Shown here piece by piece: positions 1 to 28,775 of a stretch of 28,775 nucleotides of DNA. This stretch comes from a virus (Duplodnaviria; Heunggongvirae; Uroviricota; Caudoviricetes). The position numbers were made by a program, and so were the translations under genes. Below the pieces are notes generated by a model that was given only the letters and a program-made list of their open reading frames with translations, was not told the origin of the DNA and did no database searches. Within the stretch, counting starts at the first letter, position 1. Each line of letters begins with the position of its first letter. The stretch lies in IMG/VR virus record IMGVR_UViG_2778261515_000018, positions 1 through 28,775 of that record, one strand, 5' to 3'.

Positions 1-201
1 TTACCCATTGGCGCGGCTTAAGAGCTTATTTTTGAATTCACAATGGTCACGATATAACCATCTTGCTCGACCGTGGATAACTTTGGCTTTTGGCAGGTCG
101 CCGGACTTAATCCGGTCGTAGATGAAGGTTTTACCAAAGCCAGTATCGGCCATGATGAATTTCAAATCAACCAGTGAATCAGGCTGGAGTTCGTGTTGCA
201 T
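1..201 (-). CDS. xis: Excisionase-like small DNA-binding protein (Xis/AlpA-like)
   Basis: Track ORF 1..216 begins at a TTG; first ATG is at 201 with GGAG 9 nt upstream. Small basic protein with HTH-like core (FGKTFIYDRIKSGDLPKAKVIHGRARWLYRD) at the distal end of the leftward operon, where lambdoid xis lies. Int would be left of the window. Confidence 0.55.
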   Translation of the reverse strand: MQHELQPDSLVDLKFIMADTGFGKTFIYDRIKSGDLPKAKVIHGRARWLYRDHCEFKNKLLSRANG

Positions 202-243
202 GAGTGCTATCTCCAAATAGGGAATCGAACCTGCAAATCAGGC

Positions 244-269
244 AATAAAAAACCGCCATCAGGCGGCTT
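244..269 (-). terminator. Intrinsic terminator-like hairpin with T-run on minus strand
   Basis: Minus-strand RNA reads GCCGCCUGAUGGCGG followed by UUUUUUAUU; the hairpin overlaps the stop codon of the 55-aa ORF at 259..426. Confidence 0.5.
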
Positions 270-426
270 GGTGTTCTTTCAGTTCTTCAATTCGAATATT
301 GGTTACGTCTGCATGCGCTATCTGCGCCCATATCATCCAGTGGTTATAGCAGTCGTTGATGTCCTCTGCTTCGATAACCCTGTCGAATGGCTCTCCATTC
401 CATTCACCTGTGACTCGGAAGTGCAT
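259..426 (-). CDS. Hypothetical small protein (55 aa)
   Basis: ORF MHFRVTGEWNGEPFDRVIEAEDINDCYNHWMIWAQIAHADVTNIRIEELKEHQAA read by hand from the minus strand; GGAG 9 nt upstream of the ATG at 426. Below the 60-aa cutoff of the supplied track. Confidence 0.5.
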   Translation of the reverse strand: MHFRVTGEWNGEPFDRVIEAEDINDCYNHWMIWAQIAHADVTNIRIEELKEHQAA

Positions 427-526
427 TTATCATCTCCATAAAACAAAACCCGCCGTAGCGAGTTCAGATAAAAGAAATCCCCGCGAGTGCGAGGATTGTT
501 ATTCACCTTTAACGGCAAGTTGCAGG

Positions 527-1555
527 TTAGCCACGGTTAACCTCCTGCGGCGGTTCTGGCAGCGGCATCCAGTGAGTTGCTTGCTCAATACCATTACCAG
601 GCTTAATCGTTGCATCTCCGCGCCGGAATGTGCTTCCTGTATAGCGTGCGGAGCATATTAGCGGCTCAACCAGATCACTATCGAAATCCACCGAAATAAG
701 TACGTCCTGATTCTTTTTCGGCATTCGCTCACTACAGCTTATCCAACCATCCGGAGTTACCGGAGATTTGCCATTTACATCGAAGTTTGGCTCTGCGTCC
801 TGAACCAGGAGGATGTAACCATTCTTGGCAGTATCAAGTTCTGACGCCTCGGTGACGGTGCCGAAATAGCGATTACCTAAATCAGCATCACAAGTACTTA
901 CATCAATGGAAACTTCCATGCCTTCGATTAATTCTGGCAAGTTGTAAGCTTGGCTTACAGGTTCGGCTTCCAGTTCTGCAATGCGCTTTTTTGCTGTTTC
1001 CAGCTCGCCCAGCAGCGCCAAGACGGTAGCCGGATTGGCTGCGGCGATGAATTCAGCATTGGCCTGCTGTTCTATTTGGAAATCTTCATCGAAACCGCTT
1101 TCAGGATGCGCTCCTTCAATTCTGCAAATGGGAAGATATCCAACAACTTCACGATGAATTAGCGCATCATCACCATCAAATCGGCCCTCTCCATATTCGA
1201 GCGACCACACACCACACGTTGCTTTTTCTGCCTTTTCACGCAATGCCTGATAGTCAATCTTGTTCACTGGTTGTCTCCTTGCAGGGCTTTCGAATGTATC
1301 AAACTCAAACAACTTAACCACGTCATCAAACAGGACATAATCGCCATCAGGATCTTCAGTCATGTCAGCGCCACAATCCTGACCGAACGAGTCACAACCA
1401 TCCATATCAAGCTCGTATCGCTTCAGGTTTGCGATATTTGATAAATTCAGCGCCAGTACAGCCAGGTCATAAACCTCTTCGGCAGTGACATCGCTGTTCA
1501 GTCCCATTTCATGGCGATATATGATTTTTTCTACTCGTTGTTTTGTGATTGTCAT
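527..1555 (-). CDS. Ea22-like / DUF551-domain phage protein (342 aa)
   Basis: Track ORF; GGAGG RBS; ATGA start/stop overlap with upstream gene; C-terminal DGWISCSERMPKKNQDVLI resembles the DUF551 motif common in lambdoid early-left regions. Confidence 0.65.
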   Translation of the reverse strand: MTITKQRVEKIIYRHEMGLNSDVTAEEVYDLAVLALNLSNIANLKRYELDMDGCDSFGQDCGADMTEDPDGDYVLFDDVVKLFEFDTFESPARRQPVNKIDYQALREKAEKATCGVWSLEYGEGRFDGDDALIHREVVGYLPICRIEGAHPESGFDEDFQIEQQANAEFIAAANPATVLALLGELETAKKRIAELEAEPVSQAYNLPELIEGMEVSIDVSTCDADLGNRYFGTVTEASELDTAKNGYILLVQDAEPNFDVNGKSPVTPDGWISCSERMPKKNQDVLISVDFDSDLVEPLICSARYTGSTFRRGDATIKPGNGIEQATHWMPLPEPPQEVNRG

Positions 1556-2013
1556 TTTTGCTCGCCTCCCTGTTCTTCCAGAAAAATACGCATAGCCTCA
1601 AGCATCTCTTCGGTGTCATACGGTGACAACTTGTCACGCAGGATGTGTTCAATTCTGTTAATGAACTTGCGGATTGCTTTGTGTTCAATTTCAGCCAAAA
1701 AAGCATCGGTGGCCGGGGTGTCTGATTGCAGAGACTTTGCGCGACAGTCATTCCACCCTCTTGCATACATGGGATTAACTTGCACTCCATCTTTTACGCA
1801 ATATGCCTGCCCTCCACGGTTGATAACCTCAATTTCGCCCATAGCGCCAGACTTCAGCCCCGCATTCTCCGCTGCCAGCGCCGCGCACTTGGCCTCCGCT
1901 TCAGCAAATTTACGCACCAGATATTCAGCGTTTGTTTCGTTAACCTTTAAATCTCGGGGGATGCATTTACCTTTCAGAAAACCATCCATCTCAATTAGTG
2001 ACATTTGTTTCAT
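1552..2013 (-). CDS. Hypothetical phage early protein (153 aa)
   Basis: Track ORF; translationally coupled (ATGA overlaps at both ends); GGAG upstream. Confidence 0.6.
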
Positions 2014-2174
2014 TTTTTCCCACTCCGCAACATCGCATTCAGATATTTGTTTTGATTCACTGACGGAAAAGAATTTCTCTTAAGCAATTCCTCTCTCGAT
2101 GGCATTGGTTTTACGCGTTGGCGAATAATCATTTCTGCCGGAAGAATTCCGGGATTGTATGCAAGTCCTCTCAT
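2010..2174 (-). CDS. Hypothetical small protein (54 aa)
   Basis: Inside track ORF 2010..2327; ATG at 2174 is preceded by GAGGAA and lies directly after the stop of the 98-aa ORF (TGA at 2185..2187), so the longer track ORF is probably an over-extension. Confidence 0.4.
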
Positions 2175-2184
2175 GGTAAATTCC

Positions 2185-2481
2185 TCAGTCATTACTGATA
2201 GCGCCATAGCGTGAGCGGTAATTACGCAGGCGCGGATCGATATATTCAGGGAAGTGGGTATATGTGGCTTTGCGGAATGGTCGGATTGATGTCTGGTAAA
2301 TTCGCTCGCGTTCTTCTTTCTCTGCAAGCCATATACAATGGCGAAATTCCTTTTCCTCTTTCGTTTCCTGCGGTAGCGACATTATCCGATCGTAGTTTTT
2401 TCTGAATTTATCCAGCACCTCCGACACGGAATTGCCGGAACAGCGGCGCGCGTCGTCCGCACCATACAGAGGCGCTGGCAT
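2185..2481 (-). CDS. Hypothetical protein (98 aa); size and position reminiscent of P22 Abc2 but not verifiable here
   Basis: Track ORF; AAGGA upstream of ATG; lies downstream of erf and the ssb-like gene in the leftward operon. Confidence 0.5.
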
Positions 2482-2504
2482 AATGGAATCCTTATGTTGC
2501 TACT

Positions 2505-2888
2505 TTAGAAGGGAATTGAATCGTCGTATTCAGGATGATTTTGATGATTGCTACTTTGCTGCTGTTGGCTGTTTCCTGAAGTTGCAAATCCAATCTTTGC
2601 ATTCAGTAATTCAAGAGTGATTGATTGACCATTTTGCCCCTGATAAACATCAACCCTGATGTTTTCTCCGGTAATTTCAACAATGCCACCTTCAACAAGA
2701 ACACTACGGTAGTAATCCGCTTGCGCTCCCGGCTTGGCAAATACAACGGCGCTGTAGTTTGTCCATTCTTTCTTTTTTGTCTGGCGATCGTAATACTGAA
2801 CGCCAGCACGGATGTTGAATCCGATATTTTCCCCGGCCTGAAACTCTCTTGCGGGTTTGTTTAGTCTTACAGTAATCGAATGTGCCAT
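2505..2888 (-). CDS. Short SSB-like OB-fold protein with C-terminal acidic tail (127 aa)
   Basis: Start ATG overlaps erf stop (TAATG); AGGAG RBS. Gly/Gln-rich linker (SGNSQQQQSSNHQNH) then C-terminal EYDDSIPF, the hallmark SSB tail (DDDIPF-like); core resembles SSB strands (WTNYSAVVFAKPG...IVEITGENIRVDVYQGQNGQ). Confidence 0.55.
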   Translation of the reverse strand: MAHSITVRLNKPAREFQAGENIGFNIRAGVQYYDRQTKKKEWTNYSAVVFAKPGAQADYYRSVLVEGGIVEITGENIRVDVYQGQNGQSITLELLNAKIGFATSGNSQQQQSSNHQNHPEYDDSIPF

Positions 2889-3493
2889 TAAGCAGCCGCT
2901 CCTTCTAATTCGTCTCGTCTGATGTTGTAAACGTCCTGCGCTTTGTGCTGCTCCGGTGTGCCTTCGAGCATCTTCCACGCTTTGGCGAACGCCTGTTTAA
3001 GCTCTTCTACGGTGTTTTTCTGCAATGCTGCGTCAGTGAATGCTTTTAGAACCTGCTCAGGTGTATGTGATGGCTTTGATTGCTTTGCTGCTGCGTTCTG
3101 CTGATGTTTATGCTCGTCGGTATCTGCATCTTTCGCATCATCAATGCCGAACAAACCATTGAGGCAATACTTGCGTGCATAAGAGCTTGTAGCTCCCGTA
3201 ACTTGTGCAGAATCCATTCCTTTCTTGCTTTCTTCCTCTCGTGCAAGAGCGGTTGCCGTATGACTGTTTTCACCATCGGTAATAGTTGCCGTGGCTTTCA
3301 CGTAATACCGATCACCAATCAACACAACTTCATCGCTGATTGATAAAAACAGGCCATTCAGTAACGGCTTAACGCCTTCAAGAATGTCTTCGCAGCTTCT
3401 GTATTTATATTTACCGAATGAGTTGTACTGATTCTTTGGCGCGTTCAGATTCTCCTGAATAGCTGCCAGTCTTGCGTAAAATTCTTTGCTCAT
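2888..3493 (-). CDS. erf: Erf single-strand annealing recombinase (essential recombination function)
   Basis: Translation from the internal ATG (MSKEFYARLAAIQENLNAPKNQYNSFGKYKYRSCEDILEGVKPLL...) matches the Erf family as I recall P22 Erf. Track ORF is extended upstream from a TTG. Confidence 0.85.
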   Translation of the reverse strand: MSKEFYARLAAIQENLNAPKNQYNSFGKYKYRSCEDILEGVKPLLNGLFLSISDEVVLIGDRYYVKATATITDGENSHTATALAREEESKKGMDSAQVTGATSSYARKYCLNGLFGIDDAKDADTDEHKHQQNAAAKQSKPSHTPEQVLKAFTDAALQKNTVEELKQAFAKAWKMLEGTPEQHKAQDVYNIRRDELEGAAA

Positions 3494-3503
3494 ATGATTG
3501 TTC

Positions 3504-3674
3504 TCAGAATGGACACGGCCCAAGGAAATAACGCTGATTTAATACTTCAGTCTTTGCCGCATTTAAAAATACGCGAACACCTTCACGATCTCCCTTCTGG
3601 CGATACATTAACGCCTGCTGCGTGTACATGCGTCTCTGTAACTTGCTCTCCTTCACTGTGGTTGCAAGTGACAT
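3504..3674 (-). CDS. Hypothetical small protein (56 aa) immediately upstream of erf
   Basis: ATG at 3674 preceded by AAGGAG with 6-nt spacer; stop 10 nt before erf start. Overlaps the next ORF by about 90 nt in another frame. Confidence 0.4.
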   Translation of the reverse strand: MSLATTVKESKLQRRMYTQQALMYRQKGDREGVRVFLNAAKTEVLNQRYFLGPCPF

Positions 3675-3753
3675 GAATATCTCCTTCGTTACCGATTAAT
3701 TCTTTCATCTGACGAATGAATTCTTCGTCTGACCAGTTGTCTGTAAAACTCAT
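3583..3753 (-). CDS. Hypothetical small protein (56 aa), start coupled to kil-like stop
   Basis: ATG overlaps the stop of the kil-like ORF (ATGA). C-terminal part is low complexity and overlaps the 3504..3674 ORF, so one of the two may be non-coding over the shared stretch. Confidence 0.3.
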   Translation of the reverse strand: MSFTDNWSDEEFIRQMKELIGNEGDIHVTCNHSEGEQVTETHVHAAGVNVSPEGRS

Positions 3754-3902
3754 TTCCTGCGATACCACGGATGGTTGATAGCTGATTTCATCTCTTTATT
3801 TGCTTCAAGCCACATTTTGGAATCACCAATAAATCTGGCTATTACTGCTTTATTTTGTGCAGCGCGAAGCATCTGGTGATTAATGGCTATTTCATTGCGC
3901 AT
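3750..3902 (-). CDS. kil: Kil-like small protein (50 aa), possible host division inhibitor
   Basis: Hand-translated MRNEIAINHQMLRAAQNKAVIARFIGDSKMWLEANKEMKSAINHPWYRRK; GAGG RBS; directly downstream of cIII as in lambda. The IARFIGD motif resembles lambda Kil as I recall it (memory-based). Confidence 0.45.
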   Translation of the reverse strand: MRNEIAINHQMLRAAQNKAVIARFIGDSKMWLEANKEMKSAINHPWYRRK

Positions 3903-4018
3903 AACAAGACCTCAACTCTTTTCCATCCGTCACGTAATTTACGGGTGATTCGTTCAAGTAAAGATTCATTTAATTGGAAGGCACCCATGCGAGCGCCTCC
4001 CGCGATTGCGTAAATCAT
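3887..4018 (-). CDS. cIII: CIII, inhibitor of FtsH that stabilises CII
   Basis: Hand-translated MIYAIAGGARMGAFQLNESLLERITRKLRDGWKRVEVLLCAMK; the ESLLERITRKLRDGWKR core matches lambda CIII; AAGGAA RBS. Confidence 0.8.
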   Translation of the reverse strand: MIYAIAGGARMGAFQLNESLLERITRKLRDGWKRVEVLLCAMK

Positions 4019-4042
4019 GGGTGGTTCCTTATGTTGGTTTTA

Positions 4043-5011
4043 TTAGTAGGTTATTTTTGTTGCGAATACTTCGCCTTTTACGATGGCTGTTATGATATTT
4101 TTAGCAACATCTTCTGATGCGCCAACCTTGATAAGGTCAGCAAGTATTTTGTTATTTACTTCTTTCCGGTGAGCTTTATCCTTTGCTCTACGCTCTTCTT
4201 CTTCCTTGATTCTTTTTTCTTCTGCTATTCTGGCTTGCTCTTTTGCTTCAGCCTCGCGCCGGATTCGTTCAGCCTCCTCCTGTGCTTTTCGGCGTTCTGC
4301 TTCAATTGCCGCCTGCTTTTCTCTTTCAGCTCGTTCTGCTGCCTCTTTTGTTTCGCGCTGTGCTCGTTGCTCGGCTTCAATGCGTTCACGCTCTGCACGT
4401 TCCGCTGCGGCCTTAGCTTCTGCTTCTCGCCTTGCTGCTGCTTCAATTTCGGCTTTTGCCTTTGCTTCGGCTTCAGCTCTGGCTTTCTCTTCAGCTTCTC
4501 TTTTTAAGCGTTCTTCATGCTCTCGCTTTTCCTGCTCCGCTTTGAGTCTTGCCTCTTCTCTTTGGCGGTCAAATTCGCGATCCATCAAAATCGCTATTTC
4601 ATGGTCAGACTCAATTTGCTTTGCGAGAGCTTCAGCTGCTGCCTTAGCTTCTTCTTCAGCTTTAATTCGCGCCTGTTCCTCTTCATAATCAGTAAGAGGC
4701 TGGCGTGCCTTGGCTTTCAGCTCATCAAGGCGATCGCGCACTGTCTTGCGGTTGGCATCAATTAGCTTTGGAATTTCCTTCAGTTCAGCAACAAGGTCTT
4801 TTCCAAGACCATCGAGATATGTTTTCGTCTGCGCAACTTTATACGCCAGAGAAGCGATCTCCTTTCTGCCCTTTGCCGTTGTGATATCAGGCACAAAGGA
4901 CATAACTTCACGTTCAACCTTTTGAAGGATTTCTTCAATCTGGTCGGCAGACTGAAATACAGTCATTGCATTTGCTTTTTCAATAACAACTAAATCTGTT
5001 ACTTCACTCAT
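4043..5011 (-). CDS. Coiled-coil protein with a long Glu/Arg/Lys/Ala-rich helical repeat region (322 aa)
   Basis: Track ORF trimmed to the ATG at 5011 (GGAGG 4-5 nt upstream). About 150 residues of EAEAKAKAEIEAAARREAEAKAAAERAERER-type repeats. Confidence 0.7.
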   Translation of the reverse strand: MSEVTDLVVIEKANAMTVFQSADQIEEILQKVEREVMSFVPDITTAKGRKEIASLAYKVAQTKTYLDGLGKDLVAELKEIPKLIDANRKTVRDRLDELKAKARQPLTDYEEEQARIKAEEEAKAAAEALAKQIESDHEIAILMDREFDRQREEARLKAEQEKREHEERLKREAEEKARAEAEAKAKAEIEAAARREAEAKAAAERAERERIEAEQRAQRETKEAAERAEREKQAAIEAERRKAQEEAERIRREAEAKEQARIAEEKRIKEEEERRAKDKAHRKEVNNKILADLIKVGASEDVAKNIITAIVKGEVFATKITY

Positions 5012-5028
5012 ATATCCTCCGTCAAAAA

Positions 5029-5048
5029 AATTGCCCTCACACCGGAGG
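5029..5048 (-). terminator. Intrinsic terminator in the pL operon (tL-like)
   Basis: Minus-strand RNA GCCCUC CGGUGU GAGGGC followed by AAUUUUUUU, immediately upstream of the RBS of the 4043..5011 gene. Confidence 0.55.
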
Positions 5049-5145
5049 GCAAAGAAGATTTCCAATAATCAGAACAAGTCGGCTCCTGTTTGGTTACGAG
5101 CGACATTGCTCCGTGTATTCACTCGTTGGAATGAATACACAGTGC

Positions 5146-5334
5146 TTATTCGTCATGCATTTCAGGTAATTCTTCGTATTCGACGCCCCATACGAGTTTA
5201 CACCAACTAACTCGCTCATATCTTTTACAAAAATCAGACCACATAACTTGGGTTCCATCATGGTTTGTTATTACTTCTGTAATATCACCAGCACTAACAA
5301 AACTGGTATTAGAAGCAGTTATTTTTACTTTCAT
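5146..5334 (-). CDS. Hypothetical protein (62 aa)
   Basis: Track ORF; GGAG RBS; TAATG coupling with upstream ORF; A+T-rich. Confidence 0.5.
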   Translation of the reverse strand: MKVKITASNTSFVSAGDITEVITNHDGTQVMWSDFCKRYERVSWCKLVWGVEYEELPEMHDE

Positions 5335-5468
5335 TACTTATCTCCAAGAGCATTTGCAGCCTCTTTTGCTTTGTGAATCCATAGCAGAGCCATGTAGTAC
5401 ACAGCCTTTTCGTCGGCTCCTGTGATATCTTGCTCTGCCATCCATTTTGTAAATTCAACTGCGTTCAT
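5334..5468 (-). CDS. Hypothetical small protein (44 aa)
   Basis: Internal ATG of track ORF 5334..5588 with GAGGTG RBS (MNAVEFTKWMAEQDITGADEKAVYYMALLWIHKAKEAANALGDK). Confidence 0.4.
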   Translation of the reverse strand: MNAVEFTKWMAEQDITGADEKAVYYMALLWIHKAKEAANALGDK

Positions 5469-5514
5469 ATTCACCTCTGTTGTTTGTGCCAAAAATAAAG
5501 GCCGACTATGCGGC

Positions 5515-5985
5515 CTAGTAGAATACCCAATTTTCTGTTTCTTGGTTGTGTCCAAAGTTATATTCAATATCTGGTGTTGATGTATCAATATTTTTCATCC
5601 CATCAACAAGAGTTGATACAACAGCCAAATCTTGTTTTATCCTCATTAAATGGTATTTCTTCCGGCGCAATAAACTTTCAATAGCAAGTTTCTTCGTTGG
5701 GAATGCAAAAGATCTTTCTGCATTTTTTGCTACTTTCTTAATTGCATATCTATTTCTCCTTTGTTTCCATTCCTGTAACCACTGATTTGGTGCTGGTTTA
5801 AAATTAACAATCCAATGCGCAGGAACCAACCATGCATAATGCTCTGTCTGATGAAAAGCTATATATTGAAGTGCGAATATTTTGATTCCATCTTCTTCAA
5901 CTGTCGCTTGGAATCTCCAGAAAACAGGCATTCCCTCATGTTCAGTTTCTGATTCAGGAAAAGGTACGCTCCATGATTTTGTCAT
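5515..5985 (-). CDS. Hypothetical protein (156 aa), A+T-rich cargo gene in the pL operon
   Basis: Track ORF; GAGGTGA RBS; no recognisable motif; visibly lower G+C than neighbours. Confidence 0.6.
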   Translation of the reverse strand: MTKSWSVPFPESETEHEGMPVFWRFQATVEEDGIKIFALQYIAFHQTEHYAWLVPAHWIVNFKPAPNQWLQEWKQRRNRYAIKKVAKNAERSFAFPTKKLAIESLLRRKKYHLMRIKQDLAVVSTLVDGMKNIDTSTPDIEYNFGHNQETENWVFY

Positions 5986-6017
5986 ATCTCACCTCAAATA
6001 AGTGGTTTGCTTGCAAT

Positions 6018-6040
6018 AAAAAACCCGTCTTGGACGGGTT
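6018..6040 (-). terminator. Intrinsic terminator in the pL operon
   Basis: Minus-strand RNA CCCGUC CAAG ACGGG followed by UUUUUUAUU. Confidence 0.55.
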
Positions 6041-6042
6041 GA

Positions 6043-6321
6043 TTACCATTTCTTTTTGGGGTTTCGTTGATGGGCGTGATTGACAACTTTAAACATTGCA
6101 TCTCCACCAGAATTATTGTCAATCTCTGTCTTTTCGTGAGCTACTGCTAATTCAGCTGCTTTTTCACCCCTCACGGCAGCCAATCCTCCTTTTTCCAAAA
6201 TCTCTGCCTTTCTCTCCTCCCGGCTCTTGTTTTCCTTCTCTGCTCTTTCTGCCTTCCTGGCCTCTCTGCGGCGGTTCCTGCTATTATCTCTCGCTGGCTT
6301 GATTGTTATGCTAGGCTTCAT
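6043..6321 (-). CDS. Hypothetical highly charged protein (92 aa)
   Basis: Track ORF; GAGGT RBS; starts 3 nt after the N stop. Confidence 0.55.
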   Translation of the reverse strand: MKPSITIKPARDNSRNRRREARKAERAEKENKSREERKAEILEKGGLAAVRGEKAAELAVAHEKTEIDNNSGGDAMFKVVNHAHQRNPKKKW

Positions 6322-6323
6322 TT

Positions 6324-6632
6324 TTACCTCGCTGTAATTAGTTTTTGCCTTCTGTAACCAGCAGCATACAGTGCAACTTCAGGCAAACAAACGCTTCCGC
6401 TATTCGCATCTGTATTTGATTTGCTAATGATGCCGAGTGATATTGCTTTTTCAGAAATGCTTAAACGCTTTCTCGGGGCTTCCTGAACAGGTTCCTCACT
6501 GTCTGTGCCGAAGATCGAATCGATGATGTTGCATATAGCATCACGCTCGATAGCCAGCTTTCTGCGCCGCTCATGACGGCGAGTTTTGGCATTTCCTGCA
6601 AATGTTGATTTTCCGTACACGATTACCGTCAT
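6324..6632 (-). CDS. N: Antitermination protein N, P22 gp24-type
   Basis: Internal ATG of track ORF with GAGGAA RBS; N-terminal arginine-rich motif GNAKTRRHERRRKLAIERD matches the P22 N peptide; cognate P22-type boxB lies upstream. Confidence 0.85.
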   Translation of the reverse strand: MTVIVYGKSTFAGNAKTRRHERRRKLAIERDAICNIIDSIFGTDSEEPVQEAPRKRLSISEKAISLGIISKSNTDANSGSVCLPEVALYAAGYRRQKLITAR

Positions 6633-6751
6633 GATATTTTCCTCATGTGAAATGGCTTTGGTGGTAATGCGCCAGATGCTGATCTTCTGGTTGCTGTCGT
6701 TGCTGCTGCAATTCACATCACCGCCAAACCCATCTCGTTTGGTATCTGTTT

Positions 6752-6786
6752 GCGCTTTGTCAGCGCCCCATCGAAGTTAAAGAGCC
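6752..6786 (-). promoter_or_regulatory. nutL: nutL: boxB (6752..6766) and boxA (6776..6786)
   Basis: Minus-strand reading GGCTCTTTAAC (boxA-like), 9-nt spacer, GCGCTGACAAAGCGC (P22-type boxB hairpin), between pL and N. Confidence 0.8.
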
Positions 6787-6831
6787 TGCCAATCTGTTCC
6801 GTTTGGCTTCCAGCTTCCTGCTGATGTGTTT

Positions 6832-6894
6832 AGTATCACCGCTAGTGGTATTTGTGTCAACACCGCCAGAGATAATTTATCACCGCAGATGGTT
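6832..6894 (-). promoter_or_regulatory. pL promoter with OL1/OL2/OL3 operators (lambda-type)
   Basis: Minus strand: -35 TTGACA (6855..6860), 17-bp spacer, -10 GATACT (6832..6837). 17-bp operators OL1 6834..6850, OL2 6858..6874, OL3 6878..6894, near-identical to lambda as recalled. Confidence 0.85.
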
Positions 6895-7043
6895 ATCTGT
6901 ATGTTTTTTATATGGATTTATTTTTTGCAGGGGTGAATTGTTAGGTAGGTGAGGGATCAGAATTGCACTGTTTAGCAAGTTGTATCTATTAGTTTTCCAA
7001 TAAATACAAATGGTTATGTGTTGTTGGGAAAGGGGAGCGAGAG

Positions 7044-7071
7044 GCAAAGAAAACCCGGCGCTGAGGCCGGG
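7044..7071 (-). terminator. t_imm-like intrinsic terminator ending the cI operon
   Basis: Minus-strand RNA CCCGGC CUCAGC GCCGGG followed by UUUUCUUUG; matches the lambda t_imm sequence as recalled. Confidence 0.75.
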
Positions 7072-7085
7072 TTGTGAGGAATTAA

Positions 7086-7271
7086 TTACAGAGCAAAGAG
7101 ATCATGCATTAGGTTGCTGTTCATCTGGTGGTTGAATTGATACGGCTCCAATTCCTTCTTGATCTCGTTCAGGTGTTGTTCCGCTTTTTTTGCCAGATCG
7201 TGACCTTCTTGGATCTGGCTTTCCAACATCTTGTTGAGAATTTCCATCTCCGGTTGCAGATTCTTCGGCAT
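7086..7271 (-). CDS. Possible small overlapping ORF (61 aa) at the 3' end of the peptidase gene
   Basis: Alternative frame MPKNLQPEMEILNKMLESQIQEGHDLAKKAEQHLNEIKKELEPYQFNHQMNSNLMHDLFAL with GAGG about 9 nt upstream of ATG; could be a separate gene, a frameshift product or chance. Confidence 0.25.
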   Translation of the reverse strand: MPKNLQPEMEILNKMLESQIQEGHDLAKKAEQHLNEIKKELEPYQFNHQMNSNLMHDLFAL

Positions 7272-8103
7272 TAGCTTTTTCCTCTTTTTGTAGATACGTT
7301 GTACAATCAATAACCCTCGGCTTTCCAAATGTTGGAATGTCACCATTATGAATTTTGTCACAGAAAAGATTATAGAGTATTTCTGTTATACCTTTAGGAT
7401 GCTCAACACACTTGAAAAGTTCCTTGGCTTCTTTTCTGTCTATAACAAATCCATGTGAAGGATATGAGGCTATTAGTTTGCCTAACGCCCCTTCTTTTAG
7501 GCTGCTTGGTTTGTCTGCTAATCGTTGGCCATAAGTGATAGCTATACTCATTGCGCGCTGATGTTCACCAAGCTTTATTGGATCTATCTGTGCGGCCATA
7601 GGTGCTATCAACGCTTCTGTAAGTCTGGTCGCGATATCAGCAGACATTTTAGTACTTATCTGATTTTCGTATCTTATCTTAACAAGGTGTGAGTTAAACG
7701 CTGAAATAGAGCGTTCCTTTAGAGCATCAAGAGCTGTCATGATAGCTAAACCAGAACTCATCTCACCTATTTCATCGTTTTTTTTCAGTTGGATATCTAA
7801 TGGCCCAAGCTCCCCCATGTCACCAATAACAAGTTTATTGGCTGCTATAGCTATTAGTGTACCAGCACTTTTGCATGGTCCAACAACTAAAAGTGTTACC
7901 GTTTCATAATGGTGTTGTAGAGCTCTACCTATACGATAACCTGCATTTGGATCACCGCCATAAGTAGCAACACAGAAGATAACATTCTCTTTTAATCCAT
8001 GTTGTGACTTACGTTTCTTGATTTCATTGGTGAGATCAAGATAACCATCACGATGAATATCGCCTGTATACACATAAACATCATGATTTTCAATAGAATT
8101 CAT
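7102..8103 (-). CDS. Clp/SppA-fold (S14/S49-like) serine peptidase-like protein (333 aa) in the position of lambda rexAB
   Basis: Track ORF; AGGGAG RBS 8 nt upstream of ATG. Motifs ATYGGDPNAGYRIGRAL and LVVGPCKSAGTLIAIAANK align by eye with the ClpP oxyanion and catalytic-Ser regions; no obvious ClpP His motif, so a Ser/Lys dyad is possible. C-terminal ~70 residues low complexity. Same strand as cI, 115 bp downstream. Confidence 0.65.
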   Translation of the reverse strand: MNSIENHDVYVYTGDIHRDGYLDLTNEIKKRKSQHGLKENVIFCVATYGGDPNAGYRIGRALQHHYETVTLLVVGPCKSAGTLIAIAANKLVIGDMGELGPLDIQLKKNDEIGEMSSGLAIMTALDALKERSISAFNSHLVKIRYENQISTKMSADIATRLTEALIAPMAAQIDPIKLGEHQRAMSIAITYGQRLADKPSSLKEGALGKLIASYPSHGFVIDRKEAKELFKCVEHPKGITEILYNLFCDKIHNGDIPTFGKPRVIDCTTYLQKEEKANAEESATGDGNSQQDVGKPDPRRSRSGKKSGTTPERDQEGIGAVSIQPPDEQQPNA

Positions 8104-8218
8104 TCGTTAAACTCCCTGCTGTGGTTACGATGAATGTATTCATGTTGAAGCTAAGCTATAGCGGCTTGTCATCATCACCAATCTGGCGGAATTGACTGCT
8201 CATAAATCACAATTGGAA

Positions 8219-8935
<717 letters not shown>

Positions 8936-8942
8936 TTAAATC

Positions 8943-9008
8943 TATCACCGCAAGGGATAAATATCTAACACCGTGCGTGTTGACTATTTTACCTCTAGCG
9001 GTGATAAT
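8943..9008. promoter_or_regulatory. OR3-OR2-OR1 operators with divergent pRM (leftward) and pR (rightward)
   Basis: OR3 TATCACCGCAAGGGATA 8943..8959; OR2 TAACACCGTGCGTGTTG 8966..8982; OR1 TACCTCTAGCGGTGATA 8990..9006; pR -35 TTGACT 8980..8985 and -10 GATAAT 9003..9008 with 17-bp spacer. Confidence 0.9.
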
Positions 9009-9023
9009 GATTGCATGTACTAA

Positions 9024-9233
<210 letters not shown>

Positions 9234-9240
9234 GTAACAC

Positions 9241-9275
9241 CGCTCTTTATCAATCTGCACCGCCGACAACGCGGT
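9241..9275 (+). promoter_or_regulatory. nutR: nutR: boxA (9241..9249) and P22-type boxB (9259..9275)
   Basis: CGCTCTTTA followed by hairpin ACCGC-CGACAAC-GCGGT just downstream of cro; matches P22 nutR boxB as recalled. Confidence 0.75.
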
Positions 9276-9287
9276 AACTAATTAAGC

Positions 9288-9305
9288 ACTCATCGAAAGA
9301 TGAGT
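9288..9305 (+). other. GAAA-tetraloop hairpin in the tR1 position
   Basis: ACTCATC GAAA GATGAGT followed by moderately U-rich sequence, between nutR and cII; no clean U-run. Confidence 0.3.
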
Positions 9306-9329
9306 ATTAGTGATTATTTACCTATGGAA

Positions 9330-9362
9330 ATAGTAAGAAATGGAACAAACAAGTTACAGCAA
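9330..9362 (-). promoter_or_regulatory. pRE-like CII-activated promoter
   Basis: Minus strand TTGC-N6-TTGT (9362..9349), 13 nt, then TACTAT -10-like hexamer (9335..9330), overlapping the cII start with the same architecture as lambda pRE. Confidence 0.6.
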
Positions 9363-9639
9363 ACTATCACAGCGCGACGTTGATCGCGCTGAAACAGATT
9401 TACTCATCAACCTGTCAACGCTTACCCAGCGCGGTCTGGCAAAGATGATTGGTTGTCATGAATCGAAGATAAGCAGAACGGACTGGAGATTTATTGCTTC
9501 GGTCTTGTGTGCTTTCGGAATGGCATCAGACATCAGTCCGATTAGCAGGGCTTTTAAGTATGCGCTTGATGGACTCACCAATAAAAAACGCCCGGTGTGC
9601 AAGACCGAGCGTTCTGATCAAATACAAATGGAATTTTAA
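9340..9639 (+). CDS. cII: CII transcriptional activator
   Basis: Track ORF; C-terminus LTNKKRPVCKTERSDQIQMEF matches the lambda CII C-terminus as recalled; follows cro and nutR. Confidence 0.8.
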   Translation: MEQTSYSKLSQRDVDRAETDLLINLSTLTQRGLAKMIGCHESKISRTDWRFIASVLCAFGMASDISPISRAFKYALDGLTNKKRPVCKTERSDQIQMEF

Positions 9640-9661
9640 CAACATCCAACGAGGTAATTAT

Positions 9662-9934
9662 ATGCGAAACAAAGGCTTTAATCCACCTGATACACACAAA
9701 GAAGCTAAGCGTTTGCGCTTCCTTCGTTCCATTGATGAAAGAACTCAAATCTCTTTTGTGAAAGTTGCCAGAACTGAGCTTCTGAAGGCTGAGGCGAGGG
9801 CGTTGCTCCCGTCTCTACCAAAAGAGGAGGGATATACGTTCATTCCAAACGCATTTCTGGAAAAGCTGCTCAAAGAAGACATATCCGTAAGTCAGTTTAA
9901 CGATGTTCTTAAGGTCTTTCGTCAAGGCAGGTAG
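9662..9934 (+). CDS. Hypothetical protein (90 aa) between cII and the replication genes
   Basis: Internal ATG of track ORF 9494..9934 with GAGGT RBS 7 nt upstream. Confidence 0.55.
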   Translation: MRNKGFNPPDTHKEAKRLRFLRSIDERTQISFVKVARTELLKAEARALLPSLPKEEGYTFIPNAFLEKLLKEDISVSQFNDVLKVFRQGR

Positions 9935-9936
9935 TT

Positions 9937-10884
9937 ATGAGCAATACAGCAAAAATCTACGATTTCAGCGCCGCACACGAGCGCAGGAGCAACAGGATGG
10001 AGAACCAGAAAACTGGTTACATTCCGTTGTACCGGAGCATTCTGAAACAGTCATGGGCGAAAGATGTTTATCTTCGCACCCTGTGGGAAAACCTTCTCCT
10101 GAATGCCGCCAGAAAGCCATACAAAGCGAATTTCAAAGGTCATGAATGGCATCTGCAACCCGGTCAACTGGTTGTGACAGCAGCTGATTTAGGTCTTCAG
10201 TTATGCGACAGGCATGGCAAGCCGGCAAGCCGTGATCAGGTTGAGCGGATGCTTCAGGTTTTTGTGAAAGAGGGGATGATCACCATTGATGGAGAGAAGC
10301 AAAAAGGTCGTGTGATCACCATCACAAATTACCATGAATATGCTCAAAAAATGGACAATTCACCCGCACATGAAGCCGCACAAACAACCGCACATGATGC
10401 CGCACATGATGAAGCCAGTAATGGCGCGGCTTTCAGCGTACATGCCGCACATGAAAGCGCACATGAAGCCGCACAAACAACCGCACATCATGAACAAGAA
10501 GGTATTAACAAGAATATAAATAATACCCCCCTACCCCCCAATGGGGGAGGCGATGGGCAGGTTAAACATGAACGTCGCAAGGCAGAACGAATCGACTACG
10601 AATCCTTCCTGAACGCCTACAACACCGAAGTCGGTGACAGACTGCCACACGCTGTTGCGGTCAACGAGAAACGCAAACGCCGCCTGAAGAAAATCATCCC
10701 GCAACTGAAAACGCCAAACGTGGACGGTTTCAGAGCGTATGTCAGGGCGTTTGTACATCAGGCCAAGCCGTTTTACTTCGGAGACAACGACACTGGCTGG
10801 ACGGCAGATTTTGATTACCTGCTGAGGGAAGATTCGTTAACGGGAGTACGGGAAGGGAAGTTTGCAGACAGGGGGATAGCATGA
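9937..10884 (+). CDS. Replication initiator, O / P22 gp18-like (315 aa)
   Basis: Track ORF directly upstream of the helicase gene (ATGA overlap); contains the internal iteron array and A+T-rich tract typical of a lambdoid ori inside O. Confidence 0.75.
10363..10530. repeat. Origin-like iteron array plus A+T-rich tract inside the O-like gene
   Basis: Two clusters of about 4 direct repeats of CCGCACATGA / GCCGCACAAACAA (10363..10413 and 10444..10494), including a ~30-bp near-perfect direct repeat (10369..10399 vs 10463..10493), then AAGAATATAAATAATA and a C-run/G-run inverted repeat. Confidence 0.7.
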
Positions 10885-12257
10885 GACAGGATATCGAAGC
10901 GAGCGTTATCGGTGGCCTGCTGATTGGTGGATTAACACCAACTGCCAGTGACGTTCTGGCAACGCTGGAGCCGGAAGCGTTTTCAATTCCGCTCTACCGG
11001 AAAGCCTTCGAGGTTATCCGCAAGCAGGCGAGAAACAGAAACCTAATCGACGCGCTGATGGTTGCCGAGGCGTGCGGAGAGGAGCATTTCACGTCAATCC
11101 TGATGACCAGCAAAAACTGCCCGAGTGCCGCAAACCTGAAGGGATATGCCGGAATGGTCGCGGATAACTATCACCGCCGTCTGGTGCTGGAAATCATGGA
11201 TGAAATGCGTGAACCAATTCAGAGCGGAACCATCGACGCATCGAGTCAGGCGATGGATGAGCTTGTAAAGCGTCTCTCAGCCATCAGAAAGCCCCGTGAC
11301 GAGGTAAAACCTGTACGGTTAGGGGAAATCATTACTGACTACACTGACACGCTTGACAGGCGTCTGAGGAACGGAGAAGAGTCAGATACCCTGAAGACCG
11401 GAATCGAAGAACTTGATGCCATCACCGGAGGGATGAACGCGGAAGACCTGGTGATAATCGCTGCTCGTCCTGGTATGGGGAAAACCGAACTGGCGCTGAA
11501 GATTGCCGAAGGCGTTGCAAGCCGCGTTATTCCTGGTTCTGACGTCCGGCGCGGAGTATTGATTTTCTCAATGGAAATGAGCGCATTGCAGATTGCAGAG
11601 CGAAGCATTGCCAACGCCGGGAGGATGTCGGTTAGCGTACTGCGAAATCCTGCATCAATGGATGACGAGGGCTGGGCACGCGTTGCTAACGGCATGAATC
11701 AGCTTGCGGATTTGGATGTATGGGTAGTCGATGCATCGCGGTTATCGGTCGAGGAAATACGCTCAATCGCAGAACGGCACAAACAGGAAAATCCAAACCT
11801 GTCACTCATCATGGCGGATTATCTTGGCCTGATTGAGAAGCCGAAAGCAGACCGCAACGACCTCGCAATTGCTCACATCTCCGGAAGCCTGAAGGCGATG
11901 GCGAAAGACCTGAAAACACCGGTTATCTCCCTGAGTCAGCTTTCGCGCGATGTTGAGAAGCGACCAAACAAACGCCCGACAAACGCAGATTTGCGTGATT
12001 CAGGAAGCATTGAGCAGGACGCAGACTCAATCATCATGCTCTATCGGGAAGCGGTATATGACGAGAACAGTAGCGCCGCACCATTTGCTGAAATCATCGT
12101 GACGAAAAACCGTTTTGGCTCGCTTGGTACGGTTTACCAGCGGTTCTGCAACGGACACTTTGTGGCATGTGACCAGGATGAAGCCAGACAGATTTGCACA
12201 GCATCAAATGCACCTGCTGCGCGTGGCAGACGATATGCACAAGGGGCTGACGTATGA
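10881..12257 (+). CDS. Replicative DNA helicase, DnaB family (P22 gp12-like)
   Basis: Walker A ARPGMGKT, DnaB-like N-terminal domain and C-terminal RecA-fold motifs ([20 protein letters not shown]). Confidence 0.9.
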
Positions 12258-12282
12258 CCATCTACATCACTGAGCTAATAAC

Positions 12283-12314
12283 AGGCCTGCTGGTAATCGC
12301 AGGCCTTTTTATTT
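12283..12314 (+). terminator. tR2-like intrinsic terminator
   Basis: AGGCCTGC TGGTAATC GCAGGCCT followed by TTTTTATTT, between helicase and ninB. Confidence 0.7.
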
Positions 12315-12330
12315 GGGGGAGAGGGAAGTC

Positions 12331-12771
12331 ATGAAAAAACTAACCTTTGAAATTCGATCTCCAGCACATCAGCAAAACGCTATTCACGCAGTACAGCAAA
12401 TCCTTCCAGACCCAACCAAACCAATCGTAGTAACCATTCAGGAACGCAACCGCAGCTTAGACCAAAACAGGAAGCTATGGGCCTGCTTAGGTGACGTCTC
12501 TCGTCAGGTTGAATGGCATGGTCGCTGGCTGGATGCAGAAAGCTGGAAGTGCGTTTTTACAGCAGCATTAAAGCAGCAGGACGTTGTTCCTAACCTTGCC
12601 GGGAATGGCTTTGTGGTAATAGGCCAGTCAACCAGCAGGATGCGTGTAAGCGAATTTGCGGAGCTATTAGAGCTTATACAGGCATTCGGTACAGAGCGTG
12701 GCGTTAAGTGGTCAGACGAAGCGCGACTAGCTCTCGAATGGAAAGCGCGATGGGGAGATCGGGCTGCATGA
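12331..12771 (+). CDS. ninB: NinB (Orf) recombination mediator
   Basis: MKKLTFEIRSPAHQQNAIHAVQQILPDPTKPIVVTIQERNRSLDQNRKLWACLGD... near-identical to lambda NinB as recalled; track ORF is extended upstream. Confidence 0.9.
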   Translation: MKKLTFEIRSPAHQQNAIHAVQQILPDPTKPIVVTIQERNRSLDQNRKLWACLGDVSRQVEWHGRWLDAESWKCVFTAALKQQDVVPNLAGNGFVVIGQSTSRMRVSEFAELLELIQAFGTERGVKWSDEARLALEWKARWGDRAA

Positions 12772-13295
12772 CTATCAAATCAAATACGCCAGCACACGAC
12801 AAGGACTGCTGGCAAACGCCGCTTTGGCTTTTTGATGCACTGGATATTGAGTTTGGATTCTGGCTGGATTCAGCTGCGAGCGACAAAAACGCTCTGTGCG
12901 CTCACTGGCTAACTGAGGCTGACGACGCGCTAAATTCTGAGTGGATAAGCCACGGTGCAATCTGGAATAACCCACCGTACAGCAATATCAGGCCGTGGGT
13001 GGAAAAAGCCGCTGAGCAGTGCATACAACAGCGACAGACGGTAGTGATGCTTGTGCCAGAGGATATGTCAGTCGGATGGTTCAGCAAGGCTCTGGAGAGT
13101 GTCGACGAAGTTCGCATTATCACTGATGGACGGATTAATTTTATCGAACCATCGACGGGGCTGGAGAAGAAGGGAAACAGCAAAGGCTCCATGCTGCTGA
13201 TTTGGCGACCGTTTATCAGTCCTCGACGGATGTTTACTACCGTATCCAAAGCGGCATTGATGGCGATCGGGCAGGGCGTCAGGAGGGCGGCATGA
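12768..13295 (+). CDS. Phage DNA N6-adenine methyltransferase (Dam-like)
   Basis: NPPY catalytic motif (IWNNPPYSN); start overlaps ninB stop (ATGA). Confidence 0.8.
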
Positions 13296-13468
13296 GGCGA
13301 CAGCGACGAAGTTTCACCGACATCATCTGCGAAAACTGCAAATACCTTCCAACGAAACGCTCCAGAAATAAACGCAAGCCAATCCCAAAAGAATCTGACG
13401 TAAAAACCTTCAACTACACGGCTCACCTGTGGGATATCCGGTGGCTAAGACATCGTGCGAGGAAATGA
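13292..13468 (+). CDS. ninE: NinE
   Basis: [58 protein letters not shown] matches lambda NinE as recalled; ATGA overlap with the MTase stop. Confidence 0.8.
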
Positions 13469-13470
13469 CA

Positions 13471-13830
13471 ATGGATTATTCACAGTTAAGTGATTTTGAA
13501 ATTAACGTGGCGGTATTCGAAGCCATTCATAACGGATCACCGGATTACAAAGAAGGTGAGAATGGCGATATGGTGTTTGTCTCATTTGAGGGAGACATTG
13601 TAAACGGAGACGCAGTTGAAGTAGAAGTTGAGCGCGGATCATTTAACCCATGCGTAAACCCAGCAGACGCATGGCCGATTATTGAAAAATACAGGATTAG
13701 CATTATCAATCTCGATGAAGACGAGTGGGGTGCACGCGGTGTGGCCTACTGTAAATCTAAGCGAGCTATACATGAAAATCCCCTCCGCGCCGCCATGATT
13801 GTCTTTCTCATGATGCAGAGAATCCAATAA
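13471..13830 (+). CDS. Hypothetical nin-region protein (NinX-like, 119 aa)
   Basis: ATG at 13471 with GAGGAA 6 nt upstream; family assignment is memory-based and uncertain. Confidence 0.6.
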   Translation: MDYSQLSDFEINVAVFEAIHNGSPDYKEGENGDMVFVSFEGDIVNGDAVEVEVERGSFNPCVNPADAWPIIEKYRISIINLDEDEWGARGVAYCKSKRAIHENPLRAAMIVFLMMQRIQ

Positions 13831-14006
13831 TGCTTAGCCCATCCCAATCCCTTCAATACCAGAAAGAAAGCGTCGAGCGAGCTTTAACGTGCGCTAACTG
13901 CGGTCAGAAGCTGCATGTGCTGGAAGTTCACGTGTGCTCCGATTGCTGCGCAGAACTGATGAGCGATCCGAATAGCTCAATGTACGAGGAAGAAGACGAT
14001 GAATGA
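13830..14006 (+). CDS. ninF: NinF (58 aa, Cys-rich)
   Basis: Hand-translated MLSPSQSLQYQKESVERALTCANCGQKLHVLEVHVCSDCCAELMSDPNSSMYEEEDDE matches lambda NinF as recalled; below the track cutoff. Confidence 0.8.
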   Translation: MLSPSQSLQYQKESVERALTCANCGQKLHVLEVHVCSDCCAELMSDPNSSMYEEEDDE

Positions 14007-14721
14007 GTTAATAAATGGCAATGCCATCAAAATGACAAGCATTGAAATCGCTGAGTTGGTGGGAAGTCGTCCAGATAACGTAAAAATATCAATAGAGCGC
14101 CTGGCTAAATCTGGAGTTATTCAACTTCCTGCATTGCAGGTTTTCGAAAAAATCAATAACTTAGGACTGCGCCGTAGTGTCGAGGCTTACGTCTTCGAAG
14201 GCGAACAAGGCAAGCGCGACAGCATTATTGTCGTTGCCCAGTTGTCGCCGGAATTCACCGCTCGTCTTGTTGACCGTTGGCGAGAGCTTGAAGAAACTGC
14301 GGTTAATATCCCAAAAACGCTACCAGAAGCGTTGCGCCTTGCTGCTGACCTTGCTGAGCAGAAAATGCAACTGGAAAACCAGCTCGCAATTGCCGCACCT
14401 AAAGTTGAGTTTGCCGATCGCGTTGGCGAGGCCAGCGGAATTTTGATTGGAAACTTTGCAAAGGTTGTTGGAATTGGTCCAAACAAACTGTTTGCGTGGA
14501 TGCGCGATCACAAAATCCTTATTGCTTCAGGTTCCCGGCGCAATGTGCCAATGCAGGAATATATGGATCGCGGCTATTTCACAGTGAAAGAAACAGCGGT
14601 CAACACAAATCACGGAATACAGATATCGTTCACCACAAAAATCACCGGGCGTGGTCAACAGTGGCTGACCAGAAAGCTGCTCGATAACGGAATGCTGAAA
14701 GTAACAGGGGAGGCTGCTTAA
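13999..14721 (+). CDS. Rha-family regulator with KilA-C (antirepressor-like) C-terminal domain
   Basis: N-terminal Rha-like region and C-terminal KilAC-like region (AAPKVEFADRVGEASGILIGNFAKVVGIGPNKLFAWMRDHKIL...). Confidence 0.7.
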   Translation: MNELINGNAIKMTSIEIAELVGSRPDNVKISIERLAKSGVIQLPALQVFEKINNLGLRRSVEAYVFEGEQGKRDSIIVVAQLSPEFTARLVDRWRELEETAVNIPKTLPEALRLAADLAEQKMQLENQLAIAAPKVEFADRVGEASGILIGNFAKVVGIGPNKLFAWMRDHKILIASGSRRNVPMQEYMDRGYFTVKETAVNTNHGIQISFTTKITGRGQQWLTRKLLDNGMLKVTGEAA

Positions 14722-15011
14722 TGGCTAACCTACGCAAAGAAGCACGCGGCAGAGAATGCCAGGTACGTATTTACGGCGTATGCAATGGTAATCCTGAAAC
14801 TACAGTTCTGGCACATTACCGGATGGCTGGAATTTGCGGAACGGGAATGAAGCCTGACGACCTGATCGGCGCATGGGCTTGTAGCGCGTGTCACGATGAA
14901 ATCGACCGACGCACCCATAATCTCGACAACAAAGACGCCAGACTTTACCACCTCGAAGGCGTGATCAGGACGCAGGCGATACTGCTGAAGGAGGGGAAGA
15001 TTAAGCCATGA
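14721..15011 (+). CDS. DUF1364 (YbcO-like) Cys/His-rich protein, putative nuclease
   Basis: MANLRKEARGRECQVRIYGVCNGNPETTVLAHYRMAGICGTGMKPDDLIGAWACSACHDEIDRR... resembles DLP12 YbcO as recalled. Confidence 0.6.
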   Translation: MANLRKEARGRECQVRIYGVCNGNPETTVLAHYRMAGICGTGMKPDDLIGAWACSACHDEIDRRTHNLDNKDARLYHLEGVIRTQAILLKEGKIKP

Positions 15012-15370
15012 ACGAATATCAGTTTGTGCTTCCTTACCCGCCGTCGGTGAACACCTACTGGCGAAGACGGGGAAGCCAATACTACATCAGCGATAAAGGC
15101 CAGAAATACCGAAAAGACGTTCAGCAAATCATCCGCCAACTCAAGTTAGACATTTTCACCAAATCAAGACTCCGCATCAAAGTCATCGCAGACGTTCCAG
15201 ACTCCCGCCGCCGCGACCTCGATAACATCCTGAAGGGTTTACTCGACTCCCTTATCCACGCCGGATTTGCGGAAGACGACGAGCAATTCGATGACATTCG
15301 CGTAATTCGTGGCGTGAAAGTACCAGGCGGAAGGCTTGGAATAAAAATCACCGAACTGGAGAACGCATGA
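15008..15370 (+). CDS. rusA: RusA Holliday-junction resolvase
   Basis: 120 aa with RusA motifs (PDSRRRDLDNILKGLLDSL, GGRLGIKITELE); ATGA overlaps. Confidence 0.85.
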   Translation: MNEYQFVLPYPPSVNTYWRRRGSQYYISDKGQKYRKDVQQIIRQLKLDIFTKSRLRIKVIADVPDSRRRDLDNILKGLLDSLIHAGFAEDDEQFDDIRVIRGVKVPGGRLGIKITELENA

Positions 15371-15555
15371 ACGCCACAATTCAAACGATACCAGAGCTTC
15401 TTATCCAGACACGAGGCAATCAGACCGAAGTGGCAAGGATGCTTTCCTGCGCAAGAGGAACAGTGCTCAAGTACAACCGAGACAGCAAAGGCGAGCGTCA
15501 CGTAATAGTTAACGGCGTCCTGATGGTCAAACAGGGCAAGAGGGGAAGACGATGA
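15367..15555 (+). CDS. ninH: NinH-like small DNA-binding protein
   Basis: MNATIQTIPELLIQTRGNQTEVARMLSCARGTVLKYNRD... resembles lambda NinH as recalled. Confidence 0.7.
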   Translation: MNATIQTIPELLIQTRGNQTEVARMLSCARGTVLKYNRDSKGERHVIVNGVLMVKQGKRGRR

Positions 15556-16040
15556 GCATAAGAGAACTAAACCTCACCAAAGAACAGCACGATTGGCTGA
15601 ATGGCTGGCTTGAACTGTGGGGCGCATGGGTTTATTCAGGCCGCCTGGAAAAGCGCATGAGCAGCGTAATAGCGAAGTTCATGGAGAGCGTAGAGCCGGG
15701 AAGAGTTATGACAAGGCCAATGTGTAATGATGATGATGGAATGTTGATTTCTCAGGTCGTCGATTCCGTCATGTACATTGACAAGAAAGCCTTTGGAATC
15801 CTCCTCAGCTACTACGCTCATGGCTCTTCCAAGCACGCCATTGCATCTTACTATCATCGCGTCGCAAGACCTCGCAAGATGTTATGCCGTGGCGGCGGGC
15901 GCATTCAAAAACCATCGCTCGCAACCTGTCGACGGGAAGTTGACGAAATCCTTAATGCCTCGTTGTTTATGATTTACCCGGTTCTGGATAGTGCGTTTAA
16001 AAATCGGAAACGTGTAGAGAAAATTAAACATGTAGCATAG
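15552..16040 (+). CDS. Q: Late-gene antiterminator Q (non-lambda Q family, 162 aa)
   Basis: Last gene before tR' and the lysis cassette; WGAW...PMCNDDDGMLISQVV...YYAHG pattern consistent with the phage 82/21-type Q family as recalled. Confidence 0.65.
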   Translation: MSIRELNLTKEQHDWLNGWLELWGAWVYSGRLEKRMSSVIAKFMESVEPGRVMTRPMCNDDDGMLISQVVDSVMYIDKKAFGILLSYYAHGSSKHAIASYYHRVARPRKMLCRGGGRIQKPSLATCRREVDEILNASLFMIYPVLDSAFKNRKRVEKIKHVA

Positions 16041-16046
16041 AACGTG

Positions 16047-16081
16047 TTGACATCATTGAGCAAATGAGCAACACTATTGGC
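16047..16081 (+). promoter_or_regulatory. Candidate late promoter pR' / qut region
   Basis: TTGACA at 16047..16052 just downstream of Q and upstream of the terminator; no convincing -10 at canonical spacing, so position is approximate. Confidence 0.25.
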
Positions 16082-16085
16082 ATAA

Positions 16086-16132
16086 GCTGCCGTTAGTGAC
16101 TCTTAAGTTGCAACGGTGGCTTTTTTTGTTTG
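16086..16132 (+). terminator. tR' late terminator
   Basis: Stem GCUGCCGUU / AACGGUGGC (with G-U pairs), then UUUUUUUGUUUG; downstream sequence CACAACAGGTAAGAGCATTGAGTCG matches the lambda region just past tR' as recalled. Confidence 0.65.
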
Positions 16133-16410
16133 CACAACAGGTAAGAGCATTGAGTCGATAATCGTGAAGAGTCGGCGAGCCTGGTTAGCCAGTGCTCTTT
16201 CCGTTGTGGTGAATGCACAGGCTGATGTGCAAGGGCAAGAATCTTTCGCTGGATTCGGTGTGGCCACGTAGCCCGCTGTAGGCAGTTGCAGCAAACCGGA
16301 GATCAGCACCGGTCGCCACAATCCAAACTGAGCGTAGCCACTGGCTATCCTGAATTCATCAGTGATAGTTATGCTGCGGCCTTCTACACATGATCTTCGT
16401 GAAAGCGGGT

Positions 16411-16446
16411 GGCATGAGGTTGTTAGCGCAACCTCATGCCGTTTTG
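16411..16446 (+). other. Perfect 12-bp stem-loop in the late leader upstream of S
   Basis: GGCATGAGGTTG TTAGCG CAACCTCATGCC followed by GTTTTG; the equivalent lambda position has a hairpin with a different but still complementary stem as recalled. Confidence 0.5.
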
Positions 16447-16565
16447 CCCGTGCATATCGGTCACGAACAAATCTGATTACTAAACACAGTAGCCTGGATT
16501 TGTTCTATCAGTAATCGACCTTATTCCTAATTAAATAGAGCAAATCCCCTTATTGGGGGTAAGAC

Positions 16566-16889
16566 ATGAAGATGCCAGAAAAACATGACCTGTTAGCCGC
16601 CATTCTCGCGGCAAAGGAACAAGGCATCGGGGCAATCCTTGCGTTTGCAATGGCGTACCTTCGCGGCAGATATAATGGCGGTGCGTTTACAAAAACAGTA
16701 ATCGACGCAACGATGTGCGCCATTATCGCCTGGTTCATTCGTGACCTTCTCGACTTCGCCGGACTAAGTAGCAATCTCGCTTATATAACGAGCGTGTTCA
16801 TCGGCTACATCGGTACTGACTCGATTGGTTCGCTTATCAAACGCTTCGCTGCTAAAAAAGCCGGAGTAGAAGATGGTGGAAATCAATAA
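16566..16889 (+). CDS. S: Holin S (class I, dual-start S107/S105)
   Basis: [64 protein letters not shown]... essentially identical to lambda S as recalled. Confidence 0.95.
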
Positions 16890-17349
16890 TCAACGTAAGG
16901 CGTTCCTCGATATGCTGGCGTGGTCAGAGGGAACAGATAACGGACGACAGAAAACCAGAAATCACGGTTATGACGTCATTGTTGGCGGAGAGCTATTCAC
17001 TGATTACTCCGATCACCCTCGCAAACTTGTCACGCTAAACCCCAAACTCAAATCAACAGCAGCCGGACGTTACCAGCTTCTTTCCCGTTGGTGGGATGCT
17101 TACCGTAAGCAGCTTGGCCTGAAAGACTTCTCTCCCAAAAGCCAGGACGCTGTTGCGCTGCAGCAGATTAAGGAGCGTGGCGCTTTGCCGATGATTGATC
17201 GCGGTGATATCCGTCAGGCTATCGACCGTTGCAGCAATATATGGGCTTCACTGCCGGGCGCTGGTTATGGCCAGTTCGAGCATAAGGCTGACAGCCTGAT
17301 TGCAAAATTCAAAGAGGCTGGCGGAACGGTCAGAGAGATTGAGGTATGA
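16873..17349 (+). CDS. R: Endolysin R (lytic transglycosylase)
   Basis: 158 aa, matches lambda R as recalled ([51 protein letters not shown]...). Confidence 0.95.
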
Positions 17350-17813
17350 GCAGAGTCACCGCGATTATCTCCGCTCTGGTTATCTGCATCATCGTCTGCC
17401 TGTCATGGGCTGTTAATCATTACCGTGATAACGCCATCGCCTACAAAGAACAGCGCGATAAAAAAGTCAGTGAGCTGAAGCAGGCGACCGCCACCATTAC
17501 TGACATGCAGCAGCGCCAGCGTTCTGCTGATGCACTCGATGCTAAATACACGAAGGAGTTAGCTGATGCGAAAACTGAAAATGATGCTCTTCGGCGCAAG
17601 CTTGATAATGGTGGCAGGGTGCTCGTCAAAGGAAAATGCCCTGTGCCATCCTCAGCCGAAACCTCCAGCGCCTCCGGCATGGGCAATGATGCCACCGTCG
17701 AACTCTCTCCAGTTGCTGGACGAAACGTTCTCGGTGTCCGGGACGGAATTATCCGCGACCAAACAGCACTGAGAACGCTTCAGGAATACATCAGGACGCA
17801 ATGCCTTCGATGA
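17346..17813 (+). CDS. Rz: Rz i-spanin
   Basis: N-terminal TM segment and coiled-coil; N-terminus matches lambda Rz; contains embedded Rz1. Confidence 0.85.
17566..17772 (+). CDS. Rz1: Rz1 o-spanin lipoprotein (embedded in Rz, +1 frame)
   Basis: AAGGAG RBS inside Rz; signal peptide with lipobox (LIMVAGC), proline-rich mature part. Confidence 0.8.
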
Positions 17814-17987
17814 TAGCGATAATTTTACTCATCATCCTTCACATCTGGCTCTGTAGACAGGGTGGTGATCACTTCTGGAGTGAATCCAGATTAAACATCT
17901 CATTGCTGATGCTTGATATTGAGCATCTGGCGCGCGGTAAGGGGCTGCGTTGAGATAAGAGCCAGTTCATTACAAATACCAGGATTT

Positions 17988-18014
17988 AGCCTCGCATTTG
18001 CGGGGCTTTTTATT
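17988..18014 (+). terminator. Intrinsic terminator-like hairpin downstream of the lysis cassette
   Basis: AGCCUCGC AUUU GCGGGGCU followed by UUUUAUU. Confidence 0.45.
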
Positions 18015-18035
18015 CCCAACTGCATAGGTAATTTT

Positions 18036-18515
18036 ATGACCCAGCATATTGGCGTAAAACTGATTAACGCCTTTCCGATGACGAGACAGGCATATAACGA
18101 TTTTCGTGGCTGGCAGCTTCCTGCCGGAGAAAACGGCGAGGACGAAGGCTATCTGGTTGAATATCTGGATGGCGGAAAACCTAACACCGATCGCTTTGAT
18201 GGCTACGTTAGCTGGAGTCAAAAAGAAGTATTCGAAAAGGCTTATCGTCCGGTATCAGGGTTAAGTTTCGGCCTTGCCATGGAAGCGTTAAAACAGGGCA
18301 AAAGTTTGCAGCGGGCAGGATGGAATGGGAAAGACCAGTTTGTTTATCTCGTGAAAGGGGAAAAATTAGCGTCTGCGTTGGGTTATGGCTTTGGCGAATA
18401 TGTTGGCGAGCCAACTTTCAATGACACGCTTGTATTGAAAAACTCACAGAACCGCCTTGCTACATGGGTTCCATCCATTGGCGACCTGATGGCTGAAGAC
18501 TGGCAAATCATTTAA
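18036..18515 (+). CDS. Hypothetical phage protein (159 aa; positionally like P22 ORF201)
   Basis: Internal ATG of track ORF 17913..18515, placed after the upstream terminator; weak RBS. Confidence 0.55.
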   Translation: MTQHIGVKLINAFPMTRQAYNDFRGWQLPAGENGEDEGYLVEYLDGGKPNTDRFDGYVSWSQKEVFEKAYRPVSGLSFGLAMEALKQGKSLQRAGWNGKDQFVYLVKGEKLASALGYGFGEYVGEPTFNDTLVLKNSQNRLATWVPSIGDLMAEDWQII

Positions 18516-18748
18516 CCATGTAGGCATTACAAAGCCTATCTACGGGTGGGCTTTATAATGAAACCGGAATTTATTCTGGGTAACCAGTTACGGCAGTACA
18601 GCGAAACAACCCAAGCCAGAAAGTGGGGAAATAACACTGACAGCCACTGAAAGATGAACCTCCTGCCTTATGGCAAAAAAGATTCTTTGTGGTGGCGGAC
18701 TGATGGAAAGACATCCTAATCAAGCAACCACTCCACAGGGACATAATT

Positions 18749-19129
18749 ATGAACGACCAGCAAATCGAAAAAGAAATCGTTGAGAAAGGCAAAACGGCAC
18801 CGCGAATCACCCCGCAGCACATCGAAGACGTGATTAAAAGCGAGCATTACTTTACTGCTTATGATGGACGAAATGGTGCCATTTCCAGCAACGAATATTG
18901 TGGCAGAGAAAAACCAGAAGAAGGCGATCGTGATTTATCACCATTGAAGTTGCTCACTTTCTGCGTACTGGTGCTGAAGAATGGCTTCACCGTCACCGGA
19001 GAGAGTGCCTGTGCAAGCCCTGAAAATTTTGATGCAGAAATTGGTCGGAAGATTGCCCGGCAAAATGCTGTAAACAAAATCTGGATGCTCGAAGGTTACT
19101 TGCTGAAGCAGAAGCTAAGCGAACAGTAG
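18749..19129 (+). CDS. Hypothetical phage protein (126 aa)
   Basis: Track ORF with no competing ORF; located between lysis and terminase genes. Confidence 0.55.
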   Translation: MNDQQIEKEIVEKGKTAPRITPQHIEDVIKSEHYFTAYDGRNGAISSNEYCGREKPEEGDRDLSPLKLLTFCVLVLKNGFTVTGESACASPENFDAEIGRKIARQNAVNKIWMLEGYLLKQKLSEQ

Positions 19130-19232
19130 TTATTACAAAAGCCATTCCCTACAGAGTGGCTTTGATAATGGCTTATACCCTACACGGGATAACTTAACTG
19201 ATATCCCTTTTAACGGATAAACGGAGCCAACA

Positions 19233-19475
19233 ATGGCAGAGATTATTCCCATGACTGAAGAACAGAAATTCCAGCTAGAGATTTACAAACTGGTCATGAA
19301 CCAGAACGCAGCCGCAGAAGAAGCATTTCAGTTCATTGGCACTGACGAGCTGAAGCTTGAGCTATTCAAAATTCACTTCCAGTCAGGCGGCGCTAATTCA
19401 GATATCACGACCCGCACAATCGAAGCGGTGCGTAAATCGAAGGAAGCGTTAGACCTGTTCACTACCGGAGCATAA
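19233..19475 (+). CDS. Hypothetical phage protein (80 aa)
   Basis: Track ORF; GGAG-containing RBS region (AAACGGAGCCAACAATG). Confidence 0.55.
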   Translation: MAEIIPMTEEQKFQLEIYKLVMNQNAAAEEAFQFIGTDELKLELFKIHFQSGGANSDITTRTIEAVRKSKEALDLFTTGA

Positions 19476-19554
19476 ACATGGCAACTCAAGGTTTCGACAA
19501 CCCATCCAAATTCCGCGATGAATGGGATAAGCAAGCAGAAGGGAAATAATCAAT

Positions 19555-20043
19555 ATGGCAGCACCAAAGGGCAACCGATTTTGGGAGGCCCGCAGTAGTC
19601 ATGGGCGAAATCCTAAATTCGAATCGCCTGAGGCGCTGTGGGCTGCTTGTTGTGAATACTTCGAGTGGGCTGATGATAACCCGCTATGGGAGGGTAAGGT
19701 ATTTTCATATCAGGGAGAAATAATTAAGGCTAATGTCCCTAAGATGCGAGCCATGACTATTTCAGGATTGTGTACCTTCCTTGATATCACCAGGCAAACA
19801 TGGGGAACCTTCCGGTCAATGGAAGGTTTTTCTGACGTCACATCACGAGCGGAAGACATCATCTACGACCAGAAATTCTCTGGCGCAGCCGCTGACCTTC
19901 TCAACGCTAACATCATCGCCCGTGATTTGGGCCTCAAAGAGCAGTCGCAAGTTGAAGACGTGACACCTGATAAGGGAGATCGCGATAAGCGGCGCTCTCG
20001 TATCAAGGAGCTATTCAACCGTGGAACTGGACGCGATTCTTGA
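19555..20043 (+). CDS. Terminase small subunit, P22 gp3-like
   Basis: 162 aa beginning [38 protein letters not shown], matching P22 gp3 as recalled. Confidence 0.85.
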
Positions 20044-21517
20044 TAACCTGAGCGACGAAGAGCAAATCGAATTGCTCGAGCTACTCGAAGAAGAAGAGAA
20101 CTACCGGAACACACACCTGCTATATGAATTTACGCCATACAGCAAACAGCGTGAGTTCATCGACGCCGGACATGACTATCCAGAGCGATGTTTTATGGCT
20201 GGTAACCAGCTTGGTAAGTCATTTACTGGCGCTGCTGAAGTCGCGTTTCACCTTACCGGGCGTTATCCGGGAACAAAAGGCTATCCTGCTGATGGTAAAT
20301 ATGGCGGTGAGTGGAAAGGTAAGCGTTTCTATGAGCCTGTTGTCTTCTGGATTGGCGGCGAGACAAACGAGACTGTAACCAAAACGACTCAACGCATCCT
20401 GTGTGGTCGTATCGAAGAGAATGATGAGCCAGGCTACGGTTCCATACCTAAAGAAGACATCATTAGCTGGAAGAAGTCTCCTTTCTTTCCGAACCTTGTT
20501 GATCATCTTCTGGTTAAGCATCACACGGCTGATGGCGTTGAAGATGGCATTTCAATCTGCTACTTCAAACCATACTCGCAAGGCCGCGCTCGCTGGCAGG
20601 GTGACACAATCCACGGCGTGTGGTTTGACGAAGAGCCACCATACAGCATTTATGGCGAAGGTCTTACCCGTACCAACAAATACGGGCAATTCTCAATTCT
20701 GACGTTTACCCCGCTGATGGGGATGTCTGACGTTGTTACCAAGTTCCTGAAGAATCCCAGCAAGTCGCAGAAAGTGGTCAACATGACCATCTATGACGCT
20801 GAGCACTACACAGACGAACAGAAAGAGCAAATCATCGCATCCTATCCCGAGCATGAGAGAGAGGCGCGTGCTCGCGGTATTCCTACGATGGGTAGCGGTC
20901 GAATCTTCCAGATACCGGAAGAGACGATTAAGTGTCAGCCGTTCGAGTGTCCTGATCACTTCTACGTCATCAATGCAATGGACTTCGGATGGGATCACCC
21001 ACAGGCACATATCCAGCTTTGGTGGGATAAAGACGAGGACGTGATTTATCTTTCTCGCGTCTGGAAGGCCAAACAGAAGAAGGCGACAGAGGCATGGAGT
21101 GCTGTTAAAGCATGGAGCAAAAACACCCCTACGGCTTGGCCTCATGACGGGCATCAGCACGAAAAGGGAGGCGGCGCTCAGCTCAAGGAACAATACGCCG
21201 AAGCTGGGTTCGACATGTTGCCAGATCATGCAACATGGCCTGATGGAGGTAATGCGGTCGAACCCGGGATAGCAGAGATACGCGACATGATGCTCGACGG
21301 TCGTTTCAAGGTATTTAACACCTGCGAGCCATTCTTTGAAGAGTTTCGTCTGTATCACCGCGATGAGAACGGGAAGATCGTCAAGCTAAATGACGACATC
21401 CTTTCTGCTGTTCGCTATGGCTACATGATGAGGCGTTTTGCAATACAGATGCGAGACATCAAAGATCCTAAAGAGATTGATTACTCAAGCTACAACATAC
21501 CTTGCGGAGTTGGATGA
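20021..21517 (+). CDS. Terminase large subunit, P22 gp2-like
   Basis: 498 aa; GTG start preceded by AAGGAG; ATPase and nuclease domain signatures; overlaps the small subunit gene by 23 nt. Confidence 0.9.
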
Positions 21518-23718
21518 TGGCTGATGATAGAAAGATGACTGACTGGCATCGCAAGGTGCTGTGCAACTTTGATAATGCCTGGTCAGCAACGAAGGATATG
21601 CGTGAGCAGATTATTGAGGCTCAACGTTTCGTCCGGGTGTCCGGCGCACAGTGGGAAGGCAGCACAAACGCTGGTTACTCATTTGATGAAGGCAGGTTTG
21701 AGCATTACCCGCGCTTTGAACTGAATAAGATTGCCCGTGAATGTGATCGCATCATTGGCGAGTATCGACAGAATCGCATCAGCGTTAAATTCAGGCCTAA
21801 GGACGATAAGGCATCGGAAGCGTTAGCCGAAAAGATGAACGGCAAATTCCGCGCTGACTATCAGGAAACATCCGGTGGCGAAGCGTGTGATAACGCATTT
21901 GATGATGCTGTAACGGGCGGATTCGGTTGTTTCCGCATGTGTGCCGATTACGAAGATGAAATGGATCCGAGTAACGAGCAGCGACGCATCAGCCTTCTTC
22001 CTGTTTACGACCCAGCGACATGCGTCTTCTTTGATCAGGACAGCAAGCAATATGACCGCTCTGATGCTATGTGGGCTATGGAAATGTTCTCCATGACGCC
22101 CAAAGCGTTCGAGGCTGAATACCCTGATTCCACCGCGGCAAGCCTTTCTCGTGATAACACTGGCACTCAATATGACTGGTCAACGCCAGATGCCATCTAT
22201 GTTGGACGCTACTACGAAGTTCGCATAGAGAAGGTGAAGATCACGGCGTGGCGCAACCCTGTTAGCGGAGAAACGGCAATCTATGATGAAGAGCAAATAA
22301 AAGATATTGTCGACGAACTGACCGATGGTGCATTCGAACTGATTGGCGAGCGAACGGTGAAGAAGCGCCGCGTTTATTGCGGTCTTCTGTCTGGCGCTGA
22401 ATGGCTGGAAGAACCGAAGCGTATTCCGGGCGAACATATTCCTCTCATCCCGGTATATGGGCGTCGCTCATTTGTTGATAATCAGGAGCGAATTGAAGGA
22501 CACGCAGCAAAAGCGATGGATGCACAGCGTCTTGAGAACCTGATGGTTTCCATGATTGCAGATAACGCTACTCAGGCTGGCGGTGATGGCATTCCTGTAG
22601 TTGATGTTGACATGATTCCTGGTCCTCTCGCCACTCATTGGGCGGAGCGCAACAAAAAGCGCCCGGCGTTCCTGCCGATGGTCAGTCTGAAAAACAAAAA
22701 CGGAGATATTACTGCGCAGGCTCAGGTCAGCAGTTATACGCCTCCGACACAAATGCCTCCAGCTCTTGCCGGGCTATTGCAGTACACCGGAACGGCTATT
22801 CAGCAAATTACAGGTGCGTCGCAGCTTGAGAACATGCCGAGCAACGTCGCTACTGATACCGTTGATAGCATTTTTAACCGGATGGACACGCAGTCCTATA
22901 TCTACATGGACAACATGGCTAAATCTATGCGTCGCGCTGGCGTTGTGTGGCTTTCTATGGCGCGTGAAGTCTATGGCAGCGATACGCCGATGCGTATCGT
23001 TAATGAGGACGGCAGCGATGACGTGGCGCTGATGACTGGTGAAGTGGTTGACCGTCAGACAGGGCAGGTTATCGCGCTTAACGACCTTTCGCAGGGTAAC
23101 TATGAAGTGACTGTCGATGTCGGTCAGTCGTTCGCTACTCGCCGTGACGCAACGGTTAAGTCGTTACTTTCCATGCTGGCACTTATCCCACCAGGAACGC
23201 CGAAGCACGACCTTGTATCGTCGATGATTCTCGACAATATGGACGGCGAAGGGATGGACGACCTGAAAGAATACAACCGCAATCAGTTGCTTCTGTCTGG
23301 CGTTATCAAGCCGAGAACGCCTGAAGAACAGCAGATGGTTGAACAGGCGAAACAACAACAGGCCAGTCAGCCAGATCCGGCTATGGTTGCAGCGCAAGGT
23401 CAGCTTCTTGCTGGTCAGGCTGAATTGCAGAAAGCGCAGAACGAGCAGGCAGCCATTCAGGTTAAAGCATTCCAGGCACAGACGGATGCTCAGGTTGCAG
23501 CGGCAAATGTTGTGAAAATCCTCGCATCTGCCGATAGCCAGCAAAAATCTGATATCCGTGAGGCGCTGAAACTGCTCGGACAGTTCCAGCAACAGCAAGG
23601 AGATAATGCCCGTGCTGATGCAGAGCTTGTCCTGAAAAGTCAGGCGCAAGGCCATGCGCAGCGCATGGACATCAGCAGCATCCTGCAAAAATCAACTCAG
23701 CAACAACCACAGCAGTAA
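21514..23718 (+). CDS. Portal protein, P22 gp1-like
   Basis: About 734 aa; conserved blocks shared with P22 gp1 (RRVY, GEHIPL(I)PV(Y)G, PEEQQ...DPAMV(A)AQG, RMDI), Gln-rich C-terminal barrel region; start overlaps terminase stop. Confidence 0.9.
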   Translation: MMADDRKMTDWHRKVLCNFDNAWSATKDMREQIIEAQRFVRVSGAQWEGSTNAGYSFDEGRFEHYPRFELNKIARECDRIIGEYRQNRISVKFRPKDDKASEALAEKMNGKFRADYQETSGGEACDNAFDDAVTGGFGCFRMCADYEDEMDPSNEQRRISLLPVYDPATCVFFDQDSKQYDRSDAMWAMEMFSMTPKAFEAEYPDSTAASLSRDNTGTQYDWSTPDAIYVGRYYEVRIEKVKITAWRNPVSGETAIYDEEQIKDIVDELTDGAFELIGERTVKKRRVYCGLLSGAEWLEEPKRIPGEHIPLIPVYGRRSFVDNQERIEGHAAKAMDAQRLENLMVSMIADNATQAGGDGIPVVDVDMIPGPLATHWAERNKKRPAFLPMVSLKNKNGDITAQAQVSSYTPPTQMPPALAGLLQYTGTAIQQITGASQLENMPSNVATDTVDSIFNRMDTQSYIYMDNMAKSMRRAGVVWLSMAREVYGSDTPMRIVNEDGSDDVALMTGEVVDRQTGQVIALNDLSQGNYEVTVDVGQSFATRRDATVKSLLSMLALIPPGTPKHDLVSSMILDNMDGEGMDDLKEYNRNQLLLSGVIKPRTPEEQQMVEQAKQQQASQPDPAMVAAQGQLLAGQAELQKAQNEQAAIQVKAFQAQTDAQVAAANVVKILASADSQQKSDIREALKLLGQFQQQQGDNARADAELVLKSQAQGHAQRMDISSILQKSTQQQPQQ

Positions 23719-23808
23719 TTAACCCATAACGTGCAATGGCTGTCTTTATGAGGCCTGGCACCCTATTGCCTTCCGATGGGCTGAACATCGAGTAAACAGG
23801 GGTAACAA

Positions 23809-24702
23809 ATGGACCAGATGGCAGAAAACACACCAGAAGTTGAAATCGAAACCGACGCGTCAGAGCAGATTCCTGATGATGTCGAACTGGCTGAAGAAGT
23901 CGAAACAGAAGATGGCAGTGAGTCCTCAGGCAATGATGCAGAGGATGCTACTGAAACTGATGACGACGAATCAGAACAGGAATTCTACTTTGGTAACGAA
24001 AAGCTGGATTCGCCAACCAGCGAAGATGGCGCAGAGCATGGACTGGTAAAACACCTGCGCAAGACGATTAAAGAGAAAGACCGCGAGCTGAAAGAGATGA
24101 TGCGTCAGTCTCAGAAACCCGTCGAGCAGCAGCCGGTAATCACTCAACCACCGCGAATGCCAAAACTGGATGATGAGGACATCGGTTTCGATGAAGAAAT
24201 CTATCAGCAACGCATGGCTAAGTGGGCAGAGGATAACGGCAAGTACCAGCAACAGGAGATGGCTCGCAAGCAGAAGGAGCAGGAGCTTCAGGCTGCCTAT
24301 CAAGAGCGATTATCCAAATATCAGCAACGTGTTAAGGCTCTCAAGGTTCCTGGCTATCAGGAAGCAGAACAGGCCGTGCTCGAGGAAATCCCCATCGAGA
24401 CACAAAACGCGATCCTGTTTGAGTCAGAGAAGCCGGAAATCGTTGTTCTGGCACTCGGTCGCAACGCTGAACTGCGCAAGCAACTGGCAGAAGCTACCAA
24501 CCCCGTAGCAATTGGTCGTCTACTGGAACGTATCGAATCGAAGGCCAGAATCATGCCAAAAGCAAAAACCACGGCAGCCACAACCCCGACAGTTAAGGGG
24601 AGCAACGGCGCAGTAATCAATAACCTCGACAAACTGAAAGCCAAGGCGCTGGAAACTGGTGACTGGACGCCGTATTTCGCCGCTAAAAAGGCAAAAAAAT
24701 AA
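23809..24702 (+). CDS. Scaffolding protein (P22 gp8-like by position and composition)
   Basis: 297 aa, acidic N-terminus, helical charged body, basic C-terminal helix; lies between portal and coat genes. Confidence 0.65.
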   Translation: MDQMAENTPEVEIETDASEQIPDDVELAEEVETEDGSESSGNDAEDATETDDDESEQEFYFGNEKLDSPTSEDGAEHGLVKHLRKTIKEKDRELKEMMRQSQKPVEQQPVITQPPRMPKLDDEDIGFDEEIYQQRMAKWAEDNGKYQQQEMARKQKEQELQAAYQERLSKYQQRVKALKVPGYQEAEQAVLEEIPIETQNAILFESEKPEIVVLALGRNAELRKQLAEATNPVAIGRLLERIESKARIMPKAKTTAATTPTVKGSNGAVINNLDKLKAKALETGDWTPYFAAKKAKK

Positions 24703-24720
24703 CCTATCGGAGCATTAAGC

Positions 24721-25974
24721 ATGCCTAACCAATTAGCAAAAGACCTTGAAATCATGTTCGAAAACTACGTTGAAGGCTTTGAGGCCGCCTGCGTAGTTTC
24801 CCGTAACGCTAAAAAATTCCGTCCCGGTGATACCGCAATGCAGCGAGCAGGTGATGTTCTGTATCGTCCGCAGCATTACCACATGAACATTGAGGAAGGC
24901 CTCGATCTCAGCAGCAAAACGCCTACAGCACTGGTTCAGCGCCTTGTTCCTTCTGTGTTCAAGGAGCCGAAAAACATTCTGTACACTCTGGATGCGCGTG
25001 AAATGCGTGACCCGGAACATAAAACTGAAGCTGGTCGAGCCGCAGGTATGCGCCTTGCTGCACAGATTGACTCTGACCTGATTTCCATGGTCACGCAGCG
25101 TGCTACTAACGTGATCACGATGGCTGACTCAACCACAGGTTCACAGGGCCGTGATTTGTGGAACTGTGCGGCAGGTATTGATGCCACCATGACGGCGATT
25201 GGTGTACCGCAGGGTATCAACCGTCGCTCTTTCTGGAACCCCTTCAACTACAAAGACCTTGCTGGCGAGCTTGGTCACCGTGCTTATGCTCAGGGCGCAA
25301 CCCTGACAGCCTACGAAAAAGCGCAGATCCCTCCGGTTGCTTCCTTTGATAGCTACAAGACCGATATTTCCGGTCGTGTTCCGAAGGGTACAGCAACTTC
25401 CATTACGCTGGCAGCAGCACCTGCGCACAAGGTTGAAGCGAAAGATGCTAACGATATGCCAGTGGATAACCGACAGGGGACCATTACGGTATCTGCATCT
25501 GGTTTGCAGGTTGGCGATGCGTTTACCATCGCAGGGGTGAATTCCGTACACCAGATCACCAAAGATACCACCGGGCAGCCGCAGGTATTCCGCGTTCTGG
25601 CAGTAAGCGGAACGACAGTAACTATCTCCCCGAAAATTCTGCCGCCTGACAACGCGGATGTCGCCAGCCGACCATATGCAAACGTTGATGCTAACGCGGC
25701 AAATGGTGCAGCAATTACCATTCTCAACAAAAATGCCGCACCGGCTAACCTATTCTGGGCTGATGGTTCTGTTGAGCTGATGTACGGCAAACTGGCGTTC
25801 CCGACTGGTCAGGGTCCACAGGTAATGACAGCAACCACCGAGCAGGGCGCTACGCTGATCATGTCTTACGCCTTCGACCACATCAAAGGCGTAACCACTG
25901 CTCGTTTCACCACTCTGTACGGTTGCTCTGTACTTGTTCCTGAATATACGGGCATCGTTATAGCTGGGCAGTAA
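24721..25974 (+). CDS. Major capsid (coat) protein, P22 gp5-like
   Basis: 417 aa; blocks FRVLAVSGTTVTISPK and YANVDANAANGAAITILNKNAAPANLFWADGSVELMYGK parallel P22 coat motifs as recalled. Confidence 0.85.
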   Translation: MPNQLAKDLEIMFENYVEGFEAACVVSRNAKKFRPGDTAMQRAGDVLYRPQHYHMNIEEGLDLSSKTPTALVQRLVPSVFKEPKNILYTLDAREMRDPEHKTEAGRAAGMRLAAQIDSDLISMVTQRATNVITMADSTTGSQGRDLWNCAAGIDATMTAIGVPQGINRRSFWNPFNYKDLAGELGHRAYAQGATLTAYEKAQIPPVASFDSYKTDISGRVPKGTATSITLAAAPAHKVEAKDANDMPVDNRQGTITVSASGLQVGDAFTIAGVNSVHQITKDTTGQPQVFRVLAVSGTTVTISPKILPPDNADVASRPYANVDANAANGAAITILNKNAAPANLFWADGSVELMYGKLAFPTGQGPQVMTATTEQGATLIMSYAFDHIKGVTTARFTTLYGCSVLVPEYTGIVIAGQ

Positions 25975-25981
25975 TTTTGGT

Positions 25982-26004
25982 GGGGCTTCGGCCCCATTTT
26001 TATT
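25982..26004 (+). terminator. Intrinsic terminator immediately after the coat gene
   Basis: GGGGC TTCG GCCCC followed by ATTTTTATT. Confidence 0.6.
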
Positions 26005-26015
26005 GGGAGAAGACA

Positions 26016-26204
26016 ATGGCACGAACAATGCTCTATAAGCCGGGCAACATGATCACCTGTGGTCAGGTTGCTGTCGATTACGTCATTGTTGATGACGAAG
26101 AAGTTAAATCTCACCTGAAAAAAGGCTGGGTAAAAACTCCTGAAGAAACCGCAACGAAGCAAAAAGTGGCTAAGGCGGAAGAAGATGGCGAAAACGAAGG
26201 GTGA
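26016..26204 (+). CDS. Hypothetical small protein (62 aa)
   Basis: Internal ATG of track ORF 25977..26204 with GGGAG RBS, placed after the terminator. Confidence 0.5.
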   Translation: MARTMLYKPGNMITCGQVAVDYVIVDDEEVKSHLKKGWVKTPEETATKQKVAKAEEDGENEG

Positions 26205-26646
26205 TCTCGTTCTAAAGGCTTTACGAAAAGCCGGGCTGTATTCCAATGCCACGTTGACAGATGCTGACCCTCAGGCAATTGAAGATGCCATTAATGACCT
26301 CGAAGACATGATGGCAGCATGGCAGGCGAAAGGTATCGAGCTTGGGTATCAGTTTGCTGATACAGAAAACGGCATCATGCCGTTACCTGACGATGATTCA
26401 GGTATCCCTGCATGGGCAAATGATGGCGTCGCTTTGAAACTCGCTGTGCAAGTGTGCATGGATAACGTCATTCAGCCGTCAGACGCTCTCCTTACCGCTG
26501 CTGACAGTGCATATCAGACAATCTGCATCGCTTTAACCAAAATACCACCACTTGAGCGGCGAAATGACATGCCTCGCGGTAGTGGTAACAAAAGCGCGTT
26601 TACGTGGAATCGGTTTTACATCGAGAAAGATGATCCGAGTACGTGA
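26185..26646 (+). CDS. Head completion / tail adaptor protein, P22 gp4-like
   Basis: 153 aa ORF immediately upstream of the gp10-like gene; assigned by synteny and size. Confidence 0.65.
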   Translation: MAKTKGDLVLKALRKAGLYSNATLTDADPQAIEDAINDLEDMMAAWQAKGIELGYQFADTENGIMPLPDDDSGIPAWANDGVALKLAVQVCMDNVIQPSDALLTAADSAYQTICIALTKIPPLERRNDMPRGSGNKSAFTWNRFYIEKDDPST

Positions 26647-26655
26647 GGTGAATAA

Positions 26656-28074
26656 ATGCCGATTCAGCAACTTCCGCTTATGAAAGGTGTCGGCAAAGAC
26701 TTTCGAAACGCCGACTATATCGACTATCTGCCAGCGAATATGTTGGCTACACCCAAAGAAATCCTGAACAGCAGCGGATATCTTCGCTCATTCCCGGGCA
26801 TTGCCAAACGTTCTGATGTGAACGGTGTATCTCGAGGCGTCGAGTACAACATGGCGCAGAATGCTGTTTATCGCGTGTGTGGTGGCAAGCTGTACAAAGG
26901 AGAAAGCGAAGTCGGTAATGTTGCCGGAAGTGGTCGCGTATCAATGGCGCATGGGCGAACATCTCAGGCTGTAGGTGTTAATGGTCAACTGGTAGAATAC
27001 CGCTATGATGGCACGGTTAAAACCGTCTCAAACTGGCCTGCAGACAGCGGATTCACTCAGTATGAGTTAGGTTCAGTCCGCGACATTACGCGCTTACGTG
27101 GGCGTTATGCGTGGTCAAAAGACGGCACTGATTCATGGTTTATCACTGACCTTGAAGACGAATCACATCCTGACCGATACAGCGCACAATATCGTGCTGA
27201 GTCTCAGCCTGACGGTATTATCGGCATCGGAACATGGCGAGACTTCATCGTCTGCTTTGGTTCATCGACGATTGAATATTTCTCCCTGACTGGTGCAACC
27301 ACCGTTGGTGCTGCTTTGTATGTCGCACAGCCATCGCTGATGGTGCAAAAAGGCATCGCCGGGACTTACTGCAAAACGCCATTCGCTGATTCGTATGCGT
27401 TCATCAGCAATCCGGCAACAGGTGCGCCGTCTGTGTATATCATCGGCTCTGGTCAGGTATCACCAATCGCCAGCGCGAGCATTGAGAAAATCCTTCGTTC
27501 CTACACTGCTGATGAACTGGCTGATGGTGTGATGGAGTCTCTGCGATTTGATGCGCATGAGCTGCTAATTATCCATCTTCCGCGCCATGTTCTGGTGTAC
27601 GACGCATCTTCAAGCGTCAATGGTCCGCAATGGTGTGTGCTGAAAACAGGCCTGTATGACGATGTGTACCGCGCTATCGACTTCATTTACGAAGGCAATC
27701 AGATAACGTGCGGCGATAAGCTGGAGTCCGTGACCGGGAAATTGCAATTCGACATCAGCAGCCAGTACGACAAGCAACAGGAGCATCTGCTGTTTACTCC
27801 TCTGTTCAAAGCGGATAACGCCAGAGTTTTCGACCTTGAAGTTGAATCTTCAACTGGCGTTGCGCAGTACGCTGACCGCCTTTTTCTCTCTGCAACCACT
27901 GACGGCATAAATTACGGGCGTGAGCAGATGATTGAGAAGAATGAACCGTTCGTTTACGACAAACGCGTTTTGTGGAAGCGAGTAGGGCGCATCAGGAAAA
28001 ATGTCGGCTTCAAATTGCGCGTTATCACTAAGTCACCTGTCACTCTGTCAGGCTGCCAGATAAGGATTGAGTAA
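26656..28074 (+). CDS. Tail hub protein, P22 gp10-like
   Basis: 472 aa, same length as P22 gp10; precedes the tail-needle gene. Confidence 0.75.
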
Positions 28075-28775
28075 TGGTTGATTCATCACTGAATAATCCT
28101 GTCGCGGTTCAGGCTACGCGCCTTGATGCTTCAATTTTGCCACGCAATATATTCAGCCAGTCTTACCTGCTGTATGTCATAAATCAGGGTGCTGATGTTG
28201 GCGCAATTGCCGGGAAGGCAAATCAGGCTGGTCAGGGCGCTTACGATGCTCAGGTGAAAAACGATGAACAGGACGTCGAGCTGGCAGATCACGATGCAAG
28301 AATCACCGCAAACACAAAAGCGATAAATCTCCTTGAGGTCAGGTTAACAACCGCCGAAGGGAAGATAGTCGTACTACGTAGCGATGTTGATTACTTGCTG
28401 GATGAGGTTATCGATATTCAGGCGCATCTGGTCACTGTTGACCAAAGACTGGATGGCGTAGAAAGCGATGTATCTGGCATTAAGAGTGATTACGTATCGA
28501 AAACCGTAACAGAATCGCAGTCTCTTGCGTCACCGCTGGATGTAAAAACATCATATTCAGTTGATGGAATTCAGGTTATTGGAGCAAGAAATACCGGATG
28601 GACTGCAGCCACAGGTACGCCACTTCTTGGCTCATTCAACGCTAACCAGTCATACACGGTCGGCACTACGTACACACAATCCGAAGTCGCAGCTATCGCT
28701 ACAGGTTTGGAGCAGGCGCGGCAGCGTATTCTGGCGCTTGAAACGGCACTTAGATTACATGGGCTGATTGACTGA
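28074..28775 (+). CDS. Tail needle protein, P22 gp26-like
   Basis: 233 aa; N-terminus ([32 protein letters not shown]) and C-terminus ([18 protein letters not shown]...HGLID) match P22 gp26 as recalled; central coiled-coil heptads diverged. Complete, stop at window end. Confidence 0.85.

Follow-up and report, generated by a model that had tools for sequence, protein, structure and literature searches.

The closest described counterpart of the protein considered here is HK97 gp40, which was named 'SSB-1b' in an analysis of 325 lambdoid genomes and has an AlphaFold 3 fold like that of bacterial SSB at a sequence identity of 15% or less (Genome Research 2025; PMC12315714). The same study defines a module type composed of anti-RecBCD, SSB and SAP genes, and its main text makes no mention of the C-terminal tip. 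The SSB of phage HK620 is a tetrameric ssDNA-binding protein (Hutinet et al., PMC5928155) whose last six residues (NDYPPF) are needed for loading Sak4 onto SSB-coated ssDNA, and also for a 10-fold stimulation of recombineering (PMC5928155). For erf genes of Firmicutes phages, erf-ssb is the commonest arrangement, accounting for about 80% (PMC8093625), and a current working model in recombineering has SSAPs depending on the C-terminal tail of SSB (PMC12054835). Here we place a 127-aa protein encoded directly downstream of a lambdoid erf gene among these systems.

Organisation of the erf/ssb module

The window (the whole stretch of DNA analysed, 28,775 nucleotides) is a lambdoid prophage or phage; 88% of its first 12 kb matches a prophage of E. 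coli UMNK88 at 99.7% identity. Its leftward early recombination module runs in the order kil, a pair of 56-aa ORFs that overlap each other at the position of arf, erf, the 127-aa gene, abc2, DUF2737 and Ead/Ea22 genes, and every gene of the erf/ssb module lies on the minus strand:

3750-3902, minus strand: kil
3583-3753, minus strand: small gene in the Arf position (56 aa; phrog_2123, 4e-40), its start overlapping the kil stop
3504-3674, minus strand: second small ORF (56 aa), HkaM homologue (phrog_1723, 4.5e-34), overlapping the Arf-position gene and filling the gap before erf
2888-3493, minus strand: erf, single-strand annealing protein (201 aa; Pfam ERF, E = 2.4e-44; phrog_155, 3e-57)
2899-2904, minus strand: AAGGAG Shine-Dalgarno sequence of ssb, within the 3' end of erf
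2886-2890, minus strand: TAATG, where the ssb start overlaps the erf stop (translational coupling), read from the sequence
2505-2888, minus strand: ssb, predicted divergent SSB of the SSB-1b/HK97 gp40 type (127 codons plus stop)
2185-2481, minus strand: abc2, anti-RecBCD gene (Pfam Anti-RecBCD_p2, 4.1e-61), 23 nt past the ssb stop

The Arf-position gene corresponds to HK75 gp33, which is equal to it in size and position, and to HK022 gp42, and its product shares the motif SDEEFI with P22 Arf. The product of the second small ORF is 33% identical to HK620 HkaM over 52 aa (E = 4e-9). Erf is 74% identical to P22 Erf overall, being near-identical over the first ~150 residues and divergent over the last 50. 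The module from kil through arf, erf and ssb to abc2 is ~98% identical to those of HK022, Sf101 and mEp213, and the segment comprising erf and the 127-aa gene has 97-99% nucleotide identity to HK022, Sf101, CUS-3, mEp213, mEp043, HK633, HK544, HK446 and several Stx phages. In these HK022/Sf101/CUS-3-type phages the 127-aa gene is almost always annotated as 'hypothetical protein'.

As the initial annotation had stated, a 127-aa ORF directly follows erf with overlapping stop and start codons, and its translation ends in EYDDSIPF. The erf TAA (2890-2888) and the ssb ATG (2888-2886) have one base in common (junction ...GCTTAATGGCA...), and the Shine-Dalgarno sequence (...TTAGAAGGAGCGGCTGCTTAATG) is followed by 10 nt to the ATG. 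The resulting protein reads MAHSITVRLNK...NHQNHPEYDDSIPF (also given as MAHSITVRLNK...SGNSQQQQSSNHQNHPEYDDSIPF). An automated ORF listing extends the frame to a GTG at 2978 (157 aa); we take the ATG at 2888 as the real start because all homologues begin with MAHS or MAHT. A start/stop overlap is also present in Edwardsiella phage GF-2 and in two further loci, from Serratia (L097) and Chimaeribacter (L098). The ORF is not a chance product, since it has 320 homologues at E<=1e-3 in a set of 5.8 billion proteins and its family, although small, forms 211 clusters at 50% identity in a set of 1.84 billion representatives.

The copies in phages mEp043 and PhiR12_2 encode exactly the same amino acid sequence as the 127-aa gene, and HK97 gp40 shows 94.5% identity to it over 127/127 residues. 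HK97 gp40 is effectively the same gene in the same slot between a strand-annealing gene and abc2, and its assignment as an SSB rests on a predicted fold, evidence like that available for the 127-aa protein; nothing of substance differs between the two. The assignment of the 127-aa protein as an SSB is therefore already known in kind and, through HK97 gp40, in instance. What the present analysis adds beyond PMC12315714 is the sequence-profile link to SSB, the conservation of aromatic residues and the statistics of the C-terminal tip.

Between the annealing gene and abc2, different lambdoid phages encode three unrelated proteins, namely P22 Abc1, HK620 HkaK (SSB-2) and the 127-aa protein. The operon around HkaK follows the same plan (small gene, SSAP, SSB, abc2), and HkaK carries an acidic x-P-F tip (NDYPPF). 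However, its partner is Sak4, a RecA-like ATPase, rather than Erf; it is reported to be non-homologous to bacterial SSB, and BLASTP of HkaK against the 127-aa protein gave E = 73 with no meaningful alignment. Abc1 lies in the identical slot between erf and abc2 and has a TAATG-type overlap with erf, but it is basic, lacks an acidic tip and is annotated as an anti-RecBCD accessory protein rather than an SSB; no BLASTP alignment with the 127-aa protein was obtained at E<=100. A relationship of the 127-aa protein to HK620 SSB or P22 Abc1 was accordingly rejected, as it has sequence similarity to neither. An SSB gene also directly follows erf in the Firmicutes modules and in HK75, but there the SSBs, including HK75 gp31 (SSB-1), are easily recognised canonical PF00436 members, unlike the 127-aa protein. 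HK75 gp31 carries the tip DFDDDIPF and is only 23% identical to the 127-aa protein (E = 0.017).

Placement within the SSB superfamily

Curated models do not recognise the 127-aa protein. A Pfam search returned no match at E<=0.01, nor at E<=10, and the NCBIfam model TIGR00621 scored 16.4 bits (E = 0.0084), below its cut-off of 53.95. None of the 120 homologues listed has a precomputed match to PF00436, and a profile built from 30 family members retrieved nothing relevant from PDB sequences. The protein does match PHROG_44 (SSB) with E = 1.8e-28; we give this little weight because PHROGs are remote-homology clusters and may contain the 127-aa family itself.

A link to SSB appeared once the family alignment was broadened to 70 diverse members (alignment A3). 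With this profile, hhalign aligned residues 22-93 to residues 31-101 of E. coli SSB (probability 96.5%, E = 1e-9), and hmmsearch of PDB retrieved Klebsiella SSB (2e-6), yeast mitochondrial Rim1 (2e-4, OB domain only) and E. coli SSB (4e-4). Among the 70 members, 11 match PF00436 at E<=0.1, the best at 2e-6, and the relatives from GF-2 and KW1E_UTAR do so at 0.003-0.008 across nearly the whole domain.

The predicted structure points in the same direction. The AlphaFold2 single-chain model has a mean pLDDT of 83.7, with 84 residues at >=90 and disorder at 107-119. Together with the tip, which is read from the sequence, it gives three parts of the protein:

2577-2888, minus strand: OB-fold domain, residues 1-104 (AlphaFold2 model)
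2532-2576, minus strand: disordered linker, residues 105-119 (GNSQQQQSSNHQNHP), pLDDT <50 for 107-119
2508-2531, minus strand: residues 120-127, the C-terminal tip EYDDSIPF, similar to DFDDDIPF of E. coli SSB

In the model, the OB domain consists of strands 3-8, 14-18, 21-34 and 39-51, a helix at 55-63, and strands 69-74, 76-84, 87-95 and 98-103, and the barrel has its helix between strands 3 and 4, as in the five-stranded barrel of SSB-type folds. The 50 top Foldseek matches in PDB comprise only SSBs, bacterial or mitochondrial, and PriB (probability 1.00, E from 4e-5, TM 0.4-0.55), and among viral structures (BFVD) the functionally named matches are all SSB, three others being labelled only 'Uncharacterized protein'. 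Structural similarity to the T7 gp2.5/Enc34-type OB fold was also tested, and the 127-aa protein did not qualify for that type.

The presence of PriB structures among the fold matches, together with the failure to reach curated SSB models, might suggest an OB-fold adaptor, PriB-like or of another kind, that would not coat ssDNA in the manner of an SSB and whose C-terminal motif would be convergent. We regard this as highly improbable, since PriB has neither a disordered linker nor an acidic tip, the sequence profile leads to SSB and Rim1 rather than to PriB, and the functionally named structural neighbours in viruses are without exception SSBs. Profile and structure comparison together provide a confidently predicted OB fold and a profile link to SSB, and on these grounds we assign the 127-aa protein to the SSB superfamily, as a genuine branch of it that has diverged very far.

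Like E. coli SSB (EcSSB), the protein has a predicted OB fold, carries aromatic residues where EcSSB has W40, W54, F60 and W88, and continues through a low-complexity linker, predicted to be disordered, to an acidic tip ending in IPF. It differs from bacterial SSB in falling below curated thresholds, in being only 9-18% identical to solved SSBs, in an N-Y insertion past the conserved W42, and in a linker of ~15 rather than ~55 residues that is not Gly-rich. The linker (SGNSQQQQSSNHQNHP) abounds in Gln, Ser and Asn and contains a single Gly, so its earlier description as Gly/Gln-rich does not hold. The body had likewise been described as shorter than that of bacterial SSB; this is true of the whole protein (127 versus 178 aa), but the OB bodies are nearly equal (~104 versus ~112 residues), and the difference in total length is mainly due to the shorter linker.

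Conservation of the tip and of ssDNA-stacking aromatics

The N-terminal ~103 residues of the homologues align without gaps. The segment that follows the OB domain has a median length of 51 residues (range 6 to 108), with much Gln, Pro and Ala and no conservation of sequence; at 24 residues, the tail of the 127-aa protein is among the shortest in the family. The C-terminal ends nevertheless converge on an acidic x-P-F motif (FDDSIPF, FDDDIPF, WDDEPPF), and among 107 full-length homologues x-P-F/Y is the terminal motif of 84. In a count without selection over the 110 cluster representatives whose OB domain is complete, the tip is at the very end in 64 and within the last 25 residues in a further 11 (together ~70%), the latter having a one-residue overhang or an IPF-APxGL... 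extension after it. The tip is missing from the remaining 35, which include near-misses (FDDDILF, FDDDISF) and evident frameshifts as well as proteins with Q-rich ends such as NFQQPR. The C-terminal motif is thus retained among homologues, in agreement with the initial proposal, while the linker is free in both length and sequence, and a conserved tip on a hypervariable linker marks a working SSB C-terminus rather than a chance match. The IPF-APxGL extension also occurs on the canonical HK75 SSB. Separately, the HkaM-like small protein encoded just upstream of erf also ends in ...PF.

Residues equivalent to those on which ssDNA stacks in EcSSB are largely aromatic across the 70-member alignment. 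EcSSB W54 aligns to W42 or Y45, depending on the aligner, and both positions are aromatic in 70/70 members; F60 aligns to F50 (69/70) and W88 to Y82 (54/70, 77%). The position aligned to W40, Y32, is aromatic in 35/70, and the neighbouring Y33 in 57/70 (81%).

These observations bear on the two readings offered by the initial annotation, in which the protein was either a bona fide phage SSB partner for Erf or a mimic of the SSB tail. If it were a decoy, the tip would titrate or redirect host SSB-interacting proteins (ExoI, RecQ, RecJ, PriA, chi subunit) and the OB domain would serve mainly as an oligomerisation scaffold. EYDDSIPF is indeed very near to the host DFDDDIPF, the post-OB segment is unusually short (24 residues against the family median of 51), and the neighbouring abc2 encodes a hijacker of a host enzyme, so that manipulation of the host would fit the operon. 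However, family-wide conservation of the EcSSB-equivalent stacking aromatics is unexpected in a scaffold, and about a third of members lack the tip and yet keep the OB domain. The linkage to annealing proteins, either Erf or Sak4-like, across very different phages and hosts (see below) also speaks against a decoy, which we therefore judge to be unlikely. From sequence and predicted structure, the reading as an SSB partner for Erf is supported and is the one we favour over tail mimicry, chiefly because of the conserved aromatics.

Association with single-strand annealing proteins

The order ERF, SSB-1b, ABC2 is found in 80/80 IMG/VR loci, but these are near-identical and so provide no independent evidence of synteny. 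We therefore examined, one by one, 11 distant loci with 27-60% identity. ERF is directly upstream in 7 of the 11, often with a start/stop overlap:

ERF directly upstream: Edwardsiella phage GF-2; Vibrio phage 14E30.1; E. coli phage KW1E_UTAR; metagenomic contigs L009/L010 and L012; Serratia L097; Chimaeribacter L098
ERF four genes upstream: L011
AAA_24 (Sak4-like) gene upstream, overlapping: Leminorella L006
No recognisable annealase: L008
Interrupted by an insertion sequence: L096

The coupling to Erf that had been noted at this locus thus extends to close relatives and to most of the distant loci. Since Erf is the partner in most distant loci and a Sak4-like protein in one, the family is an SSAP-associated SSB found mostly, but not only, with Erf. 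Two members without the tip (P0104 and P0117) still directly follow erf, which indicates that the tip is not obligatory for the pairing. We also considered the type of tip (IPF or PPF) as a marker of the partner and rejected it, as the PPF members from Serratia and Chimaeribacter follow Erf and an IPF member follows the Sak4-like gene. Alignment by eye showed no covariation between the C-terminal ~50 residues of Erf and the downstream gene; by the same approach, the Erf of the window is approximately as similar to the Vibrio Erf, which is paired with SSB-1b, as to P22 Erf, which is paired with Abc1.

An alternative is that the protein is a general replication SSB, acting for instance under a shortage of host SSB, and that its adjacency to erf reflects operon history only. 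Canonical SSBs work in replication, a host-like tip could contact the host replisome (chi, DnaG, PriA), and other phage SSB types are replication proteins (T7 gp2.5; bioRxiv 10.1101/2025.11.11.687766). Yet the gene is located in the leftward recombination module, away from the O/P-type replication genes of the rightward operon, and is translationally coupled to erf; the pairing with SSAPs recurs in unrelated genomes, and lambda and P22 manage replication with no SSB of their own (PMC12315714). A general replication role is consequently unlikely in our view.

Proposed role

We propose, with a probability of roughly 75%, that the 127-aa protein is a phage-encoded, strongly diverged member of the SSB superfamily (SSB-1b type) that probably coats ssDNA and whose tip hands the DNA to Erf and to host SSB partners. 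The ssDNA would be produced by replication or by RecBCD modified by Abc2, whose conversion of this enzyme into a resection machine is a role cited in PMC5928155. Co-produced with Erf through translational coupling, the phage SSB could coat this ssDNA by stacking on its conserved aromatic residues, and the exposed EYDDSIPF may recruit Erf and/or host proteins with an SSB-tip pocket to the coated DNA, after which Erf would anneal the strand to its complement. Such a coat-and-recruit mechanism has been demonstrated for the unrelated HK620 SSB with Sak4 and for host SSB with Red-beta and RecT; by analogy, HK620 SSB/Sak4 offers the best functional model for the 127-aa protein. Counting against an SSB role are the failure of all curated SSB models and the ~30% of family representatives that lack the tip.

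A bolder and rather improbable possibility is a phage-private hand-off network, in which the host-like tip would be more than an SSB tail and SSB-1b with its minimal linker, and perhaps the HkaM-like protein too, would compete with host SSB for tip pockets, loading Erf and disarming host nucleases and helicases. If this were true, the replacement of the tip by Q-rich (...NFQQPR) or IPF-APxGL ends in approximately a third of members would make the tails exchangeable specificity cassettes.

Erf and the 127-aa SSB-1b represent a further pair of an SSAP and its cognate SSB, a pairing that determines the portability of recombineering systems, and are a compact candidate pair for recombineering tools. 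No new question is opened by the locus. The family has already been described, albeit poorly annotated, and the value of the analysis lies mainly in annotation: Pfam and NCBIfam miss the 127-aa gene, and a profile made from the present family alignment would name it. Of 5426 complete E. coli genomes, 579 carry the gene, and RefSeq/PGAP labels its product 'hypothetical protein' in 10/10 records listed, where an 'ERF family protein' adjoins it.

Annealase partners and a mosaic junction inside erf

The family of divergent phage SSBs to which the window protein belongs (SSB-1b, prototype HK97 gp40) is not tied exclusively to Erf. In a prophage of Leminorella grimontii (locus L006, 3138-4417), an AAA_24 (Sak4-like) gene takes the place of erf, and its stop is overlapped by the gene for an SSB-1b member with the tip DFDDDIPF. 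Members of a single SSB family thus work with two types of annealase that are unrelated to each other.

Comparison of the window Erf with that of P22 revealed near-identity over approximately the first 150 residues and sharp divergence over the last ~50, corresponding to the following segment:

2888-3040, minus strand: divergent C-terminal part of Erf (residues ~150-201), from comparison with P22 Erf

This pattern places a mosaic junction inside erf, adjoining the swapped downstream gene, which encodes an SSB-1b protein in the window but Abc1 in P22. HK75 Erf is P22-like in its C-terminal ~55 residues, whereas its N-terminal part is different.

Variation and loss of the C-terminal tip

The canonical SSB of HK75 carries additional sequence beyond its acidic tip:

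L099 5910-6416: HK75 gp31, canonical SSB

Here, a further 15 residues (APVTLPFPRHAIHAI) extend the protein past DFDDDIPF. The SSB-1b family appears unrelated to this protein, yet an extension of the same IPF-AP(V/I)GL... kind is found on some of its members (homologues P0127, P0152 and P0157), which suggests that C-terminal tail modules are swapped among different SSB bodies. In a subgroup of SSB-1b members with long linkers, all of them metagenomic (P0091, P0095, P0097, P0103, P0106-P0108, P0117 and P0118), the acidic x-P-F tip is replaced by Q-rich ends (for example ...NFQQPR or ...FPQHQG); the P0117 gene still lies directly after erf.

Several copies of the SSB-1b gene have lost the linker and tip through frameshift or truncation (phage HF4s, L001 3988-4383; homologues P0075, P0086, P0176, P0046 and P0054), the HF4s copy being annotated as a 94-aa 'ssb protein' and a separate 36-aa ORF. 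In mEp234, the match to the window protein is confined to the first 48 residues. Decay or recombination of this gene seems to be fairly frequent in prophages.

Genes upstream of erf

Two predicted ORFs just upstream of the window erf lie in different frames and have 92 nt in common:

3504-3674, minus strand: HkaM-like ORF, 56 aa, strong PHROG family match
3583-3753, minus strand: ORF in the Arf position, 56 aa, strong PHROG family match

The product of the latter has the motif SDEEFI in common with P22 Arf, and its size and position agree with those of HK75 gp33, a protein that, according to a 2026 preprint, suffices to trigger P2 OLD. The former shares 33% identity (E=4e-9) with HkaM, a small protein of HK620. 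Both the HkaM-like product (LGPCPF) and HkaM (SELPF) end in ...PF, resembling an SSB tip.

Upstream of kil lies a further gene:

4043-5011, minus strand: coiled-coil protein, 322 aa

Its product is a highly charged coiled coil with a high content of Glu, Ala, Lys and Arg, and matches phrog_1376 and phrog_21365, families that carry no functional annotation. The HF4s counterpart bears the annotation 'antitoxin protein / similar to phi80 Agt'.

Follow-up and report, generated by a model that had tools for sequence, protein, structure and literature searches.

The window, i.e. the whole 28,775-nt stretch of caudoviral DNA analysed here, gives a 100% match to a prophage of E. coli UMNK88, and the block of interest is flanked by N, cIII, kil, erf and abc2. 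The block occupies an interval of the early-left (pL) operon, homologous to the layouts of Sf6 and lambda, which holds the following features:

6012..6040, minus strand: intrinsic terminator downstream of the Nun-like gene (stem 6022-6040, T-run 6012-6021)
5515..6011, minus strand: ORF156 cassette, consisting of a 26-nt leader with a ribosome-binding site (5986-6011) and the gene (5515-5985)
5515-5985, minus strand: ORF156, 156 aa, good Shine-Dalgarno
5477..5516, minus strand: junction element, consisting of the terminator hairpin AGGCCGCATAGTCGGCCT (5499-5516), a T-run and the linker ...TTTGGCACAAACAACAG
5334-5468, minus strand: ORF44, 44 aa, PHROG 24660, good Shine-Dalgarno
5146-5334, minus strand: ORF62, 62 aa, PHROG 10407, good Shine-Dalgarno
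5112..5139, minus strand: stem-loop of 12 bp, immediately 5' of the PreS +1
5024..5111, minus strand: the sRNA PreS (LPR1), 88 nt, with the Rho-independent terminator tL2a (stem 5031-5052, U-tail 5024-5030)

The three minus-strand ORFs of 156, 44 and 62 aa that an earlier, sequence-only reading of this DNA had reported are confirmed at these coordinates. The identity of the Nun-like gene was settled by direct BLASTP against HK022 Nun; a tblastn search of the same protein against phages gave no match, probably due to low-complexity masking.

Comparison with homologues shows all three ORFs to be genuine protein-coding genes under purifying selection. For ORF156, dN/dS is 0.02-0.03 among close alleles, and distant homologues have a pN of 0.18-0.24 vs a pS of 0.79-0.90; the corresponding values for ORF44 are 0.21 vs 0.88, and the dN/dS of ORF62 is 0.24. 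The homologues are full-length down to 55% identity, the sense frame alone stays open in the divergent ones, and the plus-strand ORFs within the block are not conserved. The earlier statement that the three proteins carry no recognisable motifs holds for Pfam, NCBIfam and PADLOC, where nothing significant was detected (for Pfam, including the Ral family PF11058, there was no match to any of the three at E up to 1), while all three match PHROG families of unknown function: ORF156 aligns with PHROG 1636 (E = 7.3e-112, residues 1-156 on profile positions 1-156), ORF44 with PHROG 24660 (E = 6.5e-35) and ORF62 with PHROG 10407 (E = 9e-46). PDB sequence searches and fold searches yielded no homology-based prediction of function. 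A lambda Ral seed finds Ral in other slots by tblastn and none in the window, and a lambda SieB seed has no match in the window either. The G+C content of ORF156 (35.9%) and ORF62 (35.4%) is lower than that of N (45.2%), cIII (43.9%) and the whole window (47.8%), so that the A+T-richness attributed to the block applies to these two genes but not to ORF44 (43.0%).

The block had also been described as a single cargo cluster bracketed by terminators, placed where lambdoid phages have variable accessory genes in the pL operon. The slot assignment stands, the same interval being occupied by different genes in lambda, Sf6 and 933W; the single cluster does not. The slot contents are shown to be three separate, independently assorting cassettes, ORF156, ORF44 and ORF62, each with its own distribution among phages, and with a terminator inside the block. 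Among 5,426 complete E. coli genomes, PreS is present in ~2,241, ORF156, at 95-99% identity and with block limits 5515..6011, in 589-623 (~11%), ORF62 in ~100 (~2%), ORF44 in ~27-30 (~0.5%) and the whole arrangement in 4. Thus, as the presence/absence comparison proposed earlier reveals, the block is polymorphic and not a vertically conserved core with a known function. Altogether, dozens of different architectures were found between N and PreS.

The cassettes are shown to meet at short conserved junctions, namely the ORF156 leader, the terminator/linker motif at 5477-5516 and the stretch annotated in the Sf6 record as ‘bsq4 boundary sequence' and ‘terminator tL2A', which corresponds to PreS. 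The motif CCTTTATTTTTGGCAyAAAyAACAG occurs in 48 of the 93 PreS-bearing viral contigs; it directly abuts the PreS hairpin in 39 of these, and the other 9 carry a cassette of 320-495 nt behind AACAG, a fixed insertion point. The same motif is found after ral in lambda and after ORF156 in phage CurroJimenez. A consensus scan identified both flanking terminators of the sequence-only reading, although the one placed at 5029..5048 was drawn slightly short (5052..5031; 8 pairs, T7 tail), and a third one, at 5516..5499 between ORF156 and ORF44, had been missed. The upstream terminator (6040..6022; 8 pairs, 5 of them G-C, a loop of 3 and a T6 tail, TTTTTATT) lies outside the ORF156 cassette, in which the homology to other phages begins at 6011. 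Over the 5-kb region, there are 10 terminator-like sites vs 4.5 +/- 1.9 in shuffled sequences.

By its position, the terminator at 6022-6040 would, by analogy with lambda tL1, be the first to halt pL transcription in the absence of N modification. A simple consensus scan predicts pL at 6860..6832 and found positions 5000-6100 free of sigma-70-like sites on the minus strand; the distance from the upstream terminator to the ATG of ORF156 is only 36 nt. Since no promoter of their own was detected and a terminator precedes them on the pL strand, the genes are expected to be transcribed only via N-modified read-through, which would make them delayed-early genes of the lytic cycle. ORF156, ORF44 and ORF62 would then be read only when N-modified RNA polymerase passes through, and the same pL transcript would yield PreS, with its 5' end directly after a structurally conserved hairpin.

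ORF156 is a homologue of L0079 of phage 933W (99% identical) and belongs to a wider, phage-only superfamily whose distant members are encoded, in unrelated phages, by early, recombination or replication regions; ORF156 itself is seen behind four different N types and, in Pectobacterium, beside xis/int. The AF2 model built from close homologues alone is unusable (pLDDT 54), whereas addition of 30 distant relatives to the alignment raises the pLDDT to 95.3. A Foldseek search of the PDB with this model returned nothing below E = 0.6, so that the structure searches proposed earlier found no PDB relative for ORF156, although the profile searches did recover PHROG families for all three proteins. 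Assignment to the GIY-YIG/UPF0213 family was considered and rejected: the lead, 1zg2, had an E-value of only 0.42, and a significant sequence or fold match combined with the catalytic Tyr, Arg and Glu was not found. Across the superfamily, only three residues (G33, K87 and A101) are near-invariant, which argues against an enzymatic role. The literature was uninformative on L0079, on tL2a and on the RefSeq accessions of the proteins.

ORF156 and ral do not occur together in any of 80 complete slots, nor in any of the 45 slots that contain either of them (slots counted irrespective of relatedness), and each is found on the same N and downstream backgrounds. This exclusivity could reflect positional alleles that share junctions, rather than functional equivalents. 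With low confidence, ORF156 is the best candidate among the three genes, as an alternative to Ral. The more specific proposal, that it is an unrecognised counter-defence protein, with a fold lacking a solved relative, which replaces Ral in Stx-converting and other lambdoid phages without ral, is the first delayed-early product after N and binds a host target without catalysis, is tentative and, on balance, doubtful.

ORF44 has a homologue (61% identical) in the lytic Salmonella phage KKP 3828, where it is annotated as an early gene of 45 aa. The homologues of ORF62 (66-73% identical) come from P22-like phages of Salmonella, in which they likewise immediately precede PreS and cIII. The stop codon of ORF44 and the start codon of ORF62 overlap by one base (TAATG), and such an overlap links ORF62 to its upstream partner, either ORF44 or a 95-99-aa gene of the Y8K6 family, in all 12 loci examined. 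At low confidence, ORF62 probably works together with the translationally coupled upstream partner, which in this case is ORF44. The possibility that ORF44 is a truncated Y8K6 was rejected: only the last 7-15 residues are alike, and these represent a recombination joint.

The non-coding part of the interval is already explained, being the PreS sRNA with the tL2a terminator. By sequence identity, positions 5111-5024 are the published Hfq-dependent sRNA PreS/LPR1. Relative to lambda LPR1, the window copy carries three substitutions and an additional T (identity at 84 of 87 aligned positions, one 1-nt indel) and falls within the discoverers' conservation limits of >=92% identity to lambda and <=3 gaps (bioRxiv 10.1101/2024.10.31.621285). 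The 18-nt seed UGUUCUGAUUAUUGGAAA, which is removed in the lpr1-delta-seed mutant and was deduced from primers P970 and P971, is identical in the window, and PreS is near-invariant in lambda, 933W and H-19B. The 3' end of LPR1 is tL2a (bioRxiv 10.1101/2024.10.31.621285), and the window has, in the early-left operon, a Rho-independent terminator with a U-tail. The 3' terminator that had been described as bracketing the cargo cluster is lambda tL2a, the 3' end of PreS. An Rfam scan of positions 3500-8500 found no family, PreS evidently being absent from Rfam 15. The anti-sRNAs AgvB and AsxR (Tree et al. 2014), considered as identities for the hairpin/terminator element, were rejected because they map to the PR' moron site and not to pL.

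The strong hairpin reported at 5112..5139 is real, with 12 pairs rather than 9, and lies immediately 5' of the sRNA: according to the deletion and cloning primers, the LPR1 +1 is at GAGCAATG, directly after the hairpin, which the discoverers left out of both their LPR1 clone and their LPR1 deletion (bioRxiv 10.1101/2024.10.31.621285). The 131-nt stretch 5020-5150 has a fold z of -5.2, none of 200 shuffled sequences folding as well. Among 131 copies, the hairpin position is filled by four unrelated sequences, each with a dG of -12 to -16 kcal/mol, and the internal stem of the hairpin-plus-terminator stretch shows a compensatory change. The element that abuts the PreS 5' end is thus kept in structure but not in sequence, which suggests a processing or stabilising element that is absent from the description of PreS.

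Several other explanations of the block deserve consideration. The ORFs are short, have a low G+C content and lack Pfam domains, as would be expected of chance open frames in A+T-rich spacer DNA, but this explanation retains next to no probability and, judging by the conservation data, is already refuted: in all three ORFs, synonymous changes greatly outnumber non-synonymous ones, the full-length conservation spans genera, the PHROG families cover all three and the antisense frames are not conserved, and the fold prediction for ORF156 is confident. For ORF44 and ORF62, the one-base overlap between two small genes, its recurrence in every locus examined and the C-terminal ...ALGDK common to the ORF44 and Y8K6 partners would fit a toxin-antitoxin-like or otherwise obligate pair, as opposed to two independent accessory genes. 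Nevertheless, such a pair appears unlikely: Pfam, NCBIfam, PADLOC and PDB sequence searches gave no match to a toxin, antitoxin or defence family, the KKP 3828 homologue of ORF44 is not followed by an ORF62-like gene, and the common C-terminus is a recombination joint ~21 nt inside the upstream gene, so that the coupling may have been passed on as part of the ORF62 cassette, with no need for a functional role.

A further explanation takes the ORFs for morons or genes of lysogenic conversion: self-contained units that are expressed in the repressed prophage and, like lambda sieB and rex, protect the lysogen through abortive infection or superinfection exclusion. A moron, as reportedly defined by Juhala et al. 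in 2000, is a promoter, a gene and a terminator inserted between phage genes, and the window shares with morons the foreign base composition (G+C of 35-36% vs 45-48%), the insertion between conserved genes and the flanking terminators: ORF156, compositionally foreign at 35.9% G+C, has terminators on both sides, those downstream being at 5516..5499 and 5052..5031, and the corresponding slot of lambda holds sieB. Morons have their own promoter, however, whereas the consensus scan detected none for the window genes, which lie on the operon strand, leave only 36 nt between terminator and start codon and depend on read-through. In addition, ORF156 follows N without a terminator in 933W and H-19B, PADLOC gave no match, PreS, on the same transcript, is reportedly confined to the lytic cycle, and sieB is on the strand opposite to pL, while the window genes are on the pL strand; no SieB homology was found in the window, and the plus-strand ORFs of the block lack conservation in homologues. 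Expression from the repressed prophage is accordingly improbable. Even less weight attaches to the notion that the hairpin and terminator stretch owes its conservation solely to a role as boundary sequence at the DNA level, a landing pad for homologous recombination between phage modules without an RNA function. The Sf6 annotation as bsq4, the different modules on the two sides of the stretch and the established boundary-sequence model of mosaicism (PMC3029335) speak for it, but the conservation is at the level of structure (the compensatory stem change and the four unrelated hairpins at the same position), and in lambda, the notion is already contradicted as regards the seed, PreS reportedly being an Hfq-bound 88/68-nt RNA that regulates dnaN (upwards) in a seed-dependent manner, has a phage phenotype and is produced during lytic growth but not by lysogens (bioRxiv 10.1101/2024.10.31.621285). 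The boundary role and the RNA role of this stretch are not mutually exclusive.

Very probably, then, the interval is an exchangeable accessory-gene slot in the early-left (pL) operon of a P22/Sf6-like prophage, with three cassettes expressed in an N-dependent manner in the lytic cycle, any function proposed for them being of low confidence. The slot is bounded by antitermination genes (N and the Nun-like gene) on one side and by the conserved sRNA PreS with the terminator tL2a on the other. The anti-restriction, exclusion and host-takeover functions suggested earlier for the block are plausible, an exclusion role in the lysogen being the least likely of these because no promoter was found. The most likely reading is that the genes encode accessory proteins, made N-dependently in the lytic cycle, that serve host takeover or counter-defence; the products would be small, non-enzymatic binding proteins. 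The layout as such is ordinary, and among the three genes, only the largest, ORF156, is a fair candidate for follow-up. Three uncharacterised genes are hereby added to a slot known for anti-restriction and exclusion genes. Found in ~11% of the complete E. coli genomes, and also carried by 933W and H-19B, the reference Stx phages, ORF156 lacks a Pfam family and a solved structural relative, belongs to a wider phage-only superfamily and is mutually exclusive with ral, all of which makes it a cheap and well-defined candidate for anti-defence screens in Shiga-toxin phages.

The N-to-tL2a region of lambdoid phages corresponds to what Silas et al. call the ‘ral accessory region', whose genes include those for the anti-restriction protein Ral and for orf184, a trigger of the gop-beta-cII abortive system (bioRxiv 10.1101/2023.04.06.535777). 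The three window proteins have no sequence relationship to Ral, SieB or orf184 (the latter, ruled out as an identity, is a different protein), and a search of the supplements found none of them in the 200-gene accessory-gene screen of the same study. The interval is occupied by sieB and ral in lambda, by genes 36, ral and 34 in Sf6 and by L0079 alone in 933W. In 933W, L0079 lies directly between N and the PreS hairpin, whereas in the window, ORF156 comes after N, the Nun-like gene and a terminator, and is separated from PreS by two more genes; no terminator intervenes between N and ORF156 in 933W and H-19B, where ORF156 directly follows N. The neighbours of PreS differ as well, being ORF62 upstream and a Sf6 gene-33-like protein downstream in the window vs ral and ea10, respectively, in lambda, but PreS occupies the same place in the pL operon, with the same GC-rich terminator hairpin and U-tail. 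The position, the flanking landmarks and the mosaic, cassette-like behaviour are all common to the window and the N-to-tL2a accessory region of lambdoid phages.

The 1.5 kb around the block matches the E. coli UMNK88 chromosome with 100% identity; there, RefSeq places a lambdoid prophage adjoining dsdC and torI, with N, several hypothetical genes, cIII, kil, the ERF recombinase gene and the gene for the anti-RecBCD protein Abc2 on its minus strand. This annotation, together with the Pfam assignment of N and a predicted pL-like promoter, puts the block inside the early-left operon, with the following features:

6860..6832, minus strand: pL-like promoter (predicted)
6324-6635, minus strand: N antiterminator, 103 aa (Pfam PF25694, E = 2e-38)
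5515..6011, minus strand: ORF156 block, i.e. the gene with a 26-nt leader; in 589-623 of 5,426 complete E. coli genomes
5334-5468, minus strand: ORF44
5146-5334, minus strand: ORF62
5111-5024, minus strand: PreS (LPR1), 88 nt, mapped from lambda LPR1

Directly downstream of N lies a 92-aa gene (6043-6321, minus strand) homologous to HK022 Nun, a transcription-termination and exclusion protein. Its product matches PHROG 5632 (E = 1.5e-29) and HK022 Nun itself (BLASTP, E = 1e-10); the latter alignment includes the arginine-rich motif SRNRRREAR and a near-identical C-terminus, VVNHAHQRNPKKKW. A tandem of N and a Nun-like gene within the pL operon of one phage is unusual; the order may be similar in PA28. 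Between the repressor gene and pL, a 333-aa gene (7102-8103, minus strand; RefSeq ‘SDH family Clp fold serine proteinase’), followed by a terminator (7073..7052), occupies the place of rexA and rexB in lambda; it presumably shares a transcript with the repressor gene in the lysogen and is a candidate prophage-encoded defence gene.

The three minus-strand ORFs, of 156, 44 and 62 aa, are present as described in the sequence-only reading and are real genes: far from lacking coding signatures, they show purifying selection, and the sense frames alone remain open in divergent homologues. ORF156 differs from the 933W and CurroJimenez alleles by 8–10 synonymous and 1 non-synonymous changes (dN/dS 0.02–0.03); against homologues with 63–71% identity, pN is 0.18–0.24 and pS is saturated at 0.79–0.90, and the genera with full-length homologues include Escherichia, Cronobacter, Pectobacterium, Brenneria and Rosenbergiella. 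Comparison of ORF62 with a Salmonella homologue at 73% identity gives a dN/dS of 0.24, and ORF44 shares 61% identity with a 45-aa protein encoded by an annotated early gene of KKP 3828, a lytic Salmonella phage (pN 0.21, pS 0.88). ORF156, ORF44 and ORF62 belong, respectively, to PHROG families 1636, 24660 and 10407, all of the function-unknown class. The A+T-richness attributed to the whole block holds for ORF156 (35.9% G+C) and ORF62 (35.4%) but not for ORF44, which at 43.0% is not unusual (N, 45.2%; window, 47.8%). Both minus-strand intrinsic terminators thought to bracket the genes were recovered by a scan (6040..6022 and 5052..5031), along with a third, previously overlooked, between ORF156 and ORF44 (5516..5499); the 5-kb region contains 10 terminator-like sites, compared with 4.5 ± 1.9 in shuffles.

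The slot is indeed a variable accessory one, but instead of a single cargo cluster it holds three cassettes with separate frequencies: among the 5,426 genomes, ORF62 is found in ~100, ORF44 in ~30 and the whole ORF156-ORF44-ORF62 arrangement in 4. In 933W, H-19B and PA28, ORF156 comes straight after N with no intervening terminator, and 8 nt separate its stop codon from the PreS hairpin. CurroJimenez and the window have the ORF156 stop codon inside a terminator/linker motif, AGGCCGCATAGTCGGCC-TTTATTTTTGGCAyAAAyAACAG, and lambda has a variant of this motif downstream of ral. This motif is present in 48 of the 93 PreS-bearing contigs and directly abuts the PreS hairpin in 39; in 9 of the 48, a 320-495-nt cassette that starts with a ribosome-binding site comes right after AACAG, and the ORF44-ORF62 pair is one such insert. 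In each of the 12 loci that have an ORF62 homologue, its ATG and the stop codon of the upstream gene overlap by one base; the upstream gene is ORF44 in 3 and a 95-99-aa Y8K6-family gene (PF27050) in 9. The DNA common to the ORF62 cassettes reaches ~21 nt into the upstream gene, so that the ORF44 and Y8K6 proteins, otherwise unrelated, are alike at the end (...ALGDK).

A survey of 136 loci yielded dozens of N-to-PreS architectures composed of ral, sieB, Sf6 genes 34 and 36, Y8K6, a pentapeptide-repeat gene, ORF156, ORF44, ORF62 and others, with four kinds of modules downstream (ea10, gp17, the Sf6 gene-33-like gene and cIII). Such assembly is mosaicism of the boundary-sequence type, as proposed for lambdoid phages (PMC3029335). 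ORF156 is also found outside the slot, adjoining xis and int, in Pectobacterium odoriferum. Two Salmonella P22-like prophages (L010, 2980-3669; L011, 3176-3634) encode pentapeptide-repeat proteins (PF00805) in the slot; some proteins of this kind are DNA mimics, which would make the gene another possible counter-defence cargo.

The non-coding part of the region is the already known PreS, tL2a and bsq4. Its most widespread piece is the 120-nt interval 5025-5145: 2,241 E. coli genomes match the query, most of them in this piece only. This piece is near-invariant in 933W, H-19B and lambda (in the last between ral and ea10), regardless of the neighbours on either side, and the Sf6 record labels it ‘bsq4; boundary sequence’ and ‘terminator, homology to phage lambda, tL2A’. 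PreS (LPR1) is an Hfq-dependent sRNA encoded between ea10 and ral, with tL2a as its 3' end; ~88 nt long and processed to ~68 nt, it is made in the lytic cycle and not in lysogens, upregulates host dnaN at the level of translation and aids replication of the phage DNA (2025 review, PMC12197685; underlying preprint, bioRxiv 10.1101/2024.10.31.621285). The cloning and deletion primers of the preprint place the LPR1 +1 at GAGCAATGTCGCTCG and were used to define the 18-nt seed, which is identical in the window; elsewhere, the window PreS differs from that of lambda by three substitutions and one extra T. An internal stem carries a compensatory A-U to G-C change in Salmonella versions; Rfam holds no model of PreS. 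Just downstream, a 322-aa gene (4043-5011, minus strand) encodes a Glu/Lys/Ala/Arg-rich, coiled-coil-like homologue of Sf6 gene 33 (PHROG 1376), wrongly named ‘TolA’ in some records; in other loci, ea10 or gp17 takes this place directly after PreS.

The hairpin noted at 5112-5139 is real, with 12 pairs formed and z = -5.2 relative to shuffles for the surrounding 131 nt. It lies on the minus strand directly 5' of the PreS +1, outside LPR1 as cloned or deleted, and is not mentioned in the preprint. In 131 copies, drawn from reference phages as well as viral contigs, hairpins of four unrelated sequences lie at exactly this position, each with a dG of -12 to -16 kcal/mol; the structure is conserved and the sequence is not. 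Homologous positions are found in the compared loci L019 (ES18), L020 (mEp043), L067 and L099. In HK022 (L022/L023, NC_002166, about 26.6-27.7 kb), IS903 is inserted in the 5' arm, between nun and PreS, and the PreS core is intact despite the insertion. The hairpin may be a processing or stability determinant that would mark or protect the processing site forming the PreS 5' end or stabilise the upstream mRNA.

In line with the lack of recognisable motifs reported earlier, ORF156 has no match in Pfam, NCBIfam or PADLOC. Searched with a profile, 1.8 billion representative proteins yielded 87 relatives, mostly of 130-155 aa. Near-invariance is confined to G33, K87 and A101 in an alignment of 51 sequences, and this speaks against an enzyme. 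AlphaFold2 with this alignment gave a high-confidence model, with pLDDT 95.3 and pTM 0.82 (pLDDT 54 with close homologues alone), consisting of a three-stranded antiparallel sheet (19-55), two short helices, a short strand (83-86) and a 33-residue helix (98-130). Its BFVD matches (E down to 4e-7) are all uncharacterised proteins, from unrelated phages of Erwinia, Tenacibaculum, Achromobacter, Rhizobium, Delftia and Cellulophaga. Two of three distant relatives in phage contigs come after recombination or replication genes (YqaJ, RdgC, Dam, YopX, AAA_24), and one has an integrase gene close downstream.

Among complete N-to-PreS slots in 80 IMG/VR contigs, 32 contain ral, 13 contain ORF156 and none contains both (Fisher p = 0.001, uncorrected for relatedness). 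Each is freely combined with other cassettes, and the two share their N and downstream backgrounds. This exclusion is compatible with functional equivalence and fits equally well with positional alleles, i.e. two cassettes with the same junctions. Common (933W and H-19B included), structurally orphan and alternating with ral, ORF156 merits testing.

Two points suggest that the three genes are delayed-early and N-dependent: no pL-strand promoter was detectable inside the block, and PreS, which shares the transcript, is made only in the lytic cycle. Transcription of ORF156, ORF44 and ORF62 would then require N to carry it past the terminators at 6022-6040 and 5499-5516. Like the slot-mate Ral and the nearby Abc2, Kil and CIII, their products are probably small binding proteins that serve in host takeover or in counter-defence; a role in exclusion by the lysogen appears less likely. 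The slot is already known as the ‘ral accessory region’ of Silas et al. (bioRxiv 10.1101/2023.04.06.535777), and ORF156, ORF44 and ORF62, whose products differ from that of orf184 described there from the same region, are new uncharacterised genes in this known accessory slot.

Follow-up and report, generated by a model that had tools for sequence, protein, structure and literature searches.

A peptidase gene in the rexAB slot

The window analyzed here, a stretch of 28,775 nucleotides, belongs to an E. coli prophage of lambda immunity type in which rexAB has been supplanted by an uncharacterized gene for a Clp-fold serine peptidase (Table 1). The repressor encoded by cI is 95% identical in amino acids to lambda CI, and the block from cI to cro (8223-9247) is 92.98% identical to lambda at the nucleotide level. 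Alignment to lambda pairs window positions 6813-7073 with lambda 35570-35826 (oL/pL, t_imm, and the rexB stop) and positions 8223-9247 with lambda 37231-38255 (cI to cro). From these homology break-points it follows that the peptidase gene fills the rexA-rexB slot exactly, its cargo segment standing where lambda carries 1404 bp of rexA-rexB and their spacer. The first-pass annotation had placed a 333-aa ORF on the cI strand between cI and t_imm, 115 bp from cI and in the position of rexAB, all of which the coordinates and the alignment bear out. The terminator that it had assigned to 7044..7071 is also present, with somewhat different limits, and begins 13 nt past the stop codon of a small overlapping ORF described below; a pL-like promoter lies at 6860-6832. 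The difference in base composition between the peptidase gene and cI is real (39.5% versus 43.8% G+C, in a window of 47.8%; GC3 of 26% versus 40%), although smaller than had been claimed.

Table 1. Features of the cI-N interval and their coordinates in the window
Feature	Position	Strand	Remarks
N antiterminator gene	6324..6716	-	Pfam N_peptide E=3.9e-38; distal border of cI-N hotspot, outside cassette
t_imm-type intrinsic terminator	7044..7073	-	hairpin 7052..7073, 8-bp G+C-rich stem, T-run to ~7044
Exchanged cargo segment, 1149 bp	7074..8222	-	homology break-points with lambda
Unannotated 61-aa ORF, frame +1 (MPKNLQPEMEILNKMLESQIQEGHDLAKKAEQHLNEIKKELEPYQFNHQMNSNLMHDLFAL)	7086..7271	-	ATG at 7271, AGAGGA Shine-Dalgarno upstream
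SDH-family Clp-fold serine peptidase gene, 333 aa	7102..8103	-	RefSeq WP_001084325.1; PHROG 21683
Dual-coding overlap, 170 nt	7102..7271	-	peptidase tail residues 278-333 and first 56 codons of small ORF
Folded part of peptidase (residues ~1-280)	7264..8103	-	Clp-fold core 1-108 and helical domain 118-280
Ser79 codon (AGT, within C-K-S-A-G-T), predicted nucleophile	7867..7869	-	invariant in 34 homologues
Spacer from cI to peptidase gene, 115 bp	8104..8218	-	GGGAG Shine-Dalgarno 7-8 nt 5' of ATG
cI repressor gene (lambda immunity type, HTH and S24)	8219..8932	-	first gene of lysogenic operon

A search of the 115-bp spacer for a terminator and for a consensus promoter found neither. The longest ORF inside it has 15 codons. 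It has no homology to the lambda cI-rexA spacer, and it accompanies the peptidase gene behind a different repressor. When the cI-to-t_imm interval was compared across lambda-immunity phages, at least six alternative cargos were found between the same flanks, including rexAB, hicAB, HK97 gp48/49, a NYN-domain gene, and hypothetical genes. Judged by sequence, the cassette lies between the repressor and t_imm/pL/N, within conserved flanks that enclose variable content, on the strand of the repressor and with no terminator between them, and it is cargo of the lambdoid cI-N (rexAB) hotspot. The rexAB and BstA abortive infection systems are sited in this same cI-N interval (Owen et al. 2021, PMC8585504), for which mosaic diversity has been described (Degnan 2007, as cited in PMC8585504).

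Fold, residues, and family of the peptidase

PGAP names the protein an SDH-family Clp-fold serine proteinase, and its PHROG family is labeled "unknown function." In the predicted structure, the Clp-fold core (residues 1-108) has pLDDT values above 90 and the C-terminal tail has values below 50. The fold matches those of ClpP, NfeD, and SppA, and the best structural matches in BFVD are proteins named serine dehydrogenase proteinase, with 240-280 columns aligned. As in peptidases of clan SK, a Clp fold is combined with a predicted nucleophilic serine at a G-x-S-x-G-T-like turn. Specifically, a HMMER alignment pairs Ser79 with the serines in AASAGT of NfeD 1510-N and in AASMGT of ClpP, which we take to be the catalytic serines of those enzymes. 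The Clp-type motifs with a candidate serine that had been noted earlier are present, and Ser79, Asp103, His181, and His217 follow one another along the chain as residues that are invariant across the 34 homologues, together with Lys78, Lys108, and others. Also as noted earlier, there is no histidine motif of the ClpP type, since Asp103 stands at about +24 from Ser79, not the histidine that the ClpP (S14) triad has about 25 residues past its serine. A Ser79-Lys108 dyad and a triad with His and Asp are equally possible as the catalytic arrangement. Based on the invariant residues and on the match of the predicted fold to ClpP, NfeD, and SppA, the peptidase is likely to be an active enzyme. No gene for an AAA+ unfoldase or ATPase was seen adjoining it at the locus.

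Structure prediction bore out the expected Clp fold, whereas scores against Pfam and NCBIfam fell below curated cut-offs. The best matches in these collections, PF01972 and NF047768, fall on the nucleophile region and cover only residues 44-108, with 29.6 bits for PF01972 (cut-off, 31.3) and 36.7 bits for the NCBIfam equivalog (cut-off, 250). Yet PF01972 matches all 34 homologues, and precomputed PF01972 matches are present on the closer ones; we therefore place the peptidase in a peripheral SDH subfamily. Pfam CLP_protease scored 19.0 bits, below its cut-off of 20.2. The longest sequence match was to the NCBIfam family Clp_rel_HeadMat (residues 14-141, E=2e-8), at 34 bits far below the cut-off of 120, and several PHROG head-protease families matched as well. 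Sequence-profile matches in the PDB (E ~0.4) were too weak to map residues beyond the serine, and none of the PADLOC-DB v2.0.0 profiles matched the peptidase at E<=1.

A second reading frame in the tail of the peptidase gene

The first-pass annotation had counted one ORF in the interval, which did not hold, as the DNA of the peptidase tail also codes for a conserved 61-aa ORF in frame +1. The low-complexity tail that it had described is indeed predicted to be disordered, and its DNA has this second use. The entry for the small ORF in the ORF list begins at an upstream GTG; across loci, the ATG is invariant and the residues preceding it are variable. Shine-Dalgarno motifs lie 5' of the ORF in 45 of 73 loci, and all eight database clusters of the small protein, the only ones in which it has been called, have 61 aa and an identical start. 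AF2 predicts a single long amphipathic helix (pLDDT 86).

Among 78 homologous genes from many phyla, an ORF in frame +1 runs across the peptidase stop codon in 72 and one in frame +2 in a single gene (Fisher p=7e-37 for the frame +1 ORF against a background of other long ORFs, for 78 loci that are not phylogenetically independent). The periodicity of substitutions switches to frame +1 at about the ATG of the small ORF, and the main frame within the overlap is open for longer than synonymous shuffles predict. In most pairs compared, the small ORF is conserved above the main-frame tail; the small protein and the peptidase tail are both fast-evolving. In several lineages the overlap is just 11-60 nt, and there the small ORF is an ordinary downstream gene. 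With an open second frame, a start codon and ribosome binding site, conservation, and its own codon-position selection, the frame +1 ORF looks like a real gene with a putative product, and the flip in codon position indicates selection at the protein level in frame +1. PGAP does not annotate the ORF, a Pfam search with the small protein returned no family, and phmmer linked small proteins within lineages only, detecting no homology across phyla. As far as can be read from the sequences, what is conserved across phyla is only the position, frame, and size of the small ORF.

Distribution and genomic neighborhood

Of the 5426 complete E. coli genomes, 49 carry the peptidase gene, and its family spans many phyla, with 1356 clusters at 50% identity and E<=1e-30. 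The cassette recurs behind at least four unrelated prophage repressors, each upstream and co-oriented. These are lambda cI; a second LexA-type repressor, where a 3' remnant of lambda cI is retained; in Klebsiella, a Rac-type CI that lacks the S24 domain; and in Serratia, a P22-like S24 repressor. Repressors with HTH and S24 domains lie within 3 kb upstream in 10 of the 78 genomes, from several bacterial classes. In Gilliamella, a repressor, a YidD-like ORF, the SDH gene, the small ORF, and BstA (PADLOC E=7e-117) follow in that order on one strand. At the loci of one Klebsiella phage and one Leclercia prophage, an XRE gene (one without a name at the Leclercia locus) and a gene for an ImmA/IrrE-type (M78) peptidase adjoin instead. 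A second E. coli type of the gene (71% nucleotide identity) has a DinI-like gene as its neighbor and lies where the prophage ends.

Apart from the small ORF, no neighboring gene is conserved in the 78 loci, and a known defense gene is an immediate neighbor at only about one locus in ten. Many homologues adjoin ordinary metabolic genes, and many family members lie outside prophages. The copies in Nostocales are chromosomal and vertically conserved, beside genes for a tRNA synthetase and an M48 peptidase. This neighborhood hints that at least some members of the family serve the cell, and a stable chromosomal gene in Nostocales weakens a defense-only reading. A small partner encoded upstream was also considered. 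For the 71-aa hypothetical protein annotated before the homologue in the Klebsiella phage, no counterpart exists in the window or at the loci of Serratia, other Klebsiella, and E. coli; two Leclercia-type loci give a match at the C terminus, but a weak one (E=0.029).

Proposed function and alternatives

The reading that we tentatively favor is that the cassette is a two-gene cargo of the cI-N interval and acts as an anti-phage module expressed in lysogens. The product of the first gene would be a serine peptidase that works in the cytoplasm, uses Ser79 as its nucleophile, and belongs to the SDH branch within the ClpP/SppA/NfeD fold; the second gene would encode a coiled-coil-like helix of 61 aa, in frame +1 of the DNA that codes for the disordered tail of the peptidase. 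Because the flanks are conserved, no terminator intervenes, and lambda rexAB offers an analogy, both genes would share the cI transcripts that start at pRM (and pRE), so that every lysogen would make their products; expression of the cassette in lysogens is thus probable. The module may act through superinfection exclusion or abortive infection, with the peptidase as effector and the fast-evolving small protein as its partner, be it an inhibitor, a substrate, or a specificity factor. Infection would alter the pairing of peptidase and partner and so set the peptidase free to degrade a target from the phage or the host. A defense function, as read from genomic position, is plausible. We infer that the small ORF is translated, that the two products interact, and that a target of this kind exists. 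The interpretation offered in the first-pass annotation is, on the whole, partly supported. A broader and somewhat unlikely proposition is that an SDH-type peptidase and a helical partner make up an unrecognized, phylum-spanning two-component proteolytic switch encoded in dual-coding DNA, whose uptake into the repressor operon by temperate phages would have given rise to a new peptidase-based class of abortive infection or exclusion.

The peptidase could instead be a factor of lysogenic conversion or general proteolysis that has no anti-phage role and benefits the host by processing or degrading host proteins in stress, envelope, or regulatory turnover. Such a role would fit the housekeeping-type neighborhood of the Nostocales members, the ordinary metabolic genes beside many homologues, and the zero PADLOC matches, as well as the structural relatives SppA and NfeD, which are housekeeping peptidases of membrane proteins. 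It is harder to reconcile with a gene that sits repeatedly and directly behind unrelated prophage repressors and in the rexAB/BstA slot, that is sporadic within species, and whose small partner and tail evolve at a pace more typical of conflict systems; we regard it as unlikely. Quite improbable, in our view, is a toxin-antitoxin-like addiction module that stabilizes the prophage, in which a toxic or toxicity-activating product is neutralized by its labile counterpart, segregants that lose the prophage die, and any defense is a side effect. The compact arrangement of two genes, the tight coupling of a small fast-evolving protein to an enzyme gene, and the movement of the cassette between prophages are all in keeping with addiction, and ietAS, cited in PMC13069673 as a toxin-antitoxin-like defense system with a serine-protease toxin, offers a precedent. 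Against it stand the lack of similarity to any known toxin-antitoxin family, the resemblance of the Nostocales copies to stable chromosomal genes, and a gene order and long overlap that are unusual for type II pairs.

Physical linkage to repressors of four families, along with the XRE and ImmA/IrrE-type neighbors in the Klebsiella phage and the Leclercia prophage, might also point to a modulator of the prophage switch, in which the peptidase tunes induction or establishment by acting on the repressor, on an antirepressor, or on a host factor. Yet the repressors differ in mechanism (self-cleaving S24 and noncleavable Rac-type), which makes a common substrate unlikely; lambda-immunity phages function without the cassette and with unrelated cargo in the slot; and many family members occur outside prophages. 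These considerations make a switch modulator very improbable. The least probable of the alternatives, to which we attach hardly any weight, is that the cassette is a single gene and that the frame +1 ORF is not independently translated, its signal reflecting nucleotide-level constraint or a programmed frameshift that gives the peptidase an alternative C terminus. An A-rich run (CAAAAAGAGGAAAAAG) lies immediately 5' of the small ORF, and the missing PGAP annotation, the mere eight database clusters, and the lack of a Pfam family or of detectable similarity across phyla could be taken in the same sense. However, the invariant ATG after variable residues, the Shine-Dalgarno motifs, the lineages with short overlaps, and the codon-position flip all argue for a separate gene, and the frameshift version is unlikely because the common -1 slip cannot reach frame +1.

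Few phage-exclusion loci have been known for longer than the rexAB slot, and it is accepted that the cI-N interval is a hotspot of defense genes expressed in lysogens. A Clp-fold peptidase cassette that occupies this slot and has no described phenotype is a ready candidate for protease-based defense. The small out-of-frame gene escapes standard annotation and alters what needs to be cloned or mutated; a construct or deletion designed with only the annotated ORF in mind would alter two proteins unnoticed. More generally, the overlap is a clean example of long dual coding kept across bacterial phyla, and the small gene opens a way to learn what the SDH-like family as a whole does, a family to which no biology has been assigned.

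Comparison with known systems

The SDH family (PF01972, NF047768) is the best family match of the peptidase, from which it differs in that only about 65 residues align by sequence and that both scores lie below cut-off. Compared with other members of the ClpP/SppA/NfeD group (MEROPS clan SK), it has an extra helical domain and a disordered tail. Unlike ClpP, it lacks the His-Asp motif and an ATPase partner nearby, and unlike SppA and NfeD, it has neither a signal peptide nor membrane segments. ClpP-related head-maturation proteases differ in context, as the gene described here is part of the lysogenic operon, far from the head genes and on the other strand. In lambda, the gene C, which encodes an S49 protease, contains within its 3' portion a nested scaffold gene, Nu3. 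The cassette resembles C/Nu3 as a protease gene with a (putative) second product from its 3' end; however, Nu3 is in frame and the small ORF is out of frame.

Fillol-Salom et al. (Cell, 2022) reportedly described FS_HP_SDH_sah as a phage-protective, PICI-encoded two-gene system composed of a small hypothetical protein and an SDH_sah/SDH_protease (PF01972) protein. By this description, the cassette is similar in pairing an SDH-type peptidase with a small unannotated protein; it differs in that its E. coli homologues were found in prophages, with no PICI context seen. The name FS_HP_SDH_sah is that of a DefenseFinder gene model (PMC13532340). Tai (tail assembly inhibition; PICIs, phi80) was considered as an identity and set aside. 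The passages of the Tai paper drawn on here state that Tai genes are recognized by neither DefenseFinder nor PADLOC, name no protease domain, and contain nothing that ties Tai to a protease or to the peptidase gene. Literature searches on SDH_sah/PF01972 proteins and serine dehydrogenase proteinase found nothing relevant, and those on SppA in an anti-phage context and on proteases downstream of repressors found nothing specific.

The closest parallels in position are RexA-RexB and BstA. Like lambda RexA-RexB, the cassette has cI upstream and t_imm and pL/N downstream, in an identical slot with identical flanks, and it consists of two genes on the cI strand that presumably share the same pRM transcript. 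In sequence and fold the two are unrelated. In the Rex pair, RexA acts as sensor for the membrane protein RexB (reviewed in PMC8585504), whereas the products of the cassette would be a Clp-fold peptidase that is soluble and a helix of 61 aa, from genes that overlap by 170 nt. BstA of prophage BTP1 is expressed in lysogens, and across diverse Gram-negative prophages its gene stands downstream of the repressor gene (Owen et al. 2021, PMC8585504). The protein itself is unrelated, and the PADLOC BstA profile does not match the peptidase. Nevertheless, BstA and the cassette are alike in keeping their position while the repressor varies, and in Gilliamella the two stand together on one strand, with BstA downstream.

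Results

Position of the peptidase gene

Alignment with lambda places the peptidase gene where the first-pass annotation had put it, as a 333-aa ORF on the cI strand, 115 bp after cI, in the rexAB slot. Two blocks are homologous: the first pairs window 6813-7073 with lambda 35570-35826 at 90%, running from oL/pL across t_imm up to the rexB stop, and the second pairs window 8223-9247 with lambda 37231-38255 at 93%, covering cI to cro, so that window 7074-8222 replaces rexA, rexB, and their spacer. A scan of the window found promoters resembling pR and pL where expected, a hairpin that is the sole terminator-like element on the cI strand in the interval, and no such element between cI and the peptidase ORF. 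The next gene leftward is the N antiterminator (Pfam E=3.9e-38). The interval is 100% identical in E. coli UMNK88, in which the product carries the RefSeq name "SDH family Clp fold serine proteinase," and in strain rl0044. The A+T-richness noted earlier is real relative to cI and modest in size: G+C is 39.5% in the peptidase gene, 43.8% in cI, and 47.8% in the window, and GC3 is 26% versus 40%.

Features of the interval that replaces rexAB
Feature	Position	Strand	Remarks
cI	8219..8932	-	product 95% identical to lambda CI; stop 115 bp before peptidase ATG
Peptidase gene	7102..8103	-	333 aa; ATG start, GGGAG before it
Small ORF	7086..7271	-	61 aa from ATG at 7271; AGAGGA 7-13 nt upstream
Terminator-like hairpin (T-run follows)	7052..7073	cI strand	promoter/terminator scan

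Elsewhere in the window, a 340-aa ORF of the pL operon (4043-5065, minus strand) is largely E/A/K/R-rich, repetitive, and coiled-coil-like (..EAKAKAEIEAAARREAEAKAAAERAERERIEAEQRAQ..); in RefSeq, its homologue is "hypothetical" in each of two genomes, and a third has it as "cell envelope biogenesis protein TolA." A replication-initiator-like protein (9937-10884, plus strand) has a His/Ala-rich repeated segment at about 10330-10520, across which all the other frames on both strands are open; by analogy with lambda O, this may reflect origin iterons inside the gene.

The peptidase

Profile matches to the protein all fell below threshold and covered the nucleophile region only: Pfam SDH_protease (29.6 bits; cut-off 31.3) and CLP_protease (19.0; 20.2), and NCBIfam Clp_like_SDH (36.7; 250) and Clp_rel_HeadMat (34; 120). 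PHROG 21683, a family without known function, matched over the full length, and PADLOC profiles gave no match to the peptidase. Across 34 aligned homologues, His64, Lys78, Ser79, Glu98, Asp103, Lys108, Asp174, Glu180, His181, Arg183, His217, Asp222, and Arg223 are invariant, and in HMMER alignments Ser79 pairs with the motif serine of NfeD 1510-N and of ClpP, which we take to be the nucleophile. The AF2 model (mean pLDDT 76.5; above 90 for core residues 1-108) has a helical domain to about residue 280 and falls below 50 at residues 283-332. Its viral structure matches are giant-virus "serine dehydrogenase proteinase" entries, with 240-280 columns aligned. Together, the profiles, invariant residues, and model matches make the proposed Clp fold sound and sustain the candidate catalytic serine. 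The reported lack of a ClpP-type His motif also holds and fits the family: Asp103 lies at about the position of the ClpP histidine, and invariant histidines come downstream of it. The protein is probably an active enzyme, and its predicted catalysis may use a Ser-Asp-His triad or a Ser79-Lys108 dyad.

The loop after the Asp103 strand (residues 104-117; window 7780-7794, minus strand) contains invariant or near-invariant Gln105, Lys108, Asp110, Glu111, and Ser117. Residues 109-115 (7759-7779) are the only low-confidence segment within the folded core (pLDDT below 50), and the loop may be mobile, with a part in catalysis or gating. Clusters of the family number 1356 at E<=1e-30 in a set of 1.84 billion representatives, and almost all of its members are single-domain proteins of 300-370 aa.

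A second reading frame beneath the tail

The locus had been described as a single ORF with a low-complexity tail; the ORF stands, and the description was incomplete, in that the tail DNA also holds a small ORF. The window ORF listing gives a 91-aa ORF (7086..7361) in a frame other than the peptidase's. Read from its ATG at 7271, this is the 61-aa small ORF, which shares 170 nt with the peptidase gene and ends 16 nt past the peptidase stop, 13 nt ahead of the terminator stem. All enterobacterial homologues examined keep frame +1 open and have this ATG, and those at just 59% peptidase identity still carry a LEPYQ..NQM motif. Across loci from many phyla, an ORF of 45 aa or more that starts with ATG crosses the peptidase stop in frame +1 at 72 of 78 and in frame +2 at one of 78, against backgrounds of 19% and 9% for other long ORFs of the same loci (Fisher p=7e-37). 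These frame +1 ORFs have a median of 60 aa and overlap by 11 to 254 nt; with overlaps as short as 11 nt, the ORF is simply the next gene in some lineages.

Substitutions among close relatives fall at main-frame codon position 3 throughout the core and shift to position 1, the third position of frame +1, in windows starting at about the small-ORF ATG (counts by position 108/35/66, 103/42/43, and 108/68/44 in those windows; upstream, e.g., 45/0/235). Cyanobacterial homologues show the same switch. In most compared pairs, the small protein, modeled as one long helix (pLDDT 86), is better conserved than the main-frame tail from the same DNA. The main frame likewise stays open: the median overlap is 116 nt, against 38 nt predicted by shuffling the small ORF synonymously (combined p=4e-25, which is optimistic because loci are not independent). 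Given this conservation, frequency, and codon-position evidence, the tail is best read as dual-coding DNA, and protein-level constraint in the overlap as stronger on the hidden frame. One property of the locus was unexpected: its dual-coding overlap is long, spans phyla, and conceals a second gene. In a collection of 5.8 billion proteins, the small ORF was called only eight times, always at 61 aa and under no name other than "hypothetical protein."

In Klebsiella phage ST13-OXA48phi12.4 (L001), the conserved downstream frame +1 ORF is unannotated. A 71-aa "hypothetical protein" there (L001:3802-4017) lies just ahead of the SppA-like gene, which it overlaps. Other loci with the peptidase gene do not conserve it, and the call is probably spurious. 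P2-like Burkholderia phage vB_HM387 (L002:3908-4991) has a 42%-identical homologue alone after the integrase, near the record end; its frame +1 ORF crosses the peptidase stop by 13 nt and is Thr/Pro/Arg-rich and not helix-like.

Distribution and repressor contexts

Among 5426 complete E. coli genomes, 28 carry the same gene at 90-100% nucleotide identity and 21 more a second type at 71%. The gene lies behind lambda cI, a different LexA-type repressor (WP_000428098) in E. coli T28R, HZDC01, and EcE.CRE.COL, a Rac-type CI in Klebsiella, and, in Serratia, a P22-like repressor. Ten of 78 genomes, belonging to several bacterial classes, have an HTH+S24 repressor within 3 kb upstream of it. Between the WP_000428098 repressor and the peptidase gene, three loci (L004:6064-6229, L005:6067-6232, and L006:6068-6233; compare window 8190-8250) retain the last ~30 nt of lambda cI (..QWPEETFG*) as a non-coding remnant. 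This remnant marks the junction and shows that recombination at the cI 3' end carried the cassette from one immunity type to another. Other sites, typical of prophage accessory ("moron") genes, are a prophage end beside a DinI-like gene and an inverted position in the late-early region alongside an XRE/ImmA pair.

In Gilliamella sp. Pas-s25 (L012:4660-8729), one strand carries, in this order, a repressor, a YidD-like 67-aa ORF, the SDH peptidase, the small ORF, and full-length BstA (PADLOC E=7e-117); this prophage repressor operon stacks two candidate or known defence cargos in the same slot. At a few other loci, direct neighbors are restriction enzymes or PD-Lambda-1, RmrA, or PD-Lambda-2 proteins. 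Apart from the small ORF, no conserved neighbor was found across the compared loci. In 14 Nostocales genomes, the gene occupies one syntenic chromosomal neighborhood, with genes for a class II tRNA synthetase and an M48 peptidase adjoining it. In heterocystous cyanobacteria (L050, L054, L060, L065-L077, L082, and L083), the peptidase gene and frame +1 ORF (MKKIQTEITQIGKELRKNQFLQTMERMKRLKE..) are syntenic beside these two genes and a helicase-like protein, which suggests a vertically inherited cellular role in that clade.

Discussion

Our analyses demonstrate a two-gene cassette of a peptidase with the Clp fold, probably active, and a small, conserved, predicted helical partner, a position in a repressor operon, and horizontal mobility. 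A defence function is plausible. Lambda rexAB is transcribed with cI from pRM. The cassette would be expressed likewise, as textbook knowledge of rexAB and the description of the cI-N slot as highly transcribed in lysogens (PMC8585504) lead us to expect. The small ORF would be translated independently and its product paired functionally with the peptidase; the pair would exclude or abort superinfecting phages. The peptidase would be the effector, and the fast-changing helix, perhaps together with the tail, would serve as an inhibitor, a substrate, or a determinant of specificity. We hold this whole reading, from translation of the small ORF through pairing to a role against superinfecting phages, tentatively, as a proposition falling a little short of evenly balanced.

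The chromosomal synteny in Nostocales counts against a purely defensive role, and a proteolytic or fitness function unrelated to defence is a possibility that we consider unlikely but serious. The cassette could instead be an addiction module, composed as it is of a predicted peptidase and a small partner, and we regard this as distinctly unlikely. That it modulates the lysis-lysogeny switch, beside whose repressor it sits in several immunity types, seems very improbable. Least probable is a single gene whose frame +1 is not expressed independently, given the codon-position switch.

The window cassette is cargo of the cI-N hotspot. It resembles the hotspot cargos rexAB and BstA in position and presumed expression and is unrelated to both in sequence and fold. 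The fold puts the peptidase in clan SK; the profiles make it a peripheral SDH-family relative that scores under the curated cut-offs, and it is not a ClpP. The lambda C/Nu3 nested protease/scaffold pair offers a loose architectural analogy only. The nearest functional precedent known to us, likened by description only, is FS_HP_SDH_sah, confirmed as a DefenseFinder model name: a PICI-borne system of a small hypothetical protein and an SDH_sah-domain protein.

What the first reader, a model, noticed from the sequence alone, without database searches (positions are those of the whole stretch)
7086..7361. Alternative-frame ORF overlapping the 3' end of the peptidase gene
The last ~190 nt of the peptidase ORF encode a compositionally biased tail (…EESATGDGNSQQDVGKPDPRRSRSGKKSGTTPERDQEG…). 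A second frame over the same DNA encodes a helix-like 61-aa peptide with its own GAGG-containing RBS, ending 16 nt past the peptidase stop. The three explanations are a small partner protein, a frameshift (natural or sequencing error) that would give the peptidase a different C-terminus, or chance.
Basis: seen in the sequence. Interest (0 to 1): 0.5.

Follow-up and report, generated by a model that had tools for sequence, protein, structure and literature searches.

The report
Hidden small gene overlapping prophage peptidase
The last 170 bases of a prophage peptidase gene also encode, in a second reading frame, a real and widely conserved 61-residue helical protein that genome annotation almost always misses and that is probably the peptidase's working partner.

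Summary
The conserved unit is 7086-7271 (-), 61 aa, with ATG at 7271 and GAGG 9 nt upstream. The 91-aa GTG version is not conserved.

- **Openness proves nothing.** The hydrophobic-poor peptidase tail leaves the +1 frame open by chance in 16-83% of synonymous resamplings.
- **Substitution pattern is decisive.** Across 16 homologues (57-100% identity), frame-0 third positions vary at 0.53-0.55 in the gene body and 0.27 in the overlap. Four-fold codons differ at 0.62 versus 0.118.
- **Selection sits on the +1 frame.** pNN/pNS is 0.39 for the +1 frame, with 0 of 2000 bootstraps reaching 1. The frame-0 tail shows no amino-acid constraint (1.07).
- **Replication.** A second clade (49% identity, tails not alignable) gives 0.34.
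- **Non-overlapping relatives.** In relatives with short peptidase tails, homologous small proteins lie mostly downstream of the peptidase stop and are followed by a terminator.
- **Frame 0 is also maintained.** It stays open far more than chance allows (P ≤ 0.013).

A sequencing frameshift, programmed frameshifting and chance are rejected. The pair sits in the cI-N (rexAB) slot. Its function is inferred, not shown.

The parts
7086..7271 (-). Overlapping small gene: 61 codons plus TAA, in the +1 frame relative to the peptidase. The predicted product is a single long alpha-helix.
   Evidence: Sequence. Purifying selection on this frame: pNN/pNS 0.39 [0.31-0.49] in clades A-E and 0.34 [0.24-0.50] in clade F, with 0 of 2000 bootstraps reaching 1. 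AlphaFold2 gives a helix over residues 3-60 with mean pLDDT 86.
7281..7284 (-). Shine-Dalgarno GAGG, 9 nt upstream of the ATG of the small gene.
   Evidence: GAGG(A) at the same spacing before a conserved ATG occurs in clades A, C, D and E. Clade B and L025 use an ATG two codons downstream with GGAG 6 nt upstream.
7102..8103 (-). ClpP-fold serine peptidase gene, 333 aa. RefSeq names it 'SDH family Clp fold serine proteinase'.
   Evidence: The N-terminal ~100-130 residues match ClpP and SppA folds weakly. It belongs to PHROG 21683, function unknown.
7102..7271 (-). Doubly coding stretch: frame-0 codons 278-333 plus the stop (the disordered peptidase tail) and alt codons 1-56.
   Evidence: Tail residues 275-333 have pLDDT ~30. 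Variability by frame-0 codon position switches from 0.16/0.065/0.53 in the body to 0.43/0.31/0.27 here. Frame 0 is kept open beyond chance, P ≤ 0.013 given the alt protein.
7043..7073 (-). Intrinsic terminator (stem 7073-7052 plus T-tract) that closes the cI-peptidase-small gene unit. It lies 13 nt after the small gene's stop.
   Evidence: A terminator likewise follows the small ORF, not the peptidase stop, in L084, L088, L102, L121 and L127.
8219..8932 (-). Lambda-type CI repressor gene directly upstream on the same strand. It is the presumed source of transcription in lysogens (inferred).
   Evidence: RefSeq annotates it as 'LexA family protein' and it matches PHROG 4, transcriptional repressor. 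Repressor-peptidase synteny recurs in many relatives.
7185..7191 (-). A7 homopolymer inside the overlap. It is a mutational hotspot, not a conserved shift site.
   Evidence: P0128 is a chimera of the alt N-terminus and the frame-0 C-terminus, consistent with a 2-nt deletion here. The run is absent from many homologues.

Best explanation
Window 7086-7271 (-) is a genuine, independently translated protein-coding gene. It is overprinted in the +1 frame on the disordered C-terminal tail of the ClpP-fold peptidase gene.

Shown by comparative sequence analysis:
- (i) In the overlap, the +1 frame carries the amino-acid constraint, and the peptidase tail carries none beyond staying open.
- (ii) The start codon and Shine-Dalgarno sequence are conserved.
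- (iii) Homologous small proteins are encoded mostly or wholly downstream of the peptidase stop in relatives whose peptidase has a short tail. The gene therefore exists independently of the overlap.
- (iv) Peptidase, small gene and terminator form a conserved two-gene unit. In most prophage copies it lies directly downstream of, and co-oriented with, the CI-type repressor, in the slot that rexAB occupies in lambda.

Inferred, not shown:
- The unit is transcribed with cI in lysogens.
- Ribosomes start at ATG 7271 using GAGG 7284-7281.
- The 61-aa product is one long amphipathic helix with a hydrophobic C-terminus. It acts as the peptidase's partner (regulator, inhibitor or substrate) in a lysogen-expressed accessory function, plausibly exclusion of other phages.

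I put about 0.9 on 'real translated gene', about 0.6 on 'physical or functional partner of the peptidase', and about 0.3 on 'anti-phage module'.
For: - **Codon-position variability (16 non-redundant homologues, gapless tail alignment).** Body: pos1 0.16, pos2 0.065, pos3 0.53. Overlap: 0.43, 0.31, 0.27. The switch falls between alignment codons 270-285 and 285-300, and the alt ATG is at codon 278.
- **Site-class test.** In the overlap pNN 0.283, pNS 0.721, pSN 0.266, giving dNN/dNS 0.146 [0.107-0.288] with 0 of 2000 bootstraps reaching 1. The frame-0 ratio dNN/dSN is 1.09. Control dNN/dNS values are 1.30 for the +2 frame in the overlap and 0.70 for the +1 frame in the body; the uncorrected pNN/pNS is 0.96 in the pre-overlap linker.
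- **Degeneracy-matched control.** Four-fold codons with the same amino acid differ at pos3 in 0.62 of pairs (body), 0.61 (linker) and 0.118 (overlap).
- **Independent clade F** (49% identity, tail not alignable in frame 0) shows the same signature: pNN/pNS 0.34 [0.24-0.50], and four-fold pos3 0.585 versus 0.129.
- **Amino-acid identity in the overlap.** Alt 0.588 versus frame-0 0.447. Alt is higher in 113 of 120 pairs.
- **A telling codon.** Frame-0 codon 321 is NTA in all 16 sequences (pos1 variability 0.79, pos3 0). It encodes the alt Tyr of L-E-P-Y-Q.
- **Start signals.** ATG and GAGG/GGAG are conserved.
- **Non-overlapping homologues.**
  - An HMM built from four overlapping-form peptides finds the L126 +1 ORF as the best of 4486 six-frame fragments (E 2.9e-4). 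The matched motif lies downstream of the peptidase stop.
  - L088 (mostly non-overlapping) and L122 (fully overlapping) are 38% identical over 61 aa (pairwise E 5e-12), while their peptidases are 65% identical.
- **Frame 0 is also maintained.** P(frame 0 open given the alt protein) is ≤ 0.013.
- **Structure.** The alt product is a confident single helix and the peptidase tail is disordered.
- **Genomic context.** The cI-N region is a known slot for lysogen-expressed abortive-infection genes (PMC8585504).
Against: - There is no direct evidence of translation, since no Ribo-seq or proteomics data were available here.
- The selection test is my own re-implementation of the OLGenie logic. It uses pairwise comparisons of related sequences, and bootstrapping over codons does not remove phylogenetic non-independence. 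The replication in a second clade and the degeneracy-matched control mitigate this.
- ORF openness, abundant ATGs and purine-rich SD-like motifs are all expected by chance from the tail's composition.
- Amphipathicity is only modestly above the synonymous-resampling null (P 0.006-0.23).
- The small protein matches nothing in Pfam, NCBIfam, PHROGs, PADLOC or PDB, so the partner, regulator and defence roles rest on synteny alone.
- Neisseria and Mannheimia copies are not next to a repressor.
Confidence: 0.85

Rival explanations
1. Chance ORF. The +1 frame is open only because the hydrophilic tail lacks codons with T at position 2, and it has no function.
For: Synonymous resampling of the frame-0 tail leaves the +1 frame open in 16-83% of trials for clades A-F. 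The +1 frame is open over the tail in essentially every homologue regardless of clade. Amphipathicity is only modestly above the null.
Against: - Chance cannot explain the ~5-fold loss of frame-0 synonymous differences that begins at the ATG.
- It cannot explain pNN/pNS of 0.34-0.39 in two independent clades, with controls near or above 0.7-1.
- It cannot explain the conserved ATG and SD.
- It cannot explain homologous small ORFs in non-overlapping DNA.
Confidence: 0.03
2. Programmed +1 ribosomal frameshifting or transcriptional slippage gives a fraction of peptidase molecules a helical C-terminus instead of the disordered tail. No separate small protein is made.
For: The +1 frame is the constrained frame. 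In the window itself it is open for 25 codons upstream of the ATG. An A7 run lies in the overlap.
Against: - In most homologues the +1 frame is closed by stops 2-27 codons upstream of the ATG.
- No slippery motif is conserved in that interval.
- The A-rich tract and the A7 run are not conserved.
- The constraint begins at the ATG, not upstream of it.
- A conserved SD at 6-9 nt and an ATG are what independent initiation needs.
- In short-tail relatives the small ORF starts with its own SD and ATG and lies mostly beyond the peptidase stop.
Confidence: 0.05
3. A frameshift error or mutation in this assembly: the true peptidase C-terminus is the helical frame.
For: None beyond the existence of two open frames. 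One metagenome-derived protein, P0128, is a real chimera caused by an indel in the A7 run.
Against: - The identical or near-identical frame-0 tail occurs in 28 complete E. coli genomes and many IMG/VR contigs.
- Frame-0 tails of similar length occur family-wide.
- Frame 0 is open far beyond chance.
Confidence: 0.01
4. The synonymous-site constraint reflects a non-coding element in the mRNA or DNA, such as an RNA structure, an sRNA or a protein-binding or self-immunity site like the aba element of bstA. It does not reflect a second protein.
For: Overlapping non-coding elements can also suppress synonymous variation. The cI-N slot is known to hold such an element in BTP1 (PMC8585504).
Against: - The constraint has strict three-base periodicity matching the +1 frame. 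Frame-0 pos1, which is the alt wobble position, is nearly saturated (pNS 0.72), while pos3 is frozen.
- Replacements in the +1 frame are conservative: BLOSUM62 per site is 3.11 versus 2.26 for frame 0.
- There is no Rfam match at E ≤ 1.
- Protein-level homologues exist in non-overlapping DNA of quite different nucleotide sequence.
Confidence: 0.03

Closest known systems
Lambda Rz/Rz1 and P2 lysB/lysC spanin gene pairs (embedded or overlapped +1-frame genes). Cited from established knowledge, not tested here.
   Same: A small gene with its own SD and ATG lies in the +1 frame inside the 3' part of a larger phage gene. In the P2-type 'overlapped' layout it runs past the larger gene's stop, as here (16 nt past). 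Both products are made, and they work together.
   Different: The 61-aa product has no signal peptide or lipobox cysteine (sequence). The locus is the immunity region, not the lysis cassette. The host gene is a ClpP-fold peptidase. Here the larger gene's overlapped part is an unconstrained disordered tail.
Lambda rexA-rexB and Salmonella phage BTP1 bstA (genes in the cI-N slot)
   Same: The genomic position is the same: immediately downstream of the repressor, co-oriented with it, closed by a terminator before OL/pL. That region is described as a mosaic hotspot carrying lysogen-expressed abortive-infection systems (PMC8585504). Like rexAB, this is a two-component unit.
   Different: There is no sequence relationship and no PADLOC model hit. 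No exclusion or abortive-infection phenotype has been tested. The biochemistry differs, being a ClpP-fold serine peptidase plus a helical peptide.
Phage 434 Hex (PMC3564112) and Pseudomonas phage Fc02 olg1/olg2 (PMC9936078)
   Same: Small ORFs in alternative frames overlap annotated genes within the repressor transcription unit of temperate phages and are expressed in lysogens. Fc02 olg1 mediates superinfection exclusion (abstracts).
   Different: The overlapped partner there is the repressor or another small ORF, not a peptidase. No homology is claimed. Evidence for those genes is experimental, whereas here it is comparative only.
Lambda C / Nu3 (nested gene in an S49 / ClpP-fold prohead protease gene). 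Cited from established knowledge, not tested here.
   Same: A second, smaller protein is encoded within the 3' third of a ClpP/S49-fold phage protease gene and functions with it.
   Different: Nu3 is in the same frame as C, from an internal start. Here the frame is +1, so the two proteins share no sequence. The lambda pair is in the head-assembly module, and this pair is in the immunity region.
Lambda CIII, a small amphipathic-helix inhibitor of the FtsH protease. Cited from established knowledge as a working analogy only.
   Same: It is a ~50-60-residue phage protein built around an amphipathic helix whose job is to modulate a protease.
   Different: No sequence similarity was tested or claimed. 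CIII targets a host protease and is not encoded with it. The inhibitor role for the present protein is a hypothesis.

Membership tests
Functional out-of-frame overlapping (overprinted) protein-coding gene | Purifying selection acting on the alternative frame (dNN/dNS < 1) | tested here: met
   Clades A-E: 0.146 with Jukes-Cantor correction, 0.39 uncorrected, with 0 of 2000 bootstraps reaching 1. Clade F: 0.34. Controls range from 0.70 to 2.0.
Functional out-of-frame overlapping (overprinted) protein-coding gene | Suppressed synonymous variation of the reference frame, confined to the overlap | tested here: met
   Pos3 variability is 0.53 in the body versus 0.27 in the overlap. Four-fold sites give 0.62 and 0.61 versus 0.118, and in clade F 0.585 versus 0.129. 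The onset coincides with the alt ATG.
Functional out-of-frame overlapping (overprinted) protein-coding gene | ORF kept open in homologues beyond what chance allows | tested here: inconclusive
   The ORF is open in all homologues examined. However, the composition of the frame-0 tail alone gives P(open) of 0.16-0.83.
Functional out-of-frame overlapping (overprinted) protein-coding gene | Conserved translation-initiation signals (start codon plus Shine-Dalgarno) | tested here: met
   ATG with GAGG(A) at 9 nt in clades A, C, D and E, and GGAG at 6 nt in clade B and L025. One caveat applies: purine-rich tails make SD-like motifs common.
Functional out-of-frame overlapping (overprinted) protein-coding gene | Homologous protein encoded elsewhere without the overlap | tested here: met
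   L126: E 2.9e-4, top of 4486 fragments, with the motif beyond the peptidase stop. L088 versus L122: 38% identity. L084, L102 and L121 have the layout SD-ATG small ORF then terminator.
Functional out-of-frame overlapping (overprinted) protein-coding gene | Direct evidence of translation (ribosome profiling, mass spectrometry or tagging) | not testable with these tools
Programmed ribosomal frameshift site | Conserved slippery sequence, with the alternative frame open from that site | tested here: not met
   Stops close the +1 frame 2-27 codons upstream of the ATG in most homologues. The A-rich tract and the A7 run are not conserved.
Spanin o-subunit (Rz1-like embedded gene) | Lipoprotein signal peptide with a lipobox Cys, and location in the lysis cassette | tested here: not met
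   The 61-aa product contains no cysteine and no hydrophobic N-terminal segment. The locus lies between cI and pL.
SDH family Clp-fold serine proteinase (Pfam PF01972 / NCBIfam NF047768), for the host gene | Score at or above the curated family threshold | tested here: not met
   PF01972 scores 29.6 bits against a cut-off of 31.3. NF047768 scores 36.7 against 250. Both matches cover only residues ~43-114. RefSeq nevertheless applies this name. I therefore call it a ClpP-fold peptidase related to the SDH family, not a certified member.
SDH family Clp-fold serine proteinase (Pfam PF01972 / NCBIfam NF047768), for the host gene | ClpP/crotonase-like fold of the catalytic domain | tested here: inconclusive
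   The AlphaFold2 model has mean pLDDT 63. Foldseek's best hits are ClpP and SppA over ~100-130 residues, with E ~4e-3 and TM 0.2-0.4.
Known anti-phage defence systems (PADLOC-DB v2) | Match of either protein to a defence-system model | tested here: not met
   No families match at E ≤ 1 for either the peptidase or the small protein.

The most novel reading that the evidence does not exclude
The ClpP-fold peptidase and its overprinted helical partner are a previously unrecognised two-component system expressed in lysogens. It occupies the rexAB/bstA slot of temperate phages across Gamma- and Alphaproteobacteria. In this reading the small protein holds the peptidase in check, or is its substrate or sensor, until a superinfecting phage or prophage induction triggers proteolysis. 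That would make it a new protease-based exclusion, abortive-infection or lysogeny-control mechanism. The disordered peptidase tail is kept open over the partner gene, which ties the expression of the two proteins together.
Probability: 0.3. Interest if true: 0.8.

Novelty: new member of a known kind. Interest (0 to 1): 0.62.

Why it matters
- **Strength of the case.** Long out-of-frame gene overlaps with solid evolutionary support are rare in bacterial and phage genomes. This one has an unusually clean signature: the constraint flips from one frame to the other at the start codon. It replicates in an independent clade, and natural controls exist in which the same small gene is not overlapped.
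- **Annotation gap.** PGAP annotates only the peptidase in the RefSeq E. coli records inspected, and 28 complete genomes carry the gene. Only 4 clusters among 1.84 billion representative proteins match the small protein.
- **How overprinting arises.** Disordered, hydrophobic-poor tails are permissive ground for overprinting, because their +1 frame is stop-free by composition.
- **Biology.** A 'lone peptidase of unknown function' in the most highly expressed prophage operon becomes a two-gene module in the slot known for rexAB and bstA. This gives a concrete candidate for a new prophage accessory or defence function.
- **Testability.** Clean separation-of-function mutations are available to test it.

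Tried and rejected
- **ORF openness as evidence.** Rejected after synonymous resampling showed that the +1 frame is open by composition (P 0.16-0.83).
- **The 91-aa GTG-start ORF (7086-7361).** Rejected because the upstream part carries stops in the homologues.
It is not conserved; only the GAGG within it is.
- **The A7 run (7185-7191) as a -1 shift site from alt into frame 0.** It explains the chimera P0128, but the run is not conserved, so it is treated as a mutational hotspot.
- **Pfam hits for the small protein** (MSP7_C, CorA, DUF3226) and the NCBIfam xseB hit. All fall below the cut-offs and reflect composition.
- **PADLOC, PHROGs, Rfam and PDB sequence searches.** Nothing was found for the small gene. 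A PDB sequence search with the peptidase profile also found nothing.
- **Genome-contig scan.** It yielded only one locus, L005. The two viral-contig scans supplied most of the homologous DNA.
- **Literature searches.** Searches on SDH-family, PF01972 and S49 peptidases in prophage immunity regions found no description of this gene pair.
- **Helical hydrophobic moment as an independent test.** It gave only weak support.
- **Structure search of a single helix.** Not attempted, because it would be meaningless.
Full report
**What is there**

The window is a lambdoid prophage. It is 100% identical over this region to E. coli UMNK88, and the gene is present once, on the chromosome, in 28 of 5,426 complete E. 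coli genomes. Reading along the minus strand, the order is as follows.

- A lambda-type cI gene (8219-8932).
- A 333-aa ClpP-fold peptidase gene (7102-8103).
- An intrinsic terminator (stem 7073-7052).
- pL (6860-6832) and, by eye, lambda-like operator sequences around 6830-6900.
- An N-like gene.

The peptidase therefore sits where lambda carries rexAB.

- The +1 frame holds a 61-codon ORF with ATG at 7271-7269 and TAA at 7088-7086.
- GAGG lies 9 nt upstream of the ATG, at 7284-7281.
- The ORF ends 16 nt past the peptidase stop (TGA 7104-7102).
- The listed coordinates (7086-7361) are the mechanical 91-aa GTG ORF. That upstream part is interrupted by stop codons in relatives, so the unit of interest is 7086-7271.

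**Not a sequencing frameshift**

The same frame-0 tail is found in many independent assemblies: 28 E. coli genomes, a Klebsiella phage and dozens of IMG/VR contigs. A polar, charged tail of about 60-80 residues occurs throughout the family, including homologues from Bartonella, Neisseria and Malonomonas. AlphaFold2 models residues 275-333 as disordered, with pLDDT around 30, while the upstream domain is folded.

**Why the open frame alone means nothing**

Stop codons in the +1 frame need T at frame-0 codon position 2, which means codons for hydrophobic residues. A hydrophobic-poor tail is therefore nearly stop-free in +1. I resampled synonymous codons while holding the frame-0 protein fixed, and the +1 frame stayed open in 16-83% of trials for clades A-F. 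Consistent with this, the +1 frame is open over the tail in every homologue I looked at. ATGs (xAT|Gxx) and purine-rich SD-like motifs are also favoured by this composition. This is the strongest form of the 'chance' reading, and it had to be beaten by a different kind of evidence.

**The substitution pattern**

I built a frame-0 codon alignment of 16 non-redundant homologues at 57-100% protein identity. They come from E. coli, Klebsiella, Edwardsiella-type, Pantoea-type, Kluyvera-type and Aeromonadaceae sources. The alignment is gapless across the tail.

- **Mean pairwise nucleotide difference by frame-0 codon position.** The body gives 0.16 / 0.065 / 0.53, the normal pattern. The overlap gives 0.43 / 0.31 / 0.27.
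- **Where the switch falls.** It lies between alignment codons 270-285 (pos3 0.51) and 285-300 (pos3 0.22). The alt ATG is at codon 278. From codon 281 on, many third positions are invariant.
- **Frame correspondence.** In the +1 frame, frame-0 pos3 is alt pos2 and frame-0 pos1 is the alt wobble. The pattern is exactly that of a protein encoded in +1.
- **A single-codon example.** Frame-0 codon 321 is NTA in all 16 sequences (pos1 variability 0.79, pos3 0.00). This preserves the Tyr of the alt motif L-E-P-Y-Q, while the peptidase residue drifts among V, I and L.

I then ran a site-class test following the OLGenie logic, using my own implementation.

| Region and frame | Measure | Value |
|---|---|---|
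| Overlap, +1 frame | pNN / pNS / pSN | 0.283 / 0.721 / 0.266 |
| Overlap, +1 frame | dNN/dNS (selection on alt frame) | 0.146 [0.107-0.288], 0 of 2000 bootstraps ≥ 1 |
| Overlap, +1 frame | dNN/dSN (selection on frame-0 tail) | 1.09 [0.72-1.72] |
| Overlap, +2 frame (control) | dNN/dNS | 1.30 |
| Body, +1 frame (control) | dNN/dNS | 0.70 |
| Linker just upstream of the overlap (control) | pNN/pNS (uncorrected) | 0.96 |

The frame-0 tail shows no detectable amino-acid constraint.

A degeneracy-matched control removes any codon-composition artefact. Among four-fold codons encoding the same residue in both sequences, the third base differs in 0.62 of comparisons in the body, 0.61 in the linker and 0.118 in the overlap. 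Two-fold codons give 0.387 versus 0.194.

At the protein level, the alt frame is more conserved than frame 0 over the same nucleotides. Identity is 0.588 versus 0.447, alt is higher in 113 of 120 pairs, BLOSUM62 per site is 3.11 versus 2.26, and invariant columns number 5 versus 0.

**Replication in a second clade**

A second clade (L033, L034, L040, L041, L042) has peptidases about 49% identical to the window's, and its tails cannot be aligned with the first set in frame 0. It shows the same signature.

- Body pos3 is about 0.55, against 0.18-0.37 in the tail.
- pNN/pNS is 0.34 [0.24-0.50], with no bootstrap reaching 1.
- Four-fold pos3 differences are 0.585 versus 0.129.

**Start signals**

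The ATG is conserved in register, with GAGG(A) 9 nt upstream, in clades A, C, D and E. Clade B has two ATGs, and L025 keeps only the downstream one, which has GGAG 6 nt upstream. In most relatives the +1 frame is closed by stops 2-27 codons upstream of this ATG.

Together with the lack of any conserved slippery motif, this argues against programmed frameshifting. One database protein, P0128, is an alt/frame-0 chimera consistent with a 2-nt deletion in that A7 run, which marks it as a mutational hotspot rather than a mechanism.

**The same small gene without the overlap**

A wider scan of viral contigs returned distant relatives at 37-50% identity. Nearly all have a 50-90-aa +1 ORF that starts in the tail and ends 4-178 nt beyond the peptidase stop.

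- **Short-tail layouts.** In L084, L088, L102, L121 and L126 the peptidase tail is short. The small ORF has its own SD and ATG and lies mostly downstream; in L084, L088, L102 and L121 an intrinsic terminator follows it.
- **HMM test.** An HMM built from four overlapping-form peptides (L092, L111, L115, L119; shared motif Q-M-x-[KR]-[AS]-x-E-F-A-[RKT]) was searched against 4,486 six-frame fragments from all the other loci. The best hit is the L126 +1 ORF (E 2.9e-4). The matched motif lies at about nt 947-1027, while the peptidase stops at nt 882.
- **Paired comparison.** The L088 small protein, of which only about 32 nt overlap, is 38% identical over 61 residues to the fully overlapped L122 one (pairwise E 5e-12). 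Their peptidases are 65% identical, and the L088 peptidase lacks the tail.
- **Bartonella.** The Bartonella copy has a helical +1 ORF ending in ...IPYQIKPSK, echoing the P-Y-Q motif.

The small gene is therefore the conserved entity. How far the peptidase reads over it varies between lineages.

**Both frames matter**

The converse simulation holds the alt protein fixed and resamples its synonymous codons. Frame 0 then stays open in at most 1.3% of trials. Alt-synonymous sites are near saturation between clades. The frame-0 tail is therefore actively kept open in the long-tail lineages, even though its sequence drifts freely.

I cannot say whether the tail protein itself is needed or whether continued translation across the small gene's start is what matters. 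One lineage (L021, Edwardsiella-type) has lost the last four tail codons to a nonsense change while keeping the alt ORF intact.

**What the product looks like**

AlphaFold2, run with an 8-sequence alignment, gives a single helix over residues 3-60. Mean pLDDT is 86, rising to 97-98 for residues 11-30. The helical hydrophobic moment exceeds the synonymous-resampling null only modestly (P 0.006-0.23), so 'helix-like' by itself is weak evidence.

There is no cysteine, no signal sequence and no transmembrane stretch. The C-terminus is hydrophobic in most clades (..LFAL..FSF..YCL). Nothing matches in Pfam, NCBIfam, PHROGs, PADLOC or the PDB beyond compositional hits to amphipathic helical proteins. 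A profile search of 1.84 billion representative proteins finds only four clusters, so gene callers almost never report this gene. RefSeq annotates only the peptidase.

**The peptidase**

It scores just below the Pfam PF01972 threshold (29.6 versus 31.3 bits) and far below NCBIfam NF047768. Its N-terminal ~100-130 residues match ClpP and SppA folds weakly. It belongs to PHROG 21683, function unknown. I call it a ClpP-fold peptidase related to the SDH family rather than a certified member.

**Context and likely role**

- **Synteny with the repressor.** A CI-type repressor gene lies immediately upstream on the same strand. This holds in the window and the other E. coli prophages and in Bartonella, where it is Pfam-verified as HTH plus Peptidase_S24.
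- **By-eye cases.** From N-terminal sequences read by eye, the same holds in L005, L027, L033, L040, L084, L102 and L107.
- **Exceptions.** Neisseria and Mannheimia copies are not beside a repressor.
- **Published background.** The cI-N interval of lambdoid phages is described as a mosaic hotspot whose occupants (rexAB, bstA) are abortive-infection systems co-transcribed with the repressor (PMC8585504). Overlapping small ORFs in repressor operons have experimental precedent in 434 Hex (PMC3564112) and Fc02 olg1/olg2 (PMC9936078).

From strict co-occurrence and operon structure I infer that the 61-aa protein works with the peptidase as a regulator, inhibitor or substrate. A lysogen-expressed exclusion or defence role is plausible. 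None of this is shown, and PADLOC has no matching model.

**Verdict**

This is a new, well-supported example of an overprinted gene. It is architecturally closest to the Rz/Rz1 and lysB/lysC arrangement, and it sits on the disordered tail of a prophage peptidase. Its molecular function remains open.

Noticed in passing
window 7185-7191 (-): There is an A7 homopolymer inside the doubly coding stretch. A database protein (P0128, from an ENA contig) is a chimera of the alt-frame N-terminus and the frame-0 C-terminus, consistent with a 2-nt deletion in this run. Such a deletion would disrupt both genes at once.
   Followed up: partly
L021 (IMGVR_UViG_2563367136_000003; same protein as P0014, named Edwardsiella tarda): Frame 0 carries a nonsense change (Q to stop) four codons before the usual peptidase stop, while the +1-frame small ORF is intact. 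This is a natural case in which the tail end is dispensable but the small gene is kept.
   Followed up: partly
window 6324-6716 (-): This N-like ORF contains the arginine-rich stretch GNAKTRRHERRRKLAIERD, which resembles the P22 N RNA-binding motif (from memory). RefSeq labels the UMNK88 copy only 'hypothetical protein'. The prophage thus combines lambda-like cI and operators with a different N type.
   Followed up: no
window 4043-5065 (-): This 340-aa ORF has a long, highly repetitive E/A/K/R-rich (coiled-coil-like) central region. RefSeq annotates the UMNK88 gene overlapping this stretch as hypothetical.
   Followed up: no
L129 2001-3039 (Neisseria dumasiana record MTAA01000021.1): The recorded gene range ends at the stop of the +1-frame small ORF rather than at the peptidase stop, and it does not translate to the 328-aa protein on record. 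This suggests an annotation that merges the two frames.
   Followed up: no
L092, L111, L115, L119, L126; L088, L097, L107, L112, L114, L122; L090, L102: The small partner proteins of distant peptidase clades fall into distinct motif groups: Q-M-x-[KR]-[AS]-x-E-F-A-[RKT]; an N-terminal M-[KR]-x-[HY]-Q-T-P; and a C-terminal S-x-M-x-R-L-N-F-R. It is unclear whether all of them are homologous to the window's L-E-P-Y-Q type or arose separately.
   Followed up: partly
L001 2302-2517 (Klebsiella phage ST13-OXA48phi12.4): In this phage the peptidase and small-gene unit is not behind a cI-type gene. It lies next to a divergent XRE regulator plus ImmA/IrrE metalloprotease pair. A 71-aa hypothetical gene overlaps the peptidase start by 14 nt.
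   Followed up: no
L130 and L132 (Neisseria; Mannheimia succiniciproducens): These peptidase homologues sit in ordinary chromosomal neighbourhoods, with no adjacent repressor, yet they still carry a 60-65-aa +1 ORF spanning the peptidase stop.
   Followed up: partly

Follow-up and report, generated by a model that had tools for sequence, protein, structure and literature searches.

The window (the whole 28,775-nucleotide stretch of DNA analysed here, IMG/VR record IMGVR_UViG_2778261515_000018) is a lambdoid late region, in which a gene for a Q-type antiterminator is followed by a pR′-like promoter, by a tR′-type terminator and, directly before the holin gene S, by an untranslated leader module displaying several hairpins (Table 1). 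We found that the left boundary of homology to other phages lies at about 16395 and coincides with the first base of P0, a helix of the three-tier stem-loop P0-P1-P2 described below. In BLAST searches against phage records, many phages share with the window the interval 16395-16570 only. Two holin families and no fewer than two upstream contexts accompany the module, which is common to lambda, HK97, HK620 and many P22-like phages, and is present in about 1,030-1,110 of 5,426 complete E. coli genomes (approximately 20%), where it is never annotated. In the phage SPN9CC, genes for tRNA-Asn and tRNA-Thr are located 78 nt upstream of the element, behind the same tR′ sequence as that of the window.

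Different types of this leader are recognizable. The Salmonella P22-like phages feature a type B leader (GGCAAGAGACTG-CGCTAA-CAGCCTC[C/T]TGCC, followed by TGATTTGCTCATGC), and a further HK620/HK633-type (type H) leader has the form GGCATGTATTG-TTGGCG-CAATCCACGCC; both display UGAUUU in place of the GUUUU tract of type A. Iterated BLAST searches from the HK633-type leader recovered no further leader types. A scan of genome contigs was of no use for assessing diversity, as its hits were nearly all lambda control DNA contaminating unrelated assemblies.

Table 1. Features of the late region, in positions of the window
Feature	Position	Strand	Comment
Q-type antiterminator gene	15552..16040		followed by the pR′-like promoter
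tR′-type terminator	16085..16127	+	ends the short pR′ transcript; homologous stretch annotated as Tr′ in HK75
Untranslated holin-leader module	16395..16565	+	P0-P1-P2 and further hairpins; about 170 nt
P0 5′ strand, TTCGTGA	16396..16402	+	left edge of the mosaic module; from folds and RNAalifold
P1 5′ strand, GCGGGT	16405..16410	+	pairs with 16446-16451 in MFE folds
P2 5′ arm, GGCATGAGGTTG	16411..16422	+	most variable arm in relatives (positions 5, 9, 10 and 11)
P2 loop, TTAGCG	16423..16428	+	inverted loop, the exact reverse complement of the usual CGCTAA
P2 3′ arm, CAACCTCATGCC	16429..16440	+	C or A opposite position 5 in relatives
GUUUU	16441..16445	+	U-tract of a possible intrinsic terminator
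P1 3′ strand, GCCCGT	16446..16451	+	
P0 3′ strand, TCACGAA	16461..16467	+	deleted in the viable phage mEp235
Second hairpin of the module	16465..16505		
Alternative pairing in the module	16496..16508 with 16535..16547		
sdi-like hairpin of the module	16546..16559		
Holin gene S	16566..16889	+	107 aa, dual start (MKM); R and Rz next

A perfect hairpin in the leader and its lambda counterpart

A perfect 12-bp hairpin at 16411-16446 had been claimed in the first-pass annotation of this DNA, and it is indeed present: the stretch GGCATGAGGTTG-TTAGCG-CAACCTCATGCC (16411-16440) is complementary at 12 of 12 positions around a 6-nt loop and is immediately followed on its 3′ side by GTTTTG (16441-16446). 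Seven of the 12 pairs are G-C, and the loop contracts to 4 nt if U.G and G-C pairs close. As RNA, the hairpin has a local minimum free energy (MFE) of -31.5 kcal/mol (z = -6.3), equalled by none of 200 shuffles. It is also the sole perfect stem of at least 10 bp (with a loop of 3-10 nt) across the 28.8-kb window, as against a mean of 0.28 stems of at least 10 bp, and none of at least 12 bp, in 100 mononucleotide shuffles. No match was found in the window with Rfam 15 at gathering thresholds, nor any in 16000-16600 up to E = 10, and ARAGORN identified no tRNA in the window. The possibility that the hairpin is a tRNA or the remnant of one was discarded, as ARAGORN was negative and the tRNA genes of relatives lie upstream of the element and outside it. 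Restriction or Dcm/Vsr site effects at position 5 of the stem and a protein-coding reading of the ORF at 16362-16514 were also considered and set aside.

The lambda (NC_001416) counterpart, located 155 nt upstream of S, is GGCAGGAGGTCG-CGCTAA-CAACCTCCTGCC. Its stem comprises 10 bp, a C.A mismatch at position 11 and then one more pair, and its 5′ arm contains the Shine-Dalgarno-like AGGAGGT. The two 9-mers GGCAGGAGG and CCTCCTGCC, which the annotation had given for the lambda stem, agree with NC_001416; its statement that this stem is likewise fully complementary was mistaken, the lambda pairing falling short of the full 12 bp. The near identity of the leader to lambda that it described holds for 16441-16570 (131/132, with an end gap of the alignment as the lone difference), 16133-16194 (63/63) and 16326-16410 (78/86), and breaks down in 16195-16325 (54/131) and in the Q/pR′/tR′ region, which is of a different type. 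Within the hairpin itself, 9 of the 30 bases differ between the window and lambda. The loop of the window, TTAGCG, is the reverse complement of the lambda CGCTAA at all six positions, and JEP4 also displays CGCTAA. This inversion of the loop relative to lambda had been overlooked in the first reading of the sequence.

Free assortment at the proposed compensatory pair

The difference between the two stems at position 5, where lambda has G:C and the window T:A, had been taken as a compensatory change maintaining the structure. We examined 122 homologous hairpins from IMG/VR, gathered with an anchor in the downstream flank only so that the stem was left unconstrained. Across these, G, A or T occupies position 5 and C or A the partner position, with all six combinations present: A/C (37), G/C (31), G/A (23), T/C (18), A/A (10) and T/A (3). 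Watson-Crick pairs account for 34 of them (28%), versus approximately 44 expected under independence, and the remaining 88 (72%) are unpaired at this position. Stems that are perfect throughout number 4 of 122 with the window counted, that is, about 2-3%. Likewise, among 84 unique sequences the columns of this pair (20-42) are unpaired in 54. Nearly all of the module is invariant, and its variability peaks at the position-5 columns and at positions 10 and 11. The two columns thus assort independently, and the compensatory change is not borne out. The annotation had itself named disruption of the stem in relatives, as seen in an alignment of lambda-like leaders, as the finding that would speak against covariation, and disrupted stems are what these relatives display.

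The reading that accompanied this claim supposes two independent substitutions, G to T in the 5′ arm and C to A in the 3′ arm, both kept by selection for full pairing of the RNA or DNA. The Watson-Crick state of both the window and lambda at position 5 is in its favor, as are the double changes that other P2 pairs show between diverged leader types. However, it is confronted by the six combinations and the lack of Watson-Crick enrichment in the homologues, by the rarity of perfect stems, by the tie of the T:A allele to a 6-nt loop inversion that lies beyond the reach of point mutation, and by the clustering of the nine differences in 30 nt beside about 130 identical bases. By the measure that the annotation had set, selection on pairing is largely refuted, and we consider it very unlikely as the source of the window allele.

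A conserved three-tier element upstream of the holin gene

The perfect hairpin forms the tip (P2) of a stem-loop with three tiers, which spans 72 nt (16396-16467), and MFE folds predict the same P0-P1-P2 arrangement in the window (z = -6.35) and in lambda (z = -4.1). Pairs were counted across 84 unique sequences on a structure that we specified by hand, because RNAalifold on the 84-sequence alignment proposed only P0 and did not recover P1 and P2, on account of the mismatches and the flipped loops. On this structure, P1 is 98.6% paired and displays covariation in the form of graded series of pairs (C-G 38, U-A 39 and U-G 6; G-C 44, G.U 34 and A-U 6; U.G 52 and C-G 30). P2 is 86.7% paired on the + strand and features double changes at columns 26-37 (U-A 39, C-G 34) and 25-38 (G-C 44, A-U 7), which are seen in the diverged P22-like and HK620/HK633-type leaders. 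For the element as a whole, 90.7% of the cells are paired; shuffling lowers this to 87.6%, with none of 500 shuffles attaining the observed figure, and sliding the structure along the alignment lowers it to 30-53%. The covariation comes from just three clades and hence from few independent events.

P0 is invariant, with the qualification that it was partly used as a search anchor. The phage mEp235 has lost the 3′ strand of P0 and one base of P1, and keeps P2 and most of P1; as this phage is viable, P0 is dispensable. The stems of P2 have a mean pi of 0.087, versus about 0.03 in the flanks. Of 121 type A copies recovered with an independent anchor, 110 carry the tail GTTTTGCCCGTGCATATCGGTC unchanged. 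A conserved structure upstream of S is therefore supported by the covariation of P1 together with the double changes of P2. This sustains the more general part of the earlier claim, that a structure upstream of S is conserved, by way of the covariation of the outer helix, while the pair that had been offered as evidence for it has to be given up.

Strand asymmetry of the element

We observed opposite strand preferences in the two adjoining helices. P1 is 98.6% paired on the + strand and 72.1% on the - strand, its variation being wobble-compatible on the + strand only, whereas P2 is 86.7% paired on the + strand and 97.0% on the - strand. The variation in P2 comes mainly from G-to-A and T-to-C changes in the 5′ arm, which result in A.C on the + strand and G.U on the - strand; such A.C mismatches are unexpected for a + strand RNA helix under selection. 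A hand count of uncompensated transition sites gives nine of the A.C type and two of the G.U type in P2, versus zero and four, respectively, in P1 (Fisher p ~0.01). Candidate causes of the asymmetry are transcription in the leftward direction, template switching that is directional and uses the G-rich 5′ arm as its donor, and selection against the Shine-Dalgarno-like AGGAGGT.

The first of these candidates bears on the reading that the hairpin acts on the opposite strand, as leftward RNA or single-stranded DNA, or else as a palindromic protein-binding site in double-stranded DNA. Such a reading would account for the nearly complete pairing of P2 on the - strand and the roughly symmetric placement of the variable positions between the arms, and it gains from the HK97 and P22-like contexts, in which the element is adjoined by a strong hairpin that resembles a leftward terminator and has a covarying stem. 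Nevertheless, no leftward promoter-like site was found on the - strand in 15500-17200 of the window or in 380-1250 of SF6, P1 is clearly specific to the + strand, 51 of the 122 copies are mismatched on both strands at position 5, and the - strand tail after P2 is devoid of a U run. We therefore hold action on the opposite strand to be highly improbable.

Loop inversion and the origin of the perfect stem

The inverted loop of the window offers a different entry to the origin of its perfect stem. We scanned IMG/VR for inverted loops with an asymmetric pattern, which left free the position-5 partner in the 3′ arm and the entire 5′ arm; this asymmetry was needed because the reverse complement of the inverted 14-mer is the normal allele. 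The scan recovered the inverted type A loop in five contigs, all of which have perfect 12-bp stems (four with T:A and one with G:C at position 5). The inverted loop is also found in about 14 of 1,039 E. coli records, and the four that were inspected are all paired at position 5. Among the normal-loop alleles of the unbiased sample only about 2 of 120 are perfect, so the chance that two independent flips both fell on perfect stems is p < ~0.001. In all, IMG/VR holds 36 perfect alleles, of which 5 have inverted and 31 normal loops (24 T:A and 7 G:C). Flips of the loop recur across the leader types, as CGCTAA/TTAGCG in type A, CGTCAA/TTGACG in type B, and TTGGCG in the HK633 type. The flip in type B left two stem mismatches untouched, indicating that inversion does not always perfect the stem.

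Over 480 nt of flanking sequence, the normal-loop T/C, G/A and T/A alleles show 0-1 differences from the inverted alleles, and copying of one arm in the common T/C or G/A alleles would yield precisely the two inverted alleles that were found. If the common mismatched alleles were instead inverted reciprocally, the resulting inverted alleles should still be mismatched, and none of this kind was seen. A nearest-flank analysis does not separate the candidate parent alleles, as the flanks are too conserved for the parent to be identified.

From these patterns we infer that the window allele is probably a rare product of DNA template switching. During replication, the nascent strand would jump to the complementary arm within the quasi-palindrome, copy the loop and the arm in reverse complement, and then jump back. 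The outcome would be a loop inverted from CGCTAA to TTAGCG between arms that are exactly complementary. A mismatched parent of a common type (T/C or G/A) could have acquired the T:A at position 5 in that event, or the pair could already have been present in a rarer perfect allele that was flipped afterwards. Either origin would explain the double change from G:C to T:A without selection on RNA pairing.

Perfect normal-loop T:A alleles are commoner than the inverted T:A alleles (24 versus 4). The flip may just need a perfect palindrome, rather than having created the pair, and the T:A inverted copies may share a single origin, which would leave approximately two independent events in type A.

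The combination of a compensatory mutation with a loop inversion is a described pattern class of template-switch mutations (Monttinen and Loytynoja 2022, PMC8794818). The same work takes complete loop inversions to suggest an interstrand mechanism for at least some template switches, and argues that template switching is able to maintain stems (PMC8794818). A further reading is that the apical palindrome has no function of its own, its arms being kept alike by recurrent template-switch homogenization and its covariation being mutational in nature. In keeping with this, P2 is the fastest-varying part of the module, its mismatches occur at high frequency, the orientation of its loop is free, and the upkeep of a stem by template switching has been argued for (PMC8794818). 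On the other hand, 9-11 of the 11-12 pairs (Watson-Crick or G.U) survive across types that differ by approximately 25-30% elsewhere, P2 is retained in the deletion variant mEp235, and the adjoining P1 displays RNA-type conservation. A palindrome without a function of its own is unlikely in our estimate.

Possible functions in the late transcript

Turning to function, we tentatively suggest that P2 with the four U that follow it is a weak back-up intrinsic terminator or pause site before the holin gene, which would be overridden by Q-modified polymerase; we deem this possible rather than probable. On the rightward late transcript, P2 and U4 would stop Q-independent read-through ahead of the lethal holin gene, along with transcripts of leader cargo such as tRNA genes, and the Q-modified RNA polymerase would override this stop. 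The placement of the element between leader cargo and the holin gene, as exemplified by the tRNA-Asn and tRNA-Thr genes of SPN9CC, is consistent with such a role. In its GC-rich stem and in its loop, P2 falls within the size range of intrinsic terminators (5-14 bp and 3-8 nt, respectively), and the homologous hairpin of phage MG40 is marked as a terminator in the CPT annotation. The tail, G-UUUU-G, has 4 T in 8 positions, and a simple terminator scan, which requires 5, did not flag the site. The annotated terminators of O276 and HK75, which were considered as candidates for this hairpin, both proved to be tR′.

The d-scores of the alleles, which are approximate and indicative only as they combine modern energies with an old formula, are +11 for the window and +1 for lambda. 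No terminator-like value is reached by the alleles common in type A (-6 to -19), by type B (-34 to -47) or by HK633 (-58), on equally approximate scores. The perfect allele of the window is predicted to be a better terminator than the usual mismatched alleles. In five type B variants the U run is broken (TGATCTG). Taken together, we on balance favor a combined explanation, in which an allele that would have originated by template switching sits in a hairpin that would act as a back-up terminator.

The predicted fold of the read-through RNA points to another potential role. In this RNA, closure of P1 over the U-tract would produce an extended and irregular helix, with the GUUUU constituting, in the MFE fold, a bulge of 5 nt on the 3′ side that separates P1 and P2. 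P0 (7 bp), P1 (6 bp) and P2 (12 bp) together provide about 25 irregular base pairs, and in the folds this helix is interrupted by an internal loop of unequal sides (2 nt at 5′ and 9 nt at 3′), a geometry that is compatible with, and not diagnostic of, an RNase III substrate. As the 3′ strand of P1 lies beyond the U-tract, it would be useless to a terminated RNA, which favors a role in the read-through mRNA.

Accordingly, one might posit that P0-P1-P2, with the same template-switch origin of the window allele, is a processing or stability element of the read-through late mRNA, such as a substrate of the RNase III type, where cleavage would separate the leader cargo from the lysis mRNA or set the 5′ end or translation rate of S. 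Several observations agree with a processing element: P1 is the best-conserved helix despite lying beyond the U-tract and displays + strand G.U intermediates, folding predicts the three-tier helix for lambda as well as for the window, and this helix is conserved across the leader types whereas likeness to a terminator is not. Further, RNase III sites in the lambda late transcript figure in the title of Daniels et al. 1988, as cited in PMC7547250. Conversely, the published RNase III sites of lambda may lie just downstream of tR′ instead, mEp235 does without the 3′ strand of P0 and one base of P1, and P2 tolerates both A.C mismatches and flips of its loop, implying that no sequence-specific recognition of the tip is required. 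We regard a processing element as a rather unlikely, if serious, alternative to the back-up terminator.

A broader proposal would bring several of these strands together. Under it, P0-P1-P2 and the rest of the module would constitute a cis-regulatory leader RNA that sets holin dosage in lambda-, HK97- and P22-type phages, with the palindrome kept mainly by template-switch "self-repair" and not by purifying selection, and with the strand asymmetry and the adjoining terminator reflecting a leftward antisense transcript. As a package, we consider this speculative and unlikely.

Implications and comparison with known systems

Template switching, in preference to selection on RNA pairing, best accounts for the perfect stem, an infrequent allele with a flipped loop. 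The case serves as a caution for scans that read two complementary stem differences as proof of a selected RNA structure: across the population the two sites assort freely, and the inverted loop is indicative of a mutational process able to write complementarity in a single step. The locus also provides, within one of the most thoroughly studied genomes, a clean natural case of probable loop flipping by template switching, and draws attention to a conserved, unannotated multi-hairpin leader before the lambda-type lysis cassette in about one-fifth of complete E. coli genomes. The mutational phenomenon itself is already known, as template-switch or quasi-palindrome mutation, and the probable function is also of a known sort, that of a leader terminator or processing hairpin.

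The quasipalindrome model is reportedly due to Ripley, and a mutational hotspot in E. coli thyA is said to have been described by Lovett. As in the quasi-palindrome template-switch mutations compiled more recently (PMC8794818), the changes seen here are confined to a hairpin at a natural imperfect inverted repeat, the loop is converted to its exact reverse complement with its length unchanged, and the arms are exactly complementary. Those cases come from rRNA and miRNA phylogenies, whereas the present one is a segregating polymorphism in a phage leader that is present in hundreds of prophage copies. The present case further differs in that its flanks are compatible with more than one parent allele and direction of the event, and in that the type B flip left its stem unrepaired.

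With lambda tR′ (6S) and the late-leader terminators, the element shares a GC-rich hairpin followed by a U run and a location in the Q-controlled leader between pR′ and S, and it would likewise be overridden by Q-modified polymerase. Tandem terminators in the lambda late leader were reportedly described by Luk and Szybalski in 1983. Unlike tR′, the present hairpin (lambda 45031-45066) has four U, most of its natural alleles are mismatched in the stem, and types B and H do not share its terminator score.

RNase III processing hairpins are known from phage T7 (the R1.1 type), the lambda N leader and sib. The element resembles these in its long and irregular predicted helix, which an asymmetric internal loop interrupts, and in its location on a polycistronic phage transcript upstream of a tightly dosed gene. 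It differs in that its predicted helices are short (7 + 6 + 12 bp) with sizeable loops between them.

A further likeness is to the prophage sRNAs PasA and PasC, which are located directly upstream of the holin-lysozyme operon in EPEC/EHEC prophages (Zhu, Shabalina and Storz 2026, bioRxiv 10.64898/2026.05.13.724894). Like the present element, these are structured RNAs upstream of a lambdoid holin gene; PasA/PasC end in a terminator, as is proposed for the present element, and are processed from a longer transcript. PasA/PasC sit in Stx-type late regions beside a sialate esterase gene, and Stx phages matched only the Q part of our BLAST query; the likeness to the present element is functional and positional. 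Unlike PasA/PasC, the present element is followed by 125 nt more of leader before the holin gene.

Within the same module lies the counterpart of the lambda S "sdi" translational control hairpin, which, according to work attributed to Blasi, Young and co-workers, reportedly governs the choice between the two S starts. Like P0-P1-P2, it is a conserved hairpin that covaries between the leader types. However, it is located beside the start codons, approximately 105 nt downstream of P2, and is a separate element.

The leader module upstream of S

We found that the entire untranslated leader 5′ of the holin gene S (16395-16565) is one mosaic unit, which lambda, HK97, P22-like phages and ~20% of complete E. 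coli genomes have in common at >90% identity and which occurs with two holin families. The module is without annotation, and a search of Rfam with it gave no match.

A 25-mer of the lambda leader was also recovered, in the scan of genome contigs, from Pseudomonas, Bacillota, Flavobacterium and actinomycete assemblies and various MAGs. These contigs are either ~3.5 kb or ~48.4 kb long, which indicates that public assemblies are contaminated with lambda control DNA.

Upstream of the three-tier stem-loop, the Salmonella phage SPN9CC has the same tR′, the terminator of the short pR′ transcript, as the window, with tRNA-Asn and tRNA-Thr genes (348-501) lying between it and the stem-loop; the corresponding sequence in the window and lambda is unrelated and lacks tRNA genes. 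Within 16133-16233 of the window, a leader stretch of 40-100 nt is 90-97% identical, on either strand, to sequences of many unrelated phages (Klebsiella siphoviruses, 158-kb Klebsiella myoviruses, Shigella DS8 and T1-like phages), where it is mostly unannotated.

Strand asymmetry and variation within the stem-loop

In the alignment over 16405-16451, the outer helix P1 varies by way of G.U pairs on the plus strand, whereas the apical stem varies by way of plus-strand A.C mismatches, which are G.U pairs if read on the minus strand; this difference is significant (p ~0.01). Where the upstream context is of the HK97 or P22-like kind, a strong leftward hairpin resembling an intrinsic terminator adjoins the 5′ edge of the element (see table); its stem covaries and it has an A-run on a single side only. 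No leftward promoter was found in 15500-17200 of the window or in 380-1250 of SF6.

The Salmonella-type (type B) leaders display a CGTCAA/TTGACG flip of the loop, e.g., in loci with GGCAAGAGACTG-TTGACG-CAGCCTCCTGCC. Stem positions 5 and 9 keep their A.C mismatches, and the inversion accordingly spans at most the loop and 3 bp on each side. In lambda, the 5′ arm of the apical hairpin contains a perfect Shine-Dalgarno motif, AGGAGGT (equivalent to window 16419-16425), sequestered by the anti-SD-like ACCTCCT of the 3′ arm; several of the changes common in the 5′ arm of relatives, at positions 5, 8 and 9, reduce the strength of the motif.

Other hairpins of the leader

Coordinates and pairing of leader hairpins
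Feature	Sequence	Position	Strand	Pairing
Leftward terminator-like hairpin	SF6 (Salmonella phage)	680-704	-	
Leftward terminator-like hairpin	HK97	~617-645	-	
Second conserved hairpin	window	within 16465-16559		GAACAAATC with GATTTGTTC
Possible alternative pairing	window	within 16465-16559		GGATTTGTTCTAT with ATAGAGCAAATCC

The viable phage mEp235 has a natural 71-nt deletion (at 646-650; window 16451-16521) that removes the second hairpin and the 3′ strand of the outermost helix P0 but leaves the apical hairpin, along with most of P1, in place. Immediately 5′ of the start codon, an sdi-like hairpin covaries between the leader types, with stems of CCCC/GGGG, CCCCT/AGGGG and CCTCAC/GTGAGG.

Follow-up and report, generated by a model that had tools for sequence, protein, structure and literature searches.

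The late region of a P22-like phage carries two copies of a conserved stem-loop of 41-45 bases that, judged from sequence, most likely marks places where late mRNA is cut and stabilised, not places where transcription starts. Each copy is situated 3' of an accessory gene and is probably a T7-type substrate of the host RNase III in the late mRNA, serving also as a homology patch in cassette exchange. The analysis covered a stretch of 28,775 nt from this phage, referred to here as the window.

The two late-region hairpins and their neighbours

The sequence-only reading had described two similar elements downstream of consecutive genes, and both sequences are confirmed. Copy 1 has the arms ATTACAAAGCC and GGCTTTATAATG separated by 12 nt at 18526-18560, and copy 2 the arms ATTACAAAAGCCA and TGGCTTTGATAATG, likewise 12 nt apart, at 19132-19170. 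The window contains exactly two occurrences of the pattern AAAGCC-N8-20-GGCTTT, where shuffles predict 0.06. The location also stands. Copy 1 begins 8 nt past the TAA stop codon (18513-18515) of a Tad2-like gene, and the first base of copy 2 is the final base of the TAG stop codon (19127-19129) of a Gp49-family gene.

The hairpins themselves are larger than the 6-7-bp stems with 12-nt loops first proposed. RNAfold gives ~15-18 pairs per copy, closed by loops of 4-6 nt, with energies of −18.8 and −20.6 kcal/mol and z-scores of −3.5 and −5.2 for the two copies. The general plan consists of an A/U-rich lower stem (7 bp), a 2×2 CA/GA internal loop and an upper stem of 9-10 bp; each copy thus comprises ~17 pairs, or 19 stacked positions with the internal loop, in a fold free of bulged bases. 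Copy 1, of type A, extends over 18523-18563 on the + strand and scores 53.3 bits with covariance model R1. Its lower stem (18525-18529 with 18556-18560) is followed by the internal loop, CA (18530-18531) facing UA (18554-18555) where nearly all relatives have GA, and by an upper stem (18532-18540 with 18545-18553) capped by the loop UACG (18541-18544). Copy 2, of type B, extends over 19129-19173 on the + strand and scores 60.3 bits. Here, the lower stem pairs 19129-19135 with 19166-19172, the internal loop opposes CA (19136-19137) and GA (19164-19165), and the upper stem (19138-19147 with 19154-19163) carries the loop CCUACA (19148-19153). The CTAC noticed earlier in the loops is present in both window copies but is not conserved across the family. 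The hexamer TATAAT or GATAAT, placed by the same reading beyond the hairpin as a −10-like element, belongs to the lower stem, of which it forms the 3' strand.

No third full copy is detected in the window by covariance model R1, whose next match (18.5 bits) is copy 2 on the reverse strand. Two weak matches (E 0.03-0.2), at 21545-21580 and 3838-3888, are attributed to chance; one of them is in a coding sequence and the other in the early region. A search of Rfam with positions 16000-20200 (E ≤ 10) returned two chance-level matches only, neither of them at a hairpin.

Upstream of the first accessory cassette, an orphan left arm (TTCATTACAAA, 17966-17976, + strand) lies directly past a gp65-like ORF. 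In cassette-less relatives an intact hairpin occupies this position, as in the locus group represented by L081, where GAGATAAGAGCCAG runs directly into TTCATTACAAAGCCTATC. In the window, the 11 nt of the orphan arm continue into TACCAGG and then into a canonical intrinsic terminator (17988-18012, + strand), for which the scan reports 8 pairs, 6 of them GC, and the tail TTTTATTCCC. This terminator, a GC-rich stem followed by TTTTT, is distinct from the hairpin family, and a Rho-independent terminator is annotated at the corresponding site of epsilon34. The module of half-arm plus terminator occurs 44 times among the fetched loci. The orphan arm amounts to a 9-nt direct repeat, with CATTACAAA on both sides of cassette 1.

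Cassette 1 (18036-18515, + strand) encodes a protein of 159 aa with a Tad2-like (Thoeris anti-defence 2-like) domain (PF11195, E 1.1e-21), and its homologue in phage Huey is annotated 'anti-CRISPR protein'. Beyond copy 1 comes a conserved spacer (18564-18748, + strand), which follows type-A hairpins in many phages. It is taken as non-coding because the start codons or frames of its small ORFs (MNLLPYGKK... and MAKKILCGG...) are broken in relatives, by ATG to ATA in L040, by ATG to AAG in L039 and by an extra A in L081 and L040. Cassette 2 (18749-19129, + strand) encodes a protein of 126 aa of the N4 Gp49/Sf6 gene 66 family (PF13876, E 3.4e-35). Copy 2 is separated from the DUF2560 gene by a conserved leader (19174-19232, + strand), of which ~50 nt (TATACCCTACACGGGATAACTTAACTGATATCCCTTTTAACGGATAAA) are shared with siphoviral and Stx phages without a DUF2560 gene, again 3' of the hairpin. 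The DUF2560 gene itself (Sf6 gp67/P22 orf80; 19233-19475, + strand) is the conserved right neighbour and served as search anchor; the small terminase gene (19555-20043) comes next.

Distribution of the family and conservation of its RNA fold

Further copies, absent as full elements from the rest of the window, are kept in hundreds of related phages and prophages; a lack of other copies and of conservation in relatives, named by the sequence-only reading as grounds for refutation, is thereby contradicted. The family was compiled as 79 distinct variants from P22-like, HK/mEp and Stx phages and from E. coli genomes; about 48% of complete E. coli genomes carry the element. Each prophage has 1-2 copies and each genome 1-6, all of them in the late regions of prophages. 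In P22 the element occupies 40309-40350 of NC_002371, and a prophage example is EDL933, NZ_CP120944 3761742-3761834. Almost all lie on the sense strand in the interval that leads from the lysis genes to the terminase genes, co-oriented with the upstream Rz gene wherever one is recognised. Among 67 distinct upstream contexts, 20 have the first base of the hairpin as the last base of a stop codon, and none has an ORF reading into the hairpin. The genes directly 5' are accessory and mutually unrelated, the hairpin starting on or shortly past their stop codons, and no protein is common to all carriers besides host proteins. K-12 (DLP12) has no copy, and in lambda, taken as a control, the region from Q to cos gives nothing above 9.7 bits with covariance model R1. 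Literature searches with sequence strings, or for stem-loops at P22-like mosaic boundaries, yielded nothing relevant, and the element is unmentioned in the epsilon34 paper and in a Salmonella prophage transcriptome paper. The prophage sRNAs Pas/STnc100 are a different element, located upstream of the lysis genes.

The pairing is preserved by compensatory changes. In 24 distinct copies, 95.3% of the cells are paired, against 31-50% when the partners are slid; six pairs are altered on both sides, and the covariation score is matched by none of 500 shuffles. Across the 79 variants the upper stem is almost wholly replaced with retention of pairing, as exemplified by AAAGCCAUUC/GAGUGGCUUU, AGCAGGCAUUC/GAGUGCCUGC and AAAGCGUCUC/GGGGCGCUU. 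With two flank columns excluded, 150 cells are G·U and 11 are A·C, and therefore the sense-strand RNA is indicated as the conserved form. In nearly all variants the + strand folds better than the − strand, with variant energies between −17 and −27 kcal/mol. The lower stem follows the same rule, its 3' strand covarying with the 5' arm (A7-U38 to G7-C38, which turns GAUAAU into GACAAU). In the internal loop, CA is found in 79/79 variants and GA in 77/79, and columns 4-6 are invariant. This apparent invariance of the core is inflated because 47 of the 79 sequences were gathered with a pattern fixing CCATTACA and GATAATGG. Two sets were free of that constraint, namely the 80 loci recovered by way of DUF2560 and the second copies that the model located in pattern-collected loci; in these, the core varies slightly (ATTGC, ATCAC, GACAAT, GATGATG).

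Resemblance to the RNase III sites of T7

The family and the RNase III sites of T7 find each other in reciprocal searches. Covariance model R1, built solely from family hairpins, was scanned over the whole T7 genome. The best four + strand matches, at 5861-5884, 3105-3142, 1441-1465 and 36830-36853, all fall within the top six and lie just upstream of genes 1.1, 1, 0.5 and 18.5; by the positions reportedly given by Dunn and Studier (1983), we take them to be sites R1.1, R1, R0.5 and R18.5. The check on these positions is one of internal consistency, the motif CUUUAU↓GAU being present at most of them; the feature tables of V01146 and NC_001604 omit the sites. Covariance model R2, built solely from seven T7 sites, was used to search 57.5 kb and puts the window copies in the first two places (17.3 bits for copy 1, 17.2 bits for copy 2), ahead of the next + strand match at 13.3. 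It also places the P22 and epsilon34 copies first and misses divergent upper-stem types. Taken singly, the cross-family scores are marginal (E about 0.04-1.6); what gives them weight is where the matches fall.

The likeness extends to sequence and layout. The upper stem of copy 2, AAAGCCAUUC/GAGUGGCUUU, equals that of T7 R1.1, AAGGUCAUUC/GAGUGGCCUU, at 8/10 and 9/10 positions, and a second pair of upper stems, CAGGUCAUCU/GGGUGGCCUG against AAGCCUAUCU/GGGUGGGCUU, is nearly identical. The 3' context reads CUUUAU↓GAU in T7 and CUUUGAU↓AAU in the family. Like the family, the T7 sites (R0.3, R0.5, R1, R1.1, R1.3, R4.7 and R18.5) are intercistronic sense-strand hairpins of long polycistronic phage transcripts, ~two helical turns in length, in which an internal loop separates the A/U-rich lower stem from an upper stem of 9-10 bp. 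They too start at stop codons, as the ends of gene 0.4 (1433) and gene 18 (36822) are the stem starts of R0.5 and R18.5. Shared as well are the U·G at distal-box position 2, the A-U pairs of the proximal box and the spacing. In contrast, the T7 internal loop is asymmetric (~4×5) whereas that of the family, at the corresponding place, is a symmetric 2×2 CA/GA; the lower stem CCAUUA/UAAUGG is sequence-conserved in the family and differs from that of T7. The carriers are temperate lambda-like phages, whose genes the host RNA polymerase transcribes under Q antitermination, with 1-2 copies per genome at a single hypervariable locus, and cleavage of these copies is a prediction.

Recognition rules for RNase III give this likeness a finer grain. 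U·G is stringent at distal-box position 2 (canonical UA/UG); a GC or CG pair prevents binding if it stands at proximal-box position 2 and prevents catalysis if it stands at position 4 (Pertzev and Nicholson 2006, PMC1540722). With the boxes assigned by our own alignment onto the uR1.1 numbering of that study, distal-box position 2 (columns 17:28) is U·G in 65/79 variants, and position 1 (columns 18:27) is U-A in 34/79 and C-G in 44/79, C-G being likewise the pair of T7 R1. In the proximal box, 71/79 variants have A-U and 7/79 have GC or CG at position 2 (columns 11:34), 17/79 have G-C at position 3, and 77/79 have an A·G mismatch at position 4 (columns 9/36), where GC or CG never occurs. In copy 2, the U·G wobble is 19145:19156 and the A-U of proximal-box position 2 is 19139:19162. 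The two boxes are 8 bp apart, the same spacing as in R1.1.

The Q-dependent late RNA leader of lambda is reportedly processed by host RNase III (Daniels et al. 1988, Virology). That case is alike in the action of host RNase III on a lambda-like Q-dependent late RNA; it is unlike in the placement of the sites, which are in the leader and precede the lysis genes, and in that the Q-cos region of lambda is without the present element.

The following course of events may be proposed. Q-antiterminated transcription from the late promoter would read through the lysis genes and the cassettes into the packaging and head genes, and each hairpin would fold in this message into its 7-bp A/U-rich lower stem, CA/GA loop and 9-10-bp upper stem. 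RNase III would then bind at two boxes, the distal one close to the loop (U-A or C-G, then the U·G wobble) and the proximal one formed by A-U-rich pairs where the upper stem begins, and would cut ~11 bp from the loop. By transfer from the uR1.1 numbering (PMC1540722), 3'-side cuts in ...GAU↓AAUGG are predicted between 19166 and 19167 in copy 2 and between 18556 and 18557 in copy 1, and 5'-side cuts in CAUUAC↓A may occur between 19136 and 19137 and between 18530 and 18531, respectively. Cutting would release the downstream message and leave the upstream one with a 3' hairpin as a block to 3'-exonucleases. An internal loop at the scissile bond is expected to restrict cutting to one strand; with the symmetric loop of the family, one strand or both may be cut. 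Among the roles offered by the sequence-only reading, that of an RNA processing site is thus the one now favoured, by virtue of covariation, sense-strand G·U pairs and reciprocal model matches. That of a protein-binding site is loosely right under the predicted action of RNase III, because this enzyme is a protein that binds RNA.

Mosaic joints and alternative roles

The hairpin coincides with joints of phage mosaicism. It is a conserved island between variable flanks, with 55-70 distinct left contexts and at least four right contexts. In loci L028 and L062 and in Stx phage 1717, a type-A body is fused directly to the leader usual for types B and C. In L161, a 65-aa ORF and its hairpin are found among head genes, and homology with L113 begins at the start of the ORF (−201) and stops at position 39 of the 41 nt of the element, 2 nt before its end. 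A second hairpin upstream of this cassette in L161, similar by eye and missed by the model, was left uncounted. As the element is conserved and its flanks are not, and as it moves with the preceding gene, a secondary role of the ~42-nt element as homology patch for swaps of accessory cassettes among lambda-like phages is suggested.

This role can be carried further, though tentatively. The hairpin may be the portable 3' end of mobile accessory cassettes, units of gene plus hairpin being captured where a hairpin or half-hairpin already exists, through recombination or a template switch at the folded arm. Such a scheme is allowed by the many unrelated left contexts, by the 20/67 contexts in which the stop codon ends on base 1, by the 9-nt repeat of the orphan arm and by the L161 transplant. 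An attC- or PeSL-like array downstream of the lysis genes would result. The slot may gather anti-defence genes (Tad2-like, Gp49/gp66), nuclease genes (HNH, GIY-YIG) and Rha/KilA-N genes, and a captured gene may gain a ready-made, RNase III-processed and stabilised message.

Known systems offer partial parallels. PeSLs (promoter-early stem-loops) of T4-type phages are short, conserved intergenic stem-loop motifs that flank variable ORFs of hyperplastic regions and act as exchange points for sequences otherwise unrelated (Arbiol et al. 2010, PMC2839356; Comeau et al. 2014, PMC4122927). The two elements share a repeated intergenic stem-loop beside variable ORFs at joints of indels or replacements; they differ in that a PeSL is a composite of terminator and early promoter, features absent from the present element, and in that PeSLs have many copies per genome, an unrelated sequence and another phage group as carriers. 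The attC sites of integrons likewise form an imperfect hairpin 3' of each cassette; their outer inverted cores are conserved, the centre varies, and only one strand is functional. The present hairpin is unlike them in having no extrahelical bases and a symmetric internal loop; it resembles an RNA-processing site. No IntI-type integrase or attI was found among the flanking ORFs inspected. Morons are defined by a promoter and a terminator of their own. In HK620 and other phages, accessory genes are said to lie between conserved late genes with joints at gene boundaries, where short conserved sequences were reportedly proposed as recombination linkers (Juhala et al. 2000; Clark et al. 2001). The cassettes resemble morons in their placement between conserved late genes and in joints at gene boundaries; unlike morons, they share as 3' element a hairpin that is no terminator and has features of an RNase III site, and no promoter was found.

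A reading on the DNA level alone would make the element a linker at module boundaries, a crossover site of Erf/Red type whose hairpin is incidental or kept by palindrome-correcting replication errors. The mosaic facts above speak for it: the conserved island with variable flanks, the type-A bodies on B/C leaders, the L161 unit with homology ending near the hairpin end, and the arm repeats CATTACAAA around cassette 1. It is nevertheless rather unlikely. Pairing is unnecessary for a homology patch, yet it survives wholesale replacement of the upper stem; the mismatches are nearly all sense-strand G·U (150 against 11), which DNA-level processes do not favour; the U·G wobble is retained in 65/79 variants instead of being 'corrected'; and the specific likeness to T7 RNase III sites is left unexplained. 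A linker effect is compatible with RNase III processing as its secondary consequence.

The lower stem and internal loop raise another question. The array AUUA-CA...GA-UAAU is invariant or nearly so in the 79 variants, stricter than published rules for RNase III, and a different or additional partner could be involved. Some other RNA-binding factor of host or phage might recognise the lower stem and CA/GA loop as a regulator of translation or stability, or the hairpin might be a passive barrier to exonucleases that is never cleaved; a stable hairpin (−17 to −27 kcal/mol) at stop codons is what would be expected of a 3'-end protector. These possibilities are rather unlikely. The carriers share only host proteins and the flanking genes are unrelated; a passive barrier has no need of a U·G wobble at constant distance from the base of the stem, nor of a likeness to T7 cleavage sites; and the strictness is inflated by the collection pattern used for 47/79 sequences, the core varying slightly in unconstrained loci.

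A transcription terminator for accessory genes, of moron type, is very unlikely. The element is situated 3' of genes, the Ayreon annotators labelled the same element 'terminator', and a weakly U-rich CUUAUAC or UUUAUAC comes after type-B copies. However, no U-tract follows the hairpin: copy 2 is followed by GGCUUAUACCC and copy 1 by GAAACCGGAA. The terminator scan calls the site at 17988-18007 and neither hairpin, and the long stem with its A/U-rich base is unlike intrinsic terminators of E. coli. Many phages have a canonical terminator (GC stem plus T6-7) directly upstream of the hairpin, so that a second one would be redundant.

Least credible of all is the recurring promoter once suggested, in which TATAAT or GATAAT would act as a −10 element for the downstream genes. 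GATAAT is indeed well conserved, and copy 1 has a perfect TATAAT. On the + strand, however, the scan finds no sigma-70-like site here, no −35-like hexamer at 16-18 nt and no TGn extension, and the late operon already transcribes the region. The hexamer covaries with the 5' arm, giving GACAAT where A7-U38 becomes G7-C38; a promoter leaves the conserved left arm and the compensatory upper stem unexplained, and the T7 counterpart of the hexamer, UUUAUGAU, is an RNase III cleavage context.

Other candidates were rejected. REP/BIME elements would be expected in hundreds of chromosomal copies, against 1-2 per prophage and 1-6 per genome, and with a 5' GTAG that a RAYT transposase recognises. A link to REP/RAYT through the GTAG that precedes several copies meets a modest enrichment (~8/15 independent contexts) in which TAG is the stop codon of the upstream gene. 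A pseudoknot between GTAG and the loop CTAC would join partners at opposite ends of a 19-bp helix; CTAC is missing in types C and D, and in most cases GTAG consists of one base and a stop codon.

Processing by RNase III would overturn no open paradigm, as this kind of element is well known from T7. If it is true, the late operon of P22-like and many lambda-like phages would be cut at defined points between lysis and packaging, as in T7, and accessory genes, among them the Tad2-like anti-defence candidate, would get stabilised messages of their own, uncoupled from the lysis and head genes. The annotation of an element so far labelled terminator or ignored would be corrected. The signature CCAUUACA-stem-GAUAAUGG would flag a hypervariable accessory slot and give a handle for searches of anti-defence genes. 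The element would also provide phage mosaicism with a concrete case of a functional RNA element that doubles as a recombination linker.

Setting and structure of the hairpins

The region is 96–98% identical, in mosaic pieces, to Lederbergvirus genomes (P22-like: Huey, IME10, Sf6, HK620 and epsilon34). On the + strand it comprises genes for a holin (16566–16889), an endolysin (16873–17349) and Rz (17346–17813), a gp65-like ORF of 50 aa (17801–17953), a canonical terminator (17988–18007, plus T5), the gene for a 159-aa Tad2-like protein (18036–18515; PF11195, E 1e-21), repeat copy 1 (18523–18563), a conserved non-coding spacer (18564–18748), the gene for a 126-aa Gp49/Sf6-gp66 family protein (18749–19129), repeat copy 2 (19129–19173), DUF2560 (19233–19475) and the small terminase gene (19555–20043). 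By this order both repeats belong to the Q-dependent late operon and occupy the slot that separates lysis from packaging genes. The slot looks like a hot spot for anti-defence and accessory genes, with Tad2-like, Gp49/gp66, HNH, GIY-YIG, Rha and KilA-N genes in relatives. The Tad2-like (Thoeris anti-defence 2-like, PF11195) domain covers residues 77–159 of its protein; the homologue encoded by phage Huey carries the annotation 'anti-CRISPR protein'. Two inverted repeats precede the holin gene, one perfect and 12 bp long (GGCATGAGGTTG-6 nt-CAACCTCATGCC, 16411–16440), the other imperfect and 13 nt long (16496–16547); both presumably belong to the leader of the late promoter and that leader's terminator.

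Both repeats described in the sequence-only reading are present at the coordinates given there, and their core pattern occurs twice in the window versus 0.06 times expected by chance. A hairpin is upheld at both sites and is larger than the proposed 6–7-bp stem and 12-nt loop: the RNA folds into ~15–18 pairs with 4–6-nt loops. Folding energies of the + strand RNA are −18.8 and −20.6 kcal/mol for copies 1 and 2 (z-scores −3.5 and −5.2), and the − strand folds more weakly (−15 and −16 kcal/mol). When the structure (((((((..((((((((((......))))))))))..))))))). is scored on 24 distinct sequences, 95.3% of cells are paired, versus 31–50% when partners are slid; six pairs are altered on both sides, and none of 500 shuffles reaches the observed covariation score. 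The sequences fall into four types (A–D); in the window, copy 1 belongs to type A and copy 2 to type B.

When matches to a pattern of the conserved outer core are gathered and the covariance model is then applied, the set grows to 79 distinct hairpins. Their upper stems differ almost completely; the 5′ side of the internal loop reads CA in all 79 and its 3′ side GA in 77, and model columns 4–6 are invariant, 47 of the 79 having been gathered by a pattern that fixes CCATTACA and GATAATGG. This constraint does not apply to the DUF2560-anchored loci or to the second copies found by the model, whose cores show only slight variation (ATTGC, ATCAC, GACAAT, GATGATG), with compensation. G·U cells number 150 versus 11 A·C cells (two flank columns left out), as would be expected if folding takes place in the sense-strand RNA or, failing that, in the + strand alone. 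Rfam gives no match at either hairpin, even at a permissive threshold, and no description of the element was found in the searchable literature.

Essentially the same DUF2560 gene occurs in 80 IMG/VR loci, each with one or two hairpin copies, all on the + strand and at most ~770 nt upstream of DUF2560; no further copy lies elsewhere within 4 kb on either side. A 48-nt type-A element has matches in 147 phage records, covering P22-like podoviruses, HK and mEp siphoviruses, Stx2 phages and a few Klebsiella and Enterobacter phages, and lies downstream of the lysis genes in every record inspected. P22 has a single copy (NC_002371, 40309–40350). Hairpin and 3′ leader are found in 2593 of 5426 complete E. 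coli genomes, in up to six places; one copy, in an EDL933 prophage, sits between a gp65-like ORF and the terminase genes, and no copy occurs in lambda or the K-12 DLP12 prophage. More distant carriers again have one or more accessory ORFs on either side of the hairpin; lysis genes precede this block, and small terminases of several unrelated types follow it, sometimes after a second hairpin.

Resemblance to the RNase III sites of T7

The 3′ arm GAGUGGCUUUGAUAAUG is reminiscent of the T7 R1.1 site, and the whole T7 genome was therefore searched with a covariance model of these hairpins only (filters off, E ≤ 10). Ten hits result; four on the + strand, at 5861–5884, 3105–3142, 1441–1465 and 36830–36853 (16.6, 15.5, 11.4 and 11.2 bits), lie just upstream of genes 1.1, 1, 0.5 and 18.5, respectively, at what we take to be the RNase III sites R1.1, R1, R0.5 and R18.5. 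The T7 cleavage coordinates that Dunn and Studier are said to have given in 1983 are 890, 1468, 3138, 5887, 6450, 11203, 13892, 18563, 27281 and 36856. Four of these coordinates fall directly after CUUUAU and before GAU, with near variants (slash, cut) at R18.5 (CUUUAU/GGA), R4.7 (CUUCAU/GAA) and R6.5 (CUUUAC/GAU), and this shared context supports them. The hairpin at T7 5861–5884 bears a GCAA tetraloop, as described for R1.1 substrates. Its arms, AAGGUCAUUC (5′) and GAGUGGCCUU (3′), may be set beside those of window copy 2, AAAGCCAUUC and GAGUGGCUUU (loop CCUACA), and those of T7 R1, CAGGUCAUCU and GGGUGGCCUG (loop GC), beside those of window copy 1, AAGCCUAUCU and GGGUGGGCUU (loop AC).

The reciprocal search, with a model made from seven T7 sites only (57.5 kb, both strands of the window), ranks 18528–18565 first (17.3 bits, E 0.039) and 19130–19174 second (17.2 bits, E 0.041). 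The next + strand match, at 15945–15980 (GAAAUCCUUAA...UUUAUGAUUUACC; 13.3 bits, E 0.57), is weak and lies near the 3′ end of ORF 15552–16040, upstream of the late leader. With this model the type-C copies of P22 and epsilon34 come first, and hairpins with the most divergent upper stems go undetected. Scores across the two families are marginal and persuade mainly through the position of the matches.

RNase III substrates typically span two helical turns, and an internal loop can confine the cut to a single strand, so that a protective hairpin stays at the 3′ end (Pertzev and Nicholson 2006, PMC1540722). The distal box is UA/UG, with U·G stringent at position 2; GC or CG blocks binding at proximal-box position 2 and catalysis at position 4 (PMC1540722). 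With pairs 7:32 to 17:22 of uR1.1 mapped onto the columns of the hairpin model, distal box 2 (columns 17:28) is U·G in 65 of 79 variants and distal box 1 (18:27) is U–A in 34 and C–G in 44 (T7 R1 likewise), while proximal box 2 (11:34) is A–U in 71 and proximal box 4 (9/36) an A·G mismatch in 77, with GC or CG in none of the 79. The spacing between boxes is the same as in T7 R1.1. The predicted 3′-side scissile bond falls between columns 38 and 39, GAU/AAUGG (19166/19167 and 18556/18557), and a candidate 5′-side bond is possibly that between columns 8 and 9, CAUUAC/A (19136/19137 and 18530/18531).

As judged from sequence comparison, the best-supported reading is that the hairpin, directly after late-operon accessory genes, is probably a T7-type RNase III processing site and 3′ stabiliser. 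The lower stem and internal loop are conserved very strictly, and another binding partner could be the reason. An intrinsic terminator is rejected: a U-tract is absent 3′ of the hairpin, the only terminator that the scan calls is the true one at 17988, and in many phages a canonical terminator directly precedes the hairpin. The same hairpin in Escherichia phage Ayreon (MF807953, 43978–44023; 1998–2043 in the corresponding locus L084) lacks a U-tract as well, and its label 'terminator' is apparently an artefact of annotation with terminator finders that rely on hairpins. The TATAAT/GATAAT hexamers, earlier read as −10-like, do not stand as a sigma-70 promoter, since the + strand promoter scan calls nothing at the copies, a −35 element is absent and the hexamer changes from GAUAAU to GACAAU precisely where the A across from it is replaced by G. 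With the 3′ cut predicted within GAU/AAUGG, the supposed −10 hexamer would span the cleavage site.

Proposed cassette exchange and the hairpin flanks

The hairpin is the fixed point of a variable Rz-to-DUF2560 interval of 317 to >1600 nt, in which Rha-like, KilA-N, GIY-YIG, Tad2-like and Gp49-family ORFs, along with several unknown ones, are combined in many ways. The hairpin's 5′ edge adjoins at least 55 distinct sequences and its 3′ edge at least four. Of 67 distinct upstream contexts, none has an ORF that runs on into the hairpin; in 20, base 1 of the hairpin is the last base of a stop codon, and in a further 21 a stop codon ends ≤14 nt away. GTAG (G plus a TAG stop) precedes many copies (~8 of 15 independent contexts; 18520–18523 and 19126–19129 in the window); REP elements have a similar GTAG at their foot, but here the tetramer may be stop-codon usage only.

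In two related loci (L028 and L062) and in Stx phage 1717, a type-A body is fused to the leader that usually follows types B and C. In locus L161 (reverse strand), a hairpin (5734–5774) and a 65-aa ORF (MTVVLTAKQIEDLA...) stand between head-assembly genes, not after lysis genes. Homology with the lysis-side copy in locus L113 is confined to ORF and hairpin, from the ORF start (−201) to hairpin position 39 of 41, 2 nt before the last base. A separate small hairpin (CAAAGCAC-TAATAA-GTGCTTTG), unrecognised by the model, lies just upstream of the insert. In the window, a 9-nt direct repeat, CATTACAAA, at 17968–17976 and 18525–18533 brackets the cassette of terminator and Tad2-like gene. The first copy (within 17966–17976) is a left arm without a right arm, and the second lies within 18523–18533; phages without this cassette have an intact hairpin in place of the orphan arm. 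Half-arm and terminator recur as a module 44 times across the loci retrieved, in 19 cases with an intact hairpin directly after. Because the hairpin is conserved amid variable flanks and travels with its gene, we infer that it is also a joint for accessory-cassette exchange, and in this function it can be compared with the PeSLs of T4-type phages, although it has neither their promoter nor their terminator.

The ~50 nt 3′ of copy 2 are conserved (19174–19222; TATACCCTACACGGGATAACTTAACTGATATCCCTTTTAACGGATAAA), and the same leader follows the hairpin in siphoviral and Stx phages with unrelated downstream genes (Ayreon, Stx2 phage 1717). Within it are an inverted repeat, GGGATA...TATCCC, and the motif GGATAA more than once; at this position mEp043 and P22 carry other sequences with a similar GGATA/TATCC theme. 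After type-A hairpins, a spacer of ~155–185 nt is conserved in many phages (18564–18748 in the window; 3747–3899 in related locus L055). Some relatives carry disrupted versions of its two small ORFs, and the spacer has a hairpin on both sides where a second cassette is lacking. If RNase III cuts both bracketing hairpins, the spacer would be freed as a discrete RNA of ~200 nt.
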